Part shown: positions 1 to 64,000 of the stretch, one piece after another
Layout of the letters: every line of letters starts with the position of its first letter
Position numbering within the stretch: position 1 is the stretch's first letter
Source: a virus
Lineage: Duplodnaviria; Heunggongvirae; Uroviricota; Caudoviricetes
IMG/VR virus record: IMGVR_UViG_2675903278_000002
Strand: one strand, 5' to 3'
Length of the DNA stretch: 64,000 bases
Notes under the pieces: model-generated
Seen by the model: only the letters and a program-made list of their open reading frames with translations
Told to the model about the DNA's origin: nothing
Database searches by the model: none
Translations under genes and position numbers: made by a program

Positions 1-2256
1 CGCGTCGTAATGTATGGCGTAGAAGGCATTCGTGGTGTAAGCGCATCCGCTGTAGCAATGGGAGCTGCGGCCAGCATTTTTGATGGGATTACCACCAGCC
101 AGTTGCATGAGGCTTTGGTTAAATCTGCCGCTGATTTGATCTCACCAGAAGCACCAAATTACTCACAGGTGGCTGCCCGCCTGAACATTTTTAAAATCCG
201 CAAAGATGCCTTCGGTCGTTACGACTATCCGAACTTCTACCAACACATTGTCAAGAACGTTAACAAGGGCGTTTATGACAAGGATTTGCTGACACATTAT
301 TCGTTTGAAGAGATCGAAGAACTCGGCAATTACATTAAGCCGAAACGTGACGATCTTTTTGGCTATGCAGCTACGGTGCAGTTGCAAAGCAAATACCTCG
401 TTCAAAACCGTGTTACTGGTGAGATTCATGAGGGGCCGCAACATATCTATATGCTGGTAGGCATGTGTCTGTTCCAGAATTGGGAAGACGACTGCGCTGG
501 CAAAACACGTATGGAGATGGTCAAAGGTTTCTATGACGTTACAAGTACGTTCAAACTGTCTCTGCCCACACCAATCATGGCCGGCGTCCGTACTCCAACC
601 CGTCAGTTCTCCAGTTGTGTGCTGATTGAGTCTGGCGATAGTCTGAAAGGGATTAGTGCAGCTTCAGCCGCAATTATCGACTACGTTTCACGTCGTGCTG
701 GAATTGGTATTGGTTTTGGCCGTATCCGTGCGCTGGGCAGCGAGATCCGCAATGGTGAAGCCACCCATACCGGAGTTATTCCATTCCTGAAGCATTTCCA
801 GACGGCTGTTAAATCTTGTTCGCAAGGTGGTGTTCGTGGTGGCGCAGCAACAGCGTTTTACCCGATCTGGCATCTTGAAGTTGAAAGTCTGCTGGTGGTG
901 AAAAATAACCGTGGTATTGATGAAAACCGCGTTCGCCATCTTGATTACGGCGTCATGAGTAACCGTCTAATGTACCGTCGACTCGTCAGAAGCGAGAACA
1001 TCACTCTGTTCAGCCCGCATGATGTGCCTGATATGTACGAAGCCTTCTTCACAGACCAGGAGCTGTTTGAAAAGCTGTACCATAAATACGAAGCCGATGA
1101 TTCAATTCGCAAGAAGTCAGTACCTGCCATTGAGCTGTTCTCATCTCTGATGCAGGAACGAGCGTCCACGGGCCGAATTTATATTGCGAACGTCGATCAT
1201 ATTAACGAGCATGGCGCTTTCATTCCTGCTCTTGCACCTGTTCGCCAGTCAAACCTGTGCATGGAGATCACTCTACCCACTCGTCCACTGGCATTTACCG
1301 ACGACCCGAACGGTGAGATCGCGCTATGCACTTTATCCGCTTTTAACCTCGGAGCCATCCGTTCACTGGAGTCTCTTAAAGAGGTGGCGTTCTATGCCGT
1401 TGCTGCACTGGATTCGTTACTGGATTATCAAGACTATCCGATGGAGGCAGCCGAAGTGCCTGCCAAAGCTCGTCGTAGCTTGGGAATTGGTGTAACCAAC
1501 TTTGCTTATTACCTGGCAAAGAATGGCGTTCGTTATTCTGATACCGCTGGCAATAAACTGGTGCATGAAACGTTCGAAGCTATCCAGTATTACCTTCTTG
1601 ATGCCAGCTGCCGACTTGCTGAAGCAAAAGGTGAGTGTGACTGGTTTGAGCAGACCAAGTACGCAATTGGTCAGTTGCCGATCGACCATTACCGTTCTTC
1701 ATTAGACGAAAGTGGCGAAACCAACTTTGAGTTAAAGATGCCGTGGGAAGAACTGCGTGAACGTATTGCAAAATACGGCCTTCGCAACTCCACACTGACG
1801 GCACAAATGCCATGCGAGACTTCCAGCCAGATCACTAATTCCACCAACGGCATCGAACCGCCTCGTGGACCGGTGTCGGTGAAATCTTCTAAGGACGGCA
1901 TCGTTAAGATGGTCGTGCCTGAGTTTGAAAAACTGAAGGAACAGTATGAATACCTGTGGGATATGCCGGACAACCGCGGCTATCTGACAAAGGTGGCGAT
2001 CATCCAGAAGTTCTTTGACCAGGCTATTTCAGCCAATACCAACTATGACCCTTCTCGCTTTGAAGGCGATAAAGTCCCAATGATGACGCTACTGTCAGAT
2101 TTGCTTCTCGCCTACAAGATGGGAGTTAAAACGCTTTACTACCACAACACCAGAGATGGGGCAGGAAAGCGTGATGACGACGAACCGCAGAATCCACTGA
2201 CGCAAGCTGTAGCCGTCGAGCCAGAAGATGAGTGCGACGGAGCCTGCAAAATCTGA
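1..2256 (+). CDS. nrdA: Class Ia ribonucleoside-diphosphate reductase alpha subunit, 5'-partial (N-terminal ATP-cone region lies upstream of window)
   Basis: Frame is open from base 1. Collinear with E. coli NrdA as I know it (PTPIMAGVRTPTRQFSSCVL, CSQGGVRGGAAT, SNLCMEI, PCETSSQ, C-terminal CDGACKI tail). Confidence 0.95.
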   Translation, partial: RVVMYGVEGIRGVSASAVAMGAAASIFDGITTSQLHEALVKSAADLISPEAPNYSQVAARLNIFKIRKDAFGRYDYPNFYQHIVKNVNKGVYDKDLLTHYSFEEIEELGNYIKPKRDDLFGYAATVQLQSKYLVQNRVTGEIHEGPQHIYMLVGMCLFQNWEDDCAGKTRMEMVKGFYDVTSTFKLSLPTPIMAGVRTPTRQFSSCVLIESGDSLKGISAASAAIIDYVSRRAGIGIGFGRIRALGSEIRNGEATHTGVIPFLKHFQTAVKSCSQGGVRGGAATAFYPIWHLEVESLLVVKNNRGIDENRVRHLDYGVMSNRLMYRRLVRSENITLFSPHDVPDMYEAFFTDQELFEKLYHKYEADDSIRKKSVPAIELFSSLMQERASTGRIYIANVDHINEHGAFIPALAPVRQSNLCMEITLPTRPLAFTDDPNGEIALCTLSAFNLGAIRSLESLKEVAFYAVAALDSLLDYQDYPMEAAEVPAKARRSLGIGVTNFAYYLAKNGVRYSDTAGNKLVHETFEAIQYYLLDASCRLAEAKGECDWFEQTKYAIGQLPIDHYRSSLDESGETNFELKMPWEELRERIAKYGLRNSTLTAQMPCETSSQITNSTNGIEPPRGPVSVKSSKDGIVKMVVPEFEKLKEQYEYLWDMPDNRGYLTKVAIIQKFFDQAISANTNYDPSRFEGDKVPMMTLLSDLLLAYKMGVKTLYYHNTRDGAGKRDDDEPQNPLTQAVAVEPEDECDGACKI

Positions 2257-2261
2257 CATAT

Positions 2262-2290
2262 GGTGGGGGATATCCCCACCTTCTCTTTGA
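2262..2290 (+). terminator. Hairpin after nrdA (weak terminator or RNA stabiliser)
   Basis: GGTGGGG-gatat-CCCCACC followed by U-rich ttctctttgattt. Confidence 0.4.
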
Positions 2291-2318
2291 TTTGTAAGCC
2301 TTGTTTAAACACATAAGA

Positions 2319-2331
2319 TAACAACTTGTTT
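2319..2331. promoter_or_regulatory. Box A palindrome copy (consensus GAAAACAAnnTGTTT)
   Basis: tAACAACTTGTTT, 32 nt upstream of the nrdB ATG. Direct repeat CTTGTTTAAAC at 2300-2310 and 2325-2335. Confidence 0.55.
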
Positions 2332-2362
2332 AAACGCACCAAAAAAGAAAAAGGAAAAACAC

Positions 2363-3505
2363 ATGTCATATTCAACGTTCCGTTTGGGTGCTAATGATGC
2401 AACCAAAGAGCCTATGTTCCTCGGACAATCTGTCAACGTGGCACGTTACGATCAGCAAAAATACCGTGATTTTGAAAAGTTGATTGAACGTCAATTGTCT
2501 TTCTTCTGGCGGCCGGAAGAAGTTGATATTTCGAGCGATCGTATCGACTTCAACACGAAGCTGCGGGACCACGAACGTCACATTTTTCTGAGCAATCTCC
2601 GTTATCAAACGTTACTCGATTCAGTTCAGGGACGTAGTCCAAATGCAACGCTGCTGCCGCTTATCTCTATTCCTGAACTGGAAACGTGGGTTGAAACGTG
2701 GTCTTTCTCTGAGACTATCCATAGCCGCAGCTACACCCACATTATTCGTGGCATGGTGGACGATCCGAGCATTGTTTTTGACGGTATTGTTACGGATGAA
2801 GAAATCATCAACCGAGCGATCAGTATCTCTGCTGAATATGACAGGCTTTATGGGATGACCTGCGAGCGCCAGTCGTTAGGTGAGAAGGAATTTGAGCGTC
2901 TGTACGTAAATGAATATGGCTGGGAGCCATACCCTTTGCACCGTCAGCTTTTCCGCACGTTGGTGTCCATTAATGCGCTTGAGGCGATCCGTTTCTATGT
3001 AAGTTTTGCATGTACGTTTGCCTTTGGCGAACGGAAGTTGCTTGAGGGTAACACCAAAATTATGCGCTTTATTGCCCGTGATGAAGCTCTGCATTGCGAA
3101 GGAACTGAACGCATGATCCGCTTCATGCGTACCGGTCGCGAAGGTTTATTGTGGAAAGAGATTGCTGCTGATGAAGAAAACGTCATTTACGACACCATGA
3201 AATCAGTCGCCGAACAAGAAATGAACTGGGCAGACTATCTCTTCAAAGACGGTTCGATGATTGGTTTAAACGCGGATATTCTCAAAACCTATGTAAAATA
3301 CCGCACCAATCTGGCTATGAATCGTCTTGGCCTGAAGGCTTTATTTCCAGAGGTTACCACCGATCCGCTGGTCTGGATGAACAAGTGGTTGTTAACCGAC
3401 ACACTGCAAATTGCACCACAAGAGGCAGAGCAAAGCACATATCTGGTAGGTCAGATCGATTCTACCGTGGATAAGGCTTCTCTAAGCCAGTTTGCAGACC
3501 TGTAA
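2363..3505 (+). CDS. nrdB: Class Ia ribonucleotide reductase beta subunit
   Basis: Collinear with E. coli NrdB ([41 protein letters not shown]). Shares the leader GGAAAAACACATG. Confidence 0.95.
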
Positions 3506-3582
3506 ACCGATACAAAGCATTATGTGGCCTGGCAACGCTGGGCCACAATGGATCACAAGAATTAAGAAGGAACAAAACTAGC

Positions 3583-4452
3583 ATGAACTTTACCAAACTG
3601 ACTGACCACCTGAAACTTGCCACCGATCGACTCATTGGATTTAAGCCAGAACCATATGAGTTGCATGAAGGCCATGGTGTAGCCACTGAAAGTATTTACA
3701 AGATGGTCGATCAGTTTCATGAACTCTTCCAGCATCCGAGACGCGTTATGCCGACACCAGAGCTGCTTCGTCTCCGTGCAAGCCTGATTCATGAAGAAGC
3801 TGTAGTGGAAGGTATTCCAGCCGCAATGAATGGGGATATTGAGCAACTGCTGGATGCAATGGCCGACTTTTTATACGTTGGTGTTGGTACGATGGTCGCC
3901 ATCAAAGGTGGTATTTCTACCGGCATGACCTATTACACGCAGGAACAGAGCATTGATCGCTTTATGCAGACAATTTTTGTGCCCGGTAACACTGTTTTCG
4001 ATGATATGGCAATGCCATTTCAGGAAGCTCGTGAGGCGTCATGTATGCTCGAAGAGCTGGCAGATAAACTTGAGAACAAGACTGTTAAGGATTCTGAGCT
4101 GATTCAGGAACTGCGCCGTGTCATGAACAAAATCTATGTGGCGTGCATGATGACCTATCGACTGGCTGATTTCCTCGGTATCAATGTAGTCGAGCTGGTT
4201 GGCGAAATTCATCGGTCTAACATGACAAAATTATGGCCTGCTGATGTTGAGGAACGTCGCCAGGCTGTGGCCAACTGCAAATACGACTCTTCAGATCTGG
4301 GATTCCGCCATGCTGATGGCACCGATAAGATGATCGGTTTTCGAATTTCCGATGGAAAGATTCTGAAGTCTCCAACCTATAGTGATGTCGATTTATCCTC
4401 CTTTGTTGAGCAAGCTAAAGCCTCAGCAATGTACGGAATGATCAAAAAATAA
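3583..4452 (+). CDS. MazG-like all-alpha NTP pyrophosphohydrolase (tandem-domain)
   Basis: EExxE...D metal-binding pattern (LIHEEAVVEG...EQLLDAMADFLYV) and C-terminal EIHRSNMTKL typical of the MazG/HisE-like family. SD GAAGGA lies upstream. Confidence 0.5.
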   Translation: MNFTKLTDHLKLATDRLIGFKPEPYELHEGHGVATESIYKMVDQFHELFQHPRRVMPTPELLRLRASLIHEEAVVEGIPAAMNGDIEQLLDAMADFLYVGVGTMVAIKGGISTGMTYYTQEQSIDRFMQTIFVPGNTVFDDMAMPFQEAREASCMLEELADKLENKTVKDSELIQELRRVMNKIYVACMMTYRLADFLGINVVELVGEIHRSNMTKLWPADVEERRQAVANCKYDSSDLGFRHADGTDKMIGFRISDGKILKSPTYSDVDLSSFVEQAKASAMYGMIKK

Positions 4453-4454
4453 TT

Positions 4455-4471
4455 GTAGGTAGTTATCTATC
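4455..4471. promoter_or_regulatory. Box B palindrome-family copy (degenerate)
   Basis: GTAGGTAGTTATCTATC, 3 nt after the stop codon. Same core as the copy at 45037. Confidence 0.45.
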
Positions 4472-4515
4472 TGTGTATATTGCGTTGGCGCGTTAAATTT
4501 CTGAAACAACTATTC

Positions 4516-4548
4516 GTTTTTGGTGGCCTATGGCCACCATTTTTTTAT
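4516..4548 (+). terminator. Rho-independent terminator
   Basis: TGGTGGCC-tat-GGCCACCA followed by TTTTTTT. Confidence 0.8.
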
Positions 4549-4591
4549 CTGTCTGGTCTTGTTCTCTCAATAAATGTAAACTCACGCAATG

Positions 4592-4609
4592 AATAAGTGG
4601 TTACTTATC
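4592..4609. promoter_or_regulatory. Box B palindrome copy
   Basis: AATAAGTggTTACTTATC, 15 nt upstream of the thyA GTG start. Confidence 0.55.
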
Positions 4610-4623
4610 TTTGTGAGGTTTTT

Positions 4624-5727
4624 GTGTCACTCCTTTTGAATCGTGAGCATACGAACGGTCAGGTAACAAACGCATCGTATGCAAAAGTTATTGAGACGGT
4701 GCTTAAAAGCGGCGTGCAGGCTGATGATCGCACAGGCACTGGTACTTTAAGCACCTGCTACGTTCCCTCTTACTACATGCTTACTGGTGGGACTGTGCCG
4801 CTTATTTCTGGAAAGGCGGTAAATCTTAAGCCACTGCTTGTCGAACTTGAGTGGTATCTGAAAGGCACGGGCAACATCCAATTTCTCAAGGATAACGGCG
4901 TTAAGATTTGGGATGCATGGGCCGATGAGAATGGCGATTTGGGGCCGGTTTACGGTAAGCAGTGGCGTCGATGGGAAGATACCCGCATCGTGAGCCATAG
5001 TGAATATCTGAGCAAGATCGCTACTTTCCGTGAACGCGGGTACAAAGTCGAGGGATACCTGGGTATCAGTGAAGATCGCGTAGTGCTGTCCCGTGAAATC
5101 GATCAGCTACAGCGTATTGTCGATACACTGCGCACGAACCCTACCGATCGTCGCATCATGCTTAACGCATGGAACGTAGGCGAGCTTGAGGATATGAAAC
5201 TGCCACCTTGCCACTTTGTCTTCTCTTTGTGGAGTCGTGAGCTGGATTTTGAAACCCGTTTAACGATGGCAACTGACATTGGTCTTCAACACAGTCGCCT
5301 CGGTTATGAGTCTATCTACACCAAGATGCTATACGATCTGGAGATGGACGGCAGTGTTACTGAAACTGAACTGGATGAACTTGGAATCCCCAAACGCATC
5401 CTCAACTCCTGCCTCGTACAGCGTAGCGTAGACACTTTTGTTGGTATGCCATTCAATATTGCTGGCTATGGCATTCTCACTCATTTTCTCGCGAAGATTA
5501 CGGGTCACATGGCCGGTGCATTTGTGCATTTTGGCTTTGACGTGCATTTATACAATAACCACATGGAAAGTGTGTGTGAGCTAATGAAACGACAGGCTCC
5601 AGAGCATTCAGATCCGGTCGTTATTTTCCCTCATGAATGGTCTGAGCTGGATGATTTCAAATGGGACGATATTCTGATTCTTGGCTATGACCCTCTACCG
5701 TGGATCAAGGTTCCAGTGGCGGTGTGA
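4624..5727 (+). CDS. thyA: Thymidylate synthase homologue with two large insertions
   Basis: Motifs DRTGTGT, WADENGDLGPVYGKQWR, LPPCH, QRSVD, PFNIAGY and DVHLYNNH are present. I moved the start to GTG 4624, which has GAGG 5 nt upstream (the track starts at 4597, inside Box B). Confidence 0.85.
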   Translation: MSLLLNREHTNGQVTNASYAKVIETVLKSGVQADDRTGTGTLSTCYVPSYYMLTGGTVPLISGKAVNLKPLLVELEWYLKGTGNIQFLKDNGVKIWDAWADENGDLGPVYGKQWRRWEDTRIVSHSEYLSKIATFRERGYKVEGYLGISEDRVVLSREIDQLQRIVDTLRTNPTDRRIMLNAWNVGELEDMKLPPCHFVFSLWSRELDFETRLTMATDIGLQHSRLGYESIYTKMLYDLEMDGSVTETELDELGIPKRILNSCLVQRSVDTFVGMPFNIAGYGILTHFLAKITGHMAGAFVHFGFDVHLYNNHMESVCELMKRQAPEHSDPVVIFPHEWSELDDFKWDDILILGYDPLPWIKVPVAV

Positions 5728-5728
5728 T

Positions 5729-6142
5729 ATGGCAAGAGGTATGTATGTCTTATGCGAAATTGAAGGTGTGCTGGCAAATGCCAGCCATCGTAAATCAGTA
5801 TCTGACGCGGATGCAGGCCAGCTCATTGCCGGTGATGAACTCATTTTCCCCACCAGCCGTATGTTGCGTGGTTTTGCTCGCTCAGGGGCTGAAGTGGTGC
5901 TTATCAGTAGCCGCTCTGAAACTCTTGAAGCGCCAACTAAACGATGGCTGAAAGATTTTGGCGTTGATTATGACTGGCTTCATCTCGTACCGAATGGCAC
6001 CAGTTATGAGAAGCATATTAAGCGCACATTAGCGGAGCATAAAGGCGATCTGCTTATCGCTGCGCTGGTGCACGATCCTCGACTCCGTGCCGCTTTAGCC
6101 GACTCTCACCATCGACCGGTCATCTATGAGGTGAGCAAATGA
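5729..6142 (+). CDS. Hypothetical protein (possibly HAD-like fold, non-canonical motif I)
   Basis: ATG lies 2 nt after the thyA stop, and the stop overlaps the folA start (ATGA). MYVLCEIEGVLAN sits where HAD motif I would be but lacks DxD. Confidence 0.45.
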   Translation: MARGMYVLCEIEGVLANASHRKSVSDADAGQLIAGDELIFPTSRMLRGFARSGAEVVLISSRSETLEAPTKRWLKDFGVDYDWLHLVPNGTSYEKHIKRTLAEHKGDLLIAALVHDPRLRAALADSHHRPVIYEVSK

Positions 6143-6615
6143 AGATGATCGCTGCTGTTGGCCGTAACTATGAGATCGGCATAGCGAATGAACTCCCCTG
6201 GCGTTGTTCTACCGATCTGAAGCTATTTAAGAGACTCACCAAAAACGCCACTGTCGTTATGGGGCGTAAAACGATGGAAAGTCTCAAACGCCCTCTTCCA
6301 GAGCGTCATAACCTCGTTTTGACGCGCTCTCATGGCTTTGTACCAAATGGATTCTACCCTGCTGGTGTGGATGATGTGTTGCGATTACCAGAGCCTGTGT
6401 GGGTGATTGGCGGGGAACAAATTTACTCGCTATTCATGCCGCATGTTGAAGAGATTTGGCTCTCCCACATCGGCGTTGATGTGCCAAACGCCGATGCATT
6501 CTTCCCGGCAAGCATGATGCGTAATTTAGGCTTTGTGCCTGTTGAAACAGCTTATACCCAACGAGCCAGCGAGGAAGAGCCTGGCTTTTCGCAGATCGTA
6601 TACAGAAGGTCGTAA
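6139..6615 (+). CDS. folA: Dihydrofolate reductase
   Basis: 158 aa. Motifs IAAVGRNYEIG..LPW, VVMGRKT.ES...PLP.R.N.VLT and VIGG..IY are collinear with E. coli FolA. Confidence 0.9.
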   Translation: MKMIAAVGRNYEIGIANELPWRCSTDLKLFKRLTKNATVVMGRKTMESLKRPLPERHNLVLTRSHGFVPNGFYPAGVDDVLRLPEPVWVIGGEQIYSLFMPHVEEIWLSHIGVDVPNADAFFPASMMRNLGFVPVETAYTQRASEEEPGFSQIVYRRS

Positions 6616-7259
6616 TGGATTACCGGATTGGGATCACTGGTGCTCAGGGCAGTGGGAAAACAACCCTGGCTAAATATATCGACAAACATTACGGAATCCC
6701 TTACGTGGATGCTGGTGTCGGAAGTTTGATGAGCCGCCTCGGTGTTCGAGTAGGTGATTCTATGCCTCTATATGAGCGGCTTCAGATTCAAATGGAAATA
6801 GCAAAGCATATAGAGCTACTTACGCGTGGTGTTGAAGGCTTTGTTATCGATCGCACACCTGCTGATGTTATGGCCTACACGTTGGATTTGGTCGGCCATA
6901 CAAATGAAGATCGGTGTATTGAGTTAGCCCTCGATATCGAAAAGTTTTGCCACAAAACTGCTATTTCAAACTTTAACGCCATTGCTGGCTTACGCCCGGG
7001 AGTCGCTCTCTCAGAGCGAGATTACTTGCGATCACAACGAGCATCATTAGACCGTCTGTATGTCGCTCGTATTGATGCGTTGATGTGCGGGGAACTGACA
7101 AAAATTCACCTGCATCCGCAAAGGGGAGATCTGCAAACCTTCGTCGTTTCCAACCGATATCGCACGGTTGAAGCAAGAGCCAGATCAGTGATGAGAATGC
7201 TAGATAACGCTGTAGAAAAGATAGAAAACCGGTTCTGTGGCCGAGTGACCGTTCATTAG
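6615..7259 (+). CDS. P-loop NTPase, nucleotide-kinase-like
   Basis: Walker A GITGAQGSGKTT at the N-terminus. TAATG coupling to folA. The module context suggests a (d)NMP kinase. Confidence 0.45.
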   Translation: MDYRIGITGAQGSGKTTLAKYIDKHYGIPYVDAGVGSLMSRLGVRVGDSMPLYERLQIQMEIAKHIELLTRGVEGFVIDRTPADVMAYTLDLVGHTNEDRCIELALDIEKFCHKTAISNFNAIAGLRPGVALSERDYLRSQRASLDRLYVARIDALMCGELTKIHLHPQRGDLQTFVVSNRYRTVEARARSVMRMLDNAVEKIENRFCGRVTVH

Positions 7260-7320
7260 AAATTGTTCGCCTCTTCGACATTGCGACAATAAAACTCTCA
7301 AAATGGGTTAAGGATAAAAA

Positions 7321-7740
7321 ATGTTTAGTGAAATGTTGCTTGAAGATGAACTGGATCGGAAAACAACAGAGGCTTTGATTCGTGTAGCGGACGAACATTC
7401 CCGGTCGCTTATGAGCGATCGAGAGGCTCGTCTGGCTATTCGTGCCATATTCGAAACTGCGCAGGGGCTTGTTGGTACACAAGTGGGTGAAGCCATTAAC
7501 ATCGCCATGTCTCAGTTCAGTGAAGGCAGTAAAAAGCCTCTGTTTCCTATGCATTTGATGCTGGCTGGTGGCTCGGTGCTTTATATCTCTGTTTGTCTGG
7601 ATAGCAACCAAATCAATATTCTCAACACTGTGTCAGGTAAGTGGAAAGATCCGATTGTCTGTGAAACCAGTGAAGAAACTTTGAAAAAAGCGGCTCAATT
7701 TGTACGTAGCGCACTACTTAAGGGCGCTAAGAAGTTGTAA
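7321..7740 (+). CDS. Hypothetical protein
   Basis: 139-aa ORF with SD AAGGA upstream. No recognisable motif. Confidence 0.5.
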   Translation: MFSEMLLEDELDRKTTEALIRVADEHSRSLMSDREARLAIRAIFETAQGLVGTQVGEAINIAMSQFSEGSKKPLFPMHLMLAGGSVLYISVCLDSNQINILNTVSGKWKDPIVCETSEETLKKAAQFVRSALLKGAKKL

Positions 7741-7749
7741 GGAGTTCTG

Positions 7750-8307
7750 ATGACAACGATTGTTGCAGGCATCGATATCGAGTCTACGGGACTGGATTTC
7801 CTTGCTGGTCATAAAATTATTGAAATCGCAATTACCCGCTATGAACTGGAGACACAGAGACATATTGATAGTCTGGAGATGCGTTTTAACCCTCGCAGAA
7901 ACATAGATCCGAAAGCTCAAGCCGTTCATGGCATTTCATTGGAACAGCTCGCAGCTGAACCTTTGTTGTCAAATCATGCCAGCGAAATTGGCGCTTATAT
8001 GGGGGCATGTAGTGTGTGGGTTGCTCATAACGGCGAAGCATTTGATATACCATTTATTCGACACGAGTTTTCAGGGTATGGAGTAAGACTGCCAGAAGTT
8101 CCTGTTATAGATACTATGTTATCGGGATTGTGGGCCACAGAAGACGGTAAACGTCCCCGCCTTGAAGAGTTGGCCTTCTCTCTTGGCTTTATATACGATC
8201 ATGCCAAAGCACATAGTGCCTTATATGACACAAACTTAATGATGCAATGCTTCTTTAAGGCACGTAATAAGTACGGATTTTTTAAATTACCCTCTGAAAT
8301 TGTGTAA
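7750..8307 (+). CDS. DnaQ/DEDDh-type 3'-5' exonuclease
   Basis: Exo I GIDIESTGLD, Exo II VAHNGEAFDIPFI, Exo III HSALYDT. Confidence 0.8.
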   Translation: MTTIVAGIDIESTGLDFLAGHKIIEIAITRYELETQRHIDSLEMRFNPRRNIDPKAQAVHGISLEQLAAEPLLSNHASEIGAYMGACSVWVAHNGEAFDIPFIRHEFSGYGVRLPEVPVIDTMLSGLWATEDGKRPRLEELAFSLGFIYDHAKAHSALYDTNLMMQCFFKARNKYGFFKLPSEIV

Positions 8308-8312
8308 AACAA

Positions 8313-8349
8313 AAGCCTACTTTAAAAAGTTTAAAGTAGGCTTTCTTTT
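8313..8349 (+). terminator. Rho-independent terminator
   Basis: 13-bp stem AAGCCTACTTTAA/TTAAAGTAGGCTT followed by tctttt. Confidence 0.7.
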
Positions 8350-8465
8350 AAAGAACAGTCGCCTTTCAATCATTTCCTGCCTGTATTTAATACTTTTCCG
8401 CCTGATAGGTTTAGTCAAAATGTAGCCATCGAAACGCAAATGTAACCAAACAGAAGGAGACTTAC

Positions 8466-9275
8466 ATGAGTTCGGTTGAAAATGTAATGACAAATGATGA
8501 TCTGGACGAGCTGACAGCCATGTTGCAATCACTTGATGAACCAGTAAAAAAAGCTGCACAGGTTGAAAATACTGATGATATTGACGATCTGCTGCTCGGC
8601 CTAGATGCTGGCGTAGCCATGAGTTCTGATGATGTTGCCGAAGAACTGTTCAATGAAGAAAAAGCAGGTGATTTCAGCTCTGCTTTAAATGAGTTGGAGT
8701 TAGCGCATGAGCCTATAAACGTAATTAACGCTGAAAGTGTTGAAGCTGCCGAAAACGAGCCAGAACAATTGGGATTTATTGAGGTTGAAGAGTGTGTTGA
8801 GGTTAATGATGAATTAAAAGTTCAACAGTCAAATGATAGCAATACAAATAAAAAAGCTCGTGCTGCAAGAGGTCCTCGTTTTACTTTAAGTGATAAAGAT
8901 GATTCGTTTTTCAATAAAGCGGGCTTAGAAAAAGATATTTTCTTAGACGCTTACGATAACGCGCCTGTCAAAGCAAAGGATAAGATATTAAACCTTCTTA
9001 ATTGGTTTAGCGGAGGTCCAGATATTAGTGTTTACACGGTAATTTCCATGAGACACCTTCTCACAGAAAAGAAGGCTACAAGTAATAGTATTAAGATTGC
9101 TTTAATGAGCAATCCAGAAAAACCGTATCCGCTTAACACTGCGTCAACTCAGGCTGGGCAAATGATGGCTGTATTTCCAGCGACAGGAATTGCCGTTAGA
9201 GGCGGTGGAAATCTAACATTGAACGAAGAATCACCGATCGTTAAGAAGTTTGTCGCGGAGTACACTATTGGATGA
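8466..9275 (+). CDS. Hypothetical protein with strongly acidic N-terminal half
   Basis: SD AAGGAG upstream. The first ~125 aa are D/E-rich (ENTDDIDDLLLGLD, SSDDVAEELFNEE). Confidence 0.55.
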   Translation: MSSVENVMTNDDLDELTAMLQSLDEPVKKAAQVENTDDIDDLLLGLDAGVAMSSDDVAEELFNEEKAGDFSSALNELELAHEPINVINAESVEAAENEPEQLGFIEVEECVEVNDELKVQQSNDSNTNKKARAARGPRFTLSDKDDSFFNKAGLEKDIFLDAYDNAPVKAKDKILNLLNWFSGGPDISVYTVISMRHLLTEKKATSNSIKIALMSNPEKPYPLNTASTQAGQMMAVFPATGIAVRGGGNLTLNEESPIVKKFVAEYTIG

Positions 9276-9350
9276 CGTTCCCCTACTGAAAATAAAGCCC
9301 ATAGAGAGCTTTATAGTGCTGGGTAAGCCAATCACATACCCAGCACCACA

Positions 9351-9398
9351 AAAACGCGCCAGAGAGCTTCTCGTTTGCATTTCTGGCGCGTTTTATTT
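9351..9398 (+). terminator. Probable terminator
   Basis: CGCGCCAGA...TCTGGCGCG (9-bp stem, 18-nt loop) followed by TTTTATTT. Confidence 0.5.
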
Positions 9399-9427
9399 GA
9401 TTGCCAGACATAAAATCAAATGCAAAA

Positions 9428-9448
9428 ATAGGTATTTACTTACCTATC
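9428..9448. promoter_or_regulatory. Box B palindrome copy
   Basis: ATAGGTAtttacTTACCTATC, 11 nt upstream of the methylase ATG. Confidence 0.55.
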
Positions 9449-9458
9449 GAGAAAGAAG

Positions 9459-10052
9459 ATGATTGCAGCCGAAAAAATCAAACAGCGAAAGCGCGACAAC
9501 TCTCTTCGTGACCTCTGGAGAACACCTGACTGGCTGTTTTCTGCCATTCAACGTTATCTTGGAGTGACATTTGATGTTGACGTTGCCTGCAACAAGGACA
9601 ATGCAAAGCTGCCTAATTTCATAGGCGTTGAGCGTGATGCTTTGAAATCTGAATGGGGACAGCCAGGTACAATTGCCTTCCTCAATCCACCCTACTCCAA
9701 AATCTCCCCCTGGATTGATGCGGCTATACGTGAGCAGGCTCGCGGAGTTACAACAGTGATGCTAATTCCTCAATCCCTAGATACAAAGTGGTATGAGCGT
9801 GCAACAGAGTGTGCGAATGAGACGATTATTCTGTCTGGTGGCCGCGTAGCGTTTGTCGAGCCTGACGTCAATCTGGGTCAGGTAGAAGTAAACATCAACC
9901 CAGGTGGCAGTATGCTCGTTGTTTTTCGAGGATTCTGTCAGGACGCTGGGCACTCTATAAGCAAGATCCCTTTGGACGTCATGAAAAGTCTGGGAGGGTA
10001 TGATCCTGCGAATGTGATCAGGAAAAAAAGACCATCAAAGAAGGCTGCTTAG
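9459..10052 (+). CDS. Phage-type DNA N6-adenine methyltransferase (Dam-like)
   Basis: WRTPDWLF near the N-terminus and LNPPYS catalytic motif. The size and layout match the phage Dam family. Confidence 0.8.
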   Translation: MIAAEKIKQRKRDNSLRDLWRTPDWLFSAIQRYLGVTFDVDVACNKDNAKLPNFIGVERDALKSEWGQPGTIAFLNPPYSKISPWIDAAIREQARGVTTVMLIPQSLDTKWYERATECANETIILSGGRVAFVEPDVNLGQVEVNINPGGSMLVVFRGFCQDAGHSISKIPLDVMKSLGGYDPANVIRKKRPSKKAA

Positions 10053-10073
10053 TTTGTTCTGGCGTCTGTAATT

Positions 10074-10157
10074 AGCCTGCTTCTGTATATATAAATAACT
10101 ACATATTAATTATTAATATACGGAAGCAGGCTGTTTTGTATCAGAGACTCCAGACCT
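10074..10157. repeat. Long AT-rich hairpin element, copy A (second copy at 39559-39637)
   Basis: AGCCTGCTTCtGTATATATAAATAA...TTATTAATATACgGAAGCAGGCT followed by gttttgt. The downstream CCAGACCT is also conserved. Confidence 0.65.
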
Positions 10158-10237
10158 GAACATCACTACAGAATCCACTAGAACCCCTTCCCAGACGCTT
10201 TAAAATCGATTTTATGAATCACTTTAAGGAAACTAAC

Positions 10238-10468
10238 ATGTCATACCCGACTAATGTCGTTGCGCTCGTAGAGAGCGATTTTCTGGCCCAGGCCCGTGAA
10301 ATGATGAAAGATCGCGAGCAGGCTTTCAACTTGTACGAATGGGCAATTAAGTGCTTGCATCTTGGGGAGCATCGCGAACTTGTTGAACAGCTTTTAGGTG
10401 AGTTGATTAACGAGGTGTTTGCCTTGAATGTTCAACTACATGGTCGAGAAAATAATCAATCGAAATGA
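10238..10468 (+). CDS. Hypothetical protein
   Basis: ATG 10238 has AAGGA 7 nt upstream. The track start at 10214 remains possible. Confidence 0.45.
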   Translation: MSYPTNVVALVESDFLAQAREMMKDREQAFNLYEWAIKCLHLGEHRELVEQLLGELINEVFALNVQLHGRENNQSK

Positions 10469-10479
10469 TAGATAAGTAC

Positions 10480-10985
10480 AAACTATTCATAAAGTGAATT
10501 GTAAGTGCTAAGATCTGATAGTTTCCAGTCGTAGACTGGAGACTCGACCTGATGGGTGGGGGTAAGCGTCACTGGCGTCAGGTTTAAAAAAGCTCACTAC
10601 CAGCGTAGAACCGGTGCCGTTTAGGTGTCGGGGAAGGGGGAACCAAAGTGAGCGGAGACAAGGGTCACTTTATGATTGTCGAGTCTGGGGTGTTTCGAGA
10701 GGTTGAATCCAGTACTCCCCTTCATAAAGTGTGGGAAGATCTCGGTTCTGGGGTGCTGTCATCCATAACTTCCCAAGTCTAAGCTGGCAGTAGACTTAGG
10801 CCATAACTTTTCAGGTTATGAAACGACCAGGTTGGTGAGGGATTTTTATACTCACCTCCCTGGGAGAGTATTACCTGAAAAGACAACCTCTCACTTCGTT
10901 CGAGGTGAACTTCACTCACTTCGTTCGTTCAGTTCAGGTTTATAAAAACCTGTTCTGGGAAGTAATTTGTTTATTTTAATAATTA
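10480..10985. other. ORF-free, hairpin-dense region (candidate structured ncRNA or origin)
   Basis: No ORF of 60 aa or more in any frame. Long-range pairing AGACTCGAC (10540) with GTCGAGTCT (10678). At least 7 local hairpins. Direct repeats TTCATAAAGTG..AAGATCT x2 and TCACTTCGTTCG x2. Confidence 0.3.
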
Positions 10986-10988
10986 TTA

Positions 10989-11013
10989 ACACGCACGCGT
11001 GTGCGCACGCGCG
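10989..11013. other. 25-nt perfectly alternating purine-pyrimidine tract
   Basis: acacgcacgcgtgtgcgcacgcgcg, which has Z-DNA-forming sequence composition. Confidence 0.6.
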
Positions 11014-11052
11014 AGGAAAAAAATCGGCGCGGCGCTTGATTCAGGAGTTTAT

Positions 11053-11646
11053 ATGACGACGAAGACACCAGCCCGATCGCAAGAAAAAACTCGCAAAAAA
11101 GCCAAAAACAAAAATTCTCCCCGCACCAATTCCACAACGCCTGTCGTAGAGTTCAATCCCCAGCTTAAAACCGTGAAAATCTTCAGTGATGGCTCTTGCC
11201 TTAAAAATCCGGGTGGCCCGGGCGGTTACGGTATAGTTCTCCAGTATCGTGGTGAGGAACGCGAGTTCTCAGATGGTTTTCATAGCACCACCAATAACCG
11301 CATGGAGATGATGGGGGCACTTATCGGGCTGGAGCGTTTGAAATATCCATGCAACGTTATTTTGCACTCTGATAGCCAGTATCTGAAAAACGGCATGACA
11401 CAGTGGATGAAATGGTGGAAACGCAATGGATGGGTGACTTCTGACAAAAAACCGGTAAAGAATGTTGATCTGTGGAAGCGTCTGGATGAGGCTGCAAGTC
11501 GACATAATGTTCGCTGGAAGTGGGTTAAAGGTCACGCCGGGCATCGTGAAAATGAAATATGTGATCGACTCGCGAAGATCGCAGCTTTTTCCGCAGCAGA
11601 TATGCCTCACAAGAAAGATATTGGTTTTGTTTACAACAAGCAGTAA
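11053..11646 (+). CDS. rnhA: Ribonuclease HI with ~40-aa basic N-terminal extension
   Basis: Motifs [35 protein letters not shown] and [13 protein letters not shown] are collinear with E. coli RnhA. ATG 11053 has AGGAG upstream. Confidence 0.9.
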
Positions 11647-11663
11647 GTAAGTGTTTACCTATC
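11643..11663. promoter_or_regulatory. Box B palindrome-family copy
   Basis: GTAAGTAAGTGTTTACCTATC, which includes the rnhA stop TAA. Confidence 0.5.
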
Positions 11664-11791
11664 ATTTTAAATCATGTATCTTATCAGCGTCAGGATGACA
11701 ATGTGTCGGTAAGACACAGTTCCAGGATGGAACGAGAAAGGCGGCTGGCAATCGCCAGCCGCAACTCTTTCTGACACTGGATGGAGTCCAC

Positions 11792-12286
11792 ATGGCACGT
11801 CAAACCTATTTCACTTCTGCAACTAAACGTCCTCGTTCACTACGTCAAATTTTGGCCGAATTATTTAGCGGTCGTGTTCTGTCACGTCTTGATGAACTAG
11901 AGACTGCCGTTCGGTTGCTGAATGAACGTTTAGATAAGCAAGCGTCAGTTGTTGCGAACGTGGGGGCGATTGTTACCTCTGGTTCTTCACGCGAAGCGAA
12001 AAGTACACGGCCTTTAGTGAAGGAGAAAAACAACAAGGACAGTTCGAATGGAAAATTTTCAAAGAAAGAGGCTGAAACCAATGGCCTACGTTCTCATTAT
12101 AGTTTCACTGGCGACGATAGCCGTTCCAGCCGGCCAGAGCCTTTTGATGCCGGGTTCATCCATCACCACACCTCCGTCGACGACAATTACCACCACTCCA
12201 GTAGAGCGTCCTGTCACTCTGGATGGGATGACGGTGGATGCGATACCTCAAGTTCATCCAGTTACTCAGGATCATGCTGTGACTAA
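11792..12286 (+). CDS. Hypothetical protein (C-terminal half doubtful)
   Basis: 164-aa ORF. The last ~70 codons overlap the 12081 ORF in another frame and translate to low-complexity H/S/C/D sequence. Confidence 0.35.
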   Translation: MARQTYFTSATKRPRSLRQILAELFSGRVLSRLDELETAVRLLNERLDKQASVVANVGAIVTSGSSREAKSTRPLVKEKNNKDSSNGKFSKKEAETNGLRSHYSFTGDDSRSSRPEPFDAGFIHHHTSVDDNYHHSSRASCHSGWDDGGCDTSSSSSYSGSCCD

Positions 12287-12299
12287 GGCGGTTGTATGA
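12081..12299 (+). CDS. Small protein with N-terminal hydrophobic segment
   Basis: MAYVLIIVSLATIAVPAG... with AGAGG upstream. The stop overlaps the next start (ATGA), which supports this frame. Confidence 0.4.
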   Translation: MAYVLIIVSLATIAVPAGQSLLMPGSSITTPPSTTITTTPVERPVTLDGMTVDAIPQVHPVTQDHAVTKAVV

Positions 12300-12484
12300 A
12301 CTGGTTTTCAAATCACTTTGGAAAAATTTGGCTGGCAATTCTTGCCCTCATGGCCGCCGGTTGGGTATCGAACATTATAAAACTTGTTTGCTCTGGCGAT
12401 CTCCAGTTTCAGGCTGGTATGACCTTGGCTCGTGTTGTTGGGATTTTTGTTTTTCCAGTTGGTTCGGTACTTGGTTATTTCTGA
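12296..12484 (+). CDS. Small two-TM membrane protein
   Basis: 62 aa. Hydrophobic segments IWLAILALMAAGWV and VVGIFVFPVGSVLGYF. Confidence 0.5.
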   Translation: MNWFSNHFGKIWLAILALMAAGWVSNIIKLVCSGDLQFQAGMTLARVVGIFVFPVGSVLGYF

Positions 12485-12537
12485 CGGCTGTTAGTGCATA
12501 TGCATTGACCATCTCTGCGTAAGCAATTTATGTAATT

Positions 12538-12554
12538 AGAAAACAACTTGTTTT
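12538..12554. promoter_or_regulatory. Box A palindrome copy
   Basis: AGAAAACAACTTGTTTT, 23 nt upstream of the TerB-like ATG. Confidence 0.6.
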
Positions 12555-12577
12555 GACAAATAATAAAAGGAAAACAC

Positions 12578-13003
12578 ATGTTAGGTTTCTTCAAAAAGAA
12601 AACTCGTAAAGCTGTTATCGAAGTCAAAAAAATGGAGAACCGTGATGCGGTTGAGGCCACCGTGTGGGGCGCGTACATGATCTCCTATGCCGACGGCACA
12701 TGTGACGCAAAAGAAATTGCCATTCTTGAGAAGACAATTGCAGCTCTGCCTGCGTTTTCTCCGTTTGCTGGTGAAATTGCCCAAATGAGCGCCAATATCC
12801 GTGCTCGTTACGAAGCGTCCCCTCGTTCTGCTAATGCACAGGCTATTCGTGAGCTGTCTGATATTGCGGGTACTCCAGAGGCGGTCGATGTTCTGTGTCT
12901 GTGCCTTGATATTGCCGACCAAGACGGTATTGGCGAACAAGAAGAGCTGGCCCTGAAAAAGATCGCACAGGCGCTTCAGTTGTCACTGGATGCTTATCTC
13001 TAA
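12578..13003 (+). CDS. TerB-domain (tellurite-resistance TerB-like) protein
   Basis: DG..D..E...L pattern repeated (ADGTCDAKEIAILEK; DQDGIGEQEELALKKIAQAL), typical of TerB. Confidence 0.7.
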   Translation: MLGFFKKKTRKAVIEVKKMENRDAVEATVWGAYMISYADGTCDAKEIAILEKTIAALPAFSPFAGEIAQMSANIRARYEASPRSANAQAIRELSDIAGTPEAVDVLCLCLDIADQDGIGEQEELALKKIAQALQLSLDAYL

Positions 13004-13161
13004 TGCTTGAGAGATTCCGGCTTGTGACCGTCATTGCTCTTCTGGTGATGGCGGTGTTGGTGGATTTTACGGGAAAGATGATGTCTGTCATTTCTGATGG
13101 CGTCCTCATTGGTCTGGCGATCTACTTCGCTTATCCGCTAGTCCGTAAAGCAACGTGTTAA
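13003..13161 (+). CDS. 52-aa two-TM microprotein (not in ORF track)
   Basis: TAATG overlap with the TerB stop. I translated it by hand as MLERFRLVTVIALLVMAVLVDFTGKMMSVISDGVLIGLAIYFAYPLVRKATC. A terminator follows. Confidence 0.45.
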   Translation: MLERFRLVTVIALLVMAVLVDFTGKMMSVISDGVLIGLAIYFAYPLVRKATC

Positions 13162-13163
13162 TG

Positions 13164-13192
13164 ACAAGGGCCAAATGGCCCTTGTGTTTCGT
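13164..13192 (+). terminator. Rho-independent terminator
   Basis: ACAAGGGCC-aaat-GGCCCTTGT followed by gtttcgtt. Confidence 0.7.
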
Positions 13193-13267
13193 TGACCGAA
13201 ATAGAGAGTTTGCACCTTTACGTTTAGCTTGCTCCCCTTTTATGCCACATCACAATAAAGCCAATAA

Positions 13268-13282
13268 GAAAACAACTTGTTT
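13268..13282. promoter_or_regulatory. Box A palindrome copy
   Basis: GAAAACAACTTGTTT, 18 nt upstream of ATG 13301. Confidence 0.6.
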
Positions 13283-13300
13283 AAGCATTAGGAAAAACAC

Positions 13301-13870
13301 ATGTGCAAGAAATGCAAAGCGATAGCTGATGAACAAAACGCCTTATTCGAAGAAATGGATGCTAATGAACTGGTCAAAATGTTAGCCATTCTTCGAGGAA
13401 TAGAAGACGTTTCCATATTTGAGAGAGTGGTTACAGCACTTAATTTTGAGTCCACCTTTGAAGAGCCAACTCAGGTTGTAGCTTTAGCACATCATTTCGG
13501 TGTTCATTATCTTGCTGAAAAAGAGCGCGCTGATAAGTTGCAGGCGACTTTGGATATGGTGAGCGAGACTCAACGAACTGATGACACTAACAAGAGTGAG
13601 GCGATTATTGCCAGCAAAGATCGTGAAATTGCTGGGCTTAAATCCTCTCTAACGATGTTGATGTCTGCGTTCAATCTTATGTCTTCTCAGGCGGGTTATA
13701 AAATGCCATCACTAAACAGCGATGATCCGATGGCCGTTCGTCAGCTTTTGGGAGCAATGGCCGACCAACTCGACGACACAAAGAGTCGGCTTGAAGACAT
13801 GATGCGTGAGTTAAGCCATCGACATAACCTCGCAACACAGCCACACAAAGCCTTTCAAAGCTCTAATTGA
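13301..13870 (+). CDS. Hypothetical protein
   Basis: 189-aa ORF with the shared leader GGAAAAACACATG. Confidence 0.55.
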   Translation: MCKKCKAIADEQNALFEEMDANELVKMLAILRGIEDVSIFERVVTALNFESTFEEPTQVVALAHHFGVHYLAEKERADKLQATLDMVSETQRTDDTNKSEAIIASKDREIAGLKSSLTMLMSAFNLMSSQAGYKMPSLNSDDPMAVRQLLGAMADQLDDTKSRLEDMMRELSHRHNLATQPHKAFQSSN

Positions 13871-13925
13871 TCTGATATGGCCGCATGATCGGCCATATTG
13901 TGTTGATAAAAAACAAGGATGAAAA

Positions 13926-14207
13926 ATGGCATACGGTACAGGGATTTACAACAATAAAGGAATTAACGTTACTGGCTTCCTTACTCCTATTTTTTTTCTT
14001 GATCGATTTACTGCGTCATCAGGCTCTAAGACGTACTCCAATCCGCCACCGGGTAAATCGCTACATGCCGTGTGGTCATTGATGCCTCTTAACAACGACA
14101 ACTACATTAATTTACCTGTTCCAACAGTTACTATTAATGGAAATACGGTTAGTTGGTCAAATTTATATACGGGGCTTGGTTCTTACATATACACATACTG
14201 GGGATAA
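13926..14207 (+). CDS. Hypothetical protein (AT-rich cassette)
   Basis: 93-aa ORF with SD AAGGA upstream. Confidence 0.45.
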   Translation: MAYGTGIYNNKGINVTGFLTPIFFLDRFTASSGSKTYSNPPPGKSLHAVWSLMPLNNDNYINLPVPTVTINGNTVSWSNLYTGLGSYIYTYWG

Positions 14208-14209
14208 TT

Positions 14210-14824
14210 ATGTTCGGGATGTCAATTACTCAATCAGATGGAAGTTTGTGGATGAGTCCAGAATTTACTCCGCAAAATCTGATTAATAAAGGGACAATGT
14301 CTACATCTAAAGGTTCTGTTTTTCAAACATCAATCCCATCAAACAAATCATGCTTTTTCTTCATAAAAAGCAGTAATAAGGCGAACATGATGTTTATTCA
14401 TGAGCATAGTAACGGATACAATGCTCTCAGATTGCATCAGGTAAATGGTAGCCCCGGAACAATAACAGTTTATGCTTTTTCTGATATGGTGTTACCACAT
14501 TCTGGCTATGGCATTGCCATGTATAACAGCGCAGGCGCAATGGTGTATCACGGTGAGATGATGCCCCTTGATGCGAAACTTATCACTATTTCTGACCCTC
14601 AATTTACAATAGATATGGGGTATCCATGTGCGGTAATGCCTGCTATGGTTGGGGTATATAACTATAGACGAACCGATTACGACAGACCTGTCTATGTAAC
14701 AATGACAGGTGCAACTGGAAACCAAGTATATAACGGTCAATGGTATTCCGGTAATGTCACATGGGATATTAAGAAGATTTATACAAACAAAATTCTGGTG
14801 ATAAATACCTCCAAGTATGATTAG
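14210..14824 (+). CDS. Hypothetical protein (AT-rich cassette)
   Basis: ATG lies 2 nt after the upstream stop. 204 aa. Confidence 0.5.
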   Translation: MFGMSITQSDGSLWMSPEFTPQNLINKGTMSTSKGSVFQTSIPSNKSCFFFIKSSNKANMMFIHEHSNGYNALRLHQVNGSPGTITVYAFSDMVLPHSGYGIAMYNSAGAMVYHGEMMPLDAKLITISDPQFTIDMGYPCAVMPAMVGVYNYRRTDYDRPVYVTMTGATGNQVYNGQWYSGNVTWDIKKIYTNKILVINTSKYD

Positions 14825-14887
14825 CCAATGCCTTTATTTGAAGGATTGCCTGTTTATTTCTATTTAGTACCTTTTCATTTTTGAAAT

Positions 14888-14927
14888 AATTGCACCATTA
14901 AACAAATCACTTCTTAATGGTGCAATT
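14888..14927. promoter_or_regulatory. Perfect 14-bp inverted repeat abutting a start codon
   Basis: AATTGCACCATTAA-n12-TTAATGGTGCAATT, immediately followed by ATG 14928. Confidence 0.5.
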
Positions 14928-16613
14928 ATGAATACAGCCCTTTCCATCATCGACGATGCCAACTCAAACACTGCTATCGACTATCGGCAGGAAATGAACG
15001 TCATCCACGAAATTGTGGCCGAGTGCGAGAAAGAGATCGCCTTCATGTATCAGGTACACGACTTCGTTTATGGCGACGAACGCCACAACATGATTAATCG
15101 CCTGCTGAGACTAAACCATCGACCAGATGAAGATCGCTCGCGTTTAAATCGAGGTTGGTTGGATAAAGTCGATCTGGAATGGGTGAAACAGAATATTTGG
15201 GCCGAGTACTGGAGGAAGGTCACGGACATGACTAACGTTTTGCTGATCATGCCAGCTTCCCGTCGAGATGAGTGGCGCGAGCAGTTTATAGAGGGCAAAC
15301 AGGAAGTCATCAAAACTGACAGAACCGGCTACCAGATGAAGGTTAAAGAGTTCGTTGGTGTACCGGAGTTCAAAGCAGAAACGGTCATACCCACGATGCT
15401 TAATTTGCTGAATGACAGGCACAAATATCTCTCTGAGCGCGTGTATGGCTTGTTTAAGGCGCTGAGTCCTGCGCACAAGACAAATAAGACAAACGGTTTC
15501 AGCGAACGTCTGATAATCGCTGACTGCATTTCTGATTTCTGGCGGGACAGCGTTAGTGTGAACTATCGCAAAGAGGACTATATCGACGATCTGCGTGTCT
15601 TGCTTCATTTCTTCGCGCACAAAGAATTTATTACCATCAACCGCACTGCTGAGGTGCTATCAGCTGCGTATCGGGCAAACGACTGCCAGACCGGTGACTG
15701 GATGAACGTCGATGGAAATCTAATGCGCGTGAAGATGTTCAAGAACGGCAACGTTCACTTTGAAATACATCCTGACGTGGCCTGGAAGTTGAATGAGGTG
15801 CTGGCTTACAGTATGCCTGCTGCAATCCCCGCGCCATGTCGCACCGCGCCAAAAACACGGGCACCAAAGCAGTTCGGGTTAATCCAGAAGACGATCTCCG
15901 TGCCGGTTCGCACTGCGCTTCGTGACGGGCGATTAAGCAAAGACAAAGGCGTATGGTACTTCTCTGATTCAGCTCTCCAGAAGTCGCAGGTGGAAGAGCT
16001 TGAGCGCACACTGAGCTTCATTGGCGGCGTGCAGGAGAAAAAGCACTGGCAGTTCCCGTATGAGATCGGCCATACGCTAAATACGATTGTGGCTACCGGA
16101 TTAATACCGGATACAAAATCACACCAGTTCTACCCTACCCCACGCTTGATTGCTGAGTACGTTGCCAGAGCCACTGAATTGAAGTCTGGTGAGAAGCTGC
16201 TGGAGCCTCAAGCCGGACGTGGGGATCTTCTGGCCTATATCAACGCCGATCTGGAAGATGTTACCTGCATAGAAATCGCACCTCTCTTCGCTGATATCCT
16301 GCGCGGAAAAGGGTATACGAACACGATTTGCTGCGACTTCATAAAGTGGTCTGAGGACAACGTAGGTTATCAGTTCGACAAAATCGTTATGAACCCGCCG
16401 TACTCGCTTGGTCGTCATAGAGAGCACACGCTGGCTGCGCTGGGGCATCTGAAAGTCGGCGGGCGTCTTGTAGCAGTATTGCCGGGCACTGCGCCAATAC
16501 TGGACTGGATGACGATGGATAATTACGTTTATGCCAGAGGGAAGTCGTTTACCAACGAGTTTGAAGACACAGGGATCACAGTCAGCGTATACGTTTTCAA
16601 ACGCGTTAAATGA
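14928..16613 (+). CDS. Two-domain protein: N-terminal domain of unknown function plus C-terminal SAM-dependent amino-methyltransferase (N6-A/N4-C type)
   Basis: Motif I LEPQAGRGDL and motif IV MNPPY in the last ~170 aa. Confidence 0.75.
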   Translation: MNTALSIIDDANSNTAIDYRQEMNVIHEIVAECEKEIAFMYQVHDFVYGDERHNMINRLLRLNHRPDEDRSRLNRGWLDKVDLEWVKQNIWAEYWRKVTDMTNVLLIMPASRRDEWREQFIEGKQEVIKTDRTGYQMKVKEFVGVPEFKAETVIPTMLNLLNDRHKYLSERVYGLFKALSPAHKTNKTNGFSERLIIADCISDFWRDSVSVNYRKEDYIDDLRVLLHFFAHKEFITINRTAEVLSAAYRANDCQTGDWMNVDGNLMRVKMFKNGNVHFEIHPDVAWKLNEVLAYSMPAAIPAPCRTAPKTRAPKQFGLIQKTISVPVRTALRDGRLSKDKGVWYFSDSALQKSQVEELERTLSFIGGVQEKKHWQFPYEIGHTLNTIVATGLIPDTKSHQFYPTPRLIAEYVARATELKSGEKLLEPQAGRGDLLAYINADLEDVTCIEIAPLFADILRGKGYTNTICCDFIKWSEDNVGYQFDKIVMNPPYSLGRHREHTLAALGHLKVGGRLVAVLPGTAPILDWMTMDNYVYARGKSFTNEFEDTGITVSVYVFKRVK

Positions 16614-16633
16614 TAGGTAAATACTTACCTAAT
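16613..16633. promoter_or_regulatory. Box B palindrome copy
   Basis: ATAGGTAAatacTTACCTAAT, starting within the methylase stop (TGATAGG). Confidence 0.55.
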
Positions 16634-16674
16634 TTGTGTAAGAATGTAGTTACTAAACGATAAGAGAAAAACAC

Positions 16675-17379
16675 ATGAACAACCTCCAGTTAGAGCATTT
16701 TAACGTCACAGGCCATTCTGATTTTCCTTTCAAGTTTACATTGAAAGGTTATGCAGAGGATGCGGTAGGCCAGATCATTATTGATAAAGGCATCGTTAAG
16801 TTTGAGGGGGATTTTGATGAATCCGCGAAAACATTCATAGACTTCGTTGCCAAACGTTGGAGCGAGCAATGGAAAAACCTGGAAAAGCGCGCCAATGAGT
16901 TTGATCGGTTCATGGATGCAATGGATACAGCAAAAGAGGCTCTTGATGCCGGGACTCCGTTAGATCTGGAGTCACTTTTCAACGGCGAAGTGGCCTCTGC
17001 GATGTTCGCCACCATGTTCGCGGGTGAGTTCGTCCGCAGCGGTGCCAAAAACTACCTTGAGCTGGATTACAACGTCCCTGCAATTGGCGATTTCGTCGTT
17101 ACCATCCAACGCAAAGAAGGTAAGACGCCAGGTGAACGCGTCGCAGAACTTGAGGCTGTTGTGGATCAGCGTAACGGAGAGTGTGACCGTTTGATCAACG
17201 AGCTTCATGCACTTCGGGAAGAAAGAATATGCGCGGGTAGCAATACACGTAATGCAGCGGATATCTACTTCCAGTTAGTTGAGGAATGCCAGATTCCACC
17301 AGGCGGCTCTCTTGTCGATTACGTCAGACATTTAATGACGGAAGTTAACTCCAGCCATAAAGATGGTGAGGTGCGCTGA
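16675..17379 (+). CDS. Hypothetical protein
   Basis: 234 aa. Shared leader GAGAAAAACACATG. Confidence 0.55.
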   Translation: MNNLQLEHFNVTGHSDFPFKFTLKGYAEDAVGQIIIDKGIVKFEGDFDESAKTFIDFVAKRWSEQWKNLEKRANEFDRFMDAMDTAKEALDAGTPLDLESLFNGEVASAMFATMFAGEFVRSGAKNYLELDYNVPAIGDFVVTIQRKEGKTPGERVAELEAVVDQRNGECDRLINELHALREERICAGSNTRNAADIYFQLVEECQIPPGGSLVDYVRHLMTEVNSSHKDGEVR

Positions 17380-17759
17380 TGTTTGGCATTGACGCACAGC
17401 GTATAGCCGCTTTTGCAAAAAGCCCTCTTGATAATCCCTTGTCTCGTAGTGAGCAAATGGAGCTGGCAAGGCTTTTTCTTCACATTCAAAAACAGGCAGA
17501 CGTTTTCAATAACATGCCTGATCAACCTATTCTGGATGGTCACATCCAGATGGTCATTAACAGTCATGAGAAAGGCTGGGCTGCAATCGTCCCCTGCACA
17601 ATTACATACAAGTTGGCGAAAGAGGTTCAAGAGTTTCGAAAAGTCAGCGTCGAATCAGAGTCTACCAAAGCCGCAATAAACACTCTTATTCGCATGGGGT
17701 TCACATGGGACGGTGGAGCTTACTGGCAAGCGCCTCAACCCATTTTATACGGCAATTAG
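17379..17759 (+). CDS. Hypothetical protein
   Basis: ATGA overlap with the upstream gene. Confidence 0.5.
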   Translation: MFGIDAQRIAAFAKSPLDNPLSRSEQMELARLFLHIQKQADVFNNMPDQPILDGHIQMVINSHEKGWAAIVPCTITYKLAKEVQEFRKVSVESESTKAAINTLIRMGFTWDGGAYWQAPQPILYGN

Positions 17760-17897
17760 GCGCTACAAATCCTTCTGCATGAATAAATAAAGGCCATAAC
17801 TTATGGCCTTAAATAAATTGTTTTCTACATTTTCTTATTTGTGAAAATAAACCAGCACTTGGTAGTGCTTATGTAACAGCAAAGAAGAGAAAAACAC

Positions 17898-18353
17898 ATG
17901 AGTAACAAAATCGAAAATCCCGTAGTTCTCATTCACAAGCGCGAGAACCACGACTCCTATGCGGTGGCGATCACCAATGGGAGTCACGATTTTTACGATG
18001 GCCTGCTAATGGCCTCAGTGTCGCCTGATGAGGCAGACAACTCTTTTGCCGTCTTCGCTATGGTTGGTTACTACATGGCTGCTGAAATTGAGAAGTTGCG
18101 GGCGCAGAGAGACGCATTAGCGGCGGAGAATGCAGCCCTGAAAGAATCTGAGCGAGCATTCGATGCGATGTGTGCCGAGGAACACGGAGATAATTGGGTT
18201 AGCGAATTAACGGAGACTCCAGCCACCGATGCTTTTCTGGCTGAAGTACGTGCGCAGGGCGTGGAGATGTTTGCTGAGTGCGCATACACACTTGAACATC
18301 ATGATCACGCAGTAGCTTTTGCCGCTGAGCTTCGTACAGGAAATAAACAGTGA
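17898..18353 (+). CDS. Ead/Ea22-like protein
   Basis: Coiled-coil KLRAQRDALAAENAALKE plus ETPATDAFLAEVRAQGVE, which I recall from lambdoid Ea22-like proteins. Shared leader GAGAAAAACACATG. Confidence 0.5.
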   Translation: MSNKIENPVVLIHKRENHDSYAVAITNGSHDFYDGLLMASVSPDEADNSFAVFAMVGYYMAAEIEKLRAQRDALAAENAALKESERAFDAMCAEEHGDNWVSELTETPATDAFLAEVRAQGVEMFAECAYTLEHHDHAVAFAAELRTGNKQ

Positions 18354-18916
18354 ATGAGATTTACTACCTGACGTTACGTGAACGTTATTCACCAAAACCA
18401 GCGCCTAAATGCTCTGTTTGTGGCGAGGAAATGTCAATACAGCGCATATCTGGAGCACATGTTGTTTATGCCTGTTCCGGTGAGAGTGATGACGGATATT
18501 TTAAGATAGGGCGTACTTTTGCAGATGAACATTATGAAAAATCACGCGTAACAGTAGTTGATGATAGTGATCCCGATGTGATTGCACTGCTGGACGAACT
18601 GGATAAAAGACAGCAACACATCCGACGTCTTGAGCAGGAGAACGTAGAGATGGCCCTAACGCTTGAGAAACTGCGTGTTGAGCTGGAGACCGTTAAACAG
18701 CGGGAAAAGGATCTGTTTATGGAAAATGTTCGACTTAAGTCAGGTATAGCAGGTCTGATACACCTCGGTATTCGATATGCGAATGTCGAAGTCATGAAAA
18801 TAGCTGGAGATGCCCAGCTTTCTACTCCCTGTACTGACAGCATCATAAACAGTATTGCATCAGGCGTTTTCACCAAAGAGGGTCAGCATTATGAGAACAG
18901 TAGAAGTTCGCGCTGA
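18350..18916 (+). CDS. Ead/Ea22-like protein (Cys-pair plus coiled coil)
   Basis: GTGA overlap with the upstream gene. CSVCGEEM...YAC, followed by a leucine-rich coiled coil. Confidence 0.45.
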   Translation: MNEIYYLTLRERYSPKPAPKCSVCGEEMSIQRISGAHVVYACSGESDDGYFKIGRTFADEHYEKSRVTVVDDSDPDVIALLDELDKRQQHIRRLEQENVEMALTLEKLRVELETVKQREKDLFMENVRLKSGIAGLIHLGIRYANVEVMKIAGDAQLSTPCTDSIINSIASGVFTKEGQHYENSRSSR

Positions 18917-19076
18917 AGATGTAACCCCAGGTGATGTGGTCATAACATCTAAAGGCAAACGATGTGCGGTTAAATCTTTCTGGATGGAAGGTGACAAAGT
19001 GACTCTGTTCGGTACGGATGGTTCCGAAACGGATTATGACTACGACGAATTGCTTGTTGTTGAGAGAGCTGCCTAA
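18891..19076 (+). CDS. Small hypothetical protein
   Basis: ATG 18891 has GAGGG 8 nt upstream. 61 aa. Confidence 0.4.
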   Translation: MRTVEVRAEDVTPGDVVITSKGKRCAVKSFWMEGDKVTLFGTDGSETDYDYDELLVVERAA

Positions 19077-19834
19077 TGACCACCTTAACCAAAGAACAGT
19101 TAATCTCCCATGCACGCGAAAGCGTTAGTTATCTGGAAGACTTGAAAGGACGTGTTAGTAAAGAAGGTGCGGACTGCAAAGTTGTTATTGAGATGGTTGC
19201 ACGAGATCTAAAACTGGCACGAATTGCACTGGCCTCGCTTGAGGCAAAACCAATAGGTGCATTCCACATTGCAGAACAGCAAGTTGACGGCACAAGTGAC
19301 TACCTCAAGGATGGAGAATGGCCTATTGATAATGGGACAATTGAAGTATACGCCGCCCCTCCAGTGCCAGTAGTACCGGAAGAAAAACCAATGCCTAACG
19401 CTCTAAGCATGCTTGAAAGAGAGATCACACAACTGATTGGTGATGCGCAGGAAGCCACTGTTACTGGCTATGAGTTAATCGCTGAAGCTTGGCGTTTGAT
19501 GGATGGACAAGACCCTAAAACCAGCGATTGGCATAGCAAGGCTTCGAAGTATTTAAATTCCAATATTGTAGAAAAAGTTGATGATGACCGTATTGAGGCT
19601 GTTAAGGCCGTTTTGCGTAGACTGGCTGGCAACCATCCGGATTTTCCGGATAGTTCCCAACAATCGCCCAAGAAAAGCGTAAAAACCACTCTGGAAAGAG
19701 GCTATCTTGAGGCCGCATTAAAGATTAAGCCGGGCCATACGCTAGGCGTCATTGATGCCATGTTGGTTCATGAAATGGCGAAGGCTTTATTGCCGCTGGT
19801 GGCTGATAAAATTCCGAATAAGGCCGATATCTGA
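19076..19834 (+). CDS. Hypothetical protein
   Basis: TAATG coupling to the upstream gene. 252 aa. Confidence 0.5.
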   Translation: MTTLTKEQLISHARESVSYLEDLKGRVSKEGADCKVVIEMVARDLKLARIALASLEAKPIGAFHIAEQQVDGTSDYLKDGEWPIDNGTIEVYAAPPVPVVPEEKPMPNALSMLEREITQLIGDAQEATVTGYELIAEAWRLMDGQDPKTSDWHSKASKYLNSNIVEKVDDDRIEAVKAVLRRLAGNHPDFPDSSQQSPKKSVKTTLERGYLEAALKIKPGHTLGVIDAMLVHEMAKALLPLVADKIPNKADI

Positions 19835-19845
19835 TCACCATGCTA

Positions 19846-19876
19846 AAATCCCCTCAATTCACAGAGGGGATTTTTG
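19846..19876 (+). terminator. Rho-independent terminator
   Basis: 10-bp stem AAATCCCCTC/GAGGGGATTT followed by TTTTT. Confidence 0.8.
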
Positions 19877-19879
19877 TAT

Positions 19880-20146
19880 ATGTTGCATAGAGTTTTATGG
19901 AAAAGCGTTATTGTCGGCGCGATACTGGCTATATCTGGGTGTGCAATGGTGCAATACAACGACGGTGAAAAGGTAAGCATACAGTCAGATGGTTGGTATG
20001 GCCTGGATAGCCTGCAAAAAACCGCAGATAAAGCCTGTCAGCAATATGGGAAGTCTAAAGCAGTATATCAGCATAGCGCGAACGCTAACCCTAATCTTGC
20101 GCCCGGTTCGGGTGTTCAGAATACCATCTGGAAATGTGAGCCTTAA
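19880..20146 (+). CDS. Small lipoprotein
   Basis: Signal peptide with lipobox [12 protein letters not shown]. 88 aa from ATG 19880. Confidence 0.6.
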
Positions 20147-20148
20147 AT

Positions 20149-20400
20149 ATGAGCGACTGGAATATTGCAGCTAAAAGTCAGGAAGAACGGGATAAGGTTA
20201 ACGTTGATCTGGCTGCCAGCGGTGTGGCGTACAAAGAGCGATTGAACATACCTGTCATAGCTGAACAGGTAGCCCGCGAGCAACCAGAGAACCTGCGCAC
20301 CTATTTCATGGAACGGTTACGGCACTACCGGCAGTTAAGCCTCCAGTTGCCAAAAGGAAGCCATCCGGTGTATCAGAACGAGGATGCACCAAGAAAATAA
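20149..20400 (+). CDS. Hypothetical protein
   Basis: 83-aa ORF starting 2 nt after the upstream stop. Confidence 0.5.
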
Positions 20401-20407
20401 CGGCAAG

Positions 20408-20776
20408 ATGGGGAAGACATTAAACATGCTTAACTATCACGACAACACGCGTTCTATGCAGACAATCCGCACCAATACAGCGGTGGTCGATAGCTTTCCT
20501 GTACATACTCAAGGCCGTGAAGATACCGTGGAAGTGCGACGCATGTTGTGTCGCCGGTCACCAGGCCACCAGCACTTCATCGTAACGTTTAAAAGCGATG
20601 TAGAGCGCGCCGAGAAAATCTCTAACTCCACATCTCTGGTTAGTCCGTTGGCGGAGGTTATTGTGCGCAACAATAAGGCGCGCTTTGTCCTTGAGGAGCA
20701 TCATTCTGATTTTAATGAAAAAATTGAGTCAAGCATTTTGCAATATATGAATGGCAAGTTCACGCCACCAATGTGA
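20408..20776 (+). CDS. Hypothetical protein
   Basis: The start is uncertain (20384, 20408 or 20426). Confidence 0.4.
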   Translation: MGKTLNMLNYHDNTRSMQTIRTNTAVVDSFPVHTQGREDTVEVRRMLCRRSPGHQHFIVTFKSDVERAEKISNSTSLVSPLAEVIVRNNKARFVLEEHHSDFNEKIESSILQYMNGKFTPPM

Positions 20777-20837
20777 TTAGCCCCCAGCGTGGCGCGCCTG
20801 CAAACCCCGCTTTCACAAACTATGCCTTTTCAATGTA

Positions 20838-20857
20838 TACTGTATGAATAAACAGTA
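20838..20857. promoter_or_regulatory. LexA (SOS) box
   Basis: TACTGTATGAATAAACAGTA matches CTGT-N8-ACAG and overlaps a TATACT -10-like hexamer. Confidence 0.85.
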
Positions 20858-20875
20858 TCATTGAGGTAAAACGCT

Positions 20876-21265
20876 ATGGGCTTCCCTTCTCCTGCGGCGG
20901 ATTATGCAGAGAGCCGTATTTCTCTTGATCAGCAACTAATCAGACATCCTTCAGCGACCTACTTCATGCGGGCAGCTGATAGTCATCATCGTGAGGGAAT
21001 ATTACAGGGTGCATTGCTGGTGGTCGATTCCTCACTTACCCCGGTTGATGGTTCTCTGCTTGTATGCGCTCTGGATGGGGAATATCGCGTAAAAAGATAC
21101 CGGAAGTACCCACGTCAGCATCTGGAGGATTTAAGAACCGGTAAGAAGGAAGCATTGCCAAAGGATGACGATGGATGCACGGGCAGCAATGCCGTGTTTG
21201 GTGTGATCACTCACATTATCAACGACGCAAGAAGTGGCGAGTTTGATGATTGTCCCGTGATGTAG
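20876..21265 (+). CDS. umuD: UmuD'-like protein (pre-truncated UmuD homologue, P1 HumD-like)
   Basis: Begins MGFPSPAADY..., which matches E. coli UmuD from its Cys24/Gly25 cleavage site onward. HPSATYF is conserved, and the Ser (ADS) and Lys (VKR) positions are retained. Confidence 0.85.
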   Translation: MGFPSPAADYAESRISLDQQLIRHPSATYFMRAADSHHREGILQGALLVVDSSLTPVDGSLLVCALDGEYRVKRYRKYPRQHLEDLRTGKKEALPKDDDGCTGSNAVFGVITHIINDARSGEFDDCPVM

Positions 21266-21276
21266 GAGAACTGATT

Positions 21277-21301
21277 AGGCGGTGCATTGCACCGCCTTTT
21301 T
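21277..21301 (+). terminator. Rho-independent terminator
   Basis: GGCGGTGC-att-GCACCGCC followed by TTTTT. It ends 1 nt before the mrp stop codon. Confidence 0.8.
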
Positions 21302-21302
21302 A

Positions 21303-22403
21303 TCACACTGCGCGGAATGCGATTTCGCCAGGTATTACTTCACCTTGCCAATACATTTGGGCAGCAACGCGATCTGCGAGGTCACGATAAATAGCCGTAA
21401 ATTCGCTATCTGGACGACTAATAACGGTTGGTGTTCCGTTATCCAGATCTTCACGAAGAGAGATATGAAGTGGCATTTGGCCTAACAACTGCGTGTTGTA
21501 TTTCTCGGCCAGTTTCTGTGCGCCACCGGTGCCAAAAATTGGCTCGTGATGACCGCAGTTACTGCAAATATGCACACTCATGTTTTCGACGATACCCAGT
21601 ACCGGCACTTCGACTTTTTCGAACATCACAATGCCTTTCTTCGCATCGATCAGCGCGATGTCTTGCGGCGTAGTTACCACAACCGCACCAGTTACAGGAA
21701 TGTTCTGCGCCAGCGTCAACTGAATATCACCAGTGCCCGGCGGCATATCGAGAACGAGATAGTCCAGATCAGGCCATAGAGTTTCCTGCAACATCTGCAT
21801 CAGCGCCTTGCTGGCCATCGGTCCACGCCACACCATTGCATTGTCGTCGGTGACCAGATAACCAATAGAGTTGGTTGCCAGGCCATGAGACATGATAGGT
21901 GCCATGTGAGTACCGTCCGGTGAGGTTGGACGTTGGTTTTCCGCGCCCAGCATGGTTGGAATTGATGGACCATAGATATCGGCATCCAAAATACCAACTT
22001 TCGCACCTTCAGCAGCCAACGCCAGTGCCAGATTTACCGCCGTGGAGGATTTACCTACGCCGCCCTTGCCTGAGCTGACGGCGATAATGTTCTTAACGCC
22101 ATTAATGCCTGGTTGGTTTTTGACGCGCTTAAGCGTGGCAATGTTGTACGACAGCTTCCAGTCAATAGCCTTTGCGCCAGTGATACGGAGCAGATCACCA
22201 CTACATTGCTCTTTCAGGTCTTCAAAAGGCTTATTCCACACGAAAGGCATGATTAGTTCGACATGCAGTGTGTCATCCATCAACGCAACATGGTGTAACG
22301 CTTTAAGCGTAGTCAGGTTGTGTTTCAGGGTTGGGTGCTGAAAATTAGCCAGCGTACCGGCTACCATTGCTCTCAGGGCATCCGGCGATTTGGACTCGCT
22401 CAT
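21303..22403 (-). CDS. mrp: Fe-S cluster carrier ATPase Mrp/ApbC (host-type)
   Basis: 366 aa. Nearly collinear and identical to E. coli Mrp as I recall it (AVSSGKGGVGKSS, CSNCGHHEPIFG). Confidence 0.95.
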   Translation of the reverse strand: MSESKSPDALRAMVAGTLANFQHPTLKHNLTTLKALHHVALMDDTLHVELIMPFVWNKPFEDLKEQCSGDLLRITGAKAIDWKLSYNIATLKRVKNQPGINGVKNIIAVSSGKGGVGKSSTAVNLALALAAEGAKVGILDADIYGPSIPTMLGAENQRPTSPDGTHMAPIMSHGLATNSIGYLVTDDNAMVWRGPMASKALMQMLQETLWPDLDYLVLDMPPGTGDIQLTLAQNIPVTGAVVVTTPQDIALIDAKKGIVMFEKVEVPVLGIVENMSVHICSNCGHHEPIFGTGGAQKLAEKYNTQLLGQMPLHISLREDLDNGTPTVISRPDSEFTAIYRDLADRVAAQMYWQGEVIPGEIAFRAV

Positions 22404-22560
22404 CCCGTCTCCTTTATTTTAATTTGCGCAATTGTCGCCTTGTAGTGTACTCCAGCTACGACATTTAATCATTTATGAGAAATGCTGTTATCACATGGCA
22501 GACATAAGGCCATTTTGTTACTATCAAGCCCCTTTTCACTACAAAGAAGTAATGCCTACT

Positions 22561-24594
22561 ATGACCCAAGTCGCGAAGAAAATTCTGGTGACGTGCGCGC
22601 TGCCGTACGCTAACGGCTCAATCCACCTCGGCCATATGCTGGAGCACATCCAGGCTGATGTCTGGGTTCGTTACCAGCGAATGCGCGGCCACGAGGTTAA
22701 TTTCATCTGTGCCGACGATGCCCACGGTACGCCGATCATGCTGAAAGCACAGCAGCTTGGTATCACACCGGAGCAGATGATTGGCGAAATGAGTCAGGAA
22801 CACCAGACTGATTTCGCAGGCTTTAACATCAGCTATGACAACTATCACTCGACGCACAGCGAAGAGAACCGTCAGTTGTCTGAGCTTATCTATACTCGCC
22901 TGAAAGAGAACGGTTTTATTAAAAACCGCACTATCTCTCAGTTGTACGACCCGGAAAAAGGCATGTTCCTGCCGGATCGTTTTGTAAAAGGCACCTGCCC
23001 GAAATGTAAAGCGCCAGATCAATACGGCGATAACTGTGAAGTCTGCGGCGCAACATATAGCCCGACTGAATTGATCGAGCCGAAATCGGTGGTTTCTGGC
23101 GCTACCCCGGTAATGCGTGATTCCGAACACTTCTTCTTTGATCTGCCTTCTTTCAGCGAAATGTTGCAGGCATGGACCCGCAGCGGCGCGTTGCAGGAGC
23201 AGGTGGCGAACAAAATGCAGGAATGGTTTGAATCCGGCCTGCAACAGTGGGATATCTCCCGAGATGCGCCTTACTTCGGTTTTGAAATTCCGAACGCGCC
23301 GGGCAAATATTTCTACGTCTGGCTGGACGCGCCGATTGGCTACATGGGTTCCTTCAAGAATCTGTGCGACAAGCGCGGCGATACCACCAGCTTCGATGAA
23401 TACTGGAAGAAAGACTCCACCGCCGAGCTGTACCACTTCATCGGTAAAGATATTGTTTACTTCCACAGCCTGTTCTGGCCTGCCATGCTGGAAGGCAGCA
23501 ACTTCCGCAAGCCGACCAACCTGTTTGTTCACGGCTATGTGACGGTGAACGGCGCGAAGATGTCCAAGTCTCGCGGCACCTTTATTAAAGCCAGCACCTG
23601 GCTGAATCATTTTGACGCCGACAGCCTGCGTTACTACTACACTGCGAAACTCTCTTCGCGCATTGATGATATCGATCTCAACCTGGAGGATTTCGTTCAG
23701 CGCGTGAATGCCGATATCGTGAACAAAGTGGTTAACCTGGCCTCCCGTAATGCAGGCTTTATCAACAAGCGTTTTGACGGCGTGCTGGCAAGCGAACTGG
23801 CTGACCCGCAACTGTACAAAACCTTTACTGATGCCGCTGAAGTGATTGGCGAAGCATGGGAAAGCCGCGAATTTGGTAAAGCTATCCGTGAAATCATGGC
23901 ATTGGCTGACCTGGCTAACCGCTATGTCGATGAACAGGCTCCGTGGGTGGTGGCGAAGCAGGAAGGACGCGATGCCGATCTGCAGGCGATTTGCTCTATG
24001 GGCATTAACCTGTTCCGCGTGCTGATGACGTACCTGAAGCCGGTACTGCCGAAACTGACTGAACGTGCAGAAGCATTCCTGAATACAGAACTGACCTGGG
24101 ATGGTATCCAGCAACCGCTGCTGGGCCATAAAGTAAATCCGTTCAAGGCACTGTATAACCGCATCGATATGAAGCAGGTTGAAGCACTGGTGGAAGCATC
24201 CAAAGAAGAAGTGAAAGCCACAGCCGCACCGGTAACTGGCCCACTGGCTGACGACCCGATTCAGGAAACTATCACCTTTGACGACTTCGCCAAAGTTGAC
24301 CTGCGCGTGGCGCTGATTGAAAACGCAGAGTTTGTAGAAGGTTCTGACAAACTGCTTCGCCTGACGCTGGATCTCGGTGGTGAAAAGCGTAATGTCTTCT
24401 CAGGCATCCGTTCCGCTTATCCAGATCCACAGGCACTGATTGGTCGTCACACCATTATGGTGGCTAACCTGGCACCACGTAAAATGCGCTTCGGTATCTC
24501 TGAAGGCATGGTGATGGCTGCTGGCCCCGGCGGGAAAGATATCTTCCTGTTAAGCCCGGATGCTGGTGCTAAACCTGGCCACCAGGTTAAGTAA
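22561..24594 (+). CDS. metG: Methionyl-tRNA synthetase (host-type, full length)
   Basis: 677 aa from ATG 22561 ([25 protein letters not shown]..., KMSKS). Only scattered substitutions relative to E. coli K-12 MetG as I recall it. The track ORF start at 22432 is upstream read-in. Confidence 0.97.
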
Positions 24595-24613
24595 TTAAAC
24601 AACCTCTCTTCGC

Positions 24614-24641
24614 AATGCCCGGCAACACGCCGGGCATTTTC
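24614..24641 (+). terminator. Rho-independent terminator of metG
   Basis: ATGCCCGGC-aacac-GCCGGGCAT followed by TTTT. Confidence 0.85.
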
Positions 24642-24677
24642 ATATAGACACAATCCCTTCTGATTTACACAGTACCT

Positions 24678-24692
24678 AAAACAATTTGTTTT
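24678..24692. promoter_or_regulatory. Box A palindrome copy
   Basis: AAAACAATTTGTTTT. The extended context AACAATTTGTTTTCTGCCTT is shared with the copy at 29301. Confidence 0.6.
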
Positions 24693-24727
24693 CTGCCTTT
24701 TGTTGATGGAGATAATAAACCACATAA

Positions 24728-24743
24728 GAAAACAACTTGTTTT
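24728..24743. promoter_or_regulatory. Box A palindrome copy
   Basis: GAAAACAACTTGTTTT, 12 nt upstream of ATG 24756. Confidence 0.6.
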
Positions 24744-24755
24744 GGAGTGGTTGAA

Positions 24756-25055
24756 ATGTTGAACATTACCCAAGCCTACCAGGTGGCATTGATCAGCTCA
24801 TCTCATACATCAGAGGAAGATGCTCGCCGATTCATGATCGCAAGCAATGAGCTGGATTGGGTTTCACAAATTGAGTACGGTTGCATTGTCCACGCCGGGT
24901 TACAGGACGATGACTGGAAAGATGAGTTGCGTCGATATGGTATATCCGAGGGCGCGATTGCGAACATTCAGAAAGTACTTGATGTAGGCTTTGACTCTGT
25001 ACATTTTGATTGTGGTGCACCGGTCGTTGAAGGGCTAGAGTGCTGGCAATGGTAA
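24756..25055 (+). CDS. Hypothetical protein
   Basis: ATG 24756 has GGAG 8 nt upstream. 99 aa. Confidence 0.5.
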   Translation: MLNITQAYQVALISSSHTSEEDARRFMIASNELDWVSQIEYGCIVHAGLQDDDWKDELRRYGISEGAIANIQKVLDVGFDSVHFDCGAPVVEGLECWQW

Positions 25056-25091
25056 TCCGGCAATCGCTTCATACTAGACAACGGAGAATTT

Positions 25092-25277
25092 ATGCTTAAA
25101 GAAGACTCATATCTACTAAAGGCGCTTGAAATGCGTGGCGTTGAACCTACAGTGAAAAACGCTCACGATATCTACCTTCAGTTTTCACCGGAGCTGAAAC
25201 GGTTCATAAATCAATACGGGGTTAATGACTCAAGTGTTAAAGCAATGATAGATGATGAATTAGACCATCTCATCTAA
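25092..25277 (+). CDS. Small hypothetical protein
   Basis: 61 aa. SD GGAGA upstream. Confidence 0.45.
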   Translation: MLKEDSYLLKALEMRGVEPTVKNAHDIYLQFSPELKRFINQYGVNDSSVKAMIDDELDHLI

Positions 25278-25429
25278 TCGTTTCCTATGATAATGGTTTT
25301 CACTTTGAGATTGTTATTTTTCATAGCTAAAGCTGATGTTTGTGGAAGGTGGATTGATAAACGGATGCGTATTTAGGTTATACAAGTGAGAAAATTGATA
25401 ATATATAAACGCGATTTTTATGTGATGGA

Positions 25430-25999
25430 ATGGATGTGATGGAAACCCAGAACCAACAAACAAAACCTCTGAATAACATTTATGCGTGGATTCTAGCGTT
25501 CATGCCTTTCTTCTTTGGAGTATCGCCGGAAGAGTATACCAATTACGCTATTATAATTGGGGGTGTAACTACCATCGGTTTGTTAGTAGCTGACAGAATG
25601 GCTCTATCGGAGTCTGGCTGTGAACCACCTTCAATTCTATGGGGGGTATTCCTCCTGCCTGTCTATCTCTGGAAGCGCGCGACTATTACAAAAGGCAGCA
25701 GAGTGCCATTTATCATAATCGTTGCGTCGCTGGCTTGGATTATCTTCATCGGCATCCCACACAAGGACGAGGTTGCTCTTGAAGAAGCAGCCTGCCCTCT
25801 CGTGACAACTATTCTGAAAGAGAATAACGGTTCGACTGCACCAAAATGTATGAAGGTGACAATAGAGGACAAGGTGACGGATAAGTTCTATAGAGCAACG
25901 GCTACACTAGACAATGGTAATGACATTAACATTACTCTGGAACTTACCGGCGACAGGAACTTCTACGTCCGTGTTCCAAATGTTTATCTGAACAACTAA
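25430..25999 (+). CDS. Membrane protein (about 4 TM segments plus soluble C-terminal domain)
   Basis: Hydrophobic segments IYAWILAFMPFFF, AIIIGGVTTIGLLV, ILWGVFLLPVYLW and FIIIVASLAWIIFIGI. Lies in AT-rich surroundings. Confidence 0.5.
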   Translation: MDVMETQNQQTKPLNNIYAWILAFMPFFFGVSPEEYTNYAIIIGGVTTIGLLVADRMALSESGCEPPSILWGVFLLPVYLWKRATITKGSRVPFIIIVASLAWIIFIGIPHKDEVALEEAACPLVTTILKENNGSTAPKCMKVTIEDKVTDKFYRATATLDNGNDINITLELTGDRNFYVRVPNVYLNN

Positions 26000-26099
26000 C
26001 GGTTGCAACTTATTGATAATGGCGGTCACAATTTGATTCTTTTCTATAAGAACCCGTTGATCGCCACTACTCCCCTCCCATACCAGCAATCACATCATT

Positions 26100-26870
26100 A
26101 AATATCAATAGGTTATGGTTGTTTATACAAATAAGAAAACAACTAAATAACAGATCAACGAAACGTCAACGCTTTCACCCGATTTGGTCTAAAAAATTGA
26201 CGTTTTCACACATCACTTCTTATACCCGTAACTCTACGCAGCAGACATCGCCACAGCGTCCAATTTTCACCACAGACGACCCAACACACTACCAACAAAA
26301 ACACACGCTCAAAATCGCTCCCGTTGCGTTACACAACCATATAAACAACTTATTTTCAGGCATAACAAAACAACTAAATAACACACATGCCATTTCCAAA
26401 AACAACCAACCTCTTTATGGCAGGCTACCGAAAAGACCCACCTCTTCTCCCCAGGCTACCGGACAACCAACCTAACTTTCACAGGCAATCCGAAAACATT
26501 CATACGCGCGATACCCACGACACGCCATTACCCAAACAGCGAAGAAACACCAGAATCACTGAACCCCCAACGAAGCCTGTAACCGCAAGGCTTCTCTCAA
26601 TCCCAAAAGACACGAAACAGAACAATCACGGGAAACGCCATTACCCAACACACGAATAACTACAAAAGCCCTTCACGCACTCCAGACAAACAACTCAAAC
26701 ACAATAACGAAAGGAATCGCCCACCTGCCATTACTCCATACACGGAGAAGAACAATCACCAAAACGACGAGAACACCCCATAGAAGAACCACCGCAAAAC
26801 GAACGAAACCACATACACCGACAGAGAGAACAACACACCCAATTCACCAACAGAATTAGTCGCCGTATAG
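26100..26870 (+). other. A+C-skewed, G/T-poor non-coding tract
   Basis: By hand count, about 100 G in 780 nt, and 70-80% A+C in the lines I counted. Track ORFs here translate to low-complexity T/P/Q/N/H sequence. Confidence 0.6.
26421..26510 (+). repeat. Three tandem ~30-bp repeats (CAGGCTACCGnAnAAnCCnACCT...)
   Basis: Units start at 26421, 26452 and 26482. A related triplet lies at 30416-30500. Confidence 0.6.
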
Positions 26871-26981
26871 AACGTTCTGGAAGGAGTGAGTGTTAACGTC
26901 CATAGAGAGGTTGAGACAGATAAAACACGAATAAAACACAACATGTATAGCGAAGAAGCCAGGTATGTATAAGTGGGGAGA

Positions 26982-27007
26982 GAAGGAGGGGTGTCGCCTC
27001 CTTTTTC
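26982..27007 (+). terminator. Rho-independent terminator closing the A+C-rich tract
   Basis: AAGGAGG-ggtgtcg-CCTCCTT followed by TTT. Confidence 0.6.
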
Positions 27008-27069
27008 GTATTTATTCAACTCCTGATTTTACCCCCCGTAACACCCCTACGGTCAGCCTTCGGTCCATA

Positions 27070-27205
27070 CAGGGAAAAGGCTGCATCCCGCTACAGAAAC
27101 GGCTGGGTTGCCTTCGGGGAACGGCTGGAGGTTTTCAGGGAAACGGTCGAGTTGCCTGTGTGGATTTCGGGAAAAGGCTCGATGCCGGTTCAGGAACGGT
27201 GGCGT
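27070..27205 (+). repeat. Iteron-like array: six direct repeats (G/C)GGAAA(A/C)GGCT
   Basis: The GG anchor of each repeat falls at 27079, 27101, 27123, 27145, 27176 and 27198, giving spacings of 22, 22, 22, 31 and 22 bp. Confidence 0.7.
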
Positions 27206-27342
27206 ACCGGTATAGCGTGAGGGAGAGTTGCGGCTGTCCACCTGTAATGTGCGGGAAGAAGAGAGGCGCTCACGTGCAGGCGAACTTACTTACCGCTGGA
27301 TTCCCTCTGAATGCCCAGCTACAGCGTAATTGTGCCAGACAG

Positions 27343-27489
27343 TCAGCGGGTCACAATCGATTTCAGTAGGTTTTCGGGGAGAAGAAAATTCTGCCCACCA
27401 GCCCTGCGGCGCGCGTAGAGCAGAATATCGTAAATACTGGTTCCGTGTCGTTCCCGGATACTCACTACCCAGCCTGGCTTTCCCGACAT
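27343..27489 (-). CDS. Possible 48-aa basic protein
   Basis: Internal ATG has AAAGGA 4 nt upstream and gives MSGKPGWVVSIRERHGTSIYDILLYARRRAGGQ... It is divergent from the 27583 gene. The track start at 27546 lies inside Box A. Confidence 0.3.
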   Translation of the reverse strand: MSGKPGWVVSIRERHGTSIYDILLYARRRAGGQNFLLPENLLKSIVTR

Positions 27490-27536
27490 AAAATCCTTTT
27501 CCGCCTTTGTCTTATTGCGATAATAACACCAACAAG

Positions 27537-27551
27537 TAAACAACATGTTTA
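27537..27551. promoter_or_regulatory. Box A palindrome copy
   Basis: TAAACAACATGTTTA, preceded by GATAATAACACCAACAAG (a shared -10-like context). Confidence 0.6.
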
Positions 27552-27582
27552 GACGTTATATAAACGAAGTGAGGATGAAGAG

Positions 27583-27801
27583 ATGATTAAGATGCCTGTG
27601 ACGGTTGAGGTGTGGGGCGTGGATTCCCTGGCTGAGTGTCTGGATGCAGTGGGGCCGGAGTTGTACCGCAAGTTGTGGTCGTTCGTCCCGGCAGAAGGGG
27701 AATCGCCCAAAGGGAAGGATATCTGGCACCTGCTGAGTGAAGATGAAAAGCGGGAGCTGGTGGACGCGGTACACAGCGAGTTCCCGGGCGACGAAGATTA
27801 A
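27583..27801 (+). CDS. Small acidic hypothetical protein (cassette 1)
   Basis: 72 aa. GAGGA lies 7 nt upstream. Confidence 0.5.
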   Translation: MIKMPVTVEVWGVDSLAECLDAVGPELYRKLWSFVPAEGESPKGKDIWHLLSEDEKRELVDAVHSEFPGDED

Positions 27802-27806
27802 GAGTG

Positions 27807-27830
27807 AGGCCACCAGCACGGTGGCTTTTG
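27807..27830 (+). terminator. Rho-independent terminator
   Basis: GCCACC-agcac-GGTGGC followed by TTTT. Confidence 0.7.
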
Positions 27831-27912
27831 TCGCTATTAACCTCCGGGCAGCGCAGCACCGTAACGATATACTTTGTGGCCGTTTTCTTACTGGTATTGT
27901 TTACGCAATTCA

Positions 27913-27927
27913 GAAAACAACATGTTT
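27913..27927. promoter_or_regulatory. Box A palindrome copy
   Basis: GAAAACAACATGTTT, 12 nt upstream of ATG 27940. The ~65-bp upstream context is duplicated at 28352-28411. Confidence 0.6.
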
Positions 27928-27939
27928 AAGGATTGCGTT

Positions 27940-28269
27940 ATGTTTGCAAATATCGACATCAACCAAATCAAGAAAATGACTCAAAAAGAGTTTGACCAGT
28001 TTTATGAGTTAGAAGGTTGGTCTTCCACTCTGATCAATTCGCGGTGGGTGCTTGAGCTGATGACTCGTGATGACGCACCTGCTTTGATGATTTGCGACAT
28101 GGGTGAAGATGCTGACTTTATGGATATGAGCGAATTTTGTGTGGACACATACAACCGCAGCCAGAAGTACTACTTCACATGCGATAGCGAAAATGACGTG
28201 ATTTCTAAGGTCTATCTTCACCTCGTCCAGCATTGGGACGTTCAGGAGTTTCTTGAAGTATTCGAGTAA
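27940..28269 (+). CDS. Small acidic hypothetical protein (cassette 2)
   Basis: ATG 27940 has AAGGA 7 nt upstream. 109 aa. Confidence 0.5.
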   Translation: MFANIDINQIKKMTQKEFDQFYELEGWSSTLINSRWVLELMTRDDAPALMICDMGEDADFMDMSEFCVDTYNRSQKYYFTCDSENDVISKVYLHLVQHWDVQEFLEVFE

Positions 28270-28278
28270 CCCCAACCA

Positions 28279-28304
28279 AAGCCAGCATTGCTGGCTTAAT
28301 TTCT
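28279..28304 (+). terminator. Hairpin terminator (weak U-tract)
   Basis: AAGCCAGC-att-GCTGGCTT followed by aatttctc. Confidence 0.5.
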
Positions 28305-28396
28305 CTATAGCCGCAGGGAAGAACCTGCATATCGCTCATGCACCTGATCAATATGCTTTGTAGCCGTTTTCTTACTGGTATTATTTACGCCATTGA

Positions 28397-28411
28397 GAAA
28401 ACAAGTTGTTT
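28397..28411. promoter_or_regulatory. Box A palindrome copy
   Basis: GAAAACAAGTTGTTT, 11 nt upstream of ATG 28423. Confidence 0.6.
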
Positions 28412-28422
28412 ACGGAGTTGTG

Positions 28423-28734
28423 ATGAAAAAATCATTGGTTCTTGGTCTGGACAAAGACCAGAAGAGAAAAGAGAAGCCTGCGCTGGTTGCTCAATTAACT
28501 TTGCTGGACATCGTTGCCAATGGAACCTCTATTCGTCTGTTCCGTGAAACAGCGGTGTCTTTCGATAAAAACACCTTTACTCGTTATGTAATGAATGTTC
28601 GTCGCCAGCGTGGAAAAGGCTGGGTGGCATTTCAAAGAATGTGGCCGGAACATCAGCTCGAACTGGCTTTGATGGAAGTTAACCGCGTGGCCCAGCAAGA
28701 GATTCAGAGAGCATCAGTGATGGCAATAGCCTGA
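28423..28734 (+). CDS. Small basic hypothetical protein (cassette 3)
   Basis: ATG 28423 has GGAG 5 nt upstream. 103 aa. Confidence 0.5.
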   Translation: MKKSLVLGLDKDQKRKEKPALVAQLTLLDIVANGTSIRLFRETAVSFDKNTFTRYVMNVRRQRGKGWVAFQRMWPEHQLELALMEVNRVAQQEIQRASVMAIA

Positions 28735-28768
28735 TAATGTGCAAGTGGTAATTAGTCGACAGTACGAC

Positions 28769-28797
28769 AGCCCCGCCATCCTTACGGGGCTTTTTTG
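28769..28797 (+). terminator. Rho-independent terminator
   Basis: GCCCCG...CGGGGC followed by TTTTTT. Confidence 0.85.
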
Positions 28798-28801
28798 TAT
28801 T

Positions 28802-28817
28802 GTAAGTACATACTTAT
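28802..28817. promoter_or_regulatory. Box B palindrome copy
   Basis: GTAAGTACATACTTAT. This is the only cassette in the array that carries Box B instead of Box A. Confidence 0.55.
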
Positions 28818-28860
28818 GATCATAGAATATAAAAATAACCAAAACACTACGGAGAGTGAA

Positions 28861-29256
28861 ATGACCGTTAAACGCGAAAAACTGACAGTTGATGTTTACT
28901 ATGCCTCTGAAACCGCCGAAGGTAAGAATGTGGCAAAAATCACCGTTGTTACGTACAACACCGAAACTGGTGCCGAAGTCCAGGCCAGTACGATCGTGCG
29001 TAAAGGTGATGCCTCCGACGGCGAGTACGCGACTCAATACCAGTCCATTCTCGATGCAACTGACCCGCTGCTGCTGAAAATCGAGAACTACTTCCGCCAG
29101 GTTGATGAAGAGGTGTTTGAAACCATGATGAATATGGTTAACACCGTATTCGCCTCCAACCTGAATACCAACACTACCTGGATTGGTCAGTACGGCCTGC
29201 GCATTACCTCTGGCATTCCTGCCGACACCTTAATCCCTGAAAGCGTATTCGCTTAA
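28861..29256 (+). CDS. Hypothetical protein (cassette 4)
   Basis: ATG 28861 has GGAG 6 nt upstream. 131 aa. Confidence 0.5.
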   Translation: MTVKREKLTVDVYYASETAEGKNVAKITVVTYNTETGAEVQASTIVRKGDASDGEYATQYQSILDATDPLLLKIENYFRQVDEEVFETMMNMVNTVFASNLNTNTTWIGQYGLRITSGIPADTLIPESVFA

Positions 29257-29264
29257 TCCTCTTT

Positions 29265-29292
29265 AAATGGCGCGTAAACCGCGCCATTTTCT
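29265..29292 (+). terminator. Rho-independent terminator
   Basis: AATGGCGCG-taaac-CGCGCCATT followed by TTTC. Confidence 0.8.
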
Positions 29293-29300
29293 TATGCCCG

Positions 29301-29315
29301 ATAACAATTTGTTTT
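29301..29315. promoter_or_regulatory. Box A palindrome copy
   Basis: ATAACAATTTGTTTT. Confidence 0.55.
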
Positions 29316-29373
29316 CTGCCTTATCTGATTTGTGAAAATGATTTCACTGAAGCAACTTAATAAGGAAACCATC

Positions 29374-29748
29374 ATGGGACTTGATATCTATATCGAGACA
29401 CAGCCTAAAAACGATCTGAATAACGAGGCATCCAGAAAGCAGGTTGCTTACTTCCGTAAGTTCAATGCGCTCGTTGGGTGGATGGAGCGCAACGTAGGTG
29501 AAGTCGAAAATTGTGAGCTTTTAGAATTAACGATGAATGACATTTGTTTTCTGAAGGCTCATTTGATGCACATAAACGAAAGTAATTGCGAAGAGTACTT
29601 GCCTACCCGGGAAGGTTTTTTCTTCGGCAGTCAGGAGTACGATGAAGGTTACTGGCATGATGTGGGGCAGTTGAAAGAGCTTGTGGAAGATCTGATTAAG
29701 AACCACGACTTTCACAATAACAGACTGACCTTCTGCGCCTGGTGGTAA
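29374..29748 (+). CDS. Hypothetical protein (cassette 5)
   Basis: ATG 29374 has AAGGA 7 nt upstream. Begins MGLDIYIETQ... 124 aa. Confidence 0.5.
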   Translation: MGLDIYIETQPKNDLNNEASRKQVAYFRKFNALVGWMERNVGEVENCELLELTMNDICFLKAHLMHINESNCEEYLPTREGFFFGSQEYDEGYWHDVGQLKELVEDLIKNHDFHNNRLTFCAWW

Positions 29749-29750
29749 AT

Positions 29751-29894
29751 ATGGGCGATTTCAAGAAACGCCTGAAGGAAAGAGCCGAGATGGTCAGAAA
29801 GCAAAACGCCTCTTCTGTCATCAGATACGCAAGGCAGTTTAGTCGCAACAACAAATCAGTTGAGGAAAAGATCCTTAGCGTAATCGGTCGATAA
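29751..29894 (+). CDS. 47-aa basic microprotein (not in ORF track)
   Basis: ATG lies 2 nt after the upstream stop. I translated it by hand as MGDFKKRLKERAEMVRKQNASSVIRYARQFSRNNKSVEEKILSVIGR. Confidence 0.4.
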   Translation: MGDFKKRLKERAEMVRKQNASSVIRYARQFSRNNKSVEEKILSVIGR

Positions 29895-29901
29895 TTATTA
29901 A

Positions 29902-29921
29902 GGCCACCAGCATTGGTGGTC
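29902..29921 (+). terminator. Conserved GGCCACCA/TGGTGG hairpin (no U-tract)
   Basis: The context ATTAAGGCCACCAgcatTGGTGGtCTTAAATGAC is nearly identical to that at 30367-30400. Confidence 0.45.
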
Positions 29922-30049
29922 TTAAATGACTTTTAATAACCGAAGGTTAGTTTGAAACCTGGCTATCAACTTCCAGAACCTTTCTTGTGTATTCAGCCTG
30001 TATTAACTTCTTTTATGCCTTATCTACACTGCGATAATTACACCAACAA

Positions 30050-30064
30050 GAAAACAACATGTTT
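30050..30064. promoter_or_regulatory. Box A palindrome copy
   Basis: GAAAACAACATGTTT, preceded by GATAATTACACCAACAAG. Confidence 0.6.
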
Positions 30065-30083
30065 ACGCAGTGAGGATATGCTC

Positions 30084-30365
30084 ATGACTGATTTCACCAT
30101 TACCCCTAAAGCACAAAATGTATTTCTTGAATCATGGCTGGACTTGCCGGAAACAGAACAGCAAGAAATGGATCATGTGGATTATGACGAGCAGGTAAGC
30201 ACGCGATTCTTCCACTTTGAGGGATGCGTTTACGACATTGCTGACTTCATGCGAGATGACCGCTTCCCTGAATGGCACGCCAGTTATCCACTAAACGCCT
30301 TTGCCATGCTGATGATCCGTGTGGATGATTCAGGGGATACCATCGACATCGGTCTGCTCCACTAA
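30084..30365 (+). CDS. Small acidic hypothetical protein (cassette 6)
   Basis: ATG 30084 has GAGGA 7 nt upstream. 93 aa. Confidence 0.5.
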   Translation: MTDFTITPKAQNVFLESWLDLPETEQQEMDHVDYDEQVSTRFFHFEGCVYDIADFMRDDRFPEWHASYPLNAFAMLMIRVDDSGDTIDIGLLH

Positions 30366-30370
30366 AGATT

Positions 30371-30394
30371 AAGGCCACCAATGCTGGTGGCCTT
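30371..30394 (+). terminator. Conserved hairpin (perfect 10-bp stem, no U-tract)
   Basis: AAGGCCACCA-atgc-TGGTGGCCTT. Confidence 0.45.
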
Positions 30395-30415
30395 AAATGA
30401 CCATCCTGTTTCCCG

Positions 30416-30500
30416 CAGGCTAAAAACACCAACCTCTTACCTCCAGGCAACCGACAAACCCACCTGTTCCCGTCCGGCTACCGCAACTTTCCACTTTGAC
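30416..30500 (+). repeat. Three tandem ~29-bp repeats related to those at 26421-26510
   Basis: CAGGCTAAAAACACCAACCT.., CAGGCAACCGACAAACCCACCT.., CCGGCTACCGCAACTTTCCAC. Units start at 30416, 30444 and 30474. Confidence 0.55.
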
Positions 30501-30534
30501 GCCTTATTCGTACAACGATAATTAACACCAACAA

Positions 30535-30549
30535 GAAAACAATTTGTTA
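30535..30549. promoter_or_regulatory. Box A palindrome copy
   Basis: GAAAACAATTTGTTA, preceded by TTGACG-n15-GATAAT (sigma70-like). Confidence 0.6.
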
Positions 30550-30569
30550 TTTACGATAAGGAATTAATC

Positions 30570-31052
30570 ATGAATTTTATCGCTACTGTAAACGCACCCG
30601 CACATGGCAATATCGCTGTAACGTTCTCTGACATTGAAAAACGAGTACTTGGTGCATGGCGCGACAATGAGACGGTAGAACTGTCAGCACAAGAAAAATG
30701 CATTATTGCACGCGACATCATTGGCAATCGTCGTTACTCGCGGGTATTTGAGAAAGCGTATGTGGTAAATTCTGGGTTCGGAACGTTCGTCTTTCCGGTG
30801 CGCTCCGGGCGATTCTGCCAGTCCAAGCTGATTGAGTTCGCTACGCAGATTTCTGTCTGGATTAAAACTCAATCGTCGTTCAAATTTTCCGACGATGAAG
30901 CAGTATCGCAGGGGATGCGGATCGCCAACAATGCGATTAAATGCAAAAACATTACGTATACCGCTGGCGTTGATACATGGAAACTGTTTTGCGCTAACTT
31001 TATGCTGAATGTATACGCAAGCAACCGCATCCACATCCTTGATGGCGTGTAA
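30570..31052 (+). CDS. Hypothetical protein (cassette 7)
   Basis: 160 aa. SD AAGGA upstream. Confidence 0.5.
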   Translation: MNFIATVNAPAHGNIAVTFSDIEKRVLGAWRDNETVELSAQEKCIIARDIIGNRRYSRVFEKAYVVNSGFGTFVFPVRSGRFCQSKLIEFATQISVWIKTQSSFKFSDDEAVSQGMRIANNAIKCKNITYTAGVDTWKLFCANFMLNVYASNRIHILDGV

Positions 31053-31058
31053 CTGAGA

Positions 31059-31084
31059 AGAGGGCCAGAAACGGCCCTTTCTCT
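31059..31084 (+). terminator. Rho-independent terminator
   Basis: AGGGCC-agaaac-GGCCCT followed by TTCTC. The loop contains the iteron core CAGAAACGGC. Confidence 0.6.
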
Positions 31085-31099
31085 ATAGCCACCAGCTGC

Positions 31100-31180
31100 C
31101 GCAGGGAAATTTTCAGAAACGGCGAGGAACGTATTCATAAGCCGACGGGAAACGGCCAGGATTTTTTCGGGAAACGGCTG
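31100..31180 (+). repeat. Second iteron-like set (GGGAAACGGC family)
   Basis: GCAGGGAAAT, CAGAAACGGCG, CGGGAAACGGCC and CGGGAAACGGCTG. The last two are 22 bp apart. Confidence 0.55.
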
Positions 31181-31279
31181 CATTCGCCTTTATGTAGAAA
31201 AAAACATCGGGAAGCTGGTGGAATCCAACCAGCGGTTGTCGGACAGGCGAGCGGGGAAAATTATGATGACTTTCGTCGC

Positions 31280-31590
31280 CTGAGACATCCAGATTTCTTT
31301 CGTAGCATAATCACATACGTGATTAAGTGGTGTGATTATGTGAAAAATCACGCGCACATAATACGCGAGCGGATACGGAACAAAACAAAATGCCGATCCG
31401 CGCCGACAAATAAACGCGGATCACATAGCAAGAATAAAAGCCAATGATTAGCCATACGTTATAGCGCAATATAACGCATTTTAAGCGCGTTAATGTGCTA
31501 AGTAATGGGTATGTACTGGTAAGGATATAAAAGCGCGTCTATGGCGTTATTTTGGCGCTTATTTTTATGTTGTTGGAGTGAGTTAAAGAC
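31280..31590. other. ORF-free AT-rich region with nested inverted repeats
   Basis: CATAATCACA (31306) pairs with TGTGATTATG (31331), enclosing AATCAC-atac-GTGATT. GATCCGCG (31395) pairs with CGCGGATC (31415). Confidence 0.45.
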
Positions 31591-31593
31591 AAT

Positions 31594-31664
31594 AAAAAAC
31601 GCGCCATCATTGGCGCGCTATGGTGGGAGTATTGGAAACGAAAAAAGCGCCCATAGTGGGCGCT
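31594..31664 (-). terminator. Tandem rho-independent terminators for the minus-strand module
   Basis: Read on the minus strand: AGCGCCCA-cta-TGGGCGCT+TTTTTT, then CGCGCCA-atga-TGGCGCG+TTTTTT. Confidence 0.8.
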
Positions 31665-31669
31665 CGATT

Positions 31670-31900
31670 TTATTTGTGTAAACTGATTTTAAATCCCATT
31701 TCTACAAACGCTTTTAACATTAAAAATATATCAGCGTCGTTGATTCCAATATCCGAACGCTCAATATCATTTAATAAATCAATTTTACGCGTTGTTTCAT
31801 CGATAAACTCGACTGAGCGCCCAGCGTAACCAGCGATCCCAGCGATGCGATTAACAAAATATTCATTGCGCACGTTAACGCCAGCGATAAGAACAAACAT
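31670..31900 (-). CDS. Hypothetical protein
   Basis: 76-aa ORF, AT-rich. Confidence 0.45.
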   Translation of the reverse strand: MFVLIAGVNVRNEYFVNRIAGIAGYAGRSVEFIDETTRKIDLLNDIERSDIGINDADIFLMLKAFVEMGFKISLHK

Positions 31901-31921
31901 GATAAAGCTCCTTAAAAAAAA

Positions 31922-32125
31922 TTAAATAGAATTTTGAAGTTTTCCGATTAATGCGCTTAAACGTAAGTATTCACGTTTGCGCTTGCAATCTCGCTTGCTG
32001 TTGAGCAAATCAGAAAACGTAAAATTTAATTGGTCGCGTTGCGCGATCAAATCATCGATTAATTCCAGTTTATAAGCGCGATACTTTGCGCGATATTCCG
32101 CGCGGATCTTGTCATAGCTGACCAT
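31922..32125 (-). CDS. Hypothetical coiled-coil protein
   Basis: Start moved to ATG 32125, which has AAGGAG 8 nt upstream. The track start at 32170 would read through a hairpin. Confidence 0.45.
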   Translation of the reverse strand: MVSYDKIRAEYRAKYRAYKLELIDDLIAQRDQLNFTFSDLLNSKRDCKRKREYLRLSALIGKLQNSI

Positions 32126-32173
32126 TTTTAAAGCTCCTTTAAAGCGCCCACTATGGGCGCTTGATTCCATTAA

Positions 32174-32824
32174 TTACGCTTTGAAAGCATCAGCTAAATA
32201 ATTGTAGAAATCATTTTTAATGAAGCGATATTGCTGAGTACCAGCTTTCGCGCTCCCAGCTCCTTTGACTTTTTCAACAAGTCCAAGACGTTCGCAAAGA
32301 TTGATCAACTGGTTGGCTTGAGTATAGCCAGCGTCCAATTTAATTTCGCACGCTTTTTTCGCTTCATTCATTAAATCGAAAACAGCGCCATTGGTGAACG
32401 TGTCGATCTCGTCGTTAATCATATCGATTAATGCGAATACACGAGATCCGGACATATCAGCGACGGAATAAACACACTTTCCAGCTTTAATGGATTTAAC
32501 CAGATAAACCAGTTTTTCCAGAGAATAACTATTAGTCATTGCATCACGGAAAAATACTTCTGGCGCTTGTTTGCTTGCTTTGATCGCATAGTAGAAAACA
32601 GAGCACAATTTTTCGTCTTCTACAGCGTTTACAACGTTGTTGATGAAGTAAGCAAGTTTAGTGGTTGCAGCTTGCATATTTGCTTTGTCTGCTTTGGTGT
32701 GCGTGCCATTTTTATAATGTTCGTTATATGTTTGAGTTGCCAGATCTGCTTTTTCGCGCAGTTCATCGGATACAATGGAAGCAGCTTCAATGATGGATTT
32801 TTTAGAAATGATAATGTTAGCCAT
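32174..32824 (-). CDS. Hypothetical protein, 216 aa
   Basis: SD AAGGAAAAA upstream. No motif recognised. Confidence 0.55.
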   Translation of the reverse strand: MANIIISKKSIIEAASIVSDELREKADLATQTYNEHYKNGTHTKADKANMQAATTKLAYFINNVVNAVEDEKLCSVFYYAIKASKQAPEVFFRDAMTNSYSLEKLVYLVKSIKAGKCVYSVADMSGSRVFALIDMINDEIDTFTNGAVFDLMNEAKKACEIKLDAGYTQANQLINLCERLGLVEKVKGAGSAKAGTQQYRFIKNDFYNYLADAFKA

Positions 32825-32889
32825 GATAATTTTTCCTTATGTAAATTTAAAATTTATTGTCGTTAGCGTCTTCGCTTTCGACGAGTTCA

Positions 32890-32917
32890 ATTATCGATAT
32901 GCGAAAAAAGATTGCAA
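32890..32917 (-). promoter_or_regulatory. Sigma70-like promoter for the 32824 gene
   Basis: On the minus strand: TTGCAA-n16-GATAAT. Confidence 0.5.
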
Positions 32918-33065
32918 GTGTTTTTTTTAAATTTTTTGCAGGGATGAAAGTCCTAGAAATAAAAGCGAGATCGTCGAAGGTGTTCCCTAAATAAATAATT
33001 GATTGCGGCTTTAGACCTTATATATATTTAGGTTATTTGATTTGTAGATATAAAGAAGTGATGTG

Positions 33066-33097
33066 AAAAATAATAACCGGACTTAGCCGGTTATTAA
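33066..33097 (-). terminator. Rho-independent terminator
   Basis: On the minus strand: TAATAACCGG-ctaagt-CCGGTTATTA followed by TTTTT. Confidence 0.8.
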
Positions 33098-33107
33098 CCT
33101 TATAGAT

Positions 33108-33416
33108 TTATTGAACAGACTCTACAGCCTTACGATTGGTGTCAAATAGCGCATCAACGAACTGTGCCGATGACTCGCTAGATTCGCAATCCAACATTGC
33201 CCGTTCTTCATTTGCCACTTTCTTACACAGTTCCACATTCTCACCTATCGCTTTTCCTGCTTTTACGGCTGCCGAAAATTGATACATGCAAACTGATACA
33301 TTCTGAGACGTTGAGCACACGTCATTCATCAGCGACTGAATGACAGGCTTATAGTCCATTGCATTTGCCGCAACTGAGCAAAGTAAAAATAATGGTGGTA
33401 ACAATATCGATTTCAT
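33108..33416 (-). CDS. Secreted Cys-containing small protein
   Basis: Signal peptide MKSILLPPLFLLCSVAANA. 102 aa. Confidence 0.55.
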   Translation of the reverse strand: MKSILLPPLFLLCSVAANAMDYKPVIQSLMNDVCSTSQNVSVCMYQFSAAVKAGKAIGENVELCKKVANEERAMLDCESSESSAQFVDALFDTNRKAVESVQ

Positions 33417-33419
33417 AAC

Positions 33420-33944
33420 TCAAAAAGGCAAAATTCGTTCAACCCAATCGAACAAAACAACTATTTTTCTACCGTTCTCGACACGTAGTGTAACCTGACA
33501 AGCATCTGCGCCTGCTGACACCCCCTCAATTTCACGGCCATCCGCCATGTACACCCTTATAGATTTGTTTGCTTTGTAGGCTTGGTTGCAAATTGCAAAA
33601 AAATCGCGGCGTGATGGCCGATTATCGACATAATCAGGGTGAACTGTTAGTCGACCTTTGAAATCGTGAGCGATACTGTCAACCACACCTGATTCAATTG
33701 TACTAATGCGTTCAAGTGGGAGCCTTATACGATTTTCTTTGTCAAAAGGGGCTGGGCAAAGGTCAACTTTGTTACGAGATGGCATGAGGCCATAAACGTA
33801 CATGCAAAACGCCTGGCCATCTTCGAGAGTGACCCTTACAGGAATTTGTTCTCTGCGCCAGAACATCAGTAGTTTTTCAACGTTAGTGTAATCTCGCGGC
33901 CAGAGTTCAGCTTGGATACCGTAGGTAATATCTTTGGTTGTCAT
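33420..33944 (-). CDS. Hypothetical protein (two beta-rich halves, possibly Sm-like)
   Basis: Start uncertain (33944 or 34022). Segments VRVTLEDGQAFCMYVYG and IRVYMADGREIEGV...VTLRVENGRKIVVLFDWVERI. Confidence 0.45.
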   Translation of the reverse strand: MTTKDITYGIQAELWPRDYTNVEKLLMFWRREQIPVRVTLEDGQAFCMYVYGLMPSRNKVDLCPAPFDKENRIRLPLERISTIESGVVDSIAHDFKGRLTVHPDYVDNRPSRRDFFAICNQAYKANKSIRVYMADGREIEGVSAGADACQVTLRVENGRKIVVLFDWVERILPF

Positions 33945-33948
33945 ATCA

Positions 33949-34413
33949 TCACAGAGTTGTTGGCAGAATGTCGATGTCACCAGAATTGCTGGTAAACACC
34001 CTGAACGCTTTTGTGTCTCCATTCTTCAGAGTCGTTTCTCGCTCTTGACGAGCGGGGTTTAGAGCACATAAACCTGCACCTTCAAGAGATGCACCCACAA
34101 TTAATTCTCCGGCATTTAAATGGAAAGTCGCTTTTTCGCCTGTAGCCAGTTTTGCGACAGTTTCGCCGTTGATGAAAATGGAAGCATCACATCCAGCTCC
34201 TACAAAACCTGTGTCTCTCATTACCACCAACGTAGCTGGCGCTGCGCTTTGATACTTGAACACTTTGGCCTGCGGTGCTGGTTTGGCGTCATGGATTGAT
34301 ATTGGGTGTGATTGGCACGCGGCAAGCATCAACACTGGTAACGTTAGTAGAGGGAGAAGCGAGTATTTCATGATAGTTTTAGAACAGAAAGTGAACAGTA
34401 TGGGAGACTTCAT
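33949..34413 (-). CDS. Lipoprotein
   Basis: Lipobox LPVLMLAA-C. GGGAGA SD lies before ATG 34413. Confidence 0.6.
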   Translation of the reverse strand: MKSPILFTFCSKTIMKYSLLPLLTLPVLMLAACQSHPISIHDAKPAPQAKVFKYQSAAPATLVVMRDTGFVGAGCDASIFINGETVAKLATGEKATFHLNAGELIVGASLEGAGLCALNPARQERETTLKNGDTKAFRVFTSNSGDIDILPTTL

Positions 34414-34439
34414 CTTTGTCTCCCTAATTGATAGCGTGA

Positions 34440-34718
34440 TTATTTTAATCTGCTTAATAGCGTTTCGAGATCTTCCTTTGTCATATTAGAGTTCTCATAG
34501 ATACGCATGATTTTCTCACGAGTCTTAGCGGAAGCCCCGACAGAAGATATAACCTTGTCAAAGTCGGCCATTGTCAATTGTTCCAGAATGGTATTTATGA
34601 CTTCAGCCTTAGACATTTTGATATTTTTTTCTTTTAGTTTCACTTGAAACTTTCCAAGTTTGTCATTGGCCTTATCAGACAATGCTACCTGACAGTAAGT
34701 TGTTTTCTTTTCACTCAT
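34440..34718 (-). CDS. Hypothetical protein
   Basis: 92 aa. Starts 2 nt after the helicase stop. Confidence 0.5.
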   Translation of the reverse strand: MSEKKTTYCQVALSDKANDKLGKFQVKLKEKNIKMSKAEVINTILEQLTMADFDKVISSVGASAKTREKIMRIYENSNMTKEDLETLLSRLK

Positions 34719-34720
34719 AA

Positions 34721-36280
34721 CTAATCTCGTTTCAGAACTCCAAAATCGAATGCTCCATCAATAGGCAATACACCTTCTGCAAAGCCAGGTGTGGTGTCGA
34801 TGATGTGTTTTCGCTCATAAGAGTGAGACAACAGGTATTTGTTGCTAATGTCAATGAAATCAGTGATAAAACACACGTTTGCCTGATTTTTTTTGGCTCG
34901 TAAGCCACGACCGACACGCTGCCTCATTTCAACTTCTGCTTTTCCACCACCAGCCAGAATGACCGCACCAACGCTTGGCACATCAACACCGACATCCAGA
35001 ATAGTCGAGCCTATTAAAACATCTATTTCGCCAGACGCTAAACTGTTCAGCTTTGCTTGCCTTGTCGCCTGGTTCGATTCCCCATAGATGAAGTCAACTT
35101 TAAGACCTGACTCCTTCATCATCTCCATCAGGATTTGCCCGTGGCGTTTAAGACGAACCAGAGTCATGCAATTGAGAGAATGTTGCTTATAGAGCAATGC
35201 TTCGCGCACAATGGCCTCGTTACGTCCCAAATTATACACGATCCCCAACTGATAAGCCTTTTGGTAGGCTGTGCTCATACCTACTCTAAAATTAAGGTGT
35301 TTGTTGGCAAGTTCCGCCTTGATTCTGACCTCGTCTGGCTTGTAAGCAACTTTATGATAAAGGAAGTACGGTTTTGCCAGAATGCCTCGATCAATCAGGT
35401 ACTTTTCTGTGACTTTAATTTCAATTCGACCGGCCACAGCCATCAGACGCATGTTGGCTTCTGTAGAATCCTTCATGAACGGCGTGGCCGTAAGCGCCAG
35501 ACGATAGTCTGCGTTCACACATAATCTGGCAATGTCATAGAAATTAGAGCCTGAAGACTCATGCGCTTCTTCCAGAATAAGCAGAGACACACTTGAAAGG
35601 AAGCGTTTCACCAACTCCCGACGTTTGAGGTGGTAGCTTTTCTTATCTGGTGTTGCATCGCGTGGTGGTTCTTCGAGGAAACTTGCAAGAGTTTGAACTG
35701 TAGCGACGTTGATATGTCGTGATACCTGGAACTCACCCGAGCCAATGACTCCAACCTTTTGGTCTTTTAACCACGGTTCGCCATTTTCGGCGCGGTAGTC
35801 GATGGATCTCTGGAAGTTTTCGGCCATTTGAAACATCAGAACAGAGCGGGTTGTTAAAAATAATGTCATTCGACCGATACGTGCAGCTGCTTTGCAGGCA
35901 ACGTTAGATTTCCCGCCACCAGTAGCGATCTGCGCAATCATCATTCCCTCTCGAACCAGTGTTTCCACAGTCTGATCCTGATACGCATAATCAGGATTGT
36001 ATGGGAATGGGTTAACCGCCGGATTTGGTTTACCAAGCGCCGGGGCTTTGTCTTTGCGGATATGAACACATTTGATGCCCGCCTTGTTCAAGTTCGCCGC
36101 TACAGGCTTGGCAAAGCCAGCAGGGAACGAGTTTTTACTCCAGTTGAACATCGTGCTTGTGCCCTTCCAGTCGCCAGTCTCGACTTCGTAGCTCAACATT
36201 TGCTGCACCAGTTGCTTTACCTTGTCATCTGCGCCAGAAATAAGCGCATTTACTGCGTTAGATACAATCCGAACAGTCAT
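34721..36280 (-). CDS. Superfamily-2 DEAD/DEAH-type helicase
   Basis: Motif I IATGGGKS, motif II LLILEEAHE, motif III LTATP, motif VI QRVGRGLR. Confidence 0.8.
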   Translation of the reverse strand: MTVRIVSNAVNALISGADDKVKQLVQQMLSYEVETGDWKGTSTMFNWSKNSFPAGFAKPVAANLNKAGIKCVHIRKDKAPALGKPNPAVNPFPYNPDYAYQDQTVETLVREGMMIAQIATGGGKSNVACKAAARIGRMTLFLTTRSVLMFQMAENFQRSIDYRAENGEPWLKDQKVGVIGSGEFQVSRHINVATVQTLASFLEEPPRDATPDKKSYHLKRRELVKRFLSSVSLLILEEAHESSGSNFYDIARLCVNADYRLALTATPFMKDSTEANMRLMAVAGRIEIKVTEKYLIDRGILAKPYFLYHKVAYKPDEVRIKAELANKHLNFRVGMSTAYQKAYQLGIVYNLGRNEAIVREALLYKQHSLNCMTLVRLKRHGQILMEMMKESGLKVDFIYGESNQATRQAKLNSLASGEIDVLIGSTILDVGVDVPSVGAVILAGGGKAEVEMRQRVGRGLRAKKNQANVCFITDFIDISNKYLLSHSYERKHIIDTTPGFAEGVLPIDGAFDFGVLKRD

Positions 36281-36325
36281 AAACCTCTTTCCTTAGTGCC
36301 TTTTGTATGTTATTTGGCTATTATA

Positions 36326-36345
36326 ATAAGTAAGTGATTACTTAG
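36326..36345. promoter_or_regulatory. Box B palindrome copy in the divergent helicase/ParB-like intergenic region
   Basis: ATAAGTAAgtgaTTACTTAG. Confidence 0.55.
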
Positions 36346-36362
36346 TGGATTGTAGCAATAAA

Positions 36363-37043
36363 ATGGATGTAAAAATCACGATTTTGCAGGTTGATGTTGC
36401 CAACCTTCGCCCGAATACCTGGAACACCAATTCGGTTGGTGCGCAGAATTTTGAAAAACTGAAAGGTTCTATCGAAAAATTGGGCTTTTTTAAGCCAATT
36501 TTGGCTCGTGAACTTGAAGATGGATTTTTTGAAATCCTCGGCGGTGAACATCGCTGGCGTGCTGCTATTGAGCAAGGAATTTCAACGGTTCCGGTGCTTT
36601 CTGTGGGCAAAATTAGCGATGTCGTAGCTAAACAGATGTCACTGGTGGACAACGAGCGATACGGTGAAGACGACCAAATCGCATTGCAACGCTTCATTGA
36701 AGAAATTCAGTCAGAACTTGACTATCAACTGTCTGAAATCGCCCCGTATGACGACGAAATCTCGATGGTTTTAGCAAAAGAGGCGGCAATCGACCTTGAA
36801 GCACTGGAGGCGTTGTCTCGTGGTAGTGATGAGCCTGTCGATACCGACAAACGAGAGAAAACCGAACGTGTGGGTGCGGAACATCAGACCATGCGCTTCA
36901 AAGTAACTTTCGATGCGTCAGATCGTGTTGCAGAAACCATAAAAAACATCATCAAAGAGCAGGCTATTAACACCGGTAATGAAATGGAGAACGCTGGTGA
37001 GGCTCTGGTGTGGCTGGTCGACTACTACAAGGAGCGTATGTAA
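36363..37043 (+). CDS. ParB/Srx-fold (ParB N-terminal domain) protein 1
   Basis: PILARELEDGFFEILGGEHRWRAA carries the GxxHR ParB box. The start is either ATG 36363 or GTG 36345. Confidence 0.7.
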   Translation: MDVKITILQVDVANLRPNTWNTNSVGAQNFEKLKGSIEKLGFFKPILARELEDGFFEILGGEHRWRAAIEQGISTVPVLSVGKISDVVAKQMSLVDNERYGEDDQIALQRFIEEIQSELDYQLSEIAPYDDEISMVLAKEAAIDLEALEALSRGSDEPVDTDKREKTERVGAEHQTMRFKVTFDASDRVAETIKNIIKEQAINTGNEMENAGEALVWLVDYYKERM

Positions 37044-37711
37044 TGACCAAAAAGTTTGAAATCGTATATCGCGACCCGGCAGATCTTATTCCCTATGAGA
37101 TGAATGCCAAAAAGCATGATGAACAGCAGATCAGAGATTTGGCCGCAGCCATTAAAAAGCGCGGATTTGACCAGCCAATTACGGTCGATAAGAACGACGT
37201 AATTATTACTGGCCACGGCCGCCGTGAGGCTGCAATTTTTGCTGGACTTGAGCGCGTACCGGTTATTGTTCGTGATGATCTGAGTGATGACGAGGTTCGT
37301 GCGAAGCGCCTTGAAGATAACCGACTTGCCAGCATTGATTACGATGCAATTAAGCTACAGAAAGAGCTTGAGTCGCTTGTTCTGGACGATATTGAGGTTT
37401 TCGGCTTTGAAGAGCGTGAGTTGAATGTTCTCGTTGGCAGTATGACAGAAGAAATGGACACCGACTCGCTAGTTATCGATCTTGGCGAAGAAACTAAACG
37501 ACAGAAGGATGAACACACCGAGATCAGTCGTGAAGTTGCAGCGGAAGAAGTACGTGTTGTCGACGTATTGGGCTTTAAAACGCTCCCTGCTGGCTCTGCC
37601 ATTGTTGTTGGTGATTTGCTTGCCCATATGGAAGAAATGACGGGAGAAAGCGGGGTAGACGCATTTGTGGCATATGCGGAGAAGATCTCTTCCGGGGAGA
37701 TGGCTGCATGA
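37043..37711 (+). CDS. ParB-like nuclease-domain protein 2
   Basis: TAATG coupling with AAGGAG upstream. Motifs QPITVDKNDVIITGHGRREAA and VPVIV. Confidence 0.7.
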   Translation: MTKKFEIVYRDPADLIPYEMNAKKHDEQQIRDLAAAIKKRGFDQPITVDKNDVIITGHGRREAAIFAGLERVPVIVRDDLSDDEVRAKRLEDNRLASIDYDAIKLQKELESLVLDDIEVFGFEERELNVLVGSMTEEMDTDSLVIDLGEETKRQKDEHTEISREVAAEEVRVVDVLGFKTLPAGSAIVVGDLLAHMEEMTGESGVDAFVAYAEKISSGEMAA

Positions 37712-38373
37712 GCAAATACATCATCAACGTATCGTTTCAGACACGCGTAAATAAAACCACGCGCACGTTGGAAATCGCTGAGTCGTTCGGGCTTGGCCTG
37801 GACGAAAAAGAGTGGACGCTTTACGACAATCTGGAGCTGGAAGTGAAGCAGGGCGATGTGGTGTACATCACCGGCCAATCCGGTTCCGGCAAATCCGTTG
37901 TGCTGCGCGAGTTGCAACGACAGATGAAGGATGAAGGGCTGTCTGTAGCCTCCATCGATGATTTTACCTTCGATAATGAGGTTAACGTCATCGATCAGTT
38001 GGGCAAAACGACCAGTGATGCGCTTGGGTTGTTATCTATGGCTGGTCTGAACGATGCATATCTGTTTGTTCGCAAGCCTTCTGAAATGTCAGACGGCCAG
38101 AAATATCGTCTCAAGATTGCCAAACTGATTGAGTCAGGCGCTAAAGTATGGGCTGCTGACGAGTTCGGCGCTGTTCTCGACCGTGTAACCGCTCAGGTTG
38201 TGGCGTCTAACCTCCAGCGTGCCGCTCGAAAGGTTGGTGCGACGGTAATGGTGGCGACGACTCACGAAGACCTGAAGAACGCGCTGCGCCCTGATATGCA
38301 GATCACCAAGCACTACAAAGAACGCGTGAAGGTGGAATATCACAATGGTAGTCATGATGAGGTCCATTCATGA
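37708..38373 (+). CDS. Soluble ABC-type ATPase
   Basis: Walker A GQSGSGKS, signature MSDGQKYR, Walker B VWAADEF, H-loop TTHE. ATGA overlap with the upstream gene. Confidence 0.75.
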   Translation: MSKYIINVSFQTRVNKTTRTLEIAESFGLGLDEKEWTLYDNLELEVKQGDVVYITGQSGSGKSVVLRELQRQMKDEGLSVASIDDFTFDNEVNVIDQLGKTTSDALGLLSMAGLNDAYLFVRKPSEMSDGQKYRLKIAKLIESGAKVWAADEFGAVLDRVTAQVVASNLQRAARKVGATVMVATTHEDLKNALRPDMQITKHYKERVKVEYHNGSHDEVHS

Positions 38374-39260
38374 CGGACATCATCATTAAACGCTACCGCC
38401 CTGAAGAGTTTCCGCGTCATCTGGACTTTCTGGAGCGAATGACTGTTACAAAGGGAACTGTAGAGGACTGGCACGCTCTTAAGTCGCTTCACTACAAAAC
38501 AGACGGCAAACCTTTCGCGCCAACTTACTATCGCTGCGAACTTGATGACCGTCTGGTGGGCGTCGTGGTTATGGCTTACCCGAAACTACTGTTGGCACCT
38601 CGCCACCGCATGTTTCCTAAGTTGAAACCAACCACTAATACCACCGTGGCTAACCAGTACTGGGGTCGGTACGTGAATAACAACTTTGCGGTGATCAGTC
38701 GCTCAGTTGTGGATACTCAGTATCGTGGCGTAGGCGTCTCTTATAGAATGATTAACCTGGTTAGCAGGATGCATGACCGGCCAATCATTGAGATCCAGTC
38801 CTCGATGAGCAAATACAATCCCTTCGCCATGAAAGCAGGGTTTAAGTTCATCCGCCCTGAGCGACCGAAGAGCTATGAAAGTGCACTGCGTGTGTTCCAG
38901 CGCCATTTCCGCTCCGACCCGGGTGATAACGAGGCGATCGTCAAAGAGTTGTTCGCTATGAGCGAGTCTCGTCGTCGCCGTGCGCTGCGCGATTTGGTGG
39001 CGGACTACCATAAGAACAGTTCCCTGGCAAAAGCTGGGCGGAATCGTGGCACGACGATTCAGGACATTGCCGACAGTCTGGTGGACGAGGCCAGCATTGT
39101 GAAGCTGCTCAAGGACATTCACAACCTGAGCTTTACGTCTCCGTTGTATGGTGTGTACCGAAACCCTGACTTTGGCCGTCGACTGCCTGACACGCTGCCA
39201 CTGCTGGCATTCGACAAACAACCTTTGGATAAACCGTTAGAAATTGCTTTACCGGCATAA
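38370..39260 (+). CDS. Hypothetical protein with GNAT-like acetyltransferase core
   Basis: ATGA overlap with the upstream gene. VDTQYRGVGVSYRMI resembles GNAT motif A (Q/RxxGxG/A). Confidence 0.45.
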   Translation: MTDIIIKRYRPEEFPRHLDFLERMTVTKGTVEDWHALKSLHYKTDGKPFAPTYYRCELDDRLVGVVVMAYPKLLLAPRHRMFPKLKPTTNTTVANQYWGRYVNNNFAVISRSVVDTQYRGVGVSYRMINLVSRMHDRPIIEIQSSMSKYNPFAMKAGFKFIRPERPKSYESALRVFQRHFRSDPGDNEAIVKELFAMSESRRRRALRDLVADYHKNSSLAKAGRNRGTTIQDIADSLVDEASIVKLLKDIHNLSFTSPLYGVYRNPDFGRRLPDTLPLLAFDKQPLDKPLEIALPA

Positions 39261-39269
39261 GGATTTGCC

Positions 39270-39536
39270 ATGACGTTAACCGACAAACAAAAGGACATCA
39301 TCAAAACGCTCAATCTCGGTTATGAGCGAGGTCATCTACTTGACCTGGACGAATTGCTTGAAGTTTTGCCGTACAAGACAACCAAGCAAAGTATCCAGTT
39401 CTCAATTCGCGCTCTGATAAAAAAGGGGCTGGTGGAGAAAGGGCATACGCGCCAACGCAGTGACAATCGCTATCACCGCCGGACTCTTGGGTTAACCACT
39501 TTAGGTCGAGCCAAAGCGAAGTTACTGGTGATGTAA
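39270..39536 (+). CDS. Small winged-helix (MarR-like) DNA-binding protein
   Basis: 88 aa, with TKQSIQFSIRALIKKGLVEK. Confidence 0.5.
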   Translation: MTLTDKQKDIIKTLNLGYERGHLLDLDELLEVLPYKTTKQSIQFSIRALIKKGLVEKGHTRQRSDNRYHRRTLGLTTLGRAKAKLLVM

Positions 39537-39558
39537 TCGGTCTGGGAGCTTATTTAAA

Positions 39559-39637
39559 GACCTGCATCTGTATATATAAATAATAAGTAACTTATTAAAT
39601 ATATACGGAAGCAGGCTTCGTAAGACATGCCAGACCT
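39559..39637. repeat. Long AT-rich hairpin element, copy B
   Basis: GACCTGCATCTGTATATATAAATAATAAGT-a-ACTTATTAAATATATACGGAAGCAGGCT, plus the conserved CCAGACCT. The centre contains a Box B-like AATAAGTAACTTATT. Confidence 0.65.
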
Positions 39638-39651
39638 AATTAAACACCCCA

Positions 39652-39666
39652 GAAAACAAGTTGGTT
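39652..39666. promoter_or_regulatory. Box A palindrome copy (degenerate)
   Basis: GAAAACAAGTTGGTT. Confidence 0.5.
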
Positions 39667-39676
39667 AGCAGATGCA

Positions 39677-39692
39677 GTAAACAAGTTGTTTT
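39677..39692. promoter_or_regulatory. Box A palindrome copy
   Basis: GTAAACAAGTTGTTTT, 39 nt upstream of the terS ATG. Confidence 0.6.
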
Positions 39693-39721
39693 AGAGCGCA
39701 TGGACGCGCTCTGTGTGTTTT
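39693..39721 (+). terminator. Leader hairpin upstream of the packaging operon (terminator-like)
   Basis: AGAGCGC-atggac-GCGCTCT followed by gtgtgTTTT. The U-tract is not contiguous with the stem. Confidence 0.4.
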
Positions 39722-39731
39722 AGAGGGATCT

Positions 39732-40364
39732 ATGACGGTCGAAAAAGACGAGGTAAAAACTCGCCTGACACCAGCGGAGTGGGCCGAAGCTGAAGCCAAA
39801 TGGACGTCAGGCGAATATACACTCTCAAAGCTGGAGGAAGAGTACGGCATTCGTCGTGAAACACTCTCCAGACATTTCAAAAAGCGAGGATTAGAGAAAG
39901 GCGCGGACTCTGTTGGGAAGATGGTTCGTGAGTCTCTTAAATCTGACGCAGAGCTTCGCGCTAAAGCCCGTGCGGAAAAGATAGAAGAACGTCGTACACG
40001 TTATGACGGCTGGGCGTATGCGTTGGGGCAGATGGTGATGGTCGAAGTCACTACGGCCAAACGTGAGGGTAAGCCTTTAGGGGCGATTGAGGATTCTCTC
40101 AAGAGCTTACAGAGAGCCAGTAATACCCTTGCAAAATGCTTTGAAGTTTCGTCCAAAGCATTGGGCATGGATCATGCGGAAAATGACGAGGAAGAAATTC
40201 CGAACCTGGTATTTGGTGAGCTTACGCCTTCCCAGGTGGCGAAATTACGTCAGGAAGACGACGAGCCTGAAATCATCGATGACGAATTGCTTGAGACGTT
40301 GGAAGAAGAAGCTCTAAGCGAATTTGATGCGACAGATGATGGAAGTGAAGGGGAGGACGAATAA
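39732..40364 (+). CDS. Terminase small subunit (putative)
   Basis: Lies immediately upstream of, and is ATGA/TAATG-coupled to, the large subunit. N-terminal HTH-like LSKLEEEYGIRRETLSRHFKKRG and an acidic C-terminus. Confidence 0.65.
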   Translation: MTVEKDEVKTRLTPAEWAEAEAKWTSGEYTLSKLEEEYGIRRETLSRHFKKRGLEKGADSVGKMVRESLKSDAELRAKARAEKIEERRTRYDGWAYALGQMVMVEVTTAKREGKPLGAIEDSLKSLQRASNTLAKCFEVSSKALGMDHAENDEEEIPNLVFGELTPSQVAKLRQEDDEPEIIDDELLETLEEEALSEFDATDDGSEGEDE

Positions 40365-41620
40365 TGGCAATCCCGTCCTCGCTCAGTCTTGTGCAACTGC
40401 ATTCTGGACAGATGAAAGTCTTCCAGTCTCCGCATCGATTTAAAGTTGTTTGTGCTGGTCGACGCTGGGGAAAATCCCGGTTGTCGATCTCCACTATTAT
40501 TCGTGCGGCGGCAAAGGAAAAAAAGCAAAGAGTCTGGTATGTCGCTCCTACTTACCAGATGGCTCGCCAGATTTTGTGGGACGATCTACAGGAAGTTCTG
40601 CCTCGTAAGTGGGTTAGGAAAAAGAACGACACCACGATGACAATCGTGTTGAAGAACGGTTCGGAGATCGCCCTCAAAGGTGCTGATAAGCCTGACACTC
40701 TGCGCGGCGTAGCGTTGCATTTTGTAGTGCTTGATGAATTTCAGGATATGAAGGCTGACACCTGGTACAAGGTGTTACGACCTACTCTTTCATCGACACG
40801 CGGCGGTGCACTGATCATTGGTACGCCAAAAGGCTTCTCGGAATTTCACAAACTGTGGACTATAGGCCAGAACGTAGAGCTGCAAACAAAGGGACAGTGG
40901 AAGAGCTGGCAGTTTGTAACTGCCGATTCTCCGTTTGTACCTACGGCGGAAATTGAAGCTGCTAAGAACGATATGGACCCGAAATCGTTCGCTCAGGAGT
41001 ACCTGGCGAGCTTTGAGAACATGTCCGGGCGCGTTTACTACCCGTTCGATCGTAACGTGCATGTAAAACCGCTTCAGTTCAACCCTCGGTTGCCTATATG
41101 GGTAGGGCAGGACTTCAACATTGACCCGATGTCTTCAGTAATTTTGCAACCTCAGCCAAATGGTGAGCTATGGGCAATTGATGAATTGGTGCTCTTTTCC
41201 TCTAACACGGCAGAGGTTTGTGATGAGCTTGAGAGACGCTTCTGGCGCTGGAAATCACAGATAACGGTATTTCCAGATCCGGCAGGTGCTTATCGCCAAC
41301 ATGCTCGCGGGGAGTCTGACGTCGACATATTCAAAGAGAAGGGATTCTTACGTGTCGATTATTCGAAAAAGCACCCGCCAATTGCGGATCGTGTTAATGC
41401 TGTTAACCGAATGCTGATGACCGCATCTGGAGATATCCGGCTGTATATCGATCCGAAGTGCAAGCATTTGATTGATTCACTGGAAAAAGTCATCTACAAG
41501 CCTGGAACACGAGATATGGATAAGACAGGTGGCATTGAGCATAGTGCAGACGCATTGGGCTATCCAGTACATCGTAGGTATCCAGTCAAAAACCGTGTTA
41601 TTCTTGGTGGTTCTCGATAG
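40364..41620 (+). CDS. Terminase large subunit
   Basis: Walker A-like VCAGRRWGKS, Walker B HFVVLDEFQD, and a C-terminal nuclease-type DPAG region. Confidence 0.85.
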   Translation: MAIPSSLSLVQLHSGQMKVFQSPHRFKVVCAGRRWGKSRLSISTIIRAAAKEKKQRVWYVAPTYQMARQILWDDLQEVLPRKWVRKKNDTTMTIVLKNGSEIALKGADKPDTLRGVALHFVVLDEFQDMKADTWYKVLRPTLSSTRGGALIIGTPKGFSEFHKLWTIGQNVELQTKGQWKSWQFVTADSPFVPTAEIEAAKNDMDPKSFAQEYLASFENMSGRVYYPFDRNVHVKPLQFNPRLPIWVGQDFNIDPMSSVILQPQPNGELWAIDELVLFSSNTAEVCDELERRFWRWKSQITVFPDPAGAYRQHARGESDVDIFKEKGFLRVDYSKKHPPIADRVNAVNRMLMTASGDIRLYIDPKCKHLIDSLEKVIYKPGTRDMDKTGGIEHSADALGYPVHRRYPVKNRVILGGSR

Positions 41621-41638
41621 GTAAGTAATTATCTAAGG
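41617..41638. promoter_or_regulatory. Box B palindrome-family copy
   Basis: ATAGGTAAGTAATTATCTAAGG. Its TAG is the terL stop codon, and it lies 9 nt before the portal ATG. Confidence 0.55.
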
Positions 41639-41646
41639 TTATTCAA

Positions 41647-43221
41647 ATGGAATTGAACGACAAACAAATTAAGGATCTGGTGGCGCGACGCCACCCGGAA
41701 TACGAAAAGAAAAAAGAACATTGGGACTTCCTCGCCAGCACTTACGCTGGCGGGCGTGGTTGGTTTACAGACAATATCTTTCGTTACTTTAAAGAGGGAG
41801 ATCAGGAGTTTAAGGAGCGAGTTGAACGTGCTTATCGCTTCAACCACACTCGTGAGGTGGTAAACCTCATCAACAAATATCTCTTTAAAGAAGACATTCA
41901 TAGAAATATCGAAGAGGCACCAGAGCAGATCCGCAATTTCTGGAAACGTGCGACTCGCCAGAATGCCTCTATTGACTCATTTATGGCCGCTATTGATTTG
42001 CAGTCGTCTATTTACGGTCGCATATGGGTTGTTGTCGATAGCACGATGAGTGGTGATGTTGAGTCAGTAGCTGACGAGAAAAAGAAAGATGCTCGCGCCT
42101 ACGCCTACTGGATTTCACCTCAGCAAATGCTGGATGTGGCATGGGACGACGACGGGAATATGTTGTGGGCGTTAATTGTGGAAGTCGCTCGTGATGACGC
42201 AGATCCTTTTACTTCTACAGGTCAGGAATACCAACGTTATCGTCTGTGGACACAAAACGAGTGGTATCTGTTCCGTGAGGAAGTGAAGAAGGGCGCTGGT
42301 GGAGCAGGTCGCCGTCAGGCAAAAGTTATTTTAGAGGATAGCGGTGAGCATAATCTCGGCGTAGTTCCTGTGTTTCCTGTTGATTGTATTGGAGAAAGTG
42401 AATCACCGTATTTCAGCCCATCGTTGATCGATGATATCGCTTATCTTGATCGTGCGGTTGCAAACTATCTGTCAAACCTTGATGCCATTATTCAGGATCA
42501 GACATTTAGCCAGTTGGCTATACCGGTACAGTCGCTTTTACCTGGTGATGAAAACCACACTAAAGTGCTTGAAATGGGCACAAAGCGAGTATTCACCTAC
42601 GATTCTGAAGGTGGAAACCAGCCGTTTTATCTGTCACCAGACCCGAAACAAGCTCAGATGATCATCACTACGATTAAGACGGTGATTAACGAAATCTACC
42701 ATTCAGTTGGTGTAGCTGGTGAGCGAACGAAGCAGGACAACGCACAGGGAATCGATAATTCATCTGGTGCCGCAAAAATGTATGACTTCCAGCGTGTAAA
42801 TAGCTTGCTTGTCACAAAAGCAGAGCGTCTGGAAAGGGCTGAACGCCAAATCATGCTACTGGTTGCGAAATGGATGGGGGTAGATCTGGACGAAGACCAC
42901 TCTTTAATTGCGTATCCAGAAAGTTTCGATATTCGTGGCCTTACTGATGAATTTTCTGTTGCCGAGAAACTGTCATTACTTCAGGCACCGGACTCTGTAC
43001 GTCGTCACCAGATGGAAATGCTTATTGAGAAGATTTTCCCGAACATTACTGAGGCGATGAAAAAGGAATTTGATAAAGATCTCTTGAATTTTCCTCCAAA
43101 AAATGATCTAAATACCCTTGAAAATAAGTCAGTACTTACTTATGATCGTGGTGCAGCCCAAGAAAGCGGGCAAGATCAACCCCGAGGGAATGGGGACTCA
43201 TCTACTCAAGAGAACGAGTGA
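41647..43221 (+). CDS. Portal protein
   Basis: 524 aa, directly downstream of the large terminase. The call rests on size and synteny. Confidence 0.75.
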   Translation: MELNDKQIKDLVARRHPEYEKKKEHWDFLASTYAGGRGWFTDNIFRYFKEGDQEFKERVERAYRFNHTREVVNLINKYLFKEDIHRNIEEAPEQIRNFWKRATRQNASIDSFMAAIDLQSSIYGRIWVVVDSTMSGDVESVADEKKKDARAYAYWISPQQMLDVAWDDDGNMLWALIVEVARDDADPFTSTGQEYQRYRLWTQNEWYLFREEVKKGAGGAGRRQAKVILEDSGEHNLGVVPVFPVDCIGESESPYFSPSLIDDIAYLDRAVANYLSNLDAIIQDQTFSQLAIPVQSLLPGDENHTKVLEMGTKRVFTYDSEGGNQPFYLSPDPKQAQMIITTIKTVINEIYHSVGVAGERTKQDNAQGIDNSSGAAKMYDFQRVNSLLVTKAERLERAERQIMLLVAKWMGVDLDEDHSLIAYPESFDIRGLTDEFSVAEKLSLLQAPDSVRRHQMEMLIEKIFPNITEAMKKEFDKDLLNFPPKNDLNTLENKSVLTYDRGAAQESGQDQPRGNGDSSTQENE

Positions 43222-43229
43222 TAAGTAAC
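43218..43229. promoter_or_regulatory. Box B half-site
   Basis: GTGATAAGTAAC, containing the portal stop TGA. Confidence 0.35.
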
Positions 43230-43242
43230 AAAAGGAATTTTT

Positions 43243-44130
43243 ATGAATCTGTGGCAAATGCTTTTGGCCCGTCGTGGTCTGATGGATGTCGCTGAAGCGC
43301 ATGAGCGTGGAGGCGCTGGCGGTGTAGCTGCTGATAATGAGCAGAGTACACAAGATCCTGACAAACAGGGTGAACAAAAAGAGCAGCCGAAGGGCGATGA
43401 CGAATACGCTGGCATGACTCAGGAAGAGTTACTGGCCGAACTTCGTAAAACCAAGAAAGCTGGTGCTGAACTGCTGAAGGAGAACATGAAGCGCAAAGAG
43501 AAAGAGCGCACATTGGCCGATCAGCTTGCTCAGTACGGTGATATCGATCCGGCTCGTGCTCGCCAGCTTTTAGAAGCTGAACAGGCCGCAGAAAACGCAC
43601 GTCGTGAGGCGGAGCAAGCTGAACTGGAGCGTCGTGGTGAGTTCGATGCTGTTAAAAAACAGATGATCGAAGCACACCAGGCAGAGCTGGCACAGCGTGA
43701 CGAACGTTATGCAGCACTGGAAAGTGAAAACGCATCACTGAAATCTCAATTAGTCGAGATGACCGTGGGCGCTTCCTTCAGTAACTCTCTCTTCCTACGT
43801 GACAAAGTTCTGATGACCCCGGCAAAAGCCCGCGTGATCTACGGTTCTCATTTTGAAGTGGGTGAAGACGGTAGCGTAGTGGGTTATGACAAACCGGCAG
43901 GTCACAAAGAACGAGCTGTTCTGGTTGACGGTGAAGGTAAGCCGTTGCCGTTTGAATCCGCGATTGAACGCATTGTGCGGGCAGATCCGGAAGCTGACGC
44001 ATTGATGCGTAGCGAAGCCAAGCAGGGTGTAGGCTCACATTCCAAATCGACCTACACAATATCCCAACCGAAGAACAAGTCGACTATGGATAAGTTGGCC
44101 TCCGGTCTGGGGAAAATTGGACTTAAGTAA
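43243..44130 (+). CDS. Scaffolding protein (putative)
   Basis: Lies between the portal and capsid genes. E/A/K/Q/R-rich coiled coil. Confidence 0.65.
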   Translation: MNLWQMLLARRGLMDVAEAHERGGAGGVAADNEQSTQDPDKQGEQKEQPKGDDEYAGMTQEELLAELRKTKKAGAELLKENMKRKEKERTLADQLAQYGDIDPARARQLLEAEQAAENARREAEQAELERRGEFDAVKKQMIEAHQAELAQRDERYAALESENASLKSQLVEMTVGASFSNSLFLRDKVLMTPAKARVIYGSHFEVGEDGSVVGYDKPAGHKERAVLVDGEGKPLPFESAIERIVRADPEADALMRSEAKQGVGSHSKSTYTISQPKNKSTMDKLASGLGKIGLK

Positions 44131-44155
44131 CATCTAAATCAAAGGGAATTGATAG

Positions 44156-45031
44156 ATGCCATTACTGCGTGAAGAAGCTGAAAAGCTGTCTAACAACGAA
44201 CTTGAACAGGGTGTGATCGAAACTATCATCGATCGCGATGACCTGTTTGCCATCCTGCCTTTTATGAAAATTAATTCAAAGGCATATCTGTACAACCGTG
44301 AAAAAACGCTGAGTGAAGCTACCTTCATCGACGTTAACGACACCATCCCTGAAGGTGCAGCAACCTTCGAAGAATGCGTTGCGAAACTGCGTATTCTGGC
44401 TGGTGACGTAGACGTTGATAAATTCCTGGCGACCACTATGGCCGACACCAACAACCAGTTGGCTATTCAGGTTCGTCAGAAAGTTAAAGGTCTGGCTCGT
44501 GCGTTCCGTCGCAACCTGATTTTGGGTGACTCCAGCTCCAACAACAAGGCGTTTGACGGCATTCCACGCCTGATGCACGCAGATCAGAAGATCGATATCG
44601 CCGGTGCATCTATGACTTTCTCTATGTTCGACGAACTGGTCGATGCGGTGAAAGATCTTGGTGCTGACTGCATCATGATGCGTTCAGAGCACCTGCGTGC
44701 TTACCGTGCGCTGCTGCGTACAGTAAACGTAGGTCCGTCTGAAATCATGATGGAGAACTTCGGTCGTCCGATGCTGTGTCATAACGGCGTTCCGTTCATC
44801 ATCAACGACTTCATCCCGACCGATTCTGGCAAAGCAAGCATCTACTGCCTGCATCTGTCAGAAGAGAACGGCGTTACTGGTCTGTATGGCGGCGACAACG
44901 CAGGTATCGTTGTTGAAAACATTGGTACTGTACAGAACAAAGACGCAGTACGTACCCGTGTGAAGTGGTACTGCTCTCTGGCGAATAAGCACGATAAGGC
45001 TATCGCTGCACTGACCAATGTAAAAATTTAA
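44156..45031 (+). CDS. Major capsid protein (HK97-fold type)
   Basis: 291 aa, between the scaffold gene and a strong terminator. The call rests on position and composition. Confidence 0.8.
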   Translation: MPLLREEAEKLSNNELEQGVIETIIDRDDLFAILPFMKINSKAYLYNREKTLSEATFIDVNDTIPEGAATFEECVAKLRILAGDVDVDKFLATTMADTNNQLAIQVRQKVKGLARAFRRNLILGDSSSNNKAFDGIPRLMHADQKIDIAGASMTFSMFDELVDAVKDLGADCIMMRSEHLRAYRALLRTVNVGPSEIMMENFGRPMLCHNGVPFIINDFIPTDSGKASIYCLHLSEENGVTGLYGGDNAGIVVENIGTVQNKDAVRTRVKWYCSLANKHDKAIAALTNVKI

Positions 45032-45036
45032 TCAGT

Positions 45037-45060
45037 GTAGTAGATAAGTAGTTATCTATG
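45037..45060. promoter_or_regulatory. Box B palindrome-family copy
   Basis: GTAGTAGATAAGTAGTTATCTATG. Confidence 0.5.
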
Positions 45061-45062
45061 TT

Positions 45063-45092
45063 AAAGGGTGGGCTATACGCCCACCCTTTTTG
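45063..45092 (+). terminator. Rho-independent terminator after the capsid gene
   Basis: GGGTGGGC-tatac-GCCCACCC followed by TTTTT. Confidence 0.9.
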
Positions 45093-45104
45093 TAGGAGCG
45101 AGAA

Positions 45105-46025
45105 ATGCCAGAACAAAAGATGAAGATTACGGAAGAGGCATTTTCGGATTTTACGGGGCATATGTGCCGTGCCGGATTTACCAATTCTATCTCCGATCAA
45201 CCTTTAACTGAGCGGCAACAAAGTCAGCTATCTGCTTGTTTGCAGGCGGTTCCCCTCTCCCAATCCGTAAACATAACCCCGGCTTCACCGTCAGTTTTGG
45301 TTGGGAAAACTGTTCAACTTAGTGCAGGTATTAGTATGGGTAAGAGTGCCAGTTCATTCACCTGGAAGTCAGCCAATGACCAAATTGCAACCGTTAACGG
45401 CACTGGATTAGTAACTGGCGTAGCACCAGGCAAAGTAAAAATTACTGCAACTGATCAGGAAACCCAGCTTTCCGCTTCAGTGGAAGTCACCGTAAATCCG
45501 GTAGCCGTTCAATCCGTAACGGTAACGCCAGAATCAACGTCTGTTGAGAAAGGGAAATCAGTCAGTCTGAAAGCGAATGTTCAGCCGTCAAATGCGACGA
45601 ATAAGGCTGTTACCTGGTCTTCCAAAAATGAAGATAAGGCAACGGTAGACCAGAGCGGGAACGTTACTGGTGTAGAAGTTGGCACTGCGACGATTGAGAT
45701 CGTTTCCCAAGATGGCAGCAAAAAGGCAACTGCAACGGTGGAAGTAACTGCGCCTGTTGTGGCTGTTACCGGCGTCGAAATCGACCCAAATAGCACAACC
45801 GTTGAGGCAAACAAAACTGTTCAGCTGACCGCAAATGTCGAGCCGGCAGGAGCAACAAATAAAACCGTTACTTGGGAATCCAAAAATACCGAGTTTGCAA
45901 CGGTGGATAGCGAAACCGGTGTTGTAACTGGCGTTGCGGCTGGTACTGCCACAATCGAGGTTACTACCCAAGATGGTAGCCACAAAGCGACAGCGACCGT
46001 AGAAGTCACTGCTGCACAGGAATAA
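45105..46025 (+). CDS. Ig-like (Big_2-type) triple-domain protein, probable capsid decoration
   Basis: Three repeats of the pattern V.V.P.S..V..GK.V.L.A.V.P..ATNK.V.W.S.N...ATVD..G.VTGV..G.A.I. Confidence 0.7.
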   Translation: MPEQKMKITEEAFSDFTGHMCRAGFTNSISDQPLTERQQSQLSACLQAVPLSQSVNITPASPSVLVGKTVQLSAGISMGKSASSFTWKSANDQIATVNGTGLVTGVAPGKVKITATDQETQLSASVEVTVNPVAVQSVTVTPESTSVEKGKSVSLKANVQPSNATNKAVTWSSKNEDKATVDQSGNVTGVEVGTATIEIVSQDGSKKATATVEVTAPVVAVTGVEIDPNSTTVEANKTVQLTANVEPAGATNKTVTWESKNTEFATVDSETGVVTGVAAGTATIEVTTQDGSHKATATVEVTAAQE

Positions 46026-46069
46026 TCAATATTGGGCGGCGAAAGCCGCCCATGTAGAGAGAATGCGTT

Positions 46070-46504
46070 ATGAAACCAGCAAAAATTGTTTTATTAGAAC
46101 CGCAATTTTCCGGTTATTCGGGAATGTTGTGCGGCGTTCAGTTCGAGAACGGGGTGTCCGTAGCGGAGTTGCCTTTTATCGATCAGCAAAGGATTTGTGC
46201 CTCAATGCGAGCATCAACAGTCGAGGGCAAAAATGTTTCTCCGTCTGCCGCATACAGTGATCGTGGCGAGTTGACCGCAGACCTGATTACCGAGCCAGCA
46301 GCACCTGACATTGTGCCAATGAAACGTGGGACACCAGATGAACCGGCCAAACAGATCCAGACTTTCACACGAGAAGAGTTGGAGTCAATTGCAGACAATG
46401 AAGGCATTGCCGGTCTACGTGTGATTGGTAATCAGGTTGGTGTCAAAGCGAAAGGAATTGTCGAGATGATTGAAGGCATCCTGAAAGCACAAGGCGGTGA
46501 GTAA
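46070..46504 (+). CDS. Hypothetical head-module protein
   Basis: 144 aa. Has a C-terminal HeH/Rho-N-like segment FTREELESIADNEGIAGLRV. Confidence 0.5.
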   Translation: MKPAKIVLLEPQFSGYSGMLCGVQFENGVSVAELPFIDQQRICASMRASTVEGKNVSPSAAYSDRGELTADLITEPAAPDIVPMKRGTPDEPAKQIQTFTREELESIADNEGIAGLRVIGNQVGVKAKGIVEMIEGILKAQGGE

Positions 46505-47337
46505 TGGCGCAGATCGACTCGTATCGTAGCGGTGAAGCTGTTTCCCTTTCATTTGCCTTCAACGTGCTGGATATCGAATCTGCTACCTACACAGTAAAGG
46601 ACAGCACCGGGGCTATTCTCGTTGATGGCGAGCCGCTAGAAATTACCAGCGGTCAAATGTCGATTCCGGTTGTCGTGTCGGCTGAATATAACCAGCTCTC
46701 TGAGAAAGAACGCGATCTGCGGTACGTCATTGTGAAGGCTGTTGCATCGGGTCTGACGCATGAAGAGCGGCAAATGTATGTTCTGCTGAATAGTTTTGAA
46801 CTGTCGATACCAGAACAGTCGTTTGCAACTGTCGCTGATGCTCAAATGCAAGCGATCGATATGCTGAATGGGGACACTTTGCTGTCGGATGGTGAAGGCT
46901 TAATGCGCAAGCGTCTCATTGAGGCTACCAGACGAATTAAAACTTTACCGTTCTCAATCCGCAAAATTCTACGTATCGACTTTGACCGATACGATCGCCC
47001 TCAAAATATGCTGAATGTGTATGACATTCCGTGGGGAGCAGATGGAGCGTACCGGCATGATTTAGTCGATTGGGAAAAGATGACGCAGGAGAAGTTTGAA
47101 GAGTTCCCTGACTACTTCAAAGAAGCGTTGATGCTTGCCGTTGTCAACGAAGCGTGTGAGATCGCAAATGGCAATGATGTTGCCGCAGCACGAGAGGATG
47201 GCATTTTGTCAGAGTCAATCGGTGAAACAACCAACATGTACCGTACCGGTAAAGCTGCAAACGTGCATGTGGCTCGCAGTACCTGGCGCTTGCTGGTCAG
47301 TTACATCAACAACCGTATGATTGTTCGCCGTGCGTAA
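46504..47337 (+). CDS. Hypothetical head-completion/connector protein
   Basis: TAATG coupling. The call rests on synteny only. Confidence 0.45.
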   Translation: MAQIDSYRSGEAVSLSFAFNVLDIESATYTVKDSTGAILVDGEPLEITSGQMSIPVVVSAEYNQLSEKERDLRYVIVKAVASGLTHEERQMYVLLNSFELSIPEQSFATVADAQMQAIDMLNGDTLLSDGEGLMRKRLIEATRRIKTLPFSIRKILRIDFDRYDRPQNMLNVYDIPWGADGAYRHDLVDWEKMTQEKFEEFPDYFKEALMLAVVNEACEIANGNDVAAAREDGILSESIGETTNMYRTGKAANVHVARSTWRLLVSYINNRMIVRRA

Positions 47338-47416
47338 CGCCAGTCGCATTATTTACTTTTGGTCGAAAGGGTTTTTGGCCAGTAATGAGAGCGACCGACA
47401 ACAACAGAGAGAGAGC

Positions 47417-47761
47417 ATGAATATTTCGTGGCAAACAGAAATTGCGATCTACCGCTTTGGCGCAAAGAACGTTTACGGCGAGGCGCAATTACAATTCGTC
47501 AGGAAGACGAATGTCGGCGTGGTTAAGTTCGAACAGAGTAATGAGAAATCGTCAGTTCGTGCTGATAGCTCTGGTAGTCGTGGTAAGGCGAGTCTGGAGC
47601 TGTTTGATGCTGTGTTAGTTGTCCCTTTAGAAGCGGCTGTACAACTTGATGATGTGCTGATCCTTGAAGGTCAAAAATTAAAGGTGTCCAGTGTTCATCG
47701 CCGCTGGGGGCTACGAGGAAGACCTGGGCATCTTGAAGTAGGGGCGAATATATGGGTCTGA
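47417..47761 (+). CDS. Hypothetical head-tail joining protein
   Basis: ATG 47417 follows a purine-rich AGAGAGAGAG stretch. The call rests on synteny only. Confidence 0.45.
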   Translation: MNISWQTEIAIYRFGAKNVYGEAQLQFVRKTNVGVVKFEQSNEKSSVRADSSGSRGKASLELFDAVLVVPLEAAVQLDDVLILEGQKLKVSSVHRRWGLRGRPGHLEVGANIWV

Positions 47762-48225
47762 AATACGATGCGCATCAGTTCAAACGTGCGGGGAATCGAC
47801 TCAACAACAGCCAGAAAGCATTTAAGCGATATCTTATCCGGGACATGGAAAAGCTGGCGCGTTTGGTTGAGCGTCTCAGCCGTGCAATGGCCCCGCTGGA
47901 AACCGGATCTCTGGAGACAGCCATCTTTGCCAGGGTGATTAAAGAAGGTTATTCAGGGCTGCGTATTGAGCTTTCTGTGTCTGGAGCAAAACCACGTCAG
48001 GGGCATCCGGGCGTAGAAGTAGGTGACTATGCTAAGTACATGGAGCTGGGTAAATACCGACTCGGTTATCTTTCTCGAATGAAGAACGTGACAAACCCAC
48101 CAATTGCCGGTGTTAAACCCCGTGTTGGGCCACACTTTCTGGAAAGAGCGGTGGAAATTAGCGAGAAGCAGTTCTCAGAAGCGATTCTTGAGGCTGCCAG
48201 AAAAGCCGGATTTACGAGAGGTTAA
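47752..48225 (+). CDS. HK97 gp10-like tail-completion protein
   Basis: GDYAKYMELG...GPHFLERAV resembles the gp10-family motif (YA.YVEFG...PFLRPA). Confidence 0.6.
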   Translation: MGLKYDAHQFKRAGNRLNNSQKAFKRYLIRDMEKLARLVERLSRAMAPLETGSLETAIFARVIKEGYSGLRIELSVSGAKPRQGHPGVEVGDYAKYMELGKYRLGYLSRMKNVTNPPIAGVKPRVGPHFLERAVEISEKQFSEAILEAARKAGFTRG

Positions 48226-48226
48226 T

Positions 48227-48610
48227 GTGTTTATTGAAGCGTTTGCAAGTTTGATGCAGAAGGCAAAGATTGGCACGGTCGGGACTGACATTTTCTGTCA
48301 CTACTTGCCTGCCAATGTGAAATCTGGCGTCCTGCTTATTAACCCAAATACCGGCATCAGCATCGATCATGAGCTACAGGGCTTTTATCACGAATCATTC
48401 ACAATCATTGTGCGTGGTTCGTCAATTACTACGACGGTTGAGAAAGCCCATAAAATCATTGAGATGTTTCCAGTAGAGGAAACGGAATCTGGTGGTGTTT
48501 ATTTTCGACTTGTACGACCGATGGCGATGCCAATCATTTATCCCAAAAATGATGGGGCATTAATAGAAGCAGGCATTCCTGTTGAATTTGCTGGCTATTT
48601 ATTGAATTAA
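48227..48610 (+). CDS. Tail terminator-like protein (gpU position)
   Basis: GTG 48227 has GAGAGG 6 nt upstream. 127 aa, immediately before the tube gene. Confidence 0.5.
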   Translation: MFIEAFASLMQKAKIGTVGTDIFCHYLPANVKSGVLLINPNTGISIDHELQGFYHESFTIIVRGSSITTTVEKAHKIIEMFPVEETESGGVYFRLVRPMAMPIIYPKNDGALIEAGIPVEFAGYLLN

Positions 48611-48617
48611 CTCAATT

Positions 48618-48636
48618 GGTAAGTATATACTTACTA
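48618..48636. promoter_or_regulatory. Box B palindrome copy (perfect)
   Basis: GG-TAAGTATATACTTA-CTA, a perfect 14-bp palindrome. Confidence 0.6.
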
Positions 48637-48684
48637 TTAGCGCAATGAATGCGTAGAATTAACGGAAAAAGGAGTTTTCCATCA

Positions 48685-49431
48685 ATGTCTAATACCCATG
48701 TAAAAAACATCAAACTTGGTGCCTGTAAGGTGTCGTTTGGTGGTGTGGATTTGGGTTACACCAAAGGTGGTGTTCAGGTTGAAGTAGCCACTGAAACGCT
48801 GAAAGTCACCGTCGATCAGTTGGGGCAGACCGTAATTTCCGAATTAGTTCAGGGGCGCAACATTACCATCACCGCGCCTCTGGCTGAGTCTGTACTCCAA
48901 AACATGGTTGACCTGATGCCTGGTTCTACTCTGAGCGAAGATGACAACTCTGTCACGATCACATCTGCACAGGGCGTTAACCTGATTGATGTGGCGAAGG
49001 AGCTGGTTCTGACTCCGCAGGACACCACCGACTATGTGTTGACCATCCCGAAAGCGGCAACCGCGGGCAACTTCACTATGACCTACCAGTCTGATGATGT
49101 TCGTGTGTTCTCTGTTCAGTTCAGCGCATACCCGGATGATGAAGGCGTTCTGGGCAAAATGAGCGGTCCTAAACCGGTAAAAACTGTGTCGATCTCACCG
49201 GAATCTCCAACCGTAAAAGCTGGAGAAACTGTGCAACTGACAGCCGAAATCACTCCAGCTGATGCCGCAGACAAAACCGGTGTTTGGGAATCCGAAGACC
49301 AGGAAAAGGCCACGGTAGATCAAACGGGTCTGGTACGTGGTGTGGCGCAGGGTTCTACAAATATCTCCTTCACCAGCAATAGCGGTGGTAAGAAGGCAAC
49401 TAAGTCAGTAACGATTAACCCCGCAGATTAA
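48685..49431 (+). CDS. Major tail tube protein with C-terminal Ig-like (Big_2) domain
   Basis: AAGGAG upstream (the track start at 48649 remains possible). The C-terminus ISPESPTVKAGETVQLTAEITPADAADKTGVWESEDQEKATVDQTGLVRGV is Big_2-like. A terminator follows. Confidence 0.75.
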   Translation: MSNTHVKNIKLGACKVSFGGVDLGYTKGGVQVEVATETLKVTVDQLGQTVISELVQGRNITITAPLAESVLQNMVDLMPGSTLSEDDNSVTITSAQGVNLIDVAKELVLTPQDTTDYVLTIPKAATAGNFTMTYQSDDVRVFSVQFSAYPDDEGVLGKMSGPKPVKTVSISPESPTVKAGETVQLTAEITPADAADKTGVWESEDQEKATVDQTGLVRGVAQGSTNISFTSNSGGKKATKSVTINPAD

Positions 49432-49444
49432 TCAGTAATTAAGC

Positions 49445-49470
49445 AGAGGCTCAGGATGGGCCTCTCTTTT
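49445..49470 (+). terminator. Rho-independent terminator after the tube gene
   Basis: AGAGGC-n9-GCCTCT followed by CTTTT. Confidence 0.7.
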
Positions 49471-49486
49471 AAAAGGATTTTAACCA

Positions 49487-49804
49487 ATGACCAAATTACT
49501 CGATCTCGATTCCATTCTGCCTCCGAAGAAAAGCATCAAATTTGGCGGTCAGGAATATCCCATCGTTGAAATGACGGTAGGTCTGTTCGTTTCCATCAAG
49601 CAGATGGAAGGCAAAGATCTCATGAACATGTCTCCTGTTGAGCAAGTGACAGCTTATGCAGATCTGGTTCGTAAGGTTATCCCTTCAGTACCTGACGAAG
49701 TTCTTGAAAAACTGACTGTTCCGCAACTCCAGCAGATCTTCACCTTCGCTATGGAAGTGATTGATGAAGAAAACGAAAAAGCGGCTGGCGAAGGGGCAAA
49801 GTAA
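49487..49804 (+). CDS. Tail assembly chaperone (gpG-like)
   Basis: 105 aa with an acidic C-terminus. Lies between the tube and tape-measure genes. Confidence 0.7.
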   Translation: MTKLLDLDSILPPKKSIKFGGQEYPIVEMTVGLFVSIKQMEGKDLMNMSPVEQVTAYADLVRKVIPSVPDEVLEKLTVPQLQQIFTFAMEVIDEENEKAAGEGAK

Positions 49805-50154
49805 TTTCCCGCGATGAATCCGGGACAAGGACCGTCTCAATAGATCTCGGATTCTATTTCAGTCGTGTAGTTGCTCACTACGCCGTGTCGCCATTAGAGC
49901 TACTGAACGTTCCTCTCACGATGTTCTGGATGCTCAGTCGCAATATAGACCGTCTGCGTGCGGAAGAGGATGTCCGCAACTTACAAGTCGCTCGTGCGTC
50001 CCAGGCGGATGGCGAGGCTGTGAAGGCGTTCATGGAGGGTTTGCAACTCAGGATTGGAAGACCAGTCGTAACAGATAAAGTCTACGATCCAAGCCAGGAT
50101 AAGGCAGACCCTGACGCCAAAGAGCAACTGATGCAAATATTTGGCAGAGGATGA
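49768..50154 (+). CDS. -1 frame extension (gpT-like part of a G-T fusion chaperone)
   Basis: This frame is -1 relative to the G frame and is open from 49768. The two frames overlap over 49768-49804. The ORF ends 8 nt before the tape-measure ATG. Confidence 0.55.
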   Translation, partial: RKRKSGWRRGKVISRDESGTRTVSIDLGFYFSRVVAHYAVSPLELLNVPLTMFWMLSRNIDRLRAEEDVRNLQVARASQADGEAVKAFMEGLQLRIGRPVVTDKVYDPSQDKADPDAKEQLMQIFGRG

Positions 50155-50161
50155 CAAGGGA

Positions 50162-53100
50162 ATGTCACAAAACGTAGAGTTTATCCTGTCGCTGGAAGAC
50201 AAACAGTTTACAGCGTCAATCGATCGTGCGGGGAAACTGCTTACTCGATTTGGTGAGCAGGTAACAAAGCCTGCTCAAAAAATCCAAACCTTTGAACGCT
50301 CTTTGGGTTCGGTCGCCCGTATCATTGGCGTTCTGGAAAGCAAGCTCGATTCTACGGCAGATAAACTACAGGATGTAGCTGCCGGTTTTGAGCTTGCTTC
50401 AGATGCTACGCGTAAAATGCGTGGCAACATCACCAGCCTCAATTCTGGTCTTAAAGCCCTGATTGAGCGCGTCGATACGACAACTTCTTCAGTAGATAAA
50501 CTCACCGCGTCATTACGTAAAGTGCAATCAGAGCTAAATGATTTCTCTGATTGGGCGACCTATGCAAGCAAAAGCGCAAGCCGCTTTGGTACGGAGGTCA
50601 AAGAAGCCTCTGCGTCCGTGAGTGGCATGAATACGCGCCTTAATACCACGACGAAGCGACTCAGTAATTGGGGTGTCACAACGAGTCAGGCTGCCGAGGG
50701 ACTGAAAAAGGTTCGTGAGCAGATGGACGAAGTTATCGGACGTCAGCAACTGATTAGCAAGCCGGTACGCGTTCGTACATCTGGAAGTGGCGATGGTGGT
50801 AGCGGGCGGCGTAGCGGCGCTTCTGGCCATAGCGGTAAAAGTAACGAAGGAGGTATGTTCTCTGGCCTTCGTGGCAACATTTTCCTGCTTGGCGAGATCG
50901 GAGATGCAGCCAGAACGGTTACTGACATCATGTTTGGGTGGCAGAAGCCTATTGTTGAAGCTGCGGCCGAAATGGAACGTATGCGGGTGATGCTTCGAGG
51001 GTTGAATAAGGAGAAGTCCAACCCGGGCCAGGCTGCCGCTGATGATATGAAGTACATCGTAGACATGGCGCAAAATGCGCCGTTCGCGATGCAGGCGTTA
51101 ACAGATTCCTTCGTGAAGTTTCGTTCTGCTGGCTTAGATCCAACCGATGGTTCTCTGAAGGCGCTGGTGGACTCCGTTGCTCGTTTTGGTGGTGATAGTG
51201 AGCTGTTGAAACGTGCGGCTGTGGCCGTTCAGCAGATGTCCGGTAAGGGCGTTGTGTCAATGGAAGAGCTACGTCAGCAATTAGGTGAAGCCGTTCCTAA
51301 CGCGATGCAGGCAATGGCAGACGCCGCAGGCATCACTATGGGGGAACTGACTAAAGCCGTTGCCAGCGGTACGGTTGAGGCAAAACAGGCGTTGTCTCTG
51401 ATGTTTGTTGGTCTGCGTGCGGAGAATGAGAACGCAGCGAAAGACATGATGCAAACCTACACAGGTGCGCTGGCGCAACTTCAGACGTCATTCACGTTAT
51501 TTGCTGATCGGGTTGGTCAGGCCGGATATCTGGATTCTCTATCGAAGGGGATGAAAGAACTGGCTTCAATCATGAATAGCGCCGAAGGGATTTCGTTTGC
51601 CAATTCTTTAGGCTCGGGGTTAACGACGGCAATCGATGGGTTGCGTCAGCTTGCTCAATGGTTAGCAAAGAACCAAGAGCTGGTAATTAATCTCGGTAAG
51701 GTCGTGGCCGCGATGGTTGCGTTCAAACTGATGCGAGCAGGGATCATGGGGGTAGTTGGCGCAGGCAGCCAGATGGTTAGCACCTTTGCCACGATGGCGA
51801 CCGCCATACAGACCCCATTTAACCTCGGCGCTACAGCAGTAACCCGATTCAATCGTGCGGCACGTATGGGGCTGGCTCCGATCCCCTCTCTTATTTTCGC
51901 CATCCGTGGGGCGATTACGGGGCTTAAAGGCGCTTTTGCTGGATTAACGGCGTTCATTGCGGCAAACCCTATAGGGGCAGCATTTACAGTCGCCACTGTA
52001 GCTGTTGCTGGCCTAATCACGTACATGACCATGCTCCGCAGCGAAACTTCAAAGGTCGTTGACGAGATTAGGAAAATACCAGAGGCGATGACGGCGGCCA
52101 AACGTGCACAAATGGCCGACCGCGCAGAAAAGCTCGAAAAGCAGATTCTTGCTGATCAACGAGCATTAAAAACTGGTGAGGGTGTTAATTACGTATCTAA
52201 CTCTGCCGGTGTTATTACTCACAAAGAGTCGAAGGCTGACATCGAAGCACGCCTGAAAAAAAATCAGGAAGAGTATCAAAAGATAACCGGCACGATAGCT
52301 CTTGGTGACGGCGCTGTAGCAAAGCGTTTGGCTAAAGAGGCTGCCGAATCTCAGATTGAGAAAATTCGAGCGGAAAACCAGATTTTCGCGGCAACATTCG
52401 TGAAAGCCCGGCAAGAGGCTCTGGATAAGATCCAGAAAATCAATGATGACGGTTCACTTTCAGATGACGAAAAGAACAAGCTATTGGCACCGTTACGTGA
52501 AACGGTAAACAAAAGCTATCTGGAGCCTGCGCAAAAACTGGTTGATTCACTTTCTTCTCGTAAGAATGCGACCGAGAAGCAAATTGCGACTCTTAATGAT
52601 CAGCTTGAAAAAGCCAAAAAGGATGGAAATACCGAGCAGATCCAGAAACTGCAAGGCAGTATTCGTGGTTATCAGGAGCATTTGGAAGCCGTTGCTCAGG
52701 AGCTGACTCAGGCAGAGTTCGAGAGAGATAACGCGGCCAAAACTGGTAAGGGCGTAATGTCAAACCAGGGGACTGTTCTTGGGTTAGGTACAACTGATAA
52801 AGCTGCTCAGAAGGCGTTGGCGCAATATATGCGAAACCAGATGGATTCTGCGACTTATCAGCGTACTTTGCCTGACGGCACTCCGATGATGGACTTCGAA
52901 GGTAAGCCGATTATTGGGCCTAAACAACTCAAGACGCAGCTTAATTTGCAGAAAGCATCCAGTGCCAGCTCTCTGGAGAAAATGAGCGATGAAGAGCGTG
53001 CCGCAGCCATTGCCGCACTTACTAAAGCTCGTGAACAGGATGCAGCAGCTGCCGAGAAAGCAGCCCAACGATCAGCTAACGCCTCGCAGCGTGCGGCCAA

Positions 53101-54733
53101 GAAGGAACAGGCAGCGCAACAGAAACTGGCAGCCGGATACCAGAAGGCTCTGGACAAAGCTGATCAGCTTATGGGGCAAATGGGTGAAAGCTCTAAGGCT
53201 ACGGTATCGTTTGATCAGTCTCTTCGCGATACAACGAAATCGCTGACAGATTTGGCTAATGCGGTACCTAACGAGTTCATCACTCAAGAGATGATCGACA
53301 AGGCGAAAAAACGTCTTGAAGACCTCAAAAATGCGACACCTGAATATCGCGAGATGTTTAATCGCCGCAATGTTGAGCAGATGATCTCCACTTGGGCACC
53401 GGAGGCGGATTCCATTATTAGTGCTGGCTATACGCCGTCTCGCGAAGAGAAAGTTGCTGATTTCGAAGACACCTACAACCGCAATCTCAAAGCGTTGATA
53501 GAACTTCGTGATAAGGCGTCTGATCCTAAAGTTGTGGCGCTTTATACAAAGAAAATCAATCAACTGATTGCTGCTGGCAATACCGCGCTTATTAAAGAGA
53601 CGGGGACTGCGACGCAGAAGTTGGCACTGGAATACGAAAATCTGGCAGAGCAGATCGAAAGCACCTGGACTGATTTGTTTAGTGGCTTAACTGATGTCCT
53701 GACTGATTTCGTTATTAACGGGAAGATGAGCTTCTCCAGCCTATCTCAGTCCATTTTGAAAGATATCACCAATATGGTCGTGAAGTCGCAGATCACGCTG
53801 CCTCTAATGAACATGTTGGGGATGGGAACCACCGCAGCTGGTAGTTCACAGAGTGGTAATTTGCTCACCGGGGTTGCTTCCGCAGTTGCCAATCAAGGTG
53901 TGCGCATAAGCAACACTGTTAATGGCGACAAGTCGGTAGGAGAAGCCACGAAGGAGACGTCCAGTTCGGTAACTGGATTGGGGCAAACGACACAGCAGAC
54001 CACCAGCGCAATTGGCACAGCAACAAATGCGATTGGTAGCTGGGTATCAGGGCTATTTAATAGCACCGAAGCCAAAGATGCTGAGACAAAAGCAGTGAAG
54101 GACTCCATCTTCTCGATGCAGAACCTCAGCTCTGTTACCGGCGCTCTGTCTGCCGCGTTTGCAATGCTTGGAGCTAATGCTTCCGGCTCTGGTAATAAGT
54201 GGTTGAATTTCGGCGCGACAGTTGCATCTGGTTTGGTTTCAGTATGGGCTGGTGGTGGATTCGATGGATTGATGTCCGGTTCTTCTGGCTCAACTTCCGG
54301 GTTCAACAATCTGACCAGTTCTGCTGCCGATGGCACGAATGGTATTCCTGCAATTCCGAAGTTTGCAAATGGTGGCATATTCGGAAAAGACGGCGTGATC
54401 CCGCTCCGGGCATACCAGAAAGGCGGTATCGCCAACTCACCTCAATTGGCGTTGTTTGGGGAAGGCGATATGAATGAGGCGTATGTTCCATTGCCTGATG
54501 GTCGAACAATCCCTGTAACGCTCAGTACCGATGGTATGAGTGGAGGAGGAAATGTTCTTTCTCCGGTATCAATTGAGATCAACGTCCATAGTGACGGTAG
54601 CACAACTGAATCCGGCGATACAGAAAGCATATGGAACAATGCCGCTCAACGGATGAAAGCAATCGCGCTTGAGACTATCGCTCAAGAGAAACGCCCTGGC
54701 GGATCACTCAACCCAAACACTCAACGTAACTAA
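50162..54733 (+). CDS. Tail tape measure protein
   Basis: 1523 aa from ATG 50162. Long helical A/Q/K/E-rich sequence with central hydrophobic segments. Synteny supports the call. Confidence 0.9.
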   Translation: MSQNVEFILSLEDKQFTASIDRAGKLLTRFGEQVTKPAQKIQTFERSLGSVARIIGVLESKLDSTADKLQDVAAGFELASDATRKMRGNITSLNSGLKALIERVDTTTSSVDKLTASLRKVQSELNDFSDWATYASKSASRFGTEVKEASASVSGMNTRLNTTTKRLSNWGVTTSQAAEGLKKVREQMDEVIGRQQLISKPVRVRTSGSGDGGSGRRSGASGHSGKSNEGGMFSGLRGNIFLLGEIGDAARTVTDIMFGWQKPIVEAAAEMERMRVMLRGLNKEKSNPGQAAADDMKYIVDMAQNAPFAMQALTDSFVKFRSAGLDPTDGSLKALVDSVARFGGDSELLKRAAVAVQQMSGKGVVSMEELRQQLGEAVPNAMQAMADAAGITMGELTKAVASGTVEAKQALSLMFVGLRAENENAAKDMMQTYTGALAQLQTSFTLFADRVGQAGYLDSLSKGMKELASIMNSAEGISFANSLGSGLTTAIDGLRQLAQWLAKNQELVINLGKVVAAMVAFKLMRAGIMGVVGAGSQMVSTFATMATAIQTPFNLGATAVTRFNRAARMGLAPIPSLIFAIRGAITGLKGAFAGLTAFIAANPIGAAFTVATVAVAGLITYMTMLRSETSKVVDEIRKIPEAMTAAKRAQMADRAEKLEKQILADQRALKTGEGVNYVSNSAGVITHKESKADIEARLKKNQEEYQKITGTIALGDGAVAKRLAKEAAESQIEKIRAENQIFAATFVKARQEALDKIQKINDDGSLSDDEKNKLLAPLRETVNKSYLEPAQKLVDSLSSRKNATEKQIATLNDQLEKAKKDGNTEQIQKLQGSIRGYQEHLEAVAQELTQAEFERDNAAKTGKGVMSNQGTVLGLGTTDKAAQKALAQYMRNQMDSATYQRTLPDGTPMMDFEGKPIIGPKQLKTQLNLQKASSASSLEKMSDEERAAAIAALTKAREQDAAAAEKAAQRSANASQRAAKKEQAAQQKLAAGYQKALDKADQLMGQMGESSKATVSFDQSLRDTTKSLTDLANAVPNEFITQEMIDKAKKRLEDLKNATPEYREMFNRRNVEQMISTWAPEADSIISAGYTPSREEKVADFEDTYNRNLKALIELRDKASDPKVVALYTKKINQLIAAGNTALIKETGTATQKLALEYENLAEQIESTWTDLFSGLTDVLTDFVINGKMSFSSLSQSILKDITNMVVKSQITLPLMNMLGMGTTAAGSSQSGNLLTGVASAVANQGVRISNTVNGDKSVGEATKETSSSVTGLGQTTQQTTSAIGTATNAIGSWVSGLFNSTEAKDAETKAVKDSIFSMQNLSSVTGALSAAFAMLGANASGSGNKWLNFGATVASGLVSVWAGGGFDGLMSGSSGSTSGFNNLTSSAADGTNGIPAIPKFANGGIFGKDGVIPLRAYQKGGIANSPQLALFGEGDMNEAYVPLPDGRTIPVTLSTDGMSGGGNVLSPVSIEINVHSDGSTTESGDTESIWNNAAQRMKAIALETIAQEKRPGGSLNPNTQRN

Positions 54734-54775
54734 CTATCGACTGCCCCGACCGGGGCAGTCTCACAAGGATGTGAG

Positions 54776-55111
54776 ATGGAAAGACAAACGTTTAATTGGT
54801 ATCCAGATTACGAATCTGAAAAGAGCGTAAAACCGAATGTAACGGTACTTAATTTTGGTGATGACTACGAGCAGCGACAGGCTCAAGGTCTTAATCGTAT
54901 TAAAGAAGAATGGTCGTTAACCTTTACCAGATCATACAACGAAATTAATGCAATCGATGACTTCCTGACTGAGCGAGCAGGCGTTGAGTCGTTCTATTGG
55001 GTTAATCCAAGAGGAAAACGGATTGTAGTTGTATGTGACAGTCATACGGTCAAGCGATATCAGGGGTACTGTGTCTTAACTGCTACATTCAGACAAGTAT
55101 TTGAGGCTTAA
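54776..55111 (+). CDS. Minor tail protein, lambda gpM-like
   Basis: 111 aa. Alignable to gpM (..V.FGD.Y.QR...GLN......W.L.F......E...I..FL...G...F.W.P). Confidence 0.8.
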   Translation: MERQTFNWYPDYESEKSVKPNVTVLNFGDDYEQRQAQGLNRIKEEWSLTFTRSYNEINAIDDFLTERAGVESFYWVNPRGKRIVVVCDSHTVKRYQGYCVLTATFRQVFEA

Positions 55112-55117
55112 GTATCT

Positions 55118-55143
55118 GGATAAGTAAGTACTAATTTACTATC
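55118..55143. promoter_or_regulatory. Box B palindrome-family copy
   Basis: GGATAAGTAAGTACTAATTTACTATC. Confidence 0.5.
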
Positions 55144-55193
55144 ATTGTGGCGCTGACAGGATGTTAGCGCCTACTTATTTCAAGGATGAAACA

Positions 55194-55892
55194 ATGGGAA
55201 TTAAAGCTGATATTCAGAGCTTATCTCCCTCTGCACTCATTGAGTTGTTCGTACTGGATATGTCGAACACAACTTCAGGGGGGAAGTTATTCTTCCACGC
55301 CGGAACAAACGAACTGATGCAACCTGTCGTCTGGCAAGGAGTGACATACGAGCCGTGGCCAATCAAAGCATCAGGCTTTGACAAAACTGGCCAGGGAACG
55401 TTGCCACGTCCAAAAATTCAGGTATCGAACTTTGCCGGAACCGTCTCTGCGGAAGTTCAGGCGAACGACGATCTTGTTGGCTGCCGCATTATTCGCAAGA
55501 TGACGCTGGCTCGCTTCCTCGATGCCGTTAATTTTAAAGACGGCAACCCAACAGCAGATCCAAACCAACATTTCCCGGATGAAATGTGGTTTATCGAACA
55601 GAAAACTCTCGAAACTCATCAGGTTGTCGAGTTTGAATTGTCCAGTGTGTTCGATTTGATGGGGGTGCAACTGCCGTATCGTCAGATCATTAAAAACACC
55701 TGCCCGTGGAAATACCGAGGGCCAGAATGCGGCTATACCGGTCCATATTTCGACAAAAATAACCAGCAGACGTCTATGTCTGGTGCTGATTACTGCACAA
55801 AACGTTATGACGCCTGTAATGCGCGTCGGAATTATTTTGCCAACGGAGTGATCCATTTTGGCGGGTTTATTGGAGCTACGCGATATGGGTAA
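55194..55892 (+). CDS. Minor tail protein, lambda gpL-like
   Basis: 232 aa from ATG 55194, the same length as gpL. ARFLDAVNF and C.W.YRG.ECGY.GP (Fe-S Cys cluster) are conserved. Confidence 0.85.
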   Translation: MGIKADIQSLSPSALIELFVLDMSNTTSGGKLFFHAGTNELMQPVVWQGVTYEPWPIKASGFDKTGQGTLPRPKIQVSNFAGTVSAEVQANDDLVGCRIIRKMTLARFLDAVNFKDGNPTADPNQHFPDEMWFIEQKTLETHQVVEFELSSVFDLMGVQLPYRQIIKNTCPWKYRGPECGYTGPYFDKNNQQTSMSGADYCTKRYDACNARRNYFANGVIHFGGFIGATRYG

Positions 55893-56682
55893 TAAAGCAA
55901 TCCCTGAGCTTGGCTCTGATGTTATGCAGCAAATCTATCTCTGCGCCATAAATCGCTACCCTAATGAAGCGTGTGGCTTTCTGGTGAGAACTAATGGCGA
56001 CAAATATCGCTTTATGGAAGCGCGAAATGTTTCGGAGAACCCGCAGAACACTTTTGTAATGCACGTTGACGACATTATGGCGGCAGAGGATGCAGGTGAC
56101 GTAATCGCAATCTGGCATTCACATACTGATGAATCAGCAGAAGCATCTGATGCCGATCGTGCAGGCTGTGAAGCGACGGAAGTTCCGTGGATGATTCTGG
56201 CTATTCGCAAGAATGTTGAGGGAGATGCCCCTTTCCATTTTAGCGAGATGAATGTGATCACACCTGATGGTTTCGAAATGCCATACCTGGGTAGACCGTA
56301 TGTATTTGGCGTATTCGATTGCTGGATGTTGTGTCGGGACTATTTGAAGCGTGAGTTTAACGTCGAGCTTAACCCGAACGCACACCTGCATATTCCATCG
56401 TGGTACACCGGCGATAACGACATTCTCGACCAGAACTACCGAAACGAGGGATTGGTACGGCTTGCGCCTGGAACAGAGCCTCAACGTGGGGACGTCTTCT
56501 TTATTCAATACGGGAAAATGCCAGATCACTGCGCGGTTTATATCGGCGATGGAATGATTCTTCATCACCAGATCGACCGTCTTAGTTGTCGTGCTTATTA
56601 CGGCGGAATGTATCAGAAACATACGACGCATCACTTGCGTCACAGAGACTTGCTCAAGGGAGATGAGACGTGTCTGAGTTAG
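55885..56682 (+). CDS. Tail tip assembly protein, lambda gpK-like (MPN/JAMM plus NlpC/P60)
   Basis: EACGFLV...WHSHT..S...S..D matches JAMM, and FDCWMLCRDY...H matches NlpC/P60. Confidence 0.85.
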   Translation: MGNKAIPELGSDVMQQIYLCAINRYPNEACGFLVRTNGDKYRFMEARNVSENPQNTFVMHVDDIMAAEDAGDVIAIWHSHTDESAEASDADRAGCEATEVPWMILAIRKNVEGDAPFHFSEMNVITPDGFEMPYLGRPYVFGVFDCWMLCRDYLKREFNVELNPNAHLHIPSWYTGDNDILDQNYRNEGLVRLAPGTEPQRGDVFFIQYGKMPDHCAVYIGDGMILHHQIDRLSCRAYYGGMYQKHTTHHLRHRDLLKGDETCLS

Positions 56683-57263
56683 TTCATGTGCAGCTTGGCG
56701 GCCCTATGGCCAAACATTTTGGCCGCCACTGGCATCTAAAGGTGCGCAATACAAAACAGGCTCTGGATTTAATTGAGGCCAACAAGCCTGGGTTTAAAGC
56801 ATGGATGAAGCGCAATATCAAAACCTATGACCGTTACCACATCCAGATCACCAATAAACAGGGCCACAAGTGGTCTGTTGACGAAAGTGAATATCAGATG
56901 ATGGGGCAGTCTGACAACATTGCCAAAATCCGCATTACACCTGTTCCGCGAGGAAGCGGTGGATCTGCTTTTGGGTGGTTTCAGACGGTAGTAGGGGCCG
57001 CTTTGTTGGTTGTATCGGCGGTAGTGATGCCTGCTTTAGCACCTCTCGGTTTGTCACTGATGATGGGCGGCATATCACAAATCATATCGCCGCAAGCCAC
57101 TAACGAAAGTGTGAGACAGGCAGATAACTCGAACTCTTATTATTTCGACGGCCCTCAAAATACAGAAAACCAGGGCAACCCAGTACAACTTATCTATGGC
57201 GAGGAAATTCTGGTTGGCTCACAGGTTGTGAGTTCTTCAATCACGATTGACCAGCTAATGTAA
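56670..57263 (+). CDS. Tail assembly protein, lambda gpI-like
   Basis: GTG start overlapping the K-like gene. Gly-rich hydrophobic core, with QLIYGEEILVGSQVVS matching gpI VLYGEMRVGSRVVS. Confidence 0.8.
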   Translation: MSELVHVQLGGPMAKHFGRHWHLKVRNTKQALDLIEANKPGFKAWMKRNIKTYDRYHIQITNKQGHKWSVDESEYQMMGQSDNIAKIRITPVPRGSGGSAFGWFQTVVGAALLVVSAVVMPALAPLGLSLMMGGISQIISPQATNESVRQADNSNSYYFDGPQNTENQGNPVQLIYGEEILVGSQVVSSSITIDQLM

Positions 57264-57280
57264 ACAAGGATTTTTTGAAC

Positions 57281-60200
57281 ATGGAACAGTTCAAGAAGAA
57301 AAAGCTACCGCTGTTTATTGCCGGTGCGGGTGGTAAAAAAAGCAGCAAAAGCTCCAGCCGTACACCGGTTGAAGCCGACGATACCGTAAATTCTCGTGCA
57401 ATGGCCGCTATCCTCGATCTTCTTGGGGAAGGGGTAATTGGCGGCTTAGTAAATGGCGCAAGATCTATTTTTATCGACGATCTGCCGATTGTAAATGAAG
57501 ACGGTTCCTCCAACTTCAGCGGAATCACATGGGATTTTCGCGACGGTTCACAAGACCAGACTCCAATGTCTGGCTTTGATTTCGTTGAAACGCCTAAATC
57601 CGTCAATATCCAGTTAAAAAAAACACATTATGTAACGGTTTCAATCGATAACGATGAAGCTGATCGGGTTCGTGTCATCATGAAGTTTCCTTCTTTGCGA
57701 AGCATAGATAAAAAAACTGGTGACACGAACGGTACGACTGTTGAGTACAAGTTCCAGATAGCAAATGGCGACTCAACATTTGTAGATGTGGTCGCTGAAG
57801 GTGAAAAAAGCGTTGGCATTAAGCTAACAGCAAAGAAGACCGGCGTTTATTACCGTAGCTATGAGCTGAAGCTGCCTAAGCCTGGACGAGCATACAAGGT
57901 TCGTGTGGTCCGTATTACCGATGATAACAGTAGCCAGTATCTCTATAACGATACATGGGTGGATTCAATCGGGGAAATTGTCGATACACCGATGAACTAT
58001 CCAAACTCTGTTTTGGTTGGATTGAAGGTAAACTCTGAGCAATTCGGCAGCACCATGCCATCTCGCTCTTATCTGGTGCGTGGCCTAAAAATTCGAGTAC
58101 CTTCAAACTATAACGAGTCCAGTAACACTTACGCTGGGGTATGGGATGGCACTTTTAAGCTGTTGTCTTCTTCGAACCCCGCGTGGATTCTCTTTGATTT
58201 GCTGACCAATGCTCGATATGGCCTTGGTCAGTATGTGTCGGAATCTATGATTGACCTTGGCCAGTTGTACCAGATTGGTCGATATTGTGACGAAGAGGTC
58301 GATGATGGCTTTGGTGGCAAAGAGAAACGCTTTGCAATCAATACGCAGATCACCAGTCGACAGGACGCATACCGGCTAATTCAGGATATTGCCGGAGCAT
58401 TCCGCGGCATGGTGTTTTGGGCTGGTGGGATGGTTAACATCATGCAGGATAGCCCATCAGATCCGGTAATGATGTTTACCAACTCTAACGTCAAAGATGG
58501 ATTGTTTACCTATAAAGGTTCTGCGCGTAAAGATCGCCCATCCGTTGCGCTCGTAACCTACAACAACAAGGAGGACGGTTATAAGCAAAACATCGAGTAC
58601 GTCGAAGATCAGGACGCAATGCGCCGTTATGGTGAGCGTAAAACAGAAGTCGTAGCATTTGGCTGTACAAGCCGAGGGCAGGCTCACCGAGTTGGTTTGT
58701 GGCTTTTATATACCGCCAGAATGGAGTCGGATGTAATTACATTTACTGCCGGCTTAGACGCGTCATTTCTGATGCCTGGTGAAACCGTTCTGATTCAGAA
58801 CAAATATCGCGCAGGCAAACGTAACTCAGGTCGAATTGTGGCGTTTACCAAAAACAGCGTCACACTCGATGCGCCTGTGTCGTTAGCCAAAGGCGGCTGC
58901 TTTATTCGAATACTGAATCAGGAAGGCAAAATCGTTGAACGCGATGTTCTTGAAACTGGCGAAAATATAACAAAAGTTACGTTTTCAAAAGCCCTGTCTT
59001 CGGCTGAAACGCCTGTTTTGAACGGCGTCTGGACTATTACAGAACCAGACCTCGAACCTATGCGCGTTCGCATCGTTAACATCGCGCAGGGGGAAACGCC
59101 GGGTAGCTTTGACATCACCGCTGTTGAGAACAATCCGTCTAAATATGAGGCAATCGACAATGGTGCAACGCTGATCCCGCAGAATACGACGGTATTGGAC
59201 CCAACTTACTCCAAGCCATCTAATTTGCAAATCACTGAAGGGACTTATCTCTCAAGCCCGGGCAACCTGTCAGTAAAACTGACTGCAACATGGGAAGGGA
59301 AATCTCCAGAGTATTGGATCAGTTGGCGACGTTCTGATGAAAACAATGTATCGAACTGGCAATCGGCGCGTGTAACCGAAGAGCAATACGAAATCGTTAA
59401 TGTCGCGGAGAATGGACGCTACGACTTCCAGCTGTATGCGGTTTCATTCAACGGTAAAAAAACAGAGATTATCAGTGCCGTTTATCAGGTGTTGGGCACA
59501 ATGACACCGCCGGATTCCCCAACGTCATTAACGGCCGTTGGAGACTATCGTAATGTGATACTGAATTGGGTTAATCCAGATTCGGTAGACCTTGATCACA
59601 TTAATGTTTACGCATCCCAGACCAACAATCTGGATACGGCGAAACTGATCGCAGAGTCTGCAAGCACCACCTTTACACATGCTGGTCTTGGGGATAGCGA
59701 AACGTGGTATTACTGGGTTCGAGCATCGAACAAGCGAGGTATGTTAAGTCCTCCGAACTCAAACTTGGGTACAGAGGCGACAACTCGCGATGTACTGTCG
59801 TTCCTGACTGGCAAAATTACATCTTCCGAGCTTGGTCAGGCTCTGCTTGAGGACATCAACAGCAAAGCCTCTCAAGAAGCAGTTGACGAGTTAAATGAGC
59901 ATATCAACCAGAGCGTCGAATCTTTGGAGGGGGCGGTAAACGACGTTAAGGAAGATATAGCTGAATTAGATCAGCAGTTCAGCGATAACCTCGCGGATTT
60001 TGAAATAAAATTCAACGAGCGTAGCGATGCTTTGGAGAACGCACAAACCGAGCTTAAAGGTGAGGTTTCGGCAACGATCGACAAGGTCAATGAAGCGTTT
60101 GAAAAAATTGATGCTACTGATGCTGCAATTGTTGAAATCGAAAACACCGTATCTGAACACGATAAAGCTCTCGCTAATACAGTCGAGGCAATAAAGGCTG

Positions 60201-62008
60201 CAAGAGATGAAGCGGCGGCTCTTATTGCTAAGGAAAGCGAGGCTCGTGTTGAAGGCGATGCTGCAAACGCTAAACAACTGGAAGTGTTGCAGTCAACGGT
60301 AGAGGAAAGCTCCGCTGCCGTTGAAGAAATGAAAAAGACGGTTGCAGAGGTCGATCGTGCCAGTGCAGAACTGACTACGAACATTGAGGCGTTAGCCAAA
60401 ACAAATATTGACCTGGCTCTTCGTCAAGATGAAGACCAGCACAAGCAGATGGTCAATAACGCGAAGATCGCAACAACACAGAAAACCTTTGCTGATGATA
60501 TGTCTGCAATGGCCACGAAGGTTGAGGAAATTCGCGTAGAAATTGGCGAAGACATTAAGGCCAGTATTCTGGAAGAGTCCACCGCTCGTGCCGATGGCGA
60601 TGAAGCGTTGGCAAAGCGTGTCACTCAGCTGCAATCTAAGTTTGAAGGAGATATCAGCGCGGCGATTAGTACAGAGCAGGAGGCTCGTACATCTGCCGAT
60701 GAAGCTCTGACGACACAGATCACTCAGCTTGAGTCGAAAGTAAGCAACGATATCGTCGCAGCTATTAAGGAAGAGCAAGAAGCCCGAGCAACGGAAGATT
60801 CGGCTCTGGCAAGCCAGATCACCCAACTTCAGGCAAAGGTTGATGATGATATTTCTGCTGCAATACGTAGTGAGCAGGAGGCCCGAGCAAGCGGGGACTC
60901 TGCGTTAGCCAAACAAATAAACCAGCTTCAGTCAAAGGTTGACGGTGATATATCCGCTGCCATCACTCAGGAGCAGGAGGCCAGAGCAAGTGCTGACCAG
61001 GCGCTCTCACGAGAAATTAACAGCCTGCGAGCACAAACCGGAACTGATATTGCCGCAGCGGTTGCTGTAGAGACAAAAGCAAGGACTGATGCCGATAGTG
61101 CATTGTCTACCCAGATTACGTCTCTTACAGCAAAAGCTAATGATCTCGAGGCGTCTCTTGCCAGAGAAACAACGGCTCGTGCAGATGGTGATACCGCTTT
61201 AACAAAAGAGGTTTCAAGTTTAAAAGCACAGACAGCGAAAGATATTAGTGCGGCCGTTGCAGTTGAAACGCAGGCTCGAACTGATGCTGACTCGGCGTTG
61301 TCGTCTCAGATCACCAAGCTGACCTCTCAATACAAAGAGGATATTAAAGCGGCTGTAGCAACCGAAACGAAAACGCGTACAGAGCAAGATGCTGCATTGG
61401 CGACTCAAATCACAAACTTAGAGTCTCAAACGGCAGCCAACATTTCCGCGGCGGTAACAACTGAAACGACAGCGAGAACGCAGGCAGATAATGCTCTGAG
61501 TGGGCGAATCGATACTCTGAAAGCAGAGGTGGATGGAAATACCGCGACAATTCAACAGCAGGCAACAGCTATTGCTGATACCAACAAAAAAGTATCAACC
61601 GCGTGGACGTTGAAAATGGAGACTTCAACGAGCGGAGGGCAGAAGTATGTTGCCGGTATTGCGCTTGGTATTGACACCACTGGGCTATCTCAGTTTTTGG
61701 TTCAGGCGGACAGGTTTGGTTTGGTCAACTCTGTTAACGGGAAGATCACAACGCCATTTGTTATCGAAAACAGTATCGCCTATATGAATGGAGCGTATAT
61801 CAAGGATGGCACAATCACCAATGCAAAAGTAGGCGATCTGCAATCTACCAATTTTGTTAGCGGTAGATCTGGATGGCGGTTCGGCAAAAATGGAACGCTT
61901 GAGATCAACGGTAATAGCGGCGGCAATGGGCGATTGGTTATAAATGGTCAGCGGATTGACGTTTATGACGATAACAACGTCCTACGAGTAAGAATTGGCC
62001 GTCTGTGA
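57281..62008 (+). CDS. Central tail fibre / host-specificity protein, lambda gpJ-like, with inserted coiled-coil repeat array
   Basis: The N-terminal ~850 aa is J-like, with an FN3-type segment. The C-terminus KYVAGIALGIDTTG...FLVQADRFGL is J-like. The start is ATG 57281 or TTG 57275. Confidence 0.9.
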   Translation: MEQFKKKKLPLFIAGAGGKKSSKSSSRTPVEADDTVNSRAMAAILDLLGEGVIGGLVNGARSIFIDDLPIVNEDGSSNFSGITWDFRDGSQDQTPMSGFDFVETPKSVNIQLKKTHYVTVSIDNDEADRVRVIMKFPSLRSIDKKTGDTNGTTVEYKFQIANGDSTFVDVVAEGEKSVGIKLTAKKTGVYYRSYELKLPKPGRAYKVRVVRITDDNSSQYLYNDTWVDSIGEIVDTPMNYPNSVLVGLKVNSEQFGSTMPSRSYLVRGLKIRVPSNYNESSNTYAGVWDGTFKLLSSSNPAWILFDLLTNARYGLGQYVSESMIDLGQLYQIGRYCDEEVDDGFGGKEKRFAINTQITSRQDAYRLIQDIAGAFRGMVFWAGGMVNIMQDSPSDPVMMFTNSNVKDGLFTYKGSARKDRPSVALVTYNNKEDGYKQNIEYVEDQDAMRRYGERKTEVVAFGCTSRGQAHRVGLWLLYTARMESDVITFTAGLDASFLMPGETVLIQNKYRAGKRNSGRIVAFTKNSVTLDAPVSLAKGGCFIRILNQEGKIVERDVLETGENITKVTFSKALSSAETPVLNGVWTITEPDLEPMRVRIVNIAQGETPGSFDITAVENNPSKYEAIDNGATLIPQNTTVLDPTYSKPSNLQITEGTYLSSPGNLSVKLTATWEGKSPEYWISWRRSDENNVSNWQSARVTEEQYEIVNVAENGRYDFQLYAVSFNGKKTEIISAVYQVLGTMTPPDSPTSLTAVGDYRNVILNWVNPDSVDLDHINVYASQTNNLDTAKLIAESASTTFTHAGLGDSETWYYWVRASNKRGMLSPPNSNLGTEATTRDVLSFLTGKITSSELGQALLEDINSKASQEAVDELNEHINQSVESLEGAVNDVKEDIAELDQQFSDNLADFEIKFNERSDALENAQTELKGEVSATIDKVNEAFEKIDATDAAIVEIENTVSEHDKALANTVEAIKAARDEAAALIAKESEARVEGDAANAKQLEVLQSTVEESSAAVEEMKKTVAEVDRASAELTTNIEALAKTNIDLALRQDEDQHKQMVNNAKIATTQKTFADDMSAMATKVEEIRVEIGEDIKASILEESTARADGDEALAKRVTQLQSKFEGDISAAISTEQEARTSADEALTTQITQLESKVSNDIVAAIKEEQEARATEDSALASQITQLQAKVDDDISAAIRSEQEARASGDSALAKQINQLQSKVDGDISAAITQEQEARASADQALSREINSLRAQTGTDIAAAVAVETKARTDADSALSTQITSLTAKANDLEASLARETTARADGDTALTKEVSSLKAQTAKDISAAVAVETQARTDADSALSSQITKLTSQYKEDIKAAVATETKTRTEQDAALATQITNLESQTAANISAAVTTETTARTQADNALSGRIDTLKAEVDGNTATIQQQATAIADTNKKVSTAWTLKMETSTSGGQKYVAGIALGIDTTGLSQFLVQADRFGLVNSVNGKITTPFVIENSIAYMNGAYIKDGTITNAKVGDLQSTNFVSGRSGWRFGKNGTLEINGNSGGNGRLVINGQRIDVYDDNNVLRVRIGRL
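60584..61570 (+). repeat. Ten tandem 99-bp (33-aa) repeats inside the J-like gene
   Basis: Unit starts at 60584, 60683, 60782, 60881, 60980, 61079, 61175, 61274, 61373 and 61472. Unit consensus AR..(G/A)D.AL..QI..L.SKV..DISAAI..EQE. Confidence 0.85.
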
Positions 62009-62038
62009 TGGTGGAAAAAAAATTTTATATCGGTAAAA

Positions 62039-62059
62039 ATAGGTAAGTATTTACTTAAT
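62039..62059. promoter_or_regulatory. Box B palindrome copy
   Basis: ATAGGTAAGTATTTACTTAAT, followed by the hairpin GGCGGG-n9-CCCGCC and AAGGAG. Confidence 0.55.
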
Positions 62060-62101
62060 GGCGGGCAAGGATAACCCGCCAAATCAAGGAGCATATTCAA
62101 C

Positions 62102-64000
62102 ATGTGGTACAGGGAAGGTACTATCACATTTACACAGGGTAGCAATACTCTGGTTGGGGCAGGGACAGCCTGGAACGTAACAGCTAATGGTGTGTTGCCG
62201 GGGATGATCGTCATTGGCCCCGACAATAAGCTGTATGAGATCAAGCGCGTAATAAGCGATACGAATATTGTTCTCTCAGAACCTTATACCGGCGAAACTC
62301 AGTCTGAGGTTCCGTGCCGAATCATTACGACCTATGAAGGCGACTTAACACAGTTTAGCGCGCGCTTTACAGCACTAATGTCGCGTATGTCGGCTGATTC
62401 CAAGTCTATGCGCAGTTGGTTGACTGCTCTGGATGAGGTGACAATCGAGCGTGAAGACGGTACAGAAGTAACCGTTAAGCCGCTAATGCAGATCGTCAAC
62501 GAGCACAACGAAAACGTTGAGTGGTATAAAAATAACACTGACGCGATTGATGCTGCTGGCGACAAAGCTCGTGAGGCGGCGGCCAGTGCTGCCGCAGCAG
62601 CAGAAAGCGCCAATACCGCTGGAGAAAAAGCCTCTCAAGCGTCTCAAAGTGCATCCGCTGCGGCATCCTCACAAAGTGCCGCAAGTGCGAGTGCAACTGC
62701 TGCGAAAAAATCTGAAACGAATGCCGCAGCGTCACAACAATCAGCAGCCACTTCTGCATCCACCGCGACCACGAAAGCGTCAGAAGCTGCCACCTCAGCC
62801 CGGGATGCGGCGGCCTCAAAAGAGGCAGCGAAATCATCAGAAACGAACGCATCCTTGAGCGCCAGTAGCGCAGCTTCCTCGGCAACGGCGGCAGGAAATT
62901 CCGCGAAGGCGGCAAAAACGTCCGAGACGAACGCCAGGTCTTCTGAGACGGCAGCGGGACAGAGCGCCTCAGCTGCGGCAGGCTCAAAAACAGCGGCTGC
63001 GTCGTCTGCCAGTGCCGCGTCAACAAGTGCCGGGCAGGCCTCAGCCAGTGCCACCGCCGCCGGAAAATCGGCAGAAAGTGCCGCATCGTCTGCTTCAACA
63101 GCCACAACGAAGGCTGGCGAAGCCACTGAACAGGCCAGCGCAGCAGCGAGGTCTGCTTCCGCAGCGAAGACATCCGAAACGAACGCGAAAGCGTCGGAAA
63201 CCAGCGCAGAATCATCAAAAACGGCTGCCGCATCGTCCGCCAGTTCGGCGGCGTCATCGGCATCATCTGCGTCTGCTTCAAAAGATGAGGCGACCAGACA
63301 GGCGTCAGCAGCGAAGGGCAGTGCCACGACGGCATCCACGAAAGCAACAGAGGCGGCAGGCAGTGCGACGGCAGCATCTCAGAGCAAAACTACTGCTGAA
63401 TCCGCTGCGACCCGTGCGGAAGCTGCTGCTGATCGTGCTGAAGAGATTGCCGGTGCAGTTGCGATGGAAGACGCAAGCCTTACAACTAAAGGTGTTGTGA
63501 AACTTAGCAGTGCTGTTGATAGCACCAGTGAATCGCTGGCCGCAACGCCAAAAGCAGTTAAAGCAGCCAATGACAATGCGAATAGCAGGGTGCCATCTAA
63601 CCGAAAAGTTAACGGAAAAGCATTGACTGCGGATATAACATTAACGCCGAAAGATATTGGTACTTTAAATTCAGTAACGATGTCTTTCTCTGGCGGGGCT
63701 GGGTGGTTCAAACTGGCTACGGTTACCATGCCACAAGCGAGTTCCATCGTTTACATCGCATTGATTGGTGGCGCTGGTTACAACGTCGGTTCCCCACATC
63801 AGGCAGGCATTTCAGAACTGGTTCTACGAGCAGGCAATGGAAACCCCAAAGGAATTACCGGGGCTTTGTGGAAGCGTACAGCCGTCGGATTAACGAATTT
63901 CGCCTGGATCAACACATCCGGCGATACATATGATATTTACGTTGAGATTGGCAATTATGCGACGAGTGTAAATATCCATTGGGATTGTACTGCAAATGCG
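62102..64000 (+). CDS. Side tail fibre protein, 3'-partial (runs off the window; absent from the ORF track)
   Basis: My hand translation from ATG 62102 is open for 633 codons to base 64000. It begins MWYREGTITFTQGSNTLVG..., has a long Ala/Ser/Thr-rich helical region, and then SLAATPKAVKAANDNANSRVPSNRKVNGKAL, a motif common in lambda Stf/P2 H-type fibres. Confidence 0.85.
   Translation, partial: MWYREGTITFTQGSNTLVGAGTAWNVTANGVLPGMIVIGPDNKLYEIKRVISDTNIVLSEPYTGETQSEVPCRIITTYEGDLTQFSARFTALMSRMSADSKSMRSWLTALDEVTIEREDGTEVTVKPLMQIVNEHNENVEWYKNNTDAIDAAGDKAREAAASAAAAAESANTAGEKASQASQSASAAASSQSAASASATAAKKSETNAAASQQSAATSASTATTKASEAATSARDAAASKEAAKSSETNASLSASSAASSATAAGNSAKAAKTSETNARSSETAAGQSASAAAGSKTAAASSASAASTSAGQASASATAAGKSAESAASSASTATTKAGEATEQASAAARSASAAKTSETNAKASETSAESSKTAAASSASSAASSASSASASKDEATRQASAAKGSATTASTKATEAAGSATAASQSKTTAESAATRAEAAADRAEEIAGAVAMEDASLTTKGVVKLSSAVDSTSESLAATPKAVKAANDNANSRVPSNRKVNGKALTADITLTPKDIGTLNSVTMSFSGGAGWFKLATVTMPQASSIVYIALIGGAGYNVGSPHQAGISELVLRAGNGNPKGITGALWKRTAVGLTNFAWINTSGDTYDIYVEIGNYATSVNIHWDCTANA

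Follow-up and report, generated by a model that had tools for sequence, protein, structure and literature searches.

The window, the whole 64,000-nucleotide stretch of DNA that we analyzed, is an SSU5-like phage-plasmid. On its plus strand, the gene for a 76-aa helical protein (phrog_5343; 10238..10468) is followed by a gap of 585 bp, the largest within ~13 kb in annotated relatives, and then by rnhA (11053..11646, plus strand), whose 197-aa product is RNase HI (Pfam RNase_H, E = 1.6e-44). The initial annotation of this gap, made from the letters of the DNA, had named the next gene correctly, described the gap as lacking open reading frames (ORFs) and rich in hairpins, and proposed either a large structured noncoding RNA (ncRNA) or an RNA-primed origin tied to RNase HI. 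We confirmed that no ORF of at least 60 aa lies between 10469 and 10998. The longest ORFs in the gap are one of 46 aa on the minus strand (10779-10919) and one of 44 aa on the plus strand (10648-10782). A 215-aa ORF that opens at 10999 simply extends rnhA upstream of its ATG, which is at 11053 rather than 11054. We refer to the element in the gap as E1.

All features listed in the initial annotation were recovered at their positions. GCTCACT at 10592 pairs with AGTGAGC at 10647, and hairpins are present at 10525-39, 10779-97, 10803-21, 10834-55, and 10935-52, the CATAAC/GTTATG hairpin having a rival in a longer invariant helix (10807-20 with 10869-82). Direct repeats are found for TTCATAAAGTG (10486 and 10721) and (C)TCACTTCGTTCG (10890/10915). 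The first TTCATAAAGTG...AAGATCT copy lies within the promoter described below, 5' of the predicted RNA start, and is restricted to the E. coli lineage. The purine-pyrimidine alternation at 10989-11013 spans 25 nt. The proposed long-range helix stood in part: AGACTCGAC at 10540-48 complements GTCGAGTCT at 10678-86 at 9/9 positions, but covariation backs local helices instead. Only the inner CTCGAC/GTCGAG can pair in 87/87 copies, the outer 3 bp pair solely in the E. coli lineage, and positions 10547 and 10548 covary with 10583 and 10582, respectively.

E1 is preceded by a sigma-70-type promoter of its own on the plus strand, with a -35 hexamer, TTCATA (10486..10491), and a -10 hexamer, TAAGAT, preceded by TGc (10509..10514). 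Among 46 distinct upstream sequences, a TTNNNN hexamer stands 17 nt (16 nt in one lineage) before TANNAT, and the pair lies constantly 32 to 35 nt 5' of the conserved core in surroundings that are only 51-65% conserved. In an eight-lineage alignment, T1, A2, A5, and T6 of the -10 hexamer are invariant, the variants being TAAGAT, TAAAAT, TAGAAT, TACAAT, TAATAT, and TAGGAT. The promoter spacing predicts an RNA start near 10520-10521, and the 3' end is probably near 10960-10985; no canonical intrinsic terminator in E1 fits the consensus. A consensus scan, which is a weak test, found no minus-strand promoter inside 10520-10965, and the sole nearby minus-strand site that it found (10527 to 10498) is directed away from E1.

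The plus-strand RNA has a predicted folding energy of -166 kcal/mol (z = -4.2), and 0 of 100 shuffled sequences were as stable. In the alignment, 97.7% of cells were paired, versus 35-50% in controls in which one strand of each helix was slid. Changes on both sides of a pair occurred at 16 pairs (234 cells). The slid controls gave 5-9 such pairs with 26-88 cells, and none of 500 shuffles matched the observed level. G-U cells numbered 1417 and A-C cells 50, which shows that the RNA is on the plus strand. The initial annotation had suggested covariation and conservation as checks, and both came out positive for an RNA.

Several domains can be distinguished on the plus strand. The 5' terminal stem-loop, UUUCCAGUC-GUA-GACUGGAGA (10522..10542), is wholly different in sequence in each lineage yet forms a hairpin in all of them; 7 of its 8 pairs have changed on both sides, and its G-U pairs are compatible with the plus strand only. 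The 5' domain (10543..10654), which is 77-91% identical between clades, consists of P2, an A-rich linker, and P3. Three pairs of P2, a long hairpin (10546-61 with 10567-84), switch from A-U to G-C or from C-G to U-A in 21-24 sequences. P3 (10592-98 with 10647-53) encloses a hairpin (10611-31) and the G-rich segment GGGGAAGGGGGAACC (10631-45), and one of its pairs is U-A in 42 sequences, C-G in 27, and U-G in 18. The near-invariant core (10655..10892) is closed by GAGA...GGU (10655-65) with ACC.UCUC (10886-92) and contains P5 (10666-75 with 10722-31), P6 (10681-89 with 10708-17), P7 (10732-38 with 10769-75), P8 (10777-86 with 10791-801), and P9 (10807-20 with 10869-82 and 10827-39 with 10851-63). 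Compensatory changes were seen in P5 and P8, and P6 survives a multibase swap of its 3' strand from GAATCCAGTAC to GTGTTCCCAGC. The remaining core helices are invariant, and because most core helices never vary, about half of the proposed structure is a thermodynamic prediction. Two hairpins make up the 3' part (10893..10965), where conservation stops at GGGAAGUAA. P10 (10897-908 with 10916-27) is built on the duplicated CUCACUUCGUUCG and is invariant, and P11 (10928-32 with 10955-59 and 10935-40 with 10947-52) covaries, with the variants CAGGTTT/AAACCTG, CAGGGG/CCCTG, and CAGGGA/TTCCTTG.

Several invariant alternative pairings also exist in E1, and two candidate pseudoknots would join 10697-705 to 10884-92 and 10769-75 to 10955-61. 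CUCACU occurs three times and UGGGAAG twice as repeated invariant motifs, and GAGAGGUUG is complementary to CAACCUCUC, so alternative folds are possible. Tandem Repeats Finder reported zero arrays, the sole repeat being a single 13-nt duplication at 25-nt spacing. We also considered a CsrB-like sponge and rejected it, since the 8 GGA motifs counted by eye in ~440 nt are roughly the chance expectation.

The region between the conserved RNA and rnhA is less regular. An A+T-rich spacer without assigned strand (10966..10988) varies in length and sequence and is T-rich in most lineages, the Klebsiella clade being the exception. It is followed on the plus strand by a G+C tract (10989..11034) that comprises the alternating purine-pyrimidine stretch and a G+C hairpin around AGGAAAAAAAUCG (~11003-11034). 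This hairpin, just 5' of the rnhA ribosome-binding site, was predicted for almost every one of the 12 lineages that we folded. The alternating tract is moderately conserved; 9 nt of it is missing in pHCM2, and it is kept in a Kluyvera locus (L011) despite the loss of rnhA.

E1 is a single-copy element in 687 PLSDB plasmids and is present in 232 of 5,426 complete E. coli genomes (~4%), where it lacks annotation. The conserved segment (10543-10965) is 89-99% identical in relatives, and the flanking genes reach only 65-80%. In 100-nt windows over 10569-10968, identity is 81-99%, and it is 91-99% in 6 of 7 relatives. Among 87 distinct copies, 177 of the 238 core positions are invariant, as are 55 of the 84 unpaired core positions. 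The copy in Cyrano is a mosaic in which an E. coli-type 5' end is joined to an SSU5-type core. There has therefore been some recombination within E1, and part of the apparent conservation could reflect homogenization rather than selection. E1 is better conserved than almost any neighboring gene and is currently unannotated or called a hypothetical protein; adding it to RNA family databases would end this misannotation.

The element appears to be confined to this group of phage-plasmids. A search for host homologues in the 5,426 E. coli genomes at E ≤ 1 yielded no partial match on a chromosome. In phages whose RNase H is 38-49% identical, ORFs lie immediately before that gene, and nhmmer gave zero matches. 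Scanning GTDB genomes, metagenomes, and IMG/VR by pattern recovered solely SSU5-like elements and their remnants. A Buttiauxella copy had suggested that the core is the C terminus of a 387-aa protein; we rejected this reading, since the copy is a deletion remnant in which the phage-plasmid's own SbcD-like gene is fused to E1. A 49-kb Klebsiella "plasmid" was likewise rejected as a mini-replicon, being an incomplete linear contig. A search of the 111-kb genome, covering the window and the remaining 47 kb of an identical plasmid, found no sense or antisense match to E1 other than chance matches of 11-14 nt. Searches of the whole window with Rfam 15 (4,227 models, including C4, RNAI, riboswitches, group I/II introns, RNase P, tmRNA, 6S, GOLLD, ROOL, OLE, HEARO, and ToxI) gave zero matches at gathering thresholds. 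At E ≤ 10 on 10300-11200, the matches were at chance level, the best being an HCV element at 21 bits against a gathering threshold of 56. ARAGORN found no tRNA or tmRNA, and our literature searches found no description of the E1 RNA.

Expression of E1 can be read from published strand-specific RNA-seq of Cyrano, a 97%-identical phage-plasmid (Misson et al. 2023, PMC9928086, Table 1 and S1 Table). The 44-aa ORF within E1 (10648..10782, plus strand) is annotated there as the coding sequence CYRAN_81. Over five conditions, CYRAN_81 had log2 values of 6.8-10.35, a level resembling that of the phage repressor, whereas the upstream gene had 3.1-5.8 and rnhA 2.6-5.0 (PMC9928086). From these data, the E1 segment is present in Cyrano lysogens at 10-40x the level of either neighbor, as measured by counts that span only the 135 nt of CYRAN_81. 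Expression of the 76-aa gene in lysogens is low.

A second RNA, E2, lies at the equivalent position in a sister Klebsiella clade. It is ~430 nt long and similar in layout, with a promoter, a covarying 5' hairpin, a z score of -7.7, and 11 compensated pairs. We rejected homology between E1 and E2, since the two cannot be aligned and their profile hidden Markov models do not cross-hit. An intrinsic terminator preceded by an A-tract ends E2, which indicates that E2 is a released transcript. The 76-aa protein gene always precedes the RNA, and the proteins found upstream of E1 and E2 are 50% identical to each other. A Rop-like role for this protein was considered and rejected: its model is all-helical but has no significant PDB match by sequence or fold.

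The slot after E1 is variable. rnhA fills it most often, but 14 of 96 distinct downstream contexts lack rnhA or have other cargo in its place, and at the E2 loci it is replaced in 2 of 5 while the RNA persists. Most replacement cargo genes run in the same direction as E1, namely those for a 222-aa protein, an HNH protein, GmrSD, a Zn-ribbon protein, and an LprI-domain protein. Genes downstream encode function-unknown, TerB-like, or membrane proteins, and an antirepressor gene is not consistently present downstream of E1. E1 is intact where the next genes face the opposite way (L011 and L282) or where an insertion sequence (IS) element follows, and so is E2 at two such loci (L221 and L223). The gene for a 164-aa protein at the other border of this hotspot is not homogenized (40-78% identity). 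The link between E1 and RNase HI is weak, and since E1 is retained when rnhA is replaced, it is not merely an rnhA leader.

These results strongly support the proposal of a large structured ncRNA: there is a promoter in all lineages, plus-strand-only covariation, conservation well above that of the flanks, and an abundant transcript in published lysogen RNA-seq. We are highly confident that E1 is a genuine structured RNA. It has the strand-specific compensatory changes, the promoter of its own, and the detected transcript that characterize structured ncRNAs in general, and it is a real, new ncRNA family. On balance, we think that E1 is probably a stand-alone gene (10486-10965) for a trans-acting structured ncRNA of ~450 nt. 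E1 has a sigma-70 promoter of its own and is read on the plus strand, and its RNA folds, from the 5' end, into a protective hairpin, the 5' domain, the multihelix 238-nt core with its long-range closing helix, and the two hairpins of the 3' part. The transcript accumulates in lysogens, and the constraint on E1 is far above that on the neighboring genes at unpaired and paired positions alike. Most transcripts would end before the next gene. In the plasmid (lysogenic) state, E1 may then act through its folded shape on a conserved protein or another RNA, for which it would be a partner, a scaffold, or a decoy, or it may possibly be a catalyst. Long antisense pairing seems not to be its mode of action, because the rest of the genome has no complement to it. 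E1 could serve lysogeny or plasmid upkeep, act in immunity, or control the adjacent accessory-gene slot.

The stand-alone reading is weakened by the co-orientation with most cargo and by the pattern of an abundant leader with rare downstream message, which fit a cis-acting attenuator equally well. We therefore take seriously, as a less probable alternative, that E1 is an attenuator or riboswitch-like leader of whichever gene fills the slot, by default rnhA. Transcription would mostly stop at the end of E1 in lysogens, and a signal would refold mutually exclusive pairings and so admit RNA polymerase or ribosomes to the downstream gene. The excess of E1 over rnhA in all conditions, the terminator with its A-tract in E2, the alternative folds permitted by the invariant repeated motifs, and the G+C hairpin directly 5' of the rnhA ribosome-binding site all agree with such a leader. 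It is harder to reconcile with the intact E1 and E2 copies before oppositely oriented genes or an IS element, with the variable spacer of 90-110 nt between the conserved RNA and the next start codon, with a size and near-invariance beyond those of known leaders, and with the lack of a match to any Rfam riboswitch or leader family even at E ≤ 10. An RNA-primed origin is possible but not favored, and a ColE1 RNA II-like version of it seems unlikely to us. A persistent R-loop would form near the A+T spacer, the G+C tract, and an A7 run at 10966-11022, and an RNase HI cut would prime DNA synthesis. Such an origin would suit a structured RNA of ~0.45 kb with a constitutive promoter inside a block of replication genes, expressed in the plasmid state, with G5 runs, an A-run downstream, and RNase HI usually adjoining, and there is a precedent in extrachromosomal mycobacterial prophages (PMC7157519). 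However, the connection to RNase HI drawn in the initial annotation was not supported, because rnhA is dispensable and a RepA replicon lies 18.5 kb away (repA at 84,665-85,720 of NZ_CP020118; MOB-suite type IncFIB), although host RNase HI could stand in where rnhA is replaced and the plasmid could have a second replicon. The consensus scan, weak as a test, gave no minus-strand promoter inside E1 for an RNA I-like antisense transcript, the functional analogue E2 has a terminator that releases the RNA, and there is no GC-skew inflection at E1. Moreover, the would-be origin region is the least conserved part, E1 is common to plasmids of differing replicon types, which is unexpected for a copy-control RNA, and the small upstream protein is not Rop-like.

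Two further readings do without a functional RNA, and we give both very little credence. In one, E1 would act as DNA: it might be a lytic origin or a site of single-strand initiation, bind proteins in an array, or anchor the recombination that swaps the adjacent cargo, with its transcription incidental. The position of E1 at the border of an accessory-gene hotspot, its extreme conservation including unpaired positions, its short direct repeats, and the mosaic Cyrano copy could be explained in this way. This is very improbable given the tolerance of G-U on one strand only among compensatory changes, which is an RNA signature, the conserved promoter and abundant transcript, the other hotspot border that has not been homogenized, and the absence of iterons, tandem repeats, and extra copies of E1. 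The other reading, that E1 encodes a small protein, either the 44-aa CYRAN_81 or a ~14-aa peptide from GUG 10648 after AAGGGGGAA, is scarcely credible. Most copies have an open 44-aa ORF, all 87 retain its N-terminal 14 codons (one without a start codon), and a strong Shine-Dalgarno-like motif (AAGGGGGAA) lies 6 nt 5' of the GUG. However, 28 of the 87 distinct copies are frameshifted or truncated while the nucleotides downstream remain as conserved as elsewhere, the substitutions in the first codons are mostly nonsynonymous and follow the RNA pairing, Pfam and PHROG give no support, and conservation reaches 300 nt past the ORF on both sides. Changes in the ORF as a whole track the RNA pairing as well. 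CYRAN_81 is a misannotation and not a conserved protein.

We compared E1 with RNAs of related settings. In extrachromosomal mycobacterial prophages of cluster A, ncRNA regions of 400-500 bp that are expressed in lysogens are the origins (Wetzel et al. 2020, PMC7157519). E1 shares with these origins and with ColE1 RNA II a structured RNA of ~0.4-0.55 kb, a constitutive promoter, an extrachromosomal state, expression in the plasmid or prophage state, and proximity to replication functions. A pre-primer from a constitutive promoter is not by itself specific to ColE1 replicons, and E1 departs from them in other respects. ColE1 replicons have an antisense RNA I within the pre-primer, for which our consensus scan found no promoter, and lack a plasmid-encoded initiator, whereas repA is present here in an IncFIB replicon elsewhere on the plasmid. 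Further differences from this group are that there is no sequence or Rfam similarity, RNase HI is dispensable, and the sister RNA terminates.

The c4 (P1/P7), CA (N15), and CI (P4) immunity RNAs are also constitutive in lysogens, with a promoter upstream of early or lytic genes and low downstream expression, and P1 and N15 are phage-plasmids like SSU5. These RNAs measure ~70-90 nt, undergo processing by RNase P, and base-pair with short repeats within their own transcript. E1, in contrast, is five times larger, has no match to C4 (Rfam family RF01695) at E ≤ 10, and has no consistent antirepressor downstream. The layout of E1 likewise recalls ToxIN-like type III toxin-antitoxin systems, with a promoter, an abundant RNA, partial termination, and then a nuclease gene, all located on a plasmid or phage and active in the carrier state. 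However, type III antitoxin RNAs are tandem repeats of ~36 nt, of which E1 has none, and the gene downstream of E1 is RNase HI or unrelated cargo rather than a ToxN-family endoribonuclease. GOLLD, ROOL, OLE, and raiA are RNAs of several hundred nucleotides that are multidomain, strongly conserved, and often phage-borne, with no known partner. E1 is like them in being a long, multidomain, strongly conserved RNA and unlike them in having no similarity to them and in its hosts, which are Enterobacteriaceae and not Firmicutes or other groups. It is smaller than GOLLD and ROOL and is bound to one phage-plasmid lineage and one genomic position.

More speculatively, E1 and E2 could be the RNA part of a new phage-plasmid module, an idea that we hold with low confidence. 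As a sensor, the large RNA at the hotspot edge may gate interchangeable effectors, which may include RNase HI, GmrSD, the HNH nuclease, and membrane proteins, on a signal such as superinfection; as a trans-acting RNA, it may be a catalytic or ribonucleoprotein RNA required for the plasmid-prophage lifestyle. Either version, if true, would be an RNA class without a described counterpart in the Enterobacteriaceae. Large, intricately folded RNAs without a known function are a rarity in such heavily studied bacteria, and clinical E. coli, Klebsiella, Salmonella, and Enterobacter commonly carry SSU5-like phage-plasmids, which bear resistance and defense genes. E1 marks the border of their cargo hotspot and offers a testable handle on lysogeny, copy number, or accessory-gene control, which can be approached in two genetically tractable systems, Cyrano in LF82 and PhiR41_1 in MG1655.

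E1, the ORF-free stretch before rnhA (approximately 10486-10965), is a promoter-bearing, plus-strand, structured, and abundantly expressed noncoding RNA under unusually strong constraint. The window covers the greater part of an SSU5-like E. coli phage-plasmid. Between 10300 and 11200 it shares 97 to 98% identity with phages PhiR41_1, CMS-2020a, and Cyrano and 83% with Salmonella phage SSU5, and plasmid NZ_CP020118 is 100% identical over 10469-11052. E1 lies within a nucleotide-metabolism and replication block with all genes on the plus strand, in the order nrdAB, thymidylate synthase, DHFR, DnaQ-like exonuclease, Dam, and then RNase HI. As the initial annotation stated, no ORF of at least 60 amino acids exists in any frame between 10468, the stop codon of an 84-amino-acid ORF, and the rnhA ATG at 11053; the hairpins, inverted repeats, direct repeats, and 25-nt alternating purine-pyrimidine tract that it described were also all found where it had placed them. 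The conserved ATG of the RNase H coding sequence is the one at 11053. The SSU5 RefSeq "Rnase H" CDS (L002 6606-7370) has an over-long annotated N terminus that extends back across the G+C tract, and a mechanical 215-amino-acid ORF at 10999 likewise runs back over it.

The conservation of E1 is the most striking result of this analysis. We compared identity in 100-nt windows with seven relatives (SSU5, pHCM2, pKPHS1, and plasmids of Cronobacter, Enterobacter, and Salmonella Concord). Positions 10569-10968 were 81 to 99% identical across the seven (91 to 99% in six of them), versus just 65 to 80% for the flanking protein genes. The limits of conservation are sharp, with an onset at ∼10543 and an end at ∼10965, and when 16 kb was compared with three divergent relatives, E1 was the best-conserved stretch in every case. 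PLSDB, INPHARED, IMG/VR, metagenomes, and GTDB genomes together yielded 87 distinct copies. Within 10655-10892, 177 of 238 positions were invariant, including 55 of the 84 predicted to be unpaired. The rare substitutions track clades defined by the flanking genes, a pattern that fits vertical descent under purifying selection. Mosaic copies also exist; Cyrano carries an E. coli-type 5′ end and an SSU5-type core. A Buttiauxella gaviniae chromosome contig (L009 4782-6188) holds a degraded phage-plasmid remnant in which an ∼15-kb deletion fuses the phage-plasmid's own SbcD-like metallophosphoesterase gene to the RNA core; the fused 387-amino-acid ORF reads into the RNA sequence, and the promoter and 5′ domain are gone.

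The sequence 5′ of the conserved block is poorly conserved, yet promoter hexamers were kept in all 46 distinct upstream variants as TTNNNN (TTCATA, 10486-91) and TANNAT (TAAGAT, 10509-14), separated by 17 nt (by 16 nt in a single lineage) and positioned a constant 32 to 35 nt from the core. Directly after the inferred start (∼10520), a 5′ hairpin is built from unrelated, lineage-specific sequences with its pairing always retained. In the E. coli lineage only, without conservation elsewhere, the -10 hexamer shares bases with a GATC site (TAAGATC, 10509-10515; 10737-10740 is listed with this observation). The phage's Dam methylase is encoded two genes upstream of the promoter, so methylation-sensitive E1 transcription is possible.

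The plus-strand RNA has a predicted fold of -166 kcal/mol (z = -4.2), more stable than 100 of 100 dinucleotide shuffles; on the minus strand the z-score is similar, but the fold is 28 kcal/mol weaker. RNAalifold on 16 nonredundant copies gave 132 pairs, 14 with compensatory changes. Across the 87 copies, 97.7% of cells pair, versus 35 to 50% with slid 3′ partners; 16 pairs were changed on both sides. The slid controls had 5 to 9 such pairs and the shuffles 10.9 ± 1.0, with none of 500 shuffles attaining 16. Cells with changes on both sides numbered 234, versus 26 to 88 in the slid controls. Covariation best supports the helices 10546-54 with 10576-84, 10592-98 with 10647-53, 10666-75 with 10722-31, 10777-86 with 10791-801, and 10935-40 with 10947-52. 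The long-range helix of the initial annotation (10540-48 with 10678-86) is not the one that covariation favors, although its inner six pairs are possible in all copies. Positions 10547/48 covary with 10583/82. The local partner of GAGTCTGGG (10681-89) is 10708-17, and this pairing survives a multibase replacement of the 10708-17 strand. Because seven core helices show no variation and several alternative pairings are invariant as well, the core fold is a thermodynamic proposal only.

[quoted passage not shown] 2023, PMC9928086). A 44-amino-acid ORF within E1 (10648-10782) is annotated there as CYRAN_81, and its log2(fpkm+5) values ran from 6.82 to 10.35 (6.82/6.92, 9.34/9.02, 6.94/6.89, 8.97/8.23, and 10.35/10.3), versus 3.1 to 5.8 for the upstream gene CYRAN_80 and 2.6 to 5.0 for rnhA (CYRAN_82). 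Both its level and its pattern are close to what the phage repressor shows. This excess over both neighbors in strand-specific data shows that E1 is transcribed in lysogens from its own promoter and suggests that most E1 RNA stops short of rnhA. In the same data set, the highest expression on Cyrano, 723-fold over prophage background, is that of CYRAN_43 (OV696614 40268-40822), a 555-nt "hypothetical protein" between glutaredoxin and integrase genes that could be another noncoding RNA or a moron with very high expression; this segment is apparently missing from NZ_CP020118.

The conserved promoter, plus-strand covariation, and abundant lysogen transcript bear out the large structured noncoding RNA that the initial annotation had proposed as one alternative, and E1 is almost certainly a genuine structured RNA. 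Rfam 15 had no match at gathering thresholds in the whole window and nothing credible for the region at an E value of 10 or less, and we rejected a catalogued RNA. PGAP placed no annotation over E1 in 233 E. coli records, and our literature search found no description of the RNA. We consider the finding real and interesting, with E1 representing a new large structured RNA family in a clinically widespread phage-plasmid group.

The other proposal, an RNA-primed origin linked to RNase H, was not favored: rnhA is missing from 14 of the 96 distinct sequences that follow E1, the plasmid carries an IncFIB-type repA 18.5 kb away, and GC skew has no inflection at E1. A consensus scan for a minus-strand promoter within the RNA also found none. 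The RNA is intact in all 14 contexts, where rnhA is replaced by an IS element, a 222-amino-acid membrane protein, an HNH protein, a GmrSD type IV restriction enzyme, a Zn-ribbon protein, an LprI-domain lipoprotein, or two opposite-strand genes. E1 therefore marks the constant edge of an accessory-gene hotspot with rnhA as its usual occupant, which weakens both an rnhA leader and the idea that phage RNase H processes a primer. Mycobacterial prophages offer a real precedent for an RNA II-like primer (PMC7157519), but several features of this element count against one here, and we regard it as unlikely. A cis-acting attenuator for the cargo slot is conceivable but doubtful. The slot spans 11053-11790, with variant occupants at L011 (Kluyvera), L124, L133, L139, L143, L263, L265, and L282. 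The ∼37 N-terminal residues of the phage RNase HI (11053-11165) form a lysine/arginine-rich extension beyond the Pfam domain. This extension is poorly conserved, since every relative not belonging to the E. coli lineage has 47 to 62% nucleotide identity to it; the catalytic part is better conserved.

That E1 is a DNA-level element is very improbable; the strand test gave 1,417 G-U cells versus 50 A-C cells, and pairing under the E1 structure was 97.7% on the plus strand versus 86.1% on the minus strand. A micro-ORF is the least credible reading. In 28 of 87 copies a frameshift or truncation disrupts the 44-amino-acid frame, yet nucleotides downstream stay conserved, and changes in its first codons track RNA pairs; we rejected a protein gene. 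On balance we lean toward a trans-acting E1, which would be released as an ∼450-nt species and, in the plasmid state, use its fold to act on a conserved partner.

In a sister clade, thirty Klebsiella phage-plasmids have a 581-bp ORF-free region at the same position (E2; L220 2348-2928 in plasmid OW968253, also L221-L224 and L297-L303). The upstream small protein and RNase H are 50% and 51% identical to those of the window, and the E2 and E1 sequences cannot be aligned. E2 carries a sigma-70 promoter and a 5′ hairpin that covaries. Its fold is very stable (z = -7.7), with 11 compensated pairs in 8 sequences and a long-range helix that closes a large domain, and its intrinsic terminator, which also covaries, is followed by T7-8. 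These features mark E2 as a discrete ∼430-nt RNA. In two of five E2 loci examined, rnhA was replaced and E2 kept. Searching IMG/VR with the upstream protein recovered only the E1 and E2 RNA types.

Elsewhere in the window, the sole nearby gene approaching the E1 RNA in conservation encodes a 561-amino-acid DUF4942-domain protein (14928-16613; DNA methyltransferase in the SSU5 annotation), with 83 to 93% nucleotide identity versus ∼75% for its neighbors. At 21303-24594, a full-length methionyl-tRNA synthetase gene (720 amino acids, plus strand) is divergent from an Mrp/ApbC-type ATPase gene (365 amino acids, minus strand); this matches the chromosomal metG-mrp arrangement, and the pair therefore looks like captured host cargo. 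Unexpectedly for a phage-plasmid, the minus strand at 33420-34022 encodes a 200-amino-acid FljA-like regulator (Pfam "repressor of phase-1 flagellin," E = 2e-84).

Follow-up and report, generated by a model that had tools for sequence, protein, structure and literature searches.

A tciA–tciB gene pair of the phage P1 type, encoding a TerB-family protein and a DUF3927 membrane microprotein, on a Cyrano-like Escherichia coli phage element

TerB domains are found in operons for tellurite resistance as well as in three or more anti-phage systems, and to our knowledge no mechanism is known for them. A phage-borne TerB gene coupled to a gene for a small membrane protein is found in phage P1, whose GenBank record names tciA and tciB. 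In that record these genes and one for another peptide, TciC, follow the ban promoters, which are under C1 control, and have tRNA genes around them. In the classical terZABCDEF operons, TerB has been reported to be an interaction partner of TerC and to be membrane-attached or amphitropic (PMC11003894; 10.1101/2022.05.11.491447; 10.1101/2025.09.30.679545). TerB domains are also combined with membrane components in phage–host conflict in the Shango (SngA), Bunzi (BnzA) and Dionysus (DinB) systems, all of them host-encoded. In Vibrio phage BUCT194, a TerB–TerC–TerB run is followed by an ORF for a soluble 83-aa protein.

The locus analyzed here lies in a stretch of 64,000 nucleotides (the window) from an IMG/VR record of a tailed phage, IMGVR_UViG_2675903278_000002. 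The window is collinear with phage Cyrano, and over the 1.3-kb tciAB region the DNA identity is 99.3% with Escherichia phage CMS-2020a and 98.4% with Cyrano, in agreement with a preliminary description of this DNA that had placed the pair on a phage element. The host element is almost certainly a phage of the ~108-kb Cyrano/CMS-2020a type of E. coli, a type mostly found as plasmids. The features of the locus are collected in Table 1. The 141-aa and 52-aa ORFs were found where the preliminary description had put them, joined by the TAATG that it had noted: the last A of the tciA stop codon TAA (13001-13003) is the first base of the tciB ATG (13003-13005). The Shine–Dalgarno sequence of tciA is good; that of tciB itself is weak (TGGA, 12 nt upstream of the start), which fits translation of tciB by coupling. 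A long run of plus-strand genes surrounds the pair, made up of hypothetical genes and genes for replication and nucleotide metabolism, with RNR, ThyX, DHFR, RNase H and methyltransferases among them. Its upstream neighbors are RNase H and small membrane ORFs, and downstream come genes for a hypothetical protein of 189 aa and for a DUF4942 methylase.

Table 1. Features of the tciAB locus, in window coordinates
Feature	Position	Strand	Basis or remarks
tciA ORF, 141 aa	12578-13003	+	ORF reading; Pfam, PHROG and P1 comparison
tciB ORF, 52 aa	13003-13161	+	ORF reading; Pfam, PHROG and family alignment
tciA Shine–Dalgarno, AAGGA	12567-12571	+	6 nt 5' of the ATG; kept in Cyrano and pJN2-26
15-bp palindrome AAAACAACTTGTTTT, putative operator (earlier 'Box A')	12540-12554	+	exact match; 24 nt 5' of the tciA ATG
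Intrinsic terminator of tciAB	13164-13195	+	stem 13164-13185, 9 bp, GC-rich, with 4-nt loop; T-rich tail GTTTCGTT
Next palindrome copy	13269-13283	+	after TTGCTC-N16-CACAAT-N13; kept in pJN2-26

It is near certain that this pair is the tciA–tciB accessory module first named in P1. TciA is 79% identical to P1 TciA over 141 aa, the two proteins being of equal length, TciB is 38% identical to P1 TciB, and the one-base overlap of the two genes, TAATG in the window, is TGATG in P1. In both cases the carrier is a phage maintained as a plasmid. The locus differs from that of P1 in that TciC is absent (tblastn with P1 and D6 TciC against the window gave no match), in that the pair lies outside any C1/ban operon, in a window without tRNA genes such as flank the P1 pair, and in that a palindromic leader motif and a terminator belong to the pair itself. 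Unlike Shango, Bunzi and Dionysus, tciAB is phage-encoded and has no adjacent helicase, ATPase or pore-forming partner. The likeness to BUCT194 is that a phage-borne TerB gene adjoins one for an integral membrane protein and that the next ORF overlaps the TerB stop; there, however, the membrane partner is a full TerC/Alx-family protein, and the overlapping ORF is the soluble one rather than a DUF3927 gene.

For the product of tciA, which the preliminary description had called TerB-like, the HMM search that it had proposed proved positive: Pfam TerB (PF05099) scored 28.8 bits against a cut-off of 24.4 over residues 33-136, and PHROG 632 ('tellurite resistance') matched at 2e-62. A profile of 15 phage TciA homologues was matched to the Klebsiella TerB NMR structure 2JXU_A with E=3.3e-17, in an alignment of almost full length (13-137 against 19-144). 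Taken from its sequence, TciA is a stand-alone TerB-family protein. It shares with the Klebsiella ter-operon TerB the same domain and size, an MxxFF N-terminus and paired ADG-x5-E motifs. AF2, run on a natural TciA–TciB fusion (P0116), returned a pLDDT of ~90 for the TerB domain, whose best PDB match by Foldseek was the TerB-like 2H5N (probability 1.0, with an E of 0.015 that lies below Foldseek's significance line); 2H5N, an uncharacterized protein, was also a weak match of the TciA sequence profile (E=0.08). P0116 was the only natural fusion of the two proteins found; it comes from one Logan contig, its junction, EQLYLMVIK, resembles a 1-nt error, and little weight is given to it.

Across the 15 phage homologues, the invariant or near-invariant columns of TciA are almost all acidic (D23, D39-G40, E46, E66, E92, D95, D116-G117 and E122) and include two ADG-x5-E repeats, D39-G40...E46 and D116-G117...E122. 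Acidic motifs of the ADG-x5-E kind have been proposed to bind divalent metal. At the N-terminus a hydrophobic stretch precedes a polybasic one (MLGFFKKKTRK), giving a net charge of +5 over the first 20 residues in a protein whose overall net charge is −5. Compared with the copy on Klebsiella pJN2-26, tciA has a dN/dS of ~0.02, with dS near saturation.

TciB was matched by Pfam DUF3927 at 47.4 bits (cut-off 25) and by PHROG 1470 ('TciB-like') at 8e-21; NCBIfam has no model for either protein. Two hydrophobic helices are laid out between basic residues at both termini, and D21, D32-G33 and P45 are near-invariant in the family alignment. The two-transmembrane microprotein coupled to the TerB gene, as first described, is upheld by this predicted DUF3927 hairpin and by the one-base overlap. 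Against pJN2-26, tciB has a dN/dS of ~0.24, again with dS near saturation; the rate of evolution of TciB is about tenfold that of TciA, and purifying selection acts on both genes. HMMER with TciB against 1.8 billion representative proteins gave 16 clusters, all of 25-87 aa and none of them a multi-domain TciB fusion. A word-indexed protein search retrieved near-identical sequences only. No relative of TciB with a solved structure was found. TciB was also considered as a diverged piece of TerC and rejected as such, hhalign of the TciB alignment against phage TerC showing no similarity. The pair differs in this from the classical operon: TerC is missing from the window (tblastn, nothing better than E=1.7), and the partner of TciA is a 52-aa hairpin unrelated to TerC. 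Nor were terD-family or other ter genes present in the 40-kb annotation of Cyrano, where TerD was checked.

The small ORF is conserved beside TerB homologues, the outcome of the neighborhood analysis suggested at the outset. In 12 of 15 diverse phage loci with a TciA-type TerB, a TciB-like ORF starts between −10 and +4 nt from the TerB stop; these are P1, D6, the N4-like Salmonella phage FSL SP-058, Pantoea phage LIET2, Salmonella phage Arash, Actinobacillus pPE4, the Erwinia jumbo phage ChrisDB, Pseudomonas phage ZY21, the lambdoid JLK-2012, Klebsiella phage 5 LV-2017, pJN2-26 and the window itself. The ORF is unannotated in ZY21, where it has a GTG start, and in 5 LV-2017. The partner also lies directly downstream in all 80 of the 80 best IMG/VR TciA loci. 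A degenerate DNA pattern scan of bacterial genome contigs gave 75 matches, 7 of them true DUF3927 loci and the rest mostly chance, and TerB stands just upstream in six of those seven. Either gene can occur by itself: Pseudomonas phages PMBT3 and AF carry a TerB gene but no DUF3927 gene, and the reverse is seen in phages 434, 2B8 and Evi and on one E. albertii contig. The carriers, some of them virulent, include N4-like phages (Schitoviridae), Erwinia jumbo phages and the myovirus Arash, in which its authors found no lysogeny genes (PMC10585845).

Upstream of tciA, the preliminary description had seen a Box A leader. A leader motif of the pair's own does exist, but its boxA nature does not hold up. 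The motif is a palindrome, AAAACAAnTTGTTTT, with arms AAAACAA-C-TTGTTTT, perfect over its 15 bp at the tciA leader, and it recurs throughout the phage: allowing up to two mismatches, 26 strand-matches were counted in the window against 0.8 expected, corresponding to about 13-15 distinct sites in front of plus-strand genes. Almost every site falls between genes, at 11-47 nt (up to 72 nt in a few cases) 5' of plus-strand start codons, and at several of them the palindrome starts, on our reading, 13-14 nt past a −10-like hexamer, GATAAT or TATTAT. The boxA core GCTCTT is absent from 12401-12600, the leader RNA folds no better than shuffled sequences (z=+0.6), and an Rfam search of the leader gave no match. 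A Nus/N-type boxA was rejected on these three grounds, and a riboswitch or attenuator was rejected for want of an Rfam family and of RNA structure in the palindrome. The same negative results, together with the position of sites after −10-like hexamers, make it more likely that the palindrome is an operator for a dimeric DNA-binding protein controlling many genes of the element. Candidates for that protein are, in Cyrano numbering, CYRAN_114, annotated as 'Transcriptional regulator', and CYRAN_98, an S24 protein of LexA-like type.

At the 3' side, the terminator that had been attributed to the pair is well supported. It begins 3 nt past the tciB stop and folds at −22 kcal/mol (z=−5.75), and none of 200 shuffled sequences was as stable; in pJN2-26, one compensatory A-T to G-C change is seen in the stem. 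DNA homology between pJN2-26 and the window begins at the palindrome, which is kept while the flank upstream of it is wholly diverged, and runs through the coding region. This onset, with the kept stem and the kept promoter and palindrome that follow, suggests that palindrome, Shine–Dalgarno, tciA, tciB and terminator act as a unit. Judged by sequence features, the 189-aa gene (13301-13870) is a transcription unit of its own, which the next palindrome copy introduces; this copy also sets the 3' limit of the cassette. On the 5' side, no convincing σ70 promoter for tciA was found, and no terminator was found between tciA and the upstream small membrane ORFs, so read-through from upstream is possible. 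As a −10 element, AATAAT at 12559-12564 was rejected, since transcription would start within the Shine–Dalgarno sequence. What had been called a self-contained cassette thus retains its leader motif and terminator, but its isolation from the upstream genes is not supported.

As the best explanation overall we propose, at slightly less than an even chance of being right, that P1-type tciAB is a membrane-tethered TerB module acting in lytic development. TciB would be a small inner-membrane helical hairpin with carboxylates in or near helix 1 (D21) and at the turn (D32-G33), and TciA a cytoplasmic or peripheral TerB protein whose ADG-x5-E motifs, going by their anatomy, may form a divalent-metal site. 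The LGFF-KKKxRK N-terminus of TciA, TciB, or both would hold TciA at the anionic inner leaflet. The one-base overlap would couple the amounts of the two proteins, which probably form a single membrane-associated complex, with TciB in the place that TerC, an integral membrane protein, has for TerB in classical ter operons. Such a complex is supported by the proximity of TciA stop and TciB start in 12/15 phage loci and by the presence of the pair in 80/80 IMG/VR and 6/7 bacterial loci, as well as by the reported TerB–TerC partnership and the TerB–TerC–TerB run of BUCT194. Against it, AF2 on P0116 gave a pLDDT of ~50 for the membrane part and no confident docking to the TerB domain; by the positive-inside rule only ~6 residues of TciB per end are exposed to the cytoplasm, leaving little surface for TciA; either partner can occur alone, as PMBT3 and AF on one side and 434, 2B8, Evi and E. 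albertii on the other illustrate; and TciB has no likeness to TerC.

Because its palindrome, a putative operator, is common to tciAB and many plus-strand replication and nucleotide-metabolism genes, the pair probably comes on as part of the lytic programme and not as a gene for the lysogen alone. Its carriage by N4-like phages, Erwinia jumbo phages and Arash, and the location of the P1 genes downstream of the C1-controlled Pban promoters, also speak for a lytic-phase role; the failure to find a clear promoter for tciA itself counts against the model. Its likely job would be to condition or guard the inner membrane of the infected cell, whether through ion, metal or proton-motive-force homeostasis or through exclusion of superinfecting phages or pore-forming colicins. 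By analogy with P1, tciAB is dispensable for plaque formation: tciA, tciB and tciC were scored non-essential by CRISPRi in P1 (PMC10695390), and the operon has been lost in about half of the P1 subgroup 1 elements (PMC9603915). Expression of the P1 tci genes changes 10-20 min after P1vir infection (10.64898/2025.12.28.696737). In preparations of phage Arash, the TerB homologue Gp067 was abundant, with 432 spectra (PMC10585845). Gp067 was rejected as a structural protein, since the Arash proteome of 116 proteins includes RNA polymerase and ribonucleotide reductase, and the spectra are therefore read as expression and not as virion membership (PMC10585845).

A bolder form of the membrane-tethered module, a self-sufficient device of minimal size that we consider quite unlikely, has TciB hairpins oligomerizing through their carboxylates to bind or conduct cations, with metal-binding TciA gating or sensing from the cytoplasmic face. 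If true, this would give many unrelated temperate and virulent phages a common means of inner-membrane ion control, which could keep out rival phages and colicins or dampen abortive infection triggered at the membrane, and a TerB domain would for the first time have a defined biochemical role.

Several other readings bear on the same observations. Small membrane proteins are a common form of divisome inhibitor, and a membrane peptide that blocks the divisome together with TciA after induction, as part of host takeover and in the manner of other small division inhibitors of phages or prophages, would be in keeping with the P1 annotation, which offers 'inhibition of cell division' by homology, with the sharing of one C1-controlled region by the P1 tci genes and a dicF-like element, and with the association of ter operons with filamentation in Yersinia (PMC4633105). 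Since that label was transferred from whole ter clusters and not from TerB, and no sequence similarity to known division inhibitors is seen, we regard division inhibition as unlikely. Lambdoid prophages carry the pair between Q and the lysis genes, where conversion genes are often located, and TciA is a full-length TerB homologue; tciAB could, as its name implies, convert the lysogen to tellurite and/or pore-forming-colicin resistance, like the ter operons of IncHI2 plasmids. Ter operons have been linked to resistance against tellurite and colicins and to inhibition of phages (PMC8123226; PMC9603915). Such conversion is nevertheless improbable: a second TerB and TerC are lacking in the window, as are ter genes in the 40 kb annotated in near-identical Cyrano, the smallest tellurite-resistant construct listed is terBCDEF and not terB alone (PMC11003894), virulent phages, which make no lysogens, keep the pair, and the operator motif is common to tciAB and the adjoining replication and nucleotide-metabolism genes.

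Virulent and temperate phages alike carry the pair widely, and in P1-like elements it sits in a highly variable region (PMC9603915), a distribution that would also suit an anti-defense decoy, with phage TerB mimicking or titrating the TerB sensors of Shango, Bunzi and Dionysus or blinding membrane surveillance; TerB domains belong to these three validated defense systems, for which a survey of the membrane has been proposed (10.1101/2022.05.11.491447; 10.1101/2025.09.30.679545). TciA resembles the TerB of the classical operon (2JXU) instead, the partner genes of the three systems are absent here, and neither TciA nor TciB matches a PADLOC model at E≤0.1, the last being a weak argument; a decoy is held to be no more probable than conversion. 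It is very improbable that the pair is an antiholin-like or holin-modulating accessory of lysis timing. The gene order that would recommend this is found in Actinobacillus pPE4, where the pair is directly upstream of two holin genes and an endolysin, in Klebsiella 5 LV-2017, where it lies between a late antiterminator and an endolysin with a holin-like ORF next, and after Q in JLK-2012, as is the DUF3927 gene alone in phage 434; but the window, P1 and the N4-like and jumbo phages have it in the company of early, replication or tRNA genes and at a distance from any lysis cassette, and TciB is without the charged C-terminal tail that holins typically have. The chance that the TerB gene alone is real and the 52-codon ORF a fortuitous reading frame is practically negligible. 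Short as it is, and with a weak Shine–Dalgarno of its own, the ORF has Pfam and PHROG matches and a dN/dS of ~0.24, its frame and position are kept across phages whose TciA is only 31-41% identical, and the 16 clusters drawn from 1.8 billion proteins are all small proteins (25-87 aa).

The gene pair is already known and routinely annotated. In Cyrano the same two genes are labeled 'P1 TciA-like protein' and 'P1 TciB-like protein', and in E. coli genomes PGAP labels the cassette 'tellurite/colicin resistance protein | DUF3927 family protein'. Given the naming in P1 and Cyrano and these labels in 209 genomes, the peptide, which also belongs to Pfam and PHROG families, is not unannotated as first described, and the arrangement is not new. 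The earlier view of a pair without known function stands insofar as no function has been demonstrated, but not as regards an unknown arrangement, the P1 record having named it tciA–tciB. As a discovery the pair matters little, being named in that record and present in curated families and hundreds of annotated genomes; its remaining value lies in the functional question about TerB domains. As the smallest natural unit of TerB plus membrane partner, retained in P1, in N4-like podoviruses and in jumbo phages despite their great differences, tciAB is a convenient two-gene system for TerB action at the membrane. The 655-bp cassette is present in 209 of 5426 complete E. coli genomes, and 211 of its 213 places there are on plasmids, those listed being of ~105-120 kb (one of ~198 kb).

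The 15-bp palindrome AAAACAAnTTGTTTT was present about 13–15 times in the window against 0.8 occurrences expected, with two tandem pairs of copies (24678/24729 and 39653/39678). Almost every site lay between genes, shortly upstream of plus-strand genes, and several copies were preceded by a −10-like hexamer, GATAAT or TATTAT, located 13–14 nt before the start of the palindrome. The sites look like one set of putative operators for a single phage regulator. No published description of the motif was found.

Coordinates of features in the window and of related arrangements in compared phage loci (L numbers)
Feature	Position	Strand	Match or remark
164-aa ORF	11792–12286	+	phrog_10411, 7e-76
83-aa ORF	12048–12299	+	phrog_15659, 2e-48
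62-aa ORF, two hydrophobic segments	12296–12484		phrog_6006; directly 5′ of tciAB leader
Methionyl-tRNA synthetase, MinD/ParA-like protein, LexA-like S24 peptidase	~22990–25020 and neighbours		cf. CYRAN_98–100 of Escherichia phage Cyrano; position inferred from the Cyrano annotation by collinearity
Full nucleotide-metabolism set (RNR alpha and beta, ThyX, DHFR, MazG)			same element
Palindrome starts, first part of window	2318, 12540, 13269, 24678, 24729, 26342, 27537, 27914
Palindrome starts, rest of window	28398, 29301, 30051, 30536, 33454, 39653, 39678
tciAB with holin and endolysin genes, pPE4	L043:1067–2772
tciAB with holin and endolysin genes, 5 LV-2017	L053:2001–3983
TciB-like ORF, ZY21	L046:986–1171		GTG start
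TciB-like ORF, 5 LV-2017	L053:2423–2575		GTG start
DUF3927 gene, 434	L044:1441–1599		no TerB gene
TerB, TerC/Alx-family and second TerB genes, BUCT194	L048:1–1623

Upstream of tciAB, two plus-strand ORFs (164 and 83 aa) overlap in different frames within 11792–12299, each matching a separate PHROG family. This could be a genuine overlap, a frameshift, or a product of alternative gene calls; translation of the 83-aa ORF is favoured because its stop codon overlaps the ATG of the following gene (ATGA at 12296). A homologue of the small membrane protein encoded by the 62-aa ORF was also seen 5′ of tciA in another element, as the N-terminal portion of P0026, a mis-called protein of 226 aa, and for this reason tciAB may belong to a longer series of small membrane-protein genes.

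In Actinobacillus phage pPE4 and Klebsiella phage 5 LV-2017, both temperate-type phages, tciAB lies beside the lysis genes, directly 5′ of those for holin and endolysin, whereas in the window it occupies the early region. In five unrelated phages (P1, D6, JLK-2012, ChrisDB and ZY21) the pair adjoins tRNA genes, with tRNA-Asn and tRNA-Thr common to the P1, D6 and JLK-2012 neighbourhoods; a search of the window for tRNA genes found none. Clear TciB-like ORFs absent from the GenBank annotation were identified in Pseudomonas phage ZY21 and in 5 LV-2017, where they abut or overlap the TerB stop codon.

DUF3927 genes (the tciB family) were also found without any TerB gene in the lambdoid phages 434, 2B8 and Evi, located 3′ of the Q antiterminator gene and flanked by two other small membrane-protein genes, from which it follows that the DUF3927 peptide can work, or at minimum persist, alone. 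In the N4-like Vibrio phage BUCT194, three consecutive genes, two for TerB proteins and between them one for a full membrane protein of the TerC/Alx family, make up a phage-borne TerB–TerC module. A P1-type TciA–TciB fusion of 196 aa with both Pfam domains (P0116) was encoded on one Logan contig of 33.9 kb; its junction resembles the insertion of a single base, and it is therefore probably an assembly or sequencing error rather than a genuine fusion.

Follow-up and report, generated by a model that had tools for sequence, protein, structure and literature searches.

The question raised by this locus is whether a tailed virus can supply, under SOS control, a UmuD-like protein that is synthesized in its already activated form, and what such a protein would do on an element that brings no polymerase partner for it. 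The locus lies in a stretch of 64,000 nucleotides (IMG/VR virus record IMGVR_UViG_2675903278_000002, Caudoviricetes), which is here referred to as the window. As regards identity, the answer is plain: this is an ordinary, already known humD gene, the product of which was described in P1 in 1999, is modelled in NCBIfam and is named in RefSeq. As regards function, the gene is probably a monocistronic, LexA-repressed unit of an SSU5-like phage-plasmid, with a product that would pair with the UmuC protein of the host as a ready-made UmuD'.

The humD gene and its expression signals

A preliminary description of the locus, made from the letters alone, had proposed that the gene encodes a pre-truncated UmuD' form. 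Its 129-aa open reading frame (ORF) indeed starts with MGFPSPAADY, with Gly2 aligned to Gly25 of UmuD, and the signals that surround it can be listed as follows.

20812-20841, plus strand: predicted sigma-70 promoter of humD, TTCACA-18 nt spacer-TATACT, 10/12 matches in a consensus scan, such sites being no commoner in this region than in shuffled sequences
20838-20857, no strand assigned: putative LexA operator (SOS box) TACTGTATGAATAAACAGTA, beginning 38 nt 5' of the humD ATG
20864-20868, plus strand: Shine-Dalgarno sequence GAGGT of humD, 8 nt before the ATG, read from the sequence and kept in P1
20876-21265, plus strand: humD, 129-aa ORF starting MGFPSPAADY, with an S24 C-terminal domain, without the N-terminal arm, and with the family tail ...DARSGEFDDCPVM
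21277-21302, plus strand: predicted intrinsic terminator of humD, with a 9-bp GC-rich stem closed by a 3-nt loop and followed by a T run

The LexA box had been placed over the -10 element of the gene, and this holds for the predicted promoter, the TATACT of which (20836-20841) overlaps the left arm of TACTGTATGAATAAACAGTA. The box departs from the textbook operator TACTGTATATATATACAGTA at three positions, all of them within the central AT-rich part, and a scan of the 64-kb window allowing up to three mismatches returned it as the sole match; none of 100 dinucleotide-preserving shuffles yielded one. The bare CTGT-N8-ACAG core, on the other hand, reaches no significance in the window (2 occurrences vs 0.59 expected, with 14 of 100 shuffles reaching 2), and its second occurrence, at 28537, was dismissed on account of its GC-rich centre.

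An upstream in-frame start would have given the product back its N-terminal arm, and none is present. Besides the stop codon that ends the preceding ORF, there are others 3 and 9 codons 5' of the humD ATG, and the humD frame read upstream gives ...FTPPM-stop-LAPSVARLQTPLSQTMPFQCILYE-stop-TVSLR-stop-NA-MGFPS. The arm is therefore not restorable in frame across this leader. At the other end of the gene, the terminator hairpin (21277-21297) has a predicted folding energy of -22.8 kcal/mol (z = -5.3), which none of 200 shuffles equalled, and the terminator ends just short of the point (21307) at which homology to a chromosomal apbC-metG block begins. Since promoter, operator, ribosome-binding site, coding sequence and terminator are all present, humD appears to be a compact monocistronic unit, of which the promoter and the control by LexA are predicted. 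No terminator was predicted between the upstream plus-strand genes and humD, so that read-through transcription, as opposed to transcription from the humD promoter, may also occur. Rfam and tRNA scans of the window returned no matches.

The absence of umuC, likewise noted in the preliminary description for the window, extends to the related plasmid described below. A tblastn search with E. coli UmuC (from NC_000913.3) against the window and against the whole ~110-kb plasmid record gave a best E value of 0.73, and PGAP annotation of the whole plasmid contains no Y-family polymerase. A UmuD query, searched by tblastn in the window and in four loci covering the whole plasmid, matches the humD ORF only, from residue 25 onward. 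Neither is an operon partner umuC present at the locus itself, where the terminator directly follows humD.

Identity and conservation of the product

The product of the gene fits every sequence-level description of the HumD family and falls short of those of canonical UmuD and LexA. The NCBIfam equivalog model NF051876 ('HumD family translesion DNA polymerase') recognizes it with 219.7 bits, the cut-off being 120, and residues 1-129 align to positions 1-129 of the 129-position profile. The UmuD subfamily model NF007621 is not reached (87.9 bits vs a cut-off of 110), and the LexA model TIGR00498 gives 27.9 bits where 110.95 would be required, aligning over profile positions 91-166 only, in its C-terminal half. 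The sole Pfam match is Peptidase_S24 (PF00717). The solved structures that it matches best are those of UmuD' (1umu, E value 3.5e-23) and of full-length UmuD (8gmt_B); residue 2 of the protein aligns to residue 1 of 1umu UmuD', and residues 2-116 align to residues 25-136 of the 8gmt_B chain. Furthermore, RefSeq protein WP_053272004.1, named 'HumD family translesion DNA polymerase', is the product of a plasmid locus that is 100% identical to this one over the 621 bases compared.

Alignment with UmuD and HumD, suggested earlier as a check, gives 45% identity to E. coli UmuD and 92% to P1 HumD. In this alignment G2 falls on UmuD Gly25, S36 on S60 and K73 on K97, so both positions of the Ser/Lys dyad are present, and the last residue common to the protein and UmuD' is R119 (UmuD R139); ARSGEFDDCPVM is a peptide of the C-terminal tail. 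The E. coli UmuD and UmuD' proteins (PDB 1UMU, 1I4V and 8GMT) share the S24 C-terminal fold family with the HumD of the window, the 45% identity running from Gly25. In contrast, UmuD has a 24-residue arm, a Cys24-Gly25 cleavage site and a umuC gene in its operon, none of which is found with the window HumD, and the latter differs from UmuD' in a 4-residue insertion near residue 100 and in a tail of 10 residues beyond the last one that the two share.

The likeness drawn earlier between this gene and P1 humD proved to be exact. P1 HumD (humD, P1_gp103; McLenigan et al. 1999, J Bacteriol 181:7005) is also 129 aa long and, besides being 92% identical, has the same M-GFPSPAADY start and the same tail. 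The P1 locus resembles that of the window in its homologous LexA operator and leader, located 38-39 nt before the ATG, in the lack of umuC and in the presence of hot upstream, and in the alignment the operator of the window falls on the site that the P1 record annotates for LexA. The differences from P1 humD are limited to the host element and the flanking genes. P1 is a myovirus, whereas the element of the window is, judging from its genes, a siphovirus-type SSU5-like phage-plasmid. Between hot and the operator, P1 carries the divergent LexA-regulated gene lxr on the opposite strand, whereas the window carries an unrelated plus-strand ORF of phrog_2594. Downstream of humD lie phd-doc in P1 and a captured apbC-metG block in the window.

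The comparison was extended to the humD loci of P1, of the P1-like D6 and RCS47, of the SSU5-like Cyrano and of the linear phage-plasmids N15 and phiKO2. The six HumD proteins are 127-129 aa long, start with [MV]-GFPSPA and end in ...GEFDD[CS]P[VA][MIL], and a LexA box with 2-4 mismatches lies upstream of the gene in all six loci, 34-39 nt before the start except in phiKO2. The corresponding distance between operator and ATG in the E. coli umuDC operon is 39 nt, matching the humD spacing, and the P1 and phiKO2 records annotate the boxes upstream of humD as LexA-binding. Relative to P1, D6 and RCS47, humD of the window has a dN/dS ratio of 0.05-0.07 at a dS of 0.62-0.73 (Nei-Gojobori), and is therefore under strong purifying selection.

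In a large protein collection, 572 proteins match the window HumD at an E value of at most 1e-10. Among the best 120 of these 572, 106 have G[FY]PSP at offset 1, and most of the 120 are 126-130 aa long; the few longer homologues are probably artefacts of start calling, since their frames run across the operator to an ATG further upstream while keeping the M-GFPSP junction. Sequences resembling humD are carried by ~13% of the complete E. coli genomes (720 of 5426), 650 of the places being on plasmids and 113 on chromosomes. In Citrobacter and Salmonella, the chromosomal copies are located at the ends of prophages, with dinI divergent from them on the other side of a LexA box; a gene of the IMS/UmuC family is not found within 6 kb of them. 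Like that of the window, the HumD proteins of these prophages, N15 gp26 and phiKO2 gp23 have the short start, a tail of the form ...GEFDDCPV[LM] and a LexA box, without umuC. Unlike it, they show ~70% identity and have a divergent dinI across the box or partition genes alongside, instead of lying 3' of hot. The short start, the LexA box and the missing umuC are found again and again in elements of the P1, N15 and SSU5 types as well as in prophages.

The carrier element and the neighbourhood of humD

The window is not chromosomal DNA. It matches ~110-kb circular E. coli plasmids and the phage-deposited records CMS-2020a, Cyrano and PhiR41_1. With plasmid p2 of E. coli E03 (NZ_JBUZKL010000003.1, 109,854 bp) it shares ~98-99.5% identity in five large blocks. 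This plasmid encodes siphovirus morphogenesis functions (terminase, portal, major capsid, tape measure and tail fibre), plasmid functions (repA and ParB-family partition genes) and an extensive set of genes for DNA metabolism (nrdAB, thymidylate synthase, dfrA51, RNase HI, ligase, a DnaB-like helicase, dnaE, recA and theta). Cyrano (pLF82) is an SSU5-like phage-plasmid that produces virions (PMC9928086), and the humD locus is 96.5% identical to that of Cyrano. By this likeness, and on gene content, the carrier appears to be an E. coli phage-plasmid of the SSU5-like group, with Cyrano/pLF82 as a close relative. The neighbours of humD in the window are the following.

20149-20400, plus strand: hot, a homologue of the theta subunit of Pol III (PF06440, E value 4.5e-34; phrog_1105), with 93% nucleotide identity to P1 hot
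20384-20776, plus strand: 130-aa ORF of phrog_2594, between hot and the humD promoter
21303-24594, both strands: captured host-type block, given as context and not as part of the humD unit; apbC/mrp on the minus strand (21303-22403) and metG on the plus strand (~22561-24594)

The hot gene is the upstream neighbour of humD here and likewise in P1, RCS47 and D6. With respect to RCS47, in which hot adjoins the humD promoter, ~350 bp (20421-20769) have been inserted in the window. Homologues of Lxr and DinI were sought on the element and none was found.

The preliminary description had also located humD immediately beside a captured mrp-metG block, and the block at 21303-24594 does adjoin it and is 88% identical to its E. 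coli chromosomal counterpart. The homology itself runs from 21307 to 24595 and is found in all 5426 E. coli genomes, and also in 224 plasmid places. This level of nucleotide identity points to an old capture of apbC-metG or to a source other than E. coli. The SSU5-like Cyrano/pLF82, CMS-2020a and PhiR41_1 share with the window the order humD-terminator-apbC-metG. Cyrano differs, however, in its LexA-box variant, TACTGTATGTGTATACAGTA, in having another upstream region and in the lack of hot at the locus.

These likenesses do not run evenly along the locus. D6 and RCS47, both P1-like, have exactly the operator and leader of the window, whereas the humD coding sequence of the window is 98.7% identical to that of Cyrano and only 86-87% identical to those of P1-like phages, and homology to Cyrano at the locus starts at 20829. 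The combination of a P1-like operator and leader with a Cyrano-like coding sequence shows the locus to be a recombinant of P1-like and SSU5-like phage-plasmid sequences, with a junction near 20829.

Possible roles of HumD on a phage-plasmid

The reading that we regard as probable is that of a gene which remains silent until the host suffers DNA damage. In an undamaged cell, host LexA bound to the operator over the -10 element would hold humD off; upon DNA damage, self-cleavage of LexA would derepress it. HumD would then be made directly in the form that UmuD reaches only after the slow, RecA*-stimulated loss of its first 24 residues. Direct synthesis of the UmuD' form follows from the position of the start codon at the Gly25 equivalent. 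A HumD dimer, together with host UmuC and RecA-ATP, may then assemble a hybrid translesion polymerase of the Pol V type, as expected from P1 HumD. The UmuD-cleavage checkpoint would thereby be skipped, and damaged plasmid or phage DNA as well as the chromosome of the host could be copied at an earlier stage of the SOS response. As the element supplies no polymerase subunit, it would depend on the umuC gene of its host. For the copy in the window, we infer LexA binding, SOS induction and partnering with UmuC by homology to P1 HumD.

The proposal that such an element acts without RecA-mediated cleavage is sound in the sense that the product, starting at the Gly25 equivalent, has neither the arm nor the Cys24-Gly25 cleavage site. 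To read it as 'without RecA' would be wrong, since the bypass covers the UmuD-cleavage step only. UmuD'2C still needs RecA-ATP from the RecA filament.

Published work on P1 agrees with a role in mutagenesis: McLenigan et al. 1999, in their title, present HumD as a functional UmuD' homologue that facilitates SOS mutagenesis, and humD is termed a LexA-regulated SOS gene elsewhere (PMC9603915). As a finding, the present locus adds little, and its relevance is contextual, humD being found mostly on phage-plasmids that also spread resistance genes; the present element carries dfrA51. It seems reasonable to postulate that a Pol V cofactor which is induced by SOS and needs no cleavage could make damage better tolerated and increase the supply of mutations under SOS-inducing antibiotics. 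P1 HumD reportedly restored mutagenesis in recA430 lexA(Def) cells, complementing UmuD', and is said to dimerize and to bind UmuC and RecA filaments. It is also said to be poorly expressed, with good complementation only from a high-copy plasmid, and its physiological share in mutagenesis may therefore be small.

The C-terminal tail and the neighbouring genes leave room for a different role, as a minority alternative. Residue conservation was counted over 121 near-full-length short-form homologues. The equivalent of the catalytic Ser60 is Ser in 62 of these, Thr in 44 and Ala in 6, and the GDSM positions flanking it are scrambled, with K73 kept in 106 of the 121. E122, F123, D124, D125, C126, P127 and V128, by comparison, are each kept in 96-112 homologues (~80-93%), so that the tail, E-F-D-D-C-P-V-[MI]-COOH, is conserved more than the equivalent of the catalytic serine. 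Short forms only 40-52% identical still keep variants of it (EFDDVPVM, EFDDTPF, EWDDLPVI, EFDEIPCI and EFHDNLPF), whereas full-length proteins of the UmuD type are devoid of it and end in ...VWGVVTHVIH. The acidic tip of SSB is given as MDFDDDIPF in two reports (PMC10018359; bioRxiv 2020.03.03.975086). Counted back from the C-terminus, [DE]FDD stands at -8 to -5 in this tip and in the HumD tail alike, and the last residue of both is hydrophobic.

On these grounds HumD might be chiefly a modulator of the replisome, the RecA filament or the SSB hub instead of a Pol V subunit. It would be released by the SOS response together with its neighbour genes, with its tail docking on replication and repair proteins (perhaps the DnaE, theta and RecA of the element) and tuning replication or recombination of the phage-plasmid. 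Such a role would be in keeping with the company of SOS or replisome modulators in which humD is found (hot in the window, P1, D6 and RCS47; dinI in phiKO2 and prophages) and with the presence on the element of its own dnaE and recA. In addition, UmuD and UmuD' bind the alpha, beta and epsilon subunits of Pol III. Against it, P1 HumD substitutes for UmuD' in mutagenesis assays, as the 1999 title indicates, and the likeness to the SSB tip is a short-motif resemblance in which the proline stands at -3 in HumD and at -2 in SSB. An AlphaFold model, built from a 40-sequence family alignment with all members at least 67% identical, reached a mean pLDDT of 52 and a pTM of 0.41 and is too poor to interpret or to inform on the tail. 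We hold this alternative to be unlikely. The conserved tail and the company of hot or dinI are nevertheless not explained by a plain UmuD' substitute. Two features of the family as a whole are of interest, though not established: that conservation is stronger in the tail than at the catalytic serine, and that humD is repeatedly paired with hot, lxr or dinI.

A narrower idea, which we consider doubtful, is that the acidic-aromatic tip ([DE]-F-D-D-x-P-V-[MI]-COOH) could dock HumD, or a HumD2-UmuC complex, into the SSB interactome or the replisome, including the DnaE, theta and RecA of the element. If this were true, the tip would give phage-plasmids a private route for recruiting translesion synthesis to stalled forks.

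Distinctly improbable, in turn, is that HumD dampens host SOS mutagenesis and so protects the element in the manner of an anti-mutator or a checkpoint factor, either by forming heterodimers with uncleaved UmuD or by titrating UmuC and RecA* into poorly active complexes. UmuD' does prefer the heterodimer with UmuD, in which it is then degraded by ClpXP, and RecA recombination is inhibited when UmuD'C is in excess; a regulatory module would also fit the finding that many relatives have humD divergently paired with dinI, a modulator of RecA*. The result published for P1 HumD, as worded in the title of the 1999 paper, is nonetheless facilitation of SOS mutagenesis and not its suppression.

Finally, some database names ('LexA family transcriptional regulator', 'S24 family peptidase') and the single Pfam match to Peptidase_S24 might suggest a decaying umuDC remnant or a mis-called LexA-type repressor or S24 peptidase, a reading that we give almost no weight: the gene has its own predicted promoter, operator, Shine-Dalgarno sequence and terminator, a remnant or pseudogene is rejected by the low dN/dS, the conserved length and the M-GFPSP start of most of the best 120 homologues, and a LexA-type repressor is rejected by the lack of a DNA-binding domain and by a LexA-model score far below its cut-off.

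Mosaic structure of the humD locus

The humD coding sequence is 98.7% identical to that of the SSU5-like phage-plasmid Cyrano, its operator and leader are identical to those of the P1-like D6 and RCS47, and hot, which codes for a Pol III theta homologue, shares 93% identity with the hot gene of P1. At the sequence level, these mosaic identities indicate that different phage-plasmid families have recombined at the humD locus, in and around which the following features can be distinguished.

Window 20421-20769: insertion of ~350 bp with a phrog_2594 ORF of unassigned function
Window 20829: mosaic junction in the humD locus
Window 21303-24594: complete apbC(mrp)-metG block, its genes on opposite strands (apbC minus, metG plus)

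In P1, the site of the phrog_2594 insertion is occupied instead by lxr. Downstream of humD, homology over the apbC-metG block starts at 21307, exactly past the humD terminator, and ends at the metG stop codon. The block is 88% identical to the chromosomal apbC-metG of every E. coli genome, and 224 plasmid copies of it are found among complete E. coli genomes. The phage-plasmid carries in this block a second methionyl-tRNA synthetase (metG) and an Fe-S carrier (apbC).

The HumD tail and the pairing of humD with dinI

HumD ends in a tail that is absent from UmuD' and resembles in sequence the acidic tip of SSB (MDFDDDIPF).

Window 21233-21262: HumD C-terminal tail, ...GEFDDCPVM, residues 120-129

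Across the family this tail is better conserved than the equivalent of the catalytic serine, which is a Ser in just 62 of the 121 near-full-length short-form homologues. humD and dinI diverge from a LexA box that lies between them and is common to both, an arrangement present in phiKO2 and in prophages of Citrobacter and Salmonella (comparison loci L011, L012 and L015).

L012 5439-6390: divergent humD-dinI pair
L015 5676-6390: divergent humD-dinI pair
L011 1180-1883: divergent humD-dinI pair

The dinI product binds the RecA filament and inhibits UmuD cleavage. The divergent arrangement suggests that the pair is a mobile module that blocks processing of host UmuD while supplying the pre-processed form.

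Another LexA-box-like site, a second core match and genes of the element

One further LexA-box-like site was located on the matching plasmid NZ_JBUZKL010000003.1, and one further match to the bare LexA-box core in the window.

L004:41889-41908 (plasmid ~84888-84907, outside the window): TACTGTTTACTTATACAGTG
Window 28537-28552: CTGTTCCGTGAAACAG, second CTGT-N8-ACAG match

The former has four mismatches and precedes a gene for a tyrosine recombinase by 27 nt; at its 3' end this gene overlaps a convergent helix-turn-helix regulator gene. The site may link SOS to maintenance or lysogeny control of the element. The latter is probably a chance match, given its GC-rich centre and lack of TA flanks.

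In the matching RefSeq record no gene is annotated over ~1.6 kb (window ~26000-27640; plasmid locus L001 25300-26939); across the entire window, neither Rfam at its gathering threshold nor a tRNA scan gave any match.

Besides theta and HumD, the element encodes DnaE (DNA polymerase III alpha subunit; L004 47602 onward) and its own RecA (L005 7176-8249), both on the plasmid outside the window; DnaE, RecA and theta are potential partners of the UmuD'-like protein. A nucleotide-metabolism cluster (nrdAB, thyA) contains a resistance gene whose occurrence in phage-plasmids is a recent description (PMC12217456).

Window ~6131-6607 (L001 5432-5908): dfrA51, trimethoprim resistance
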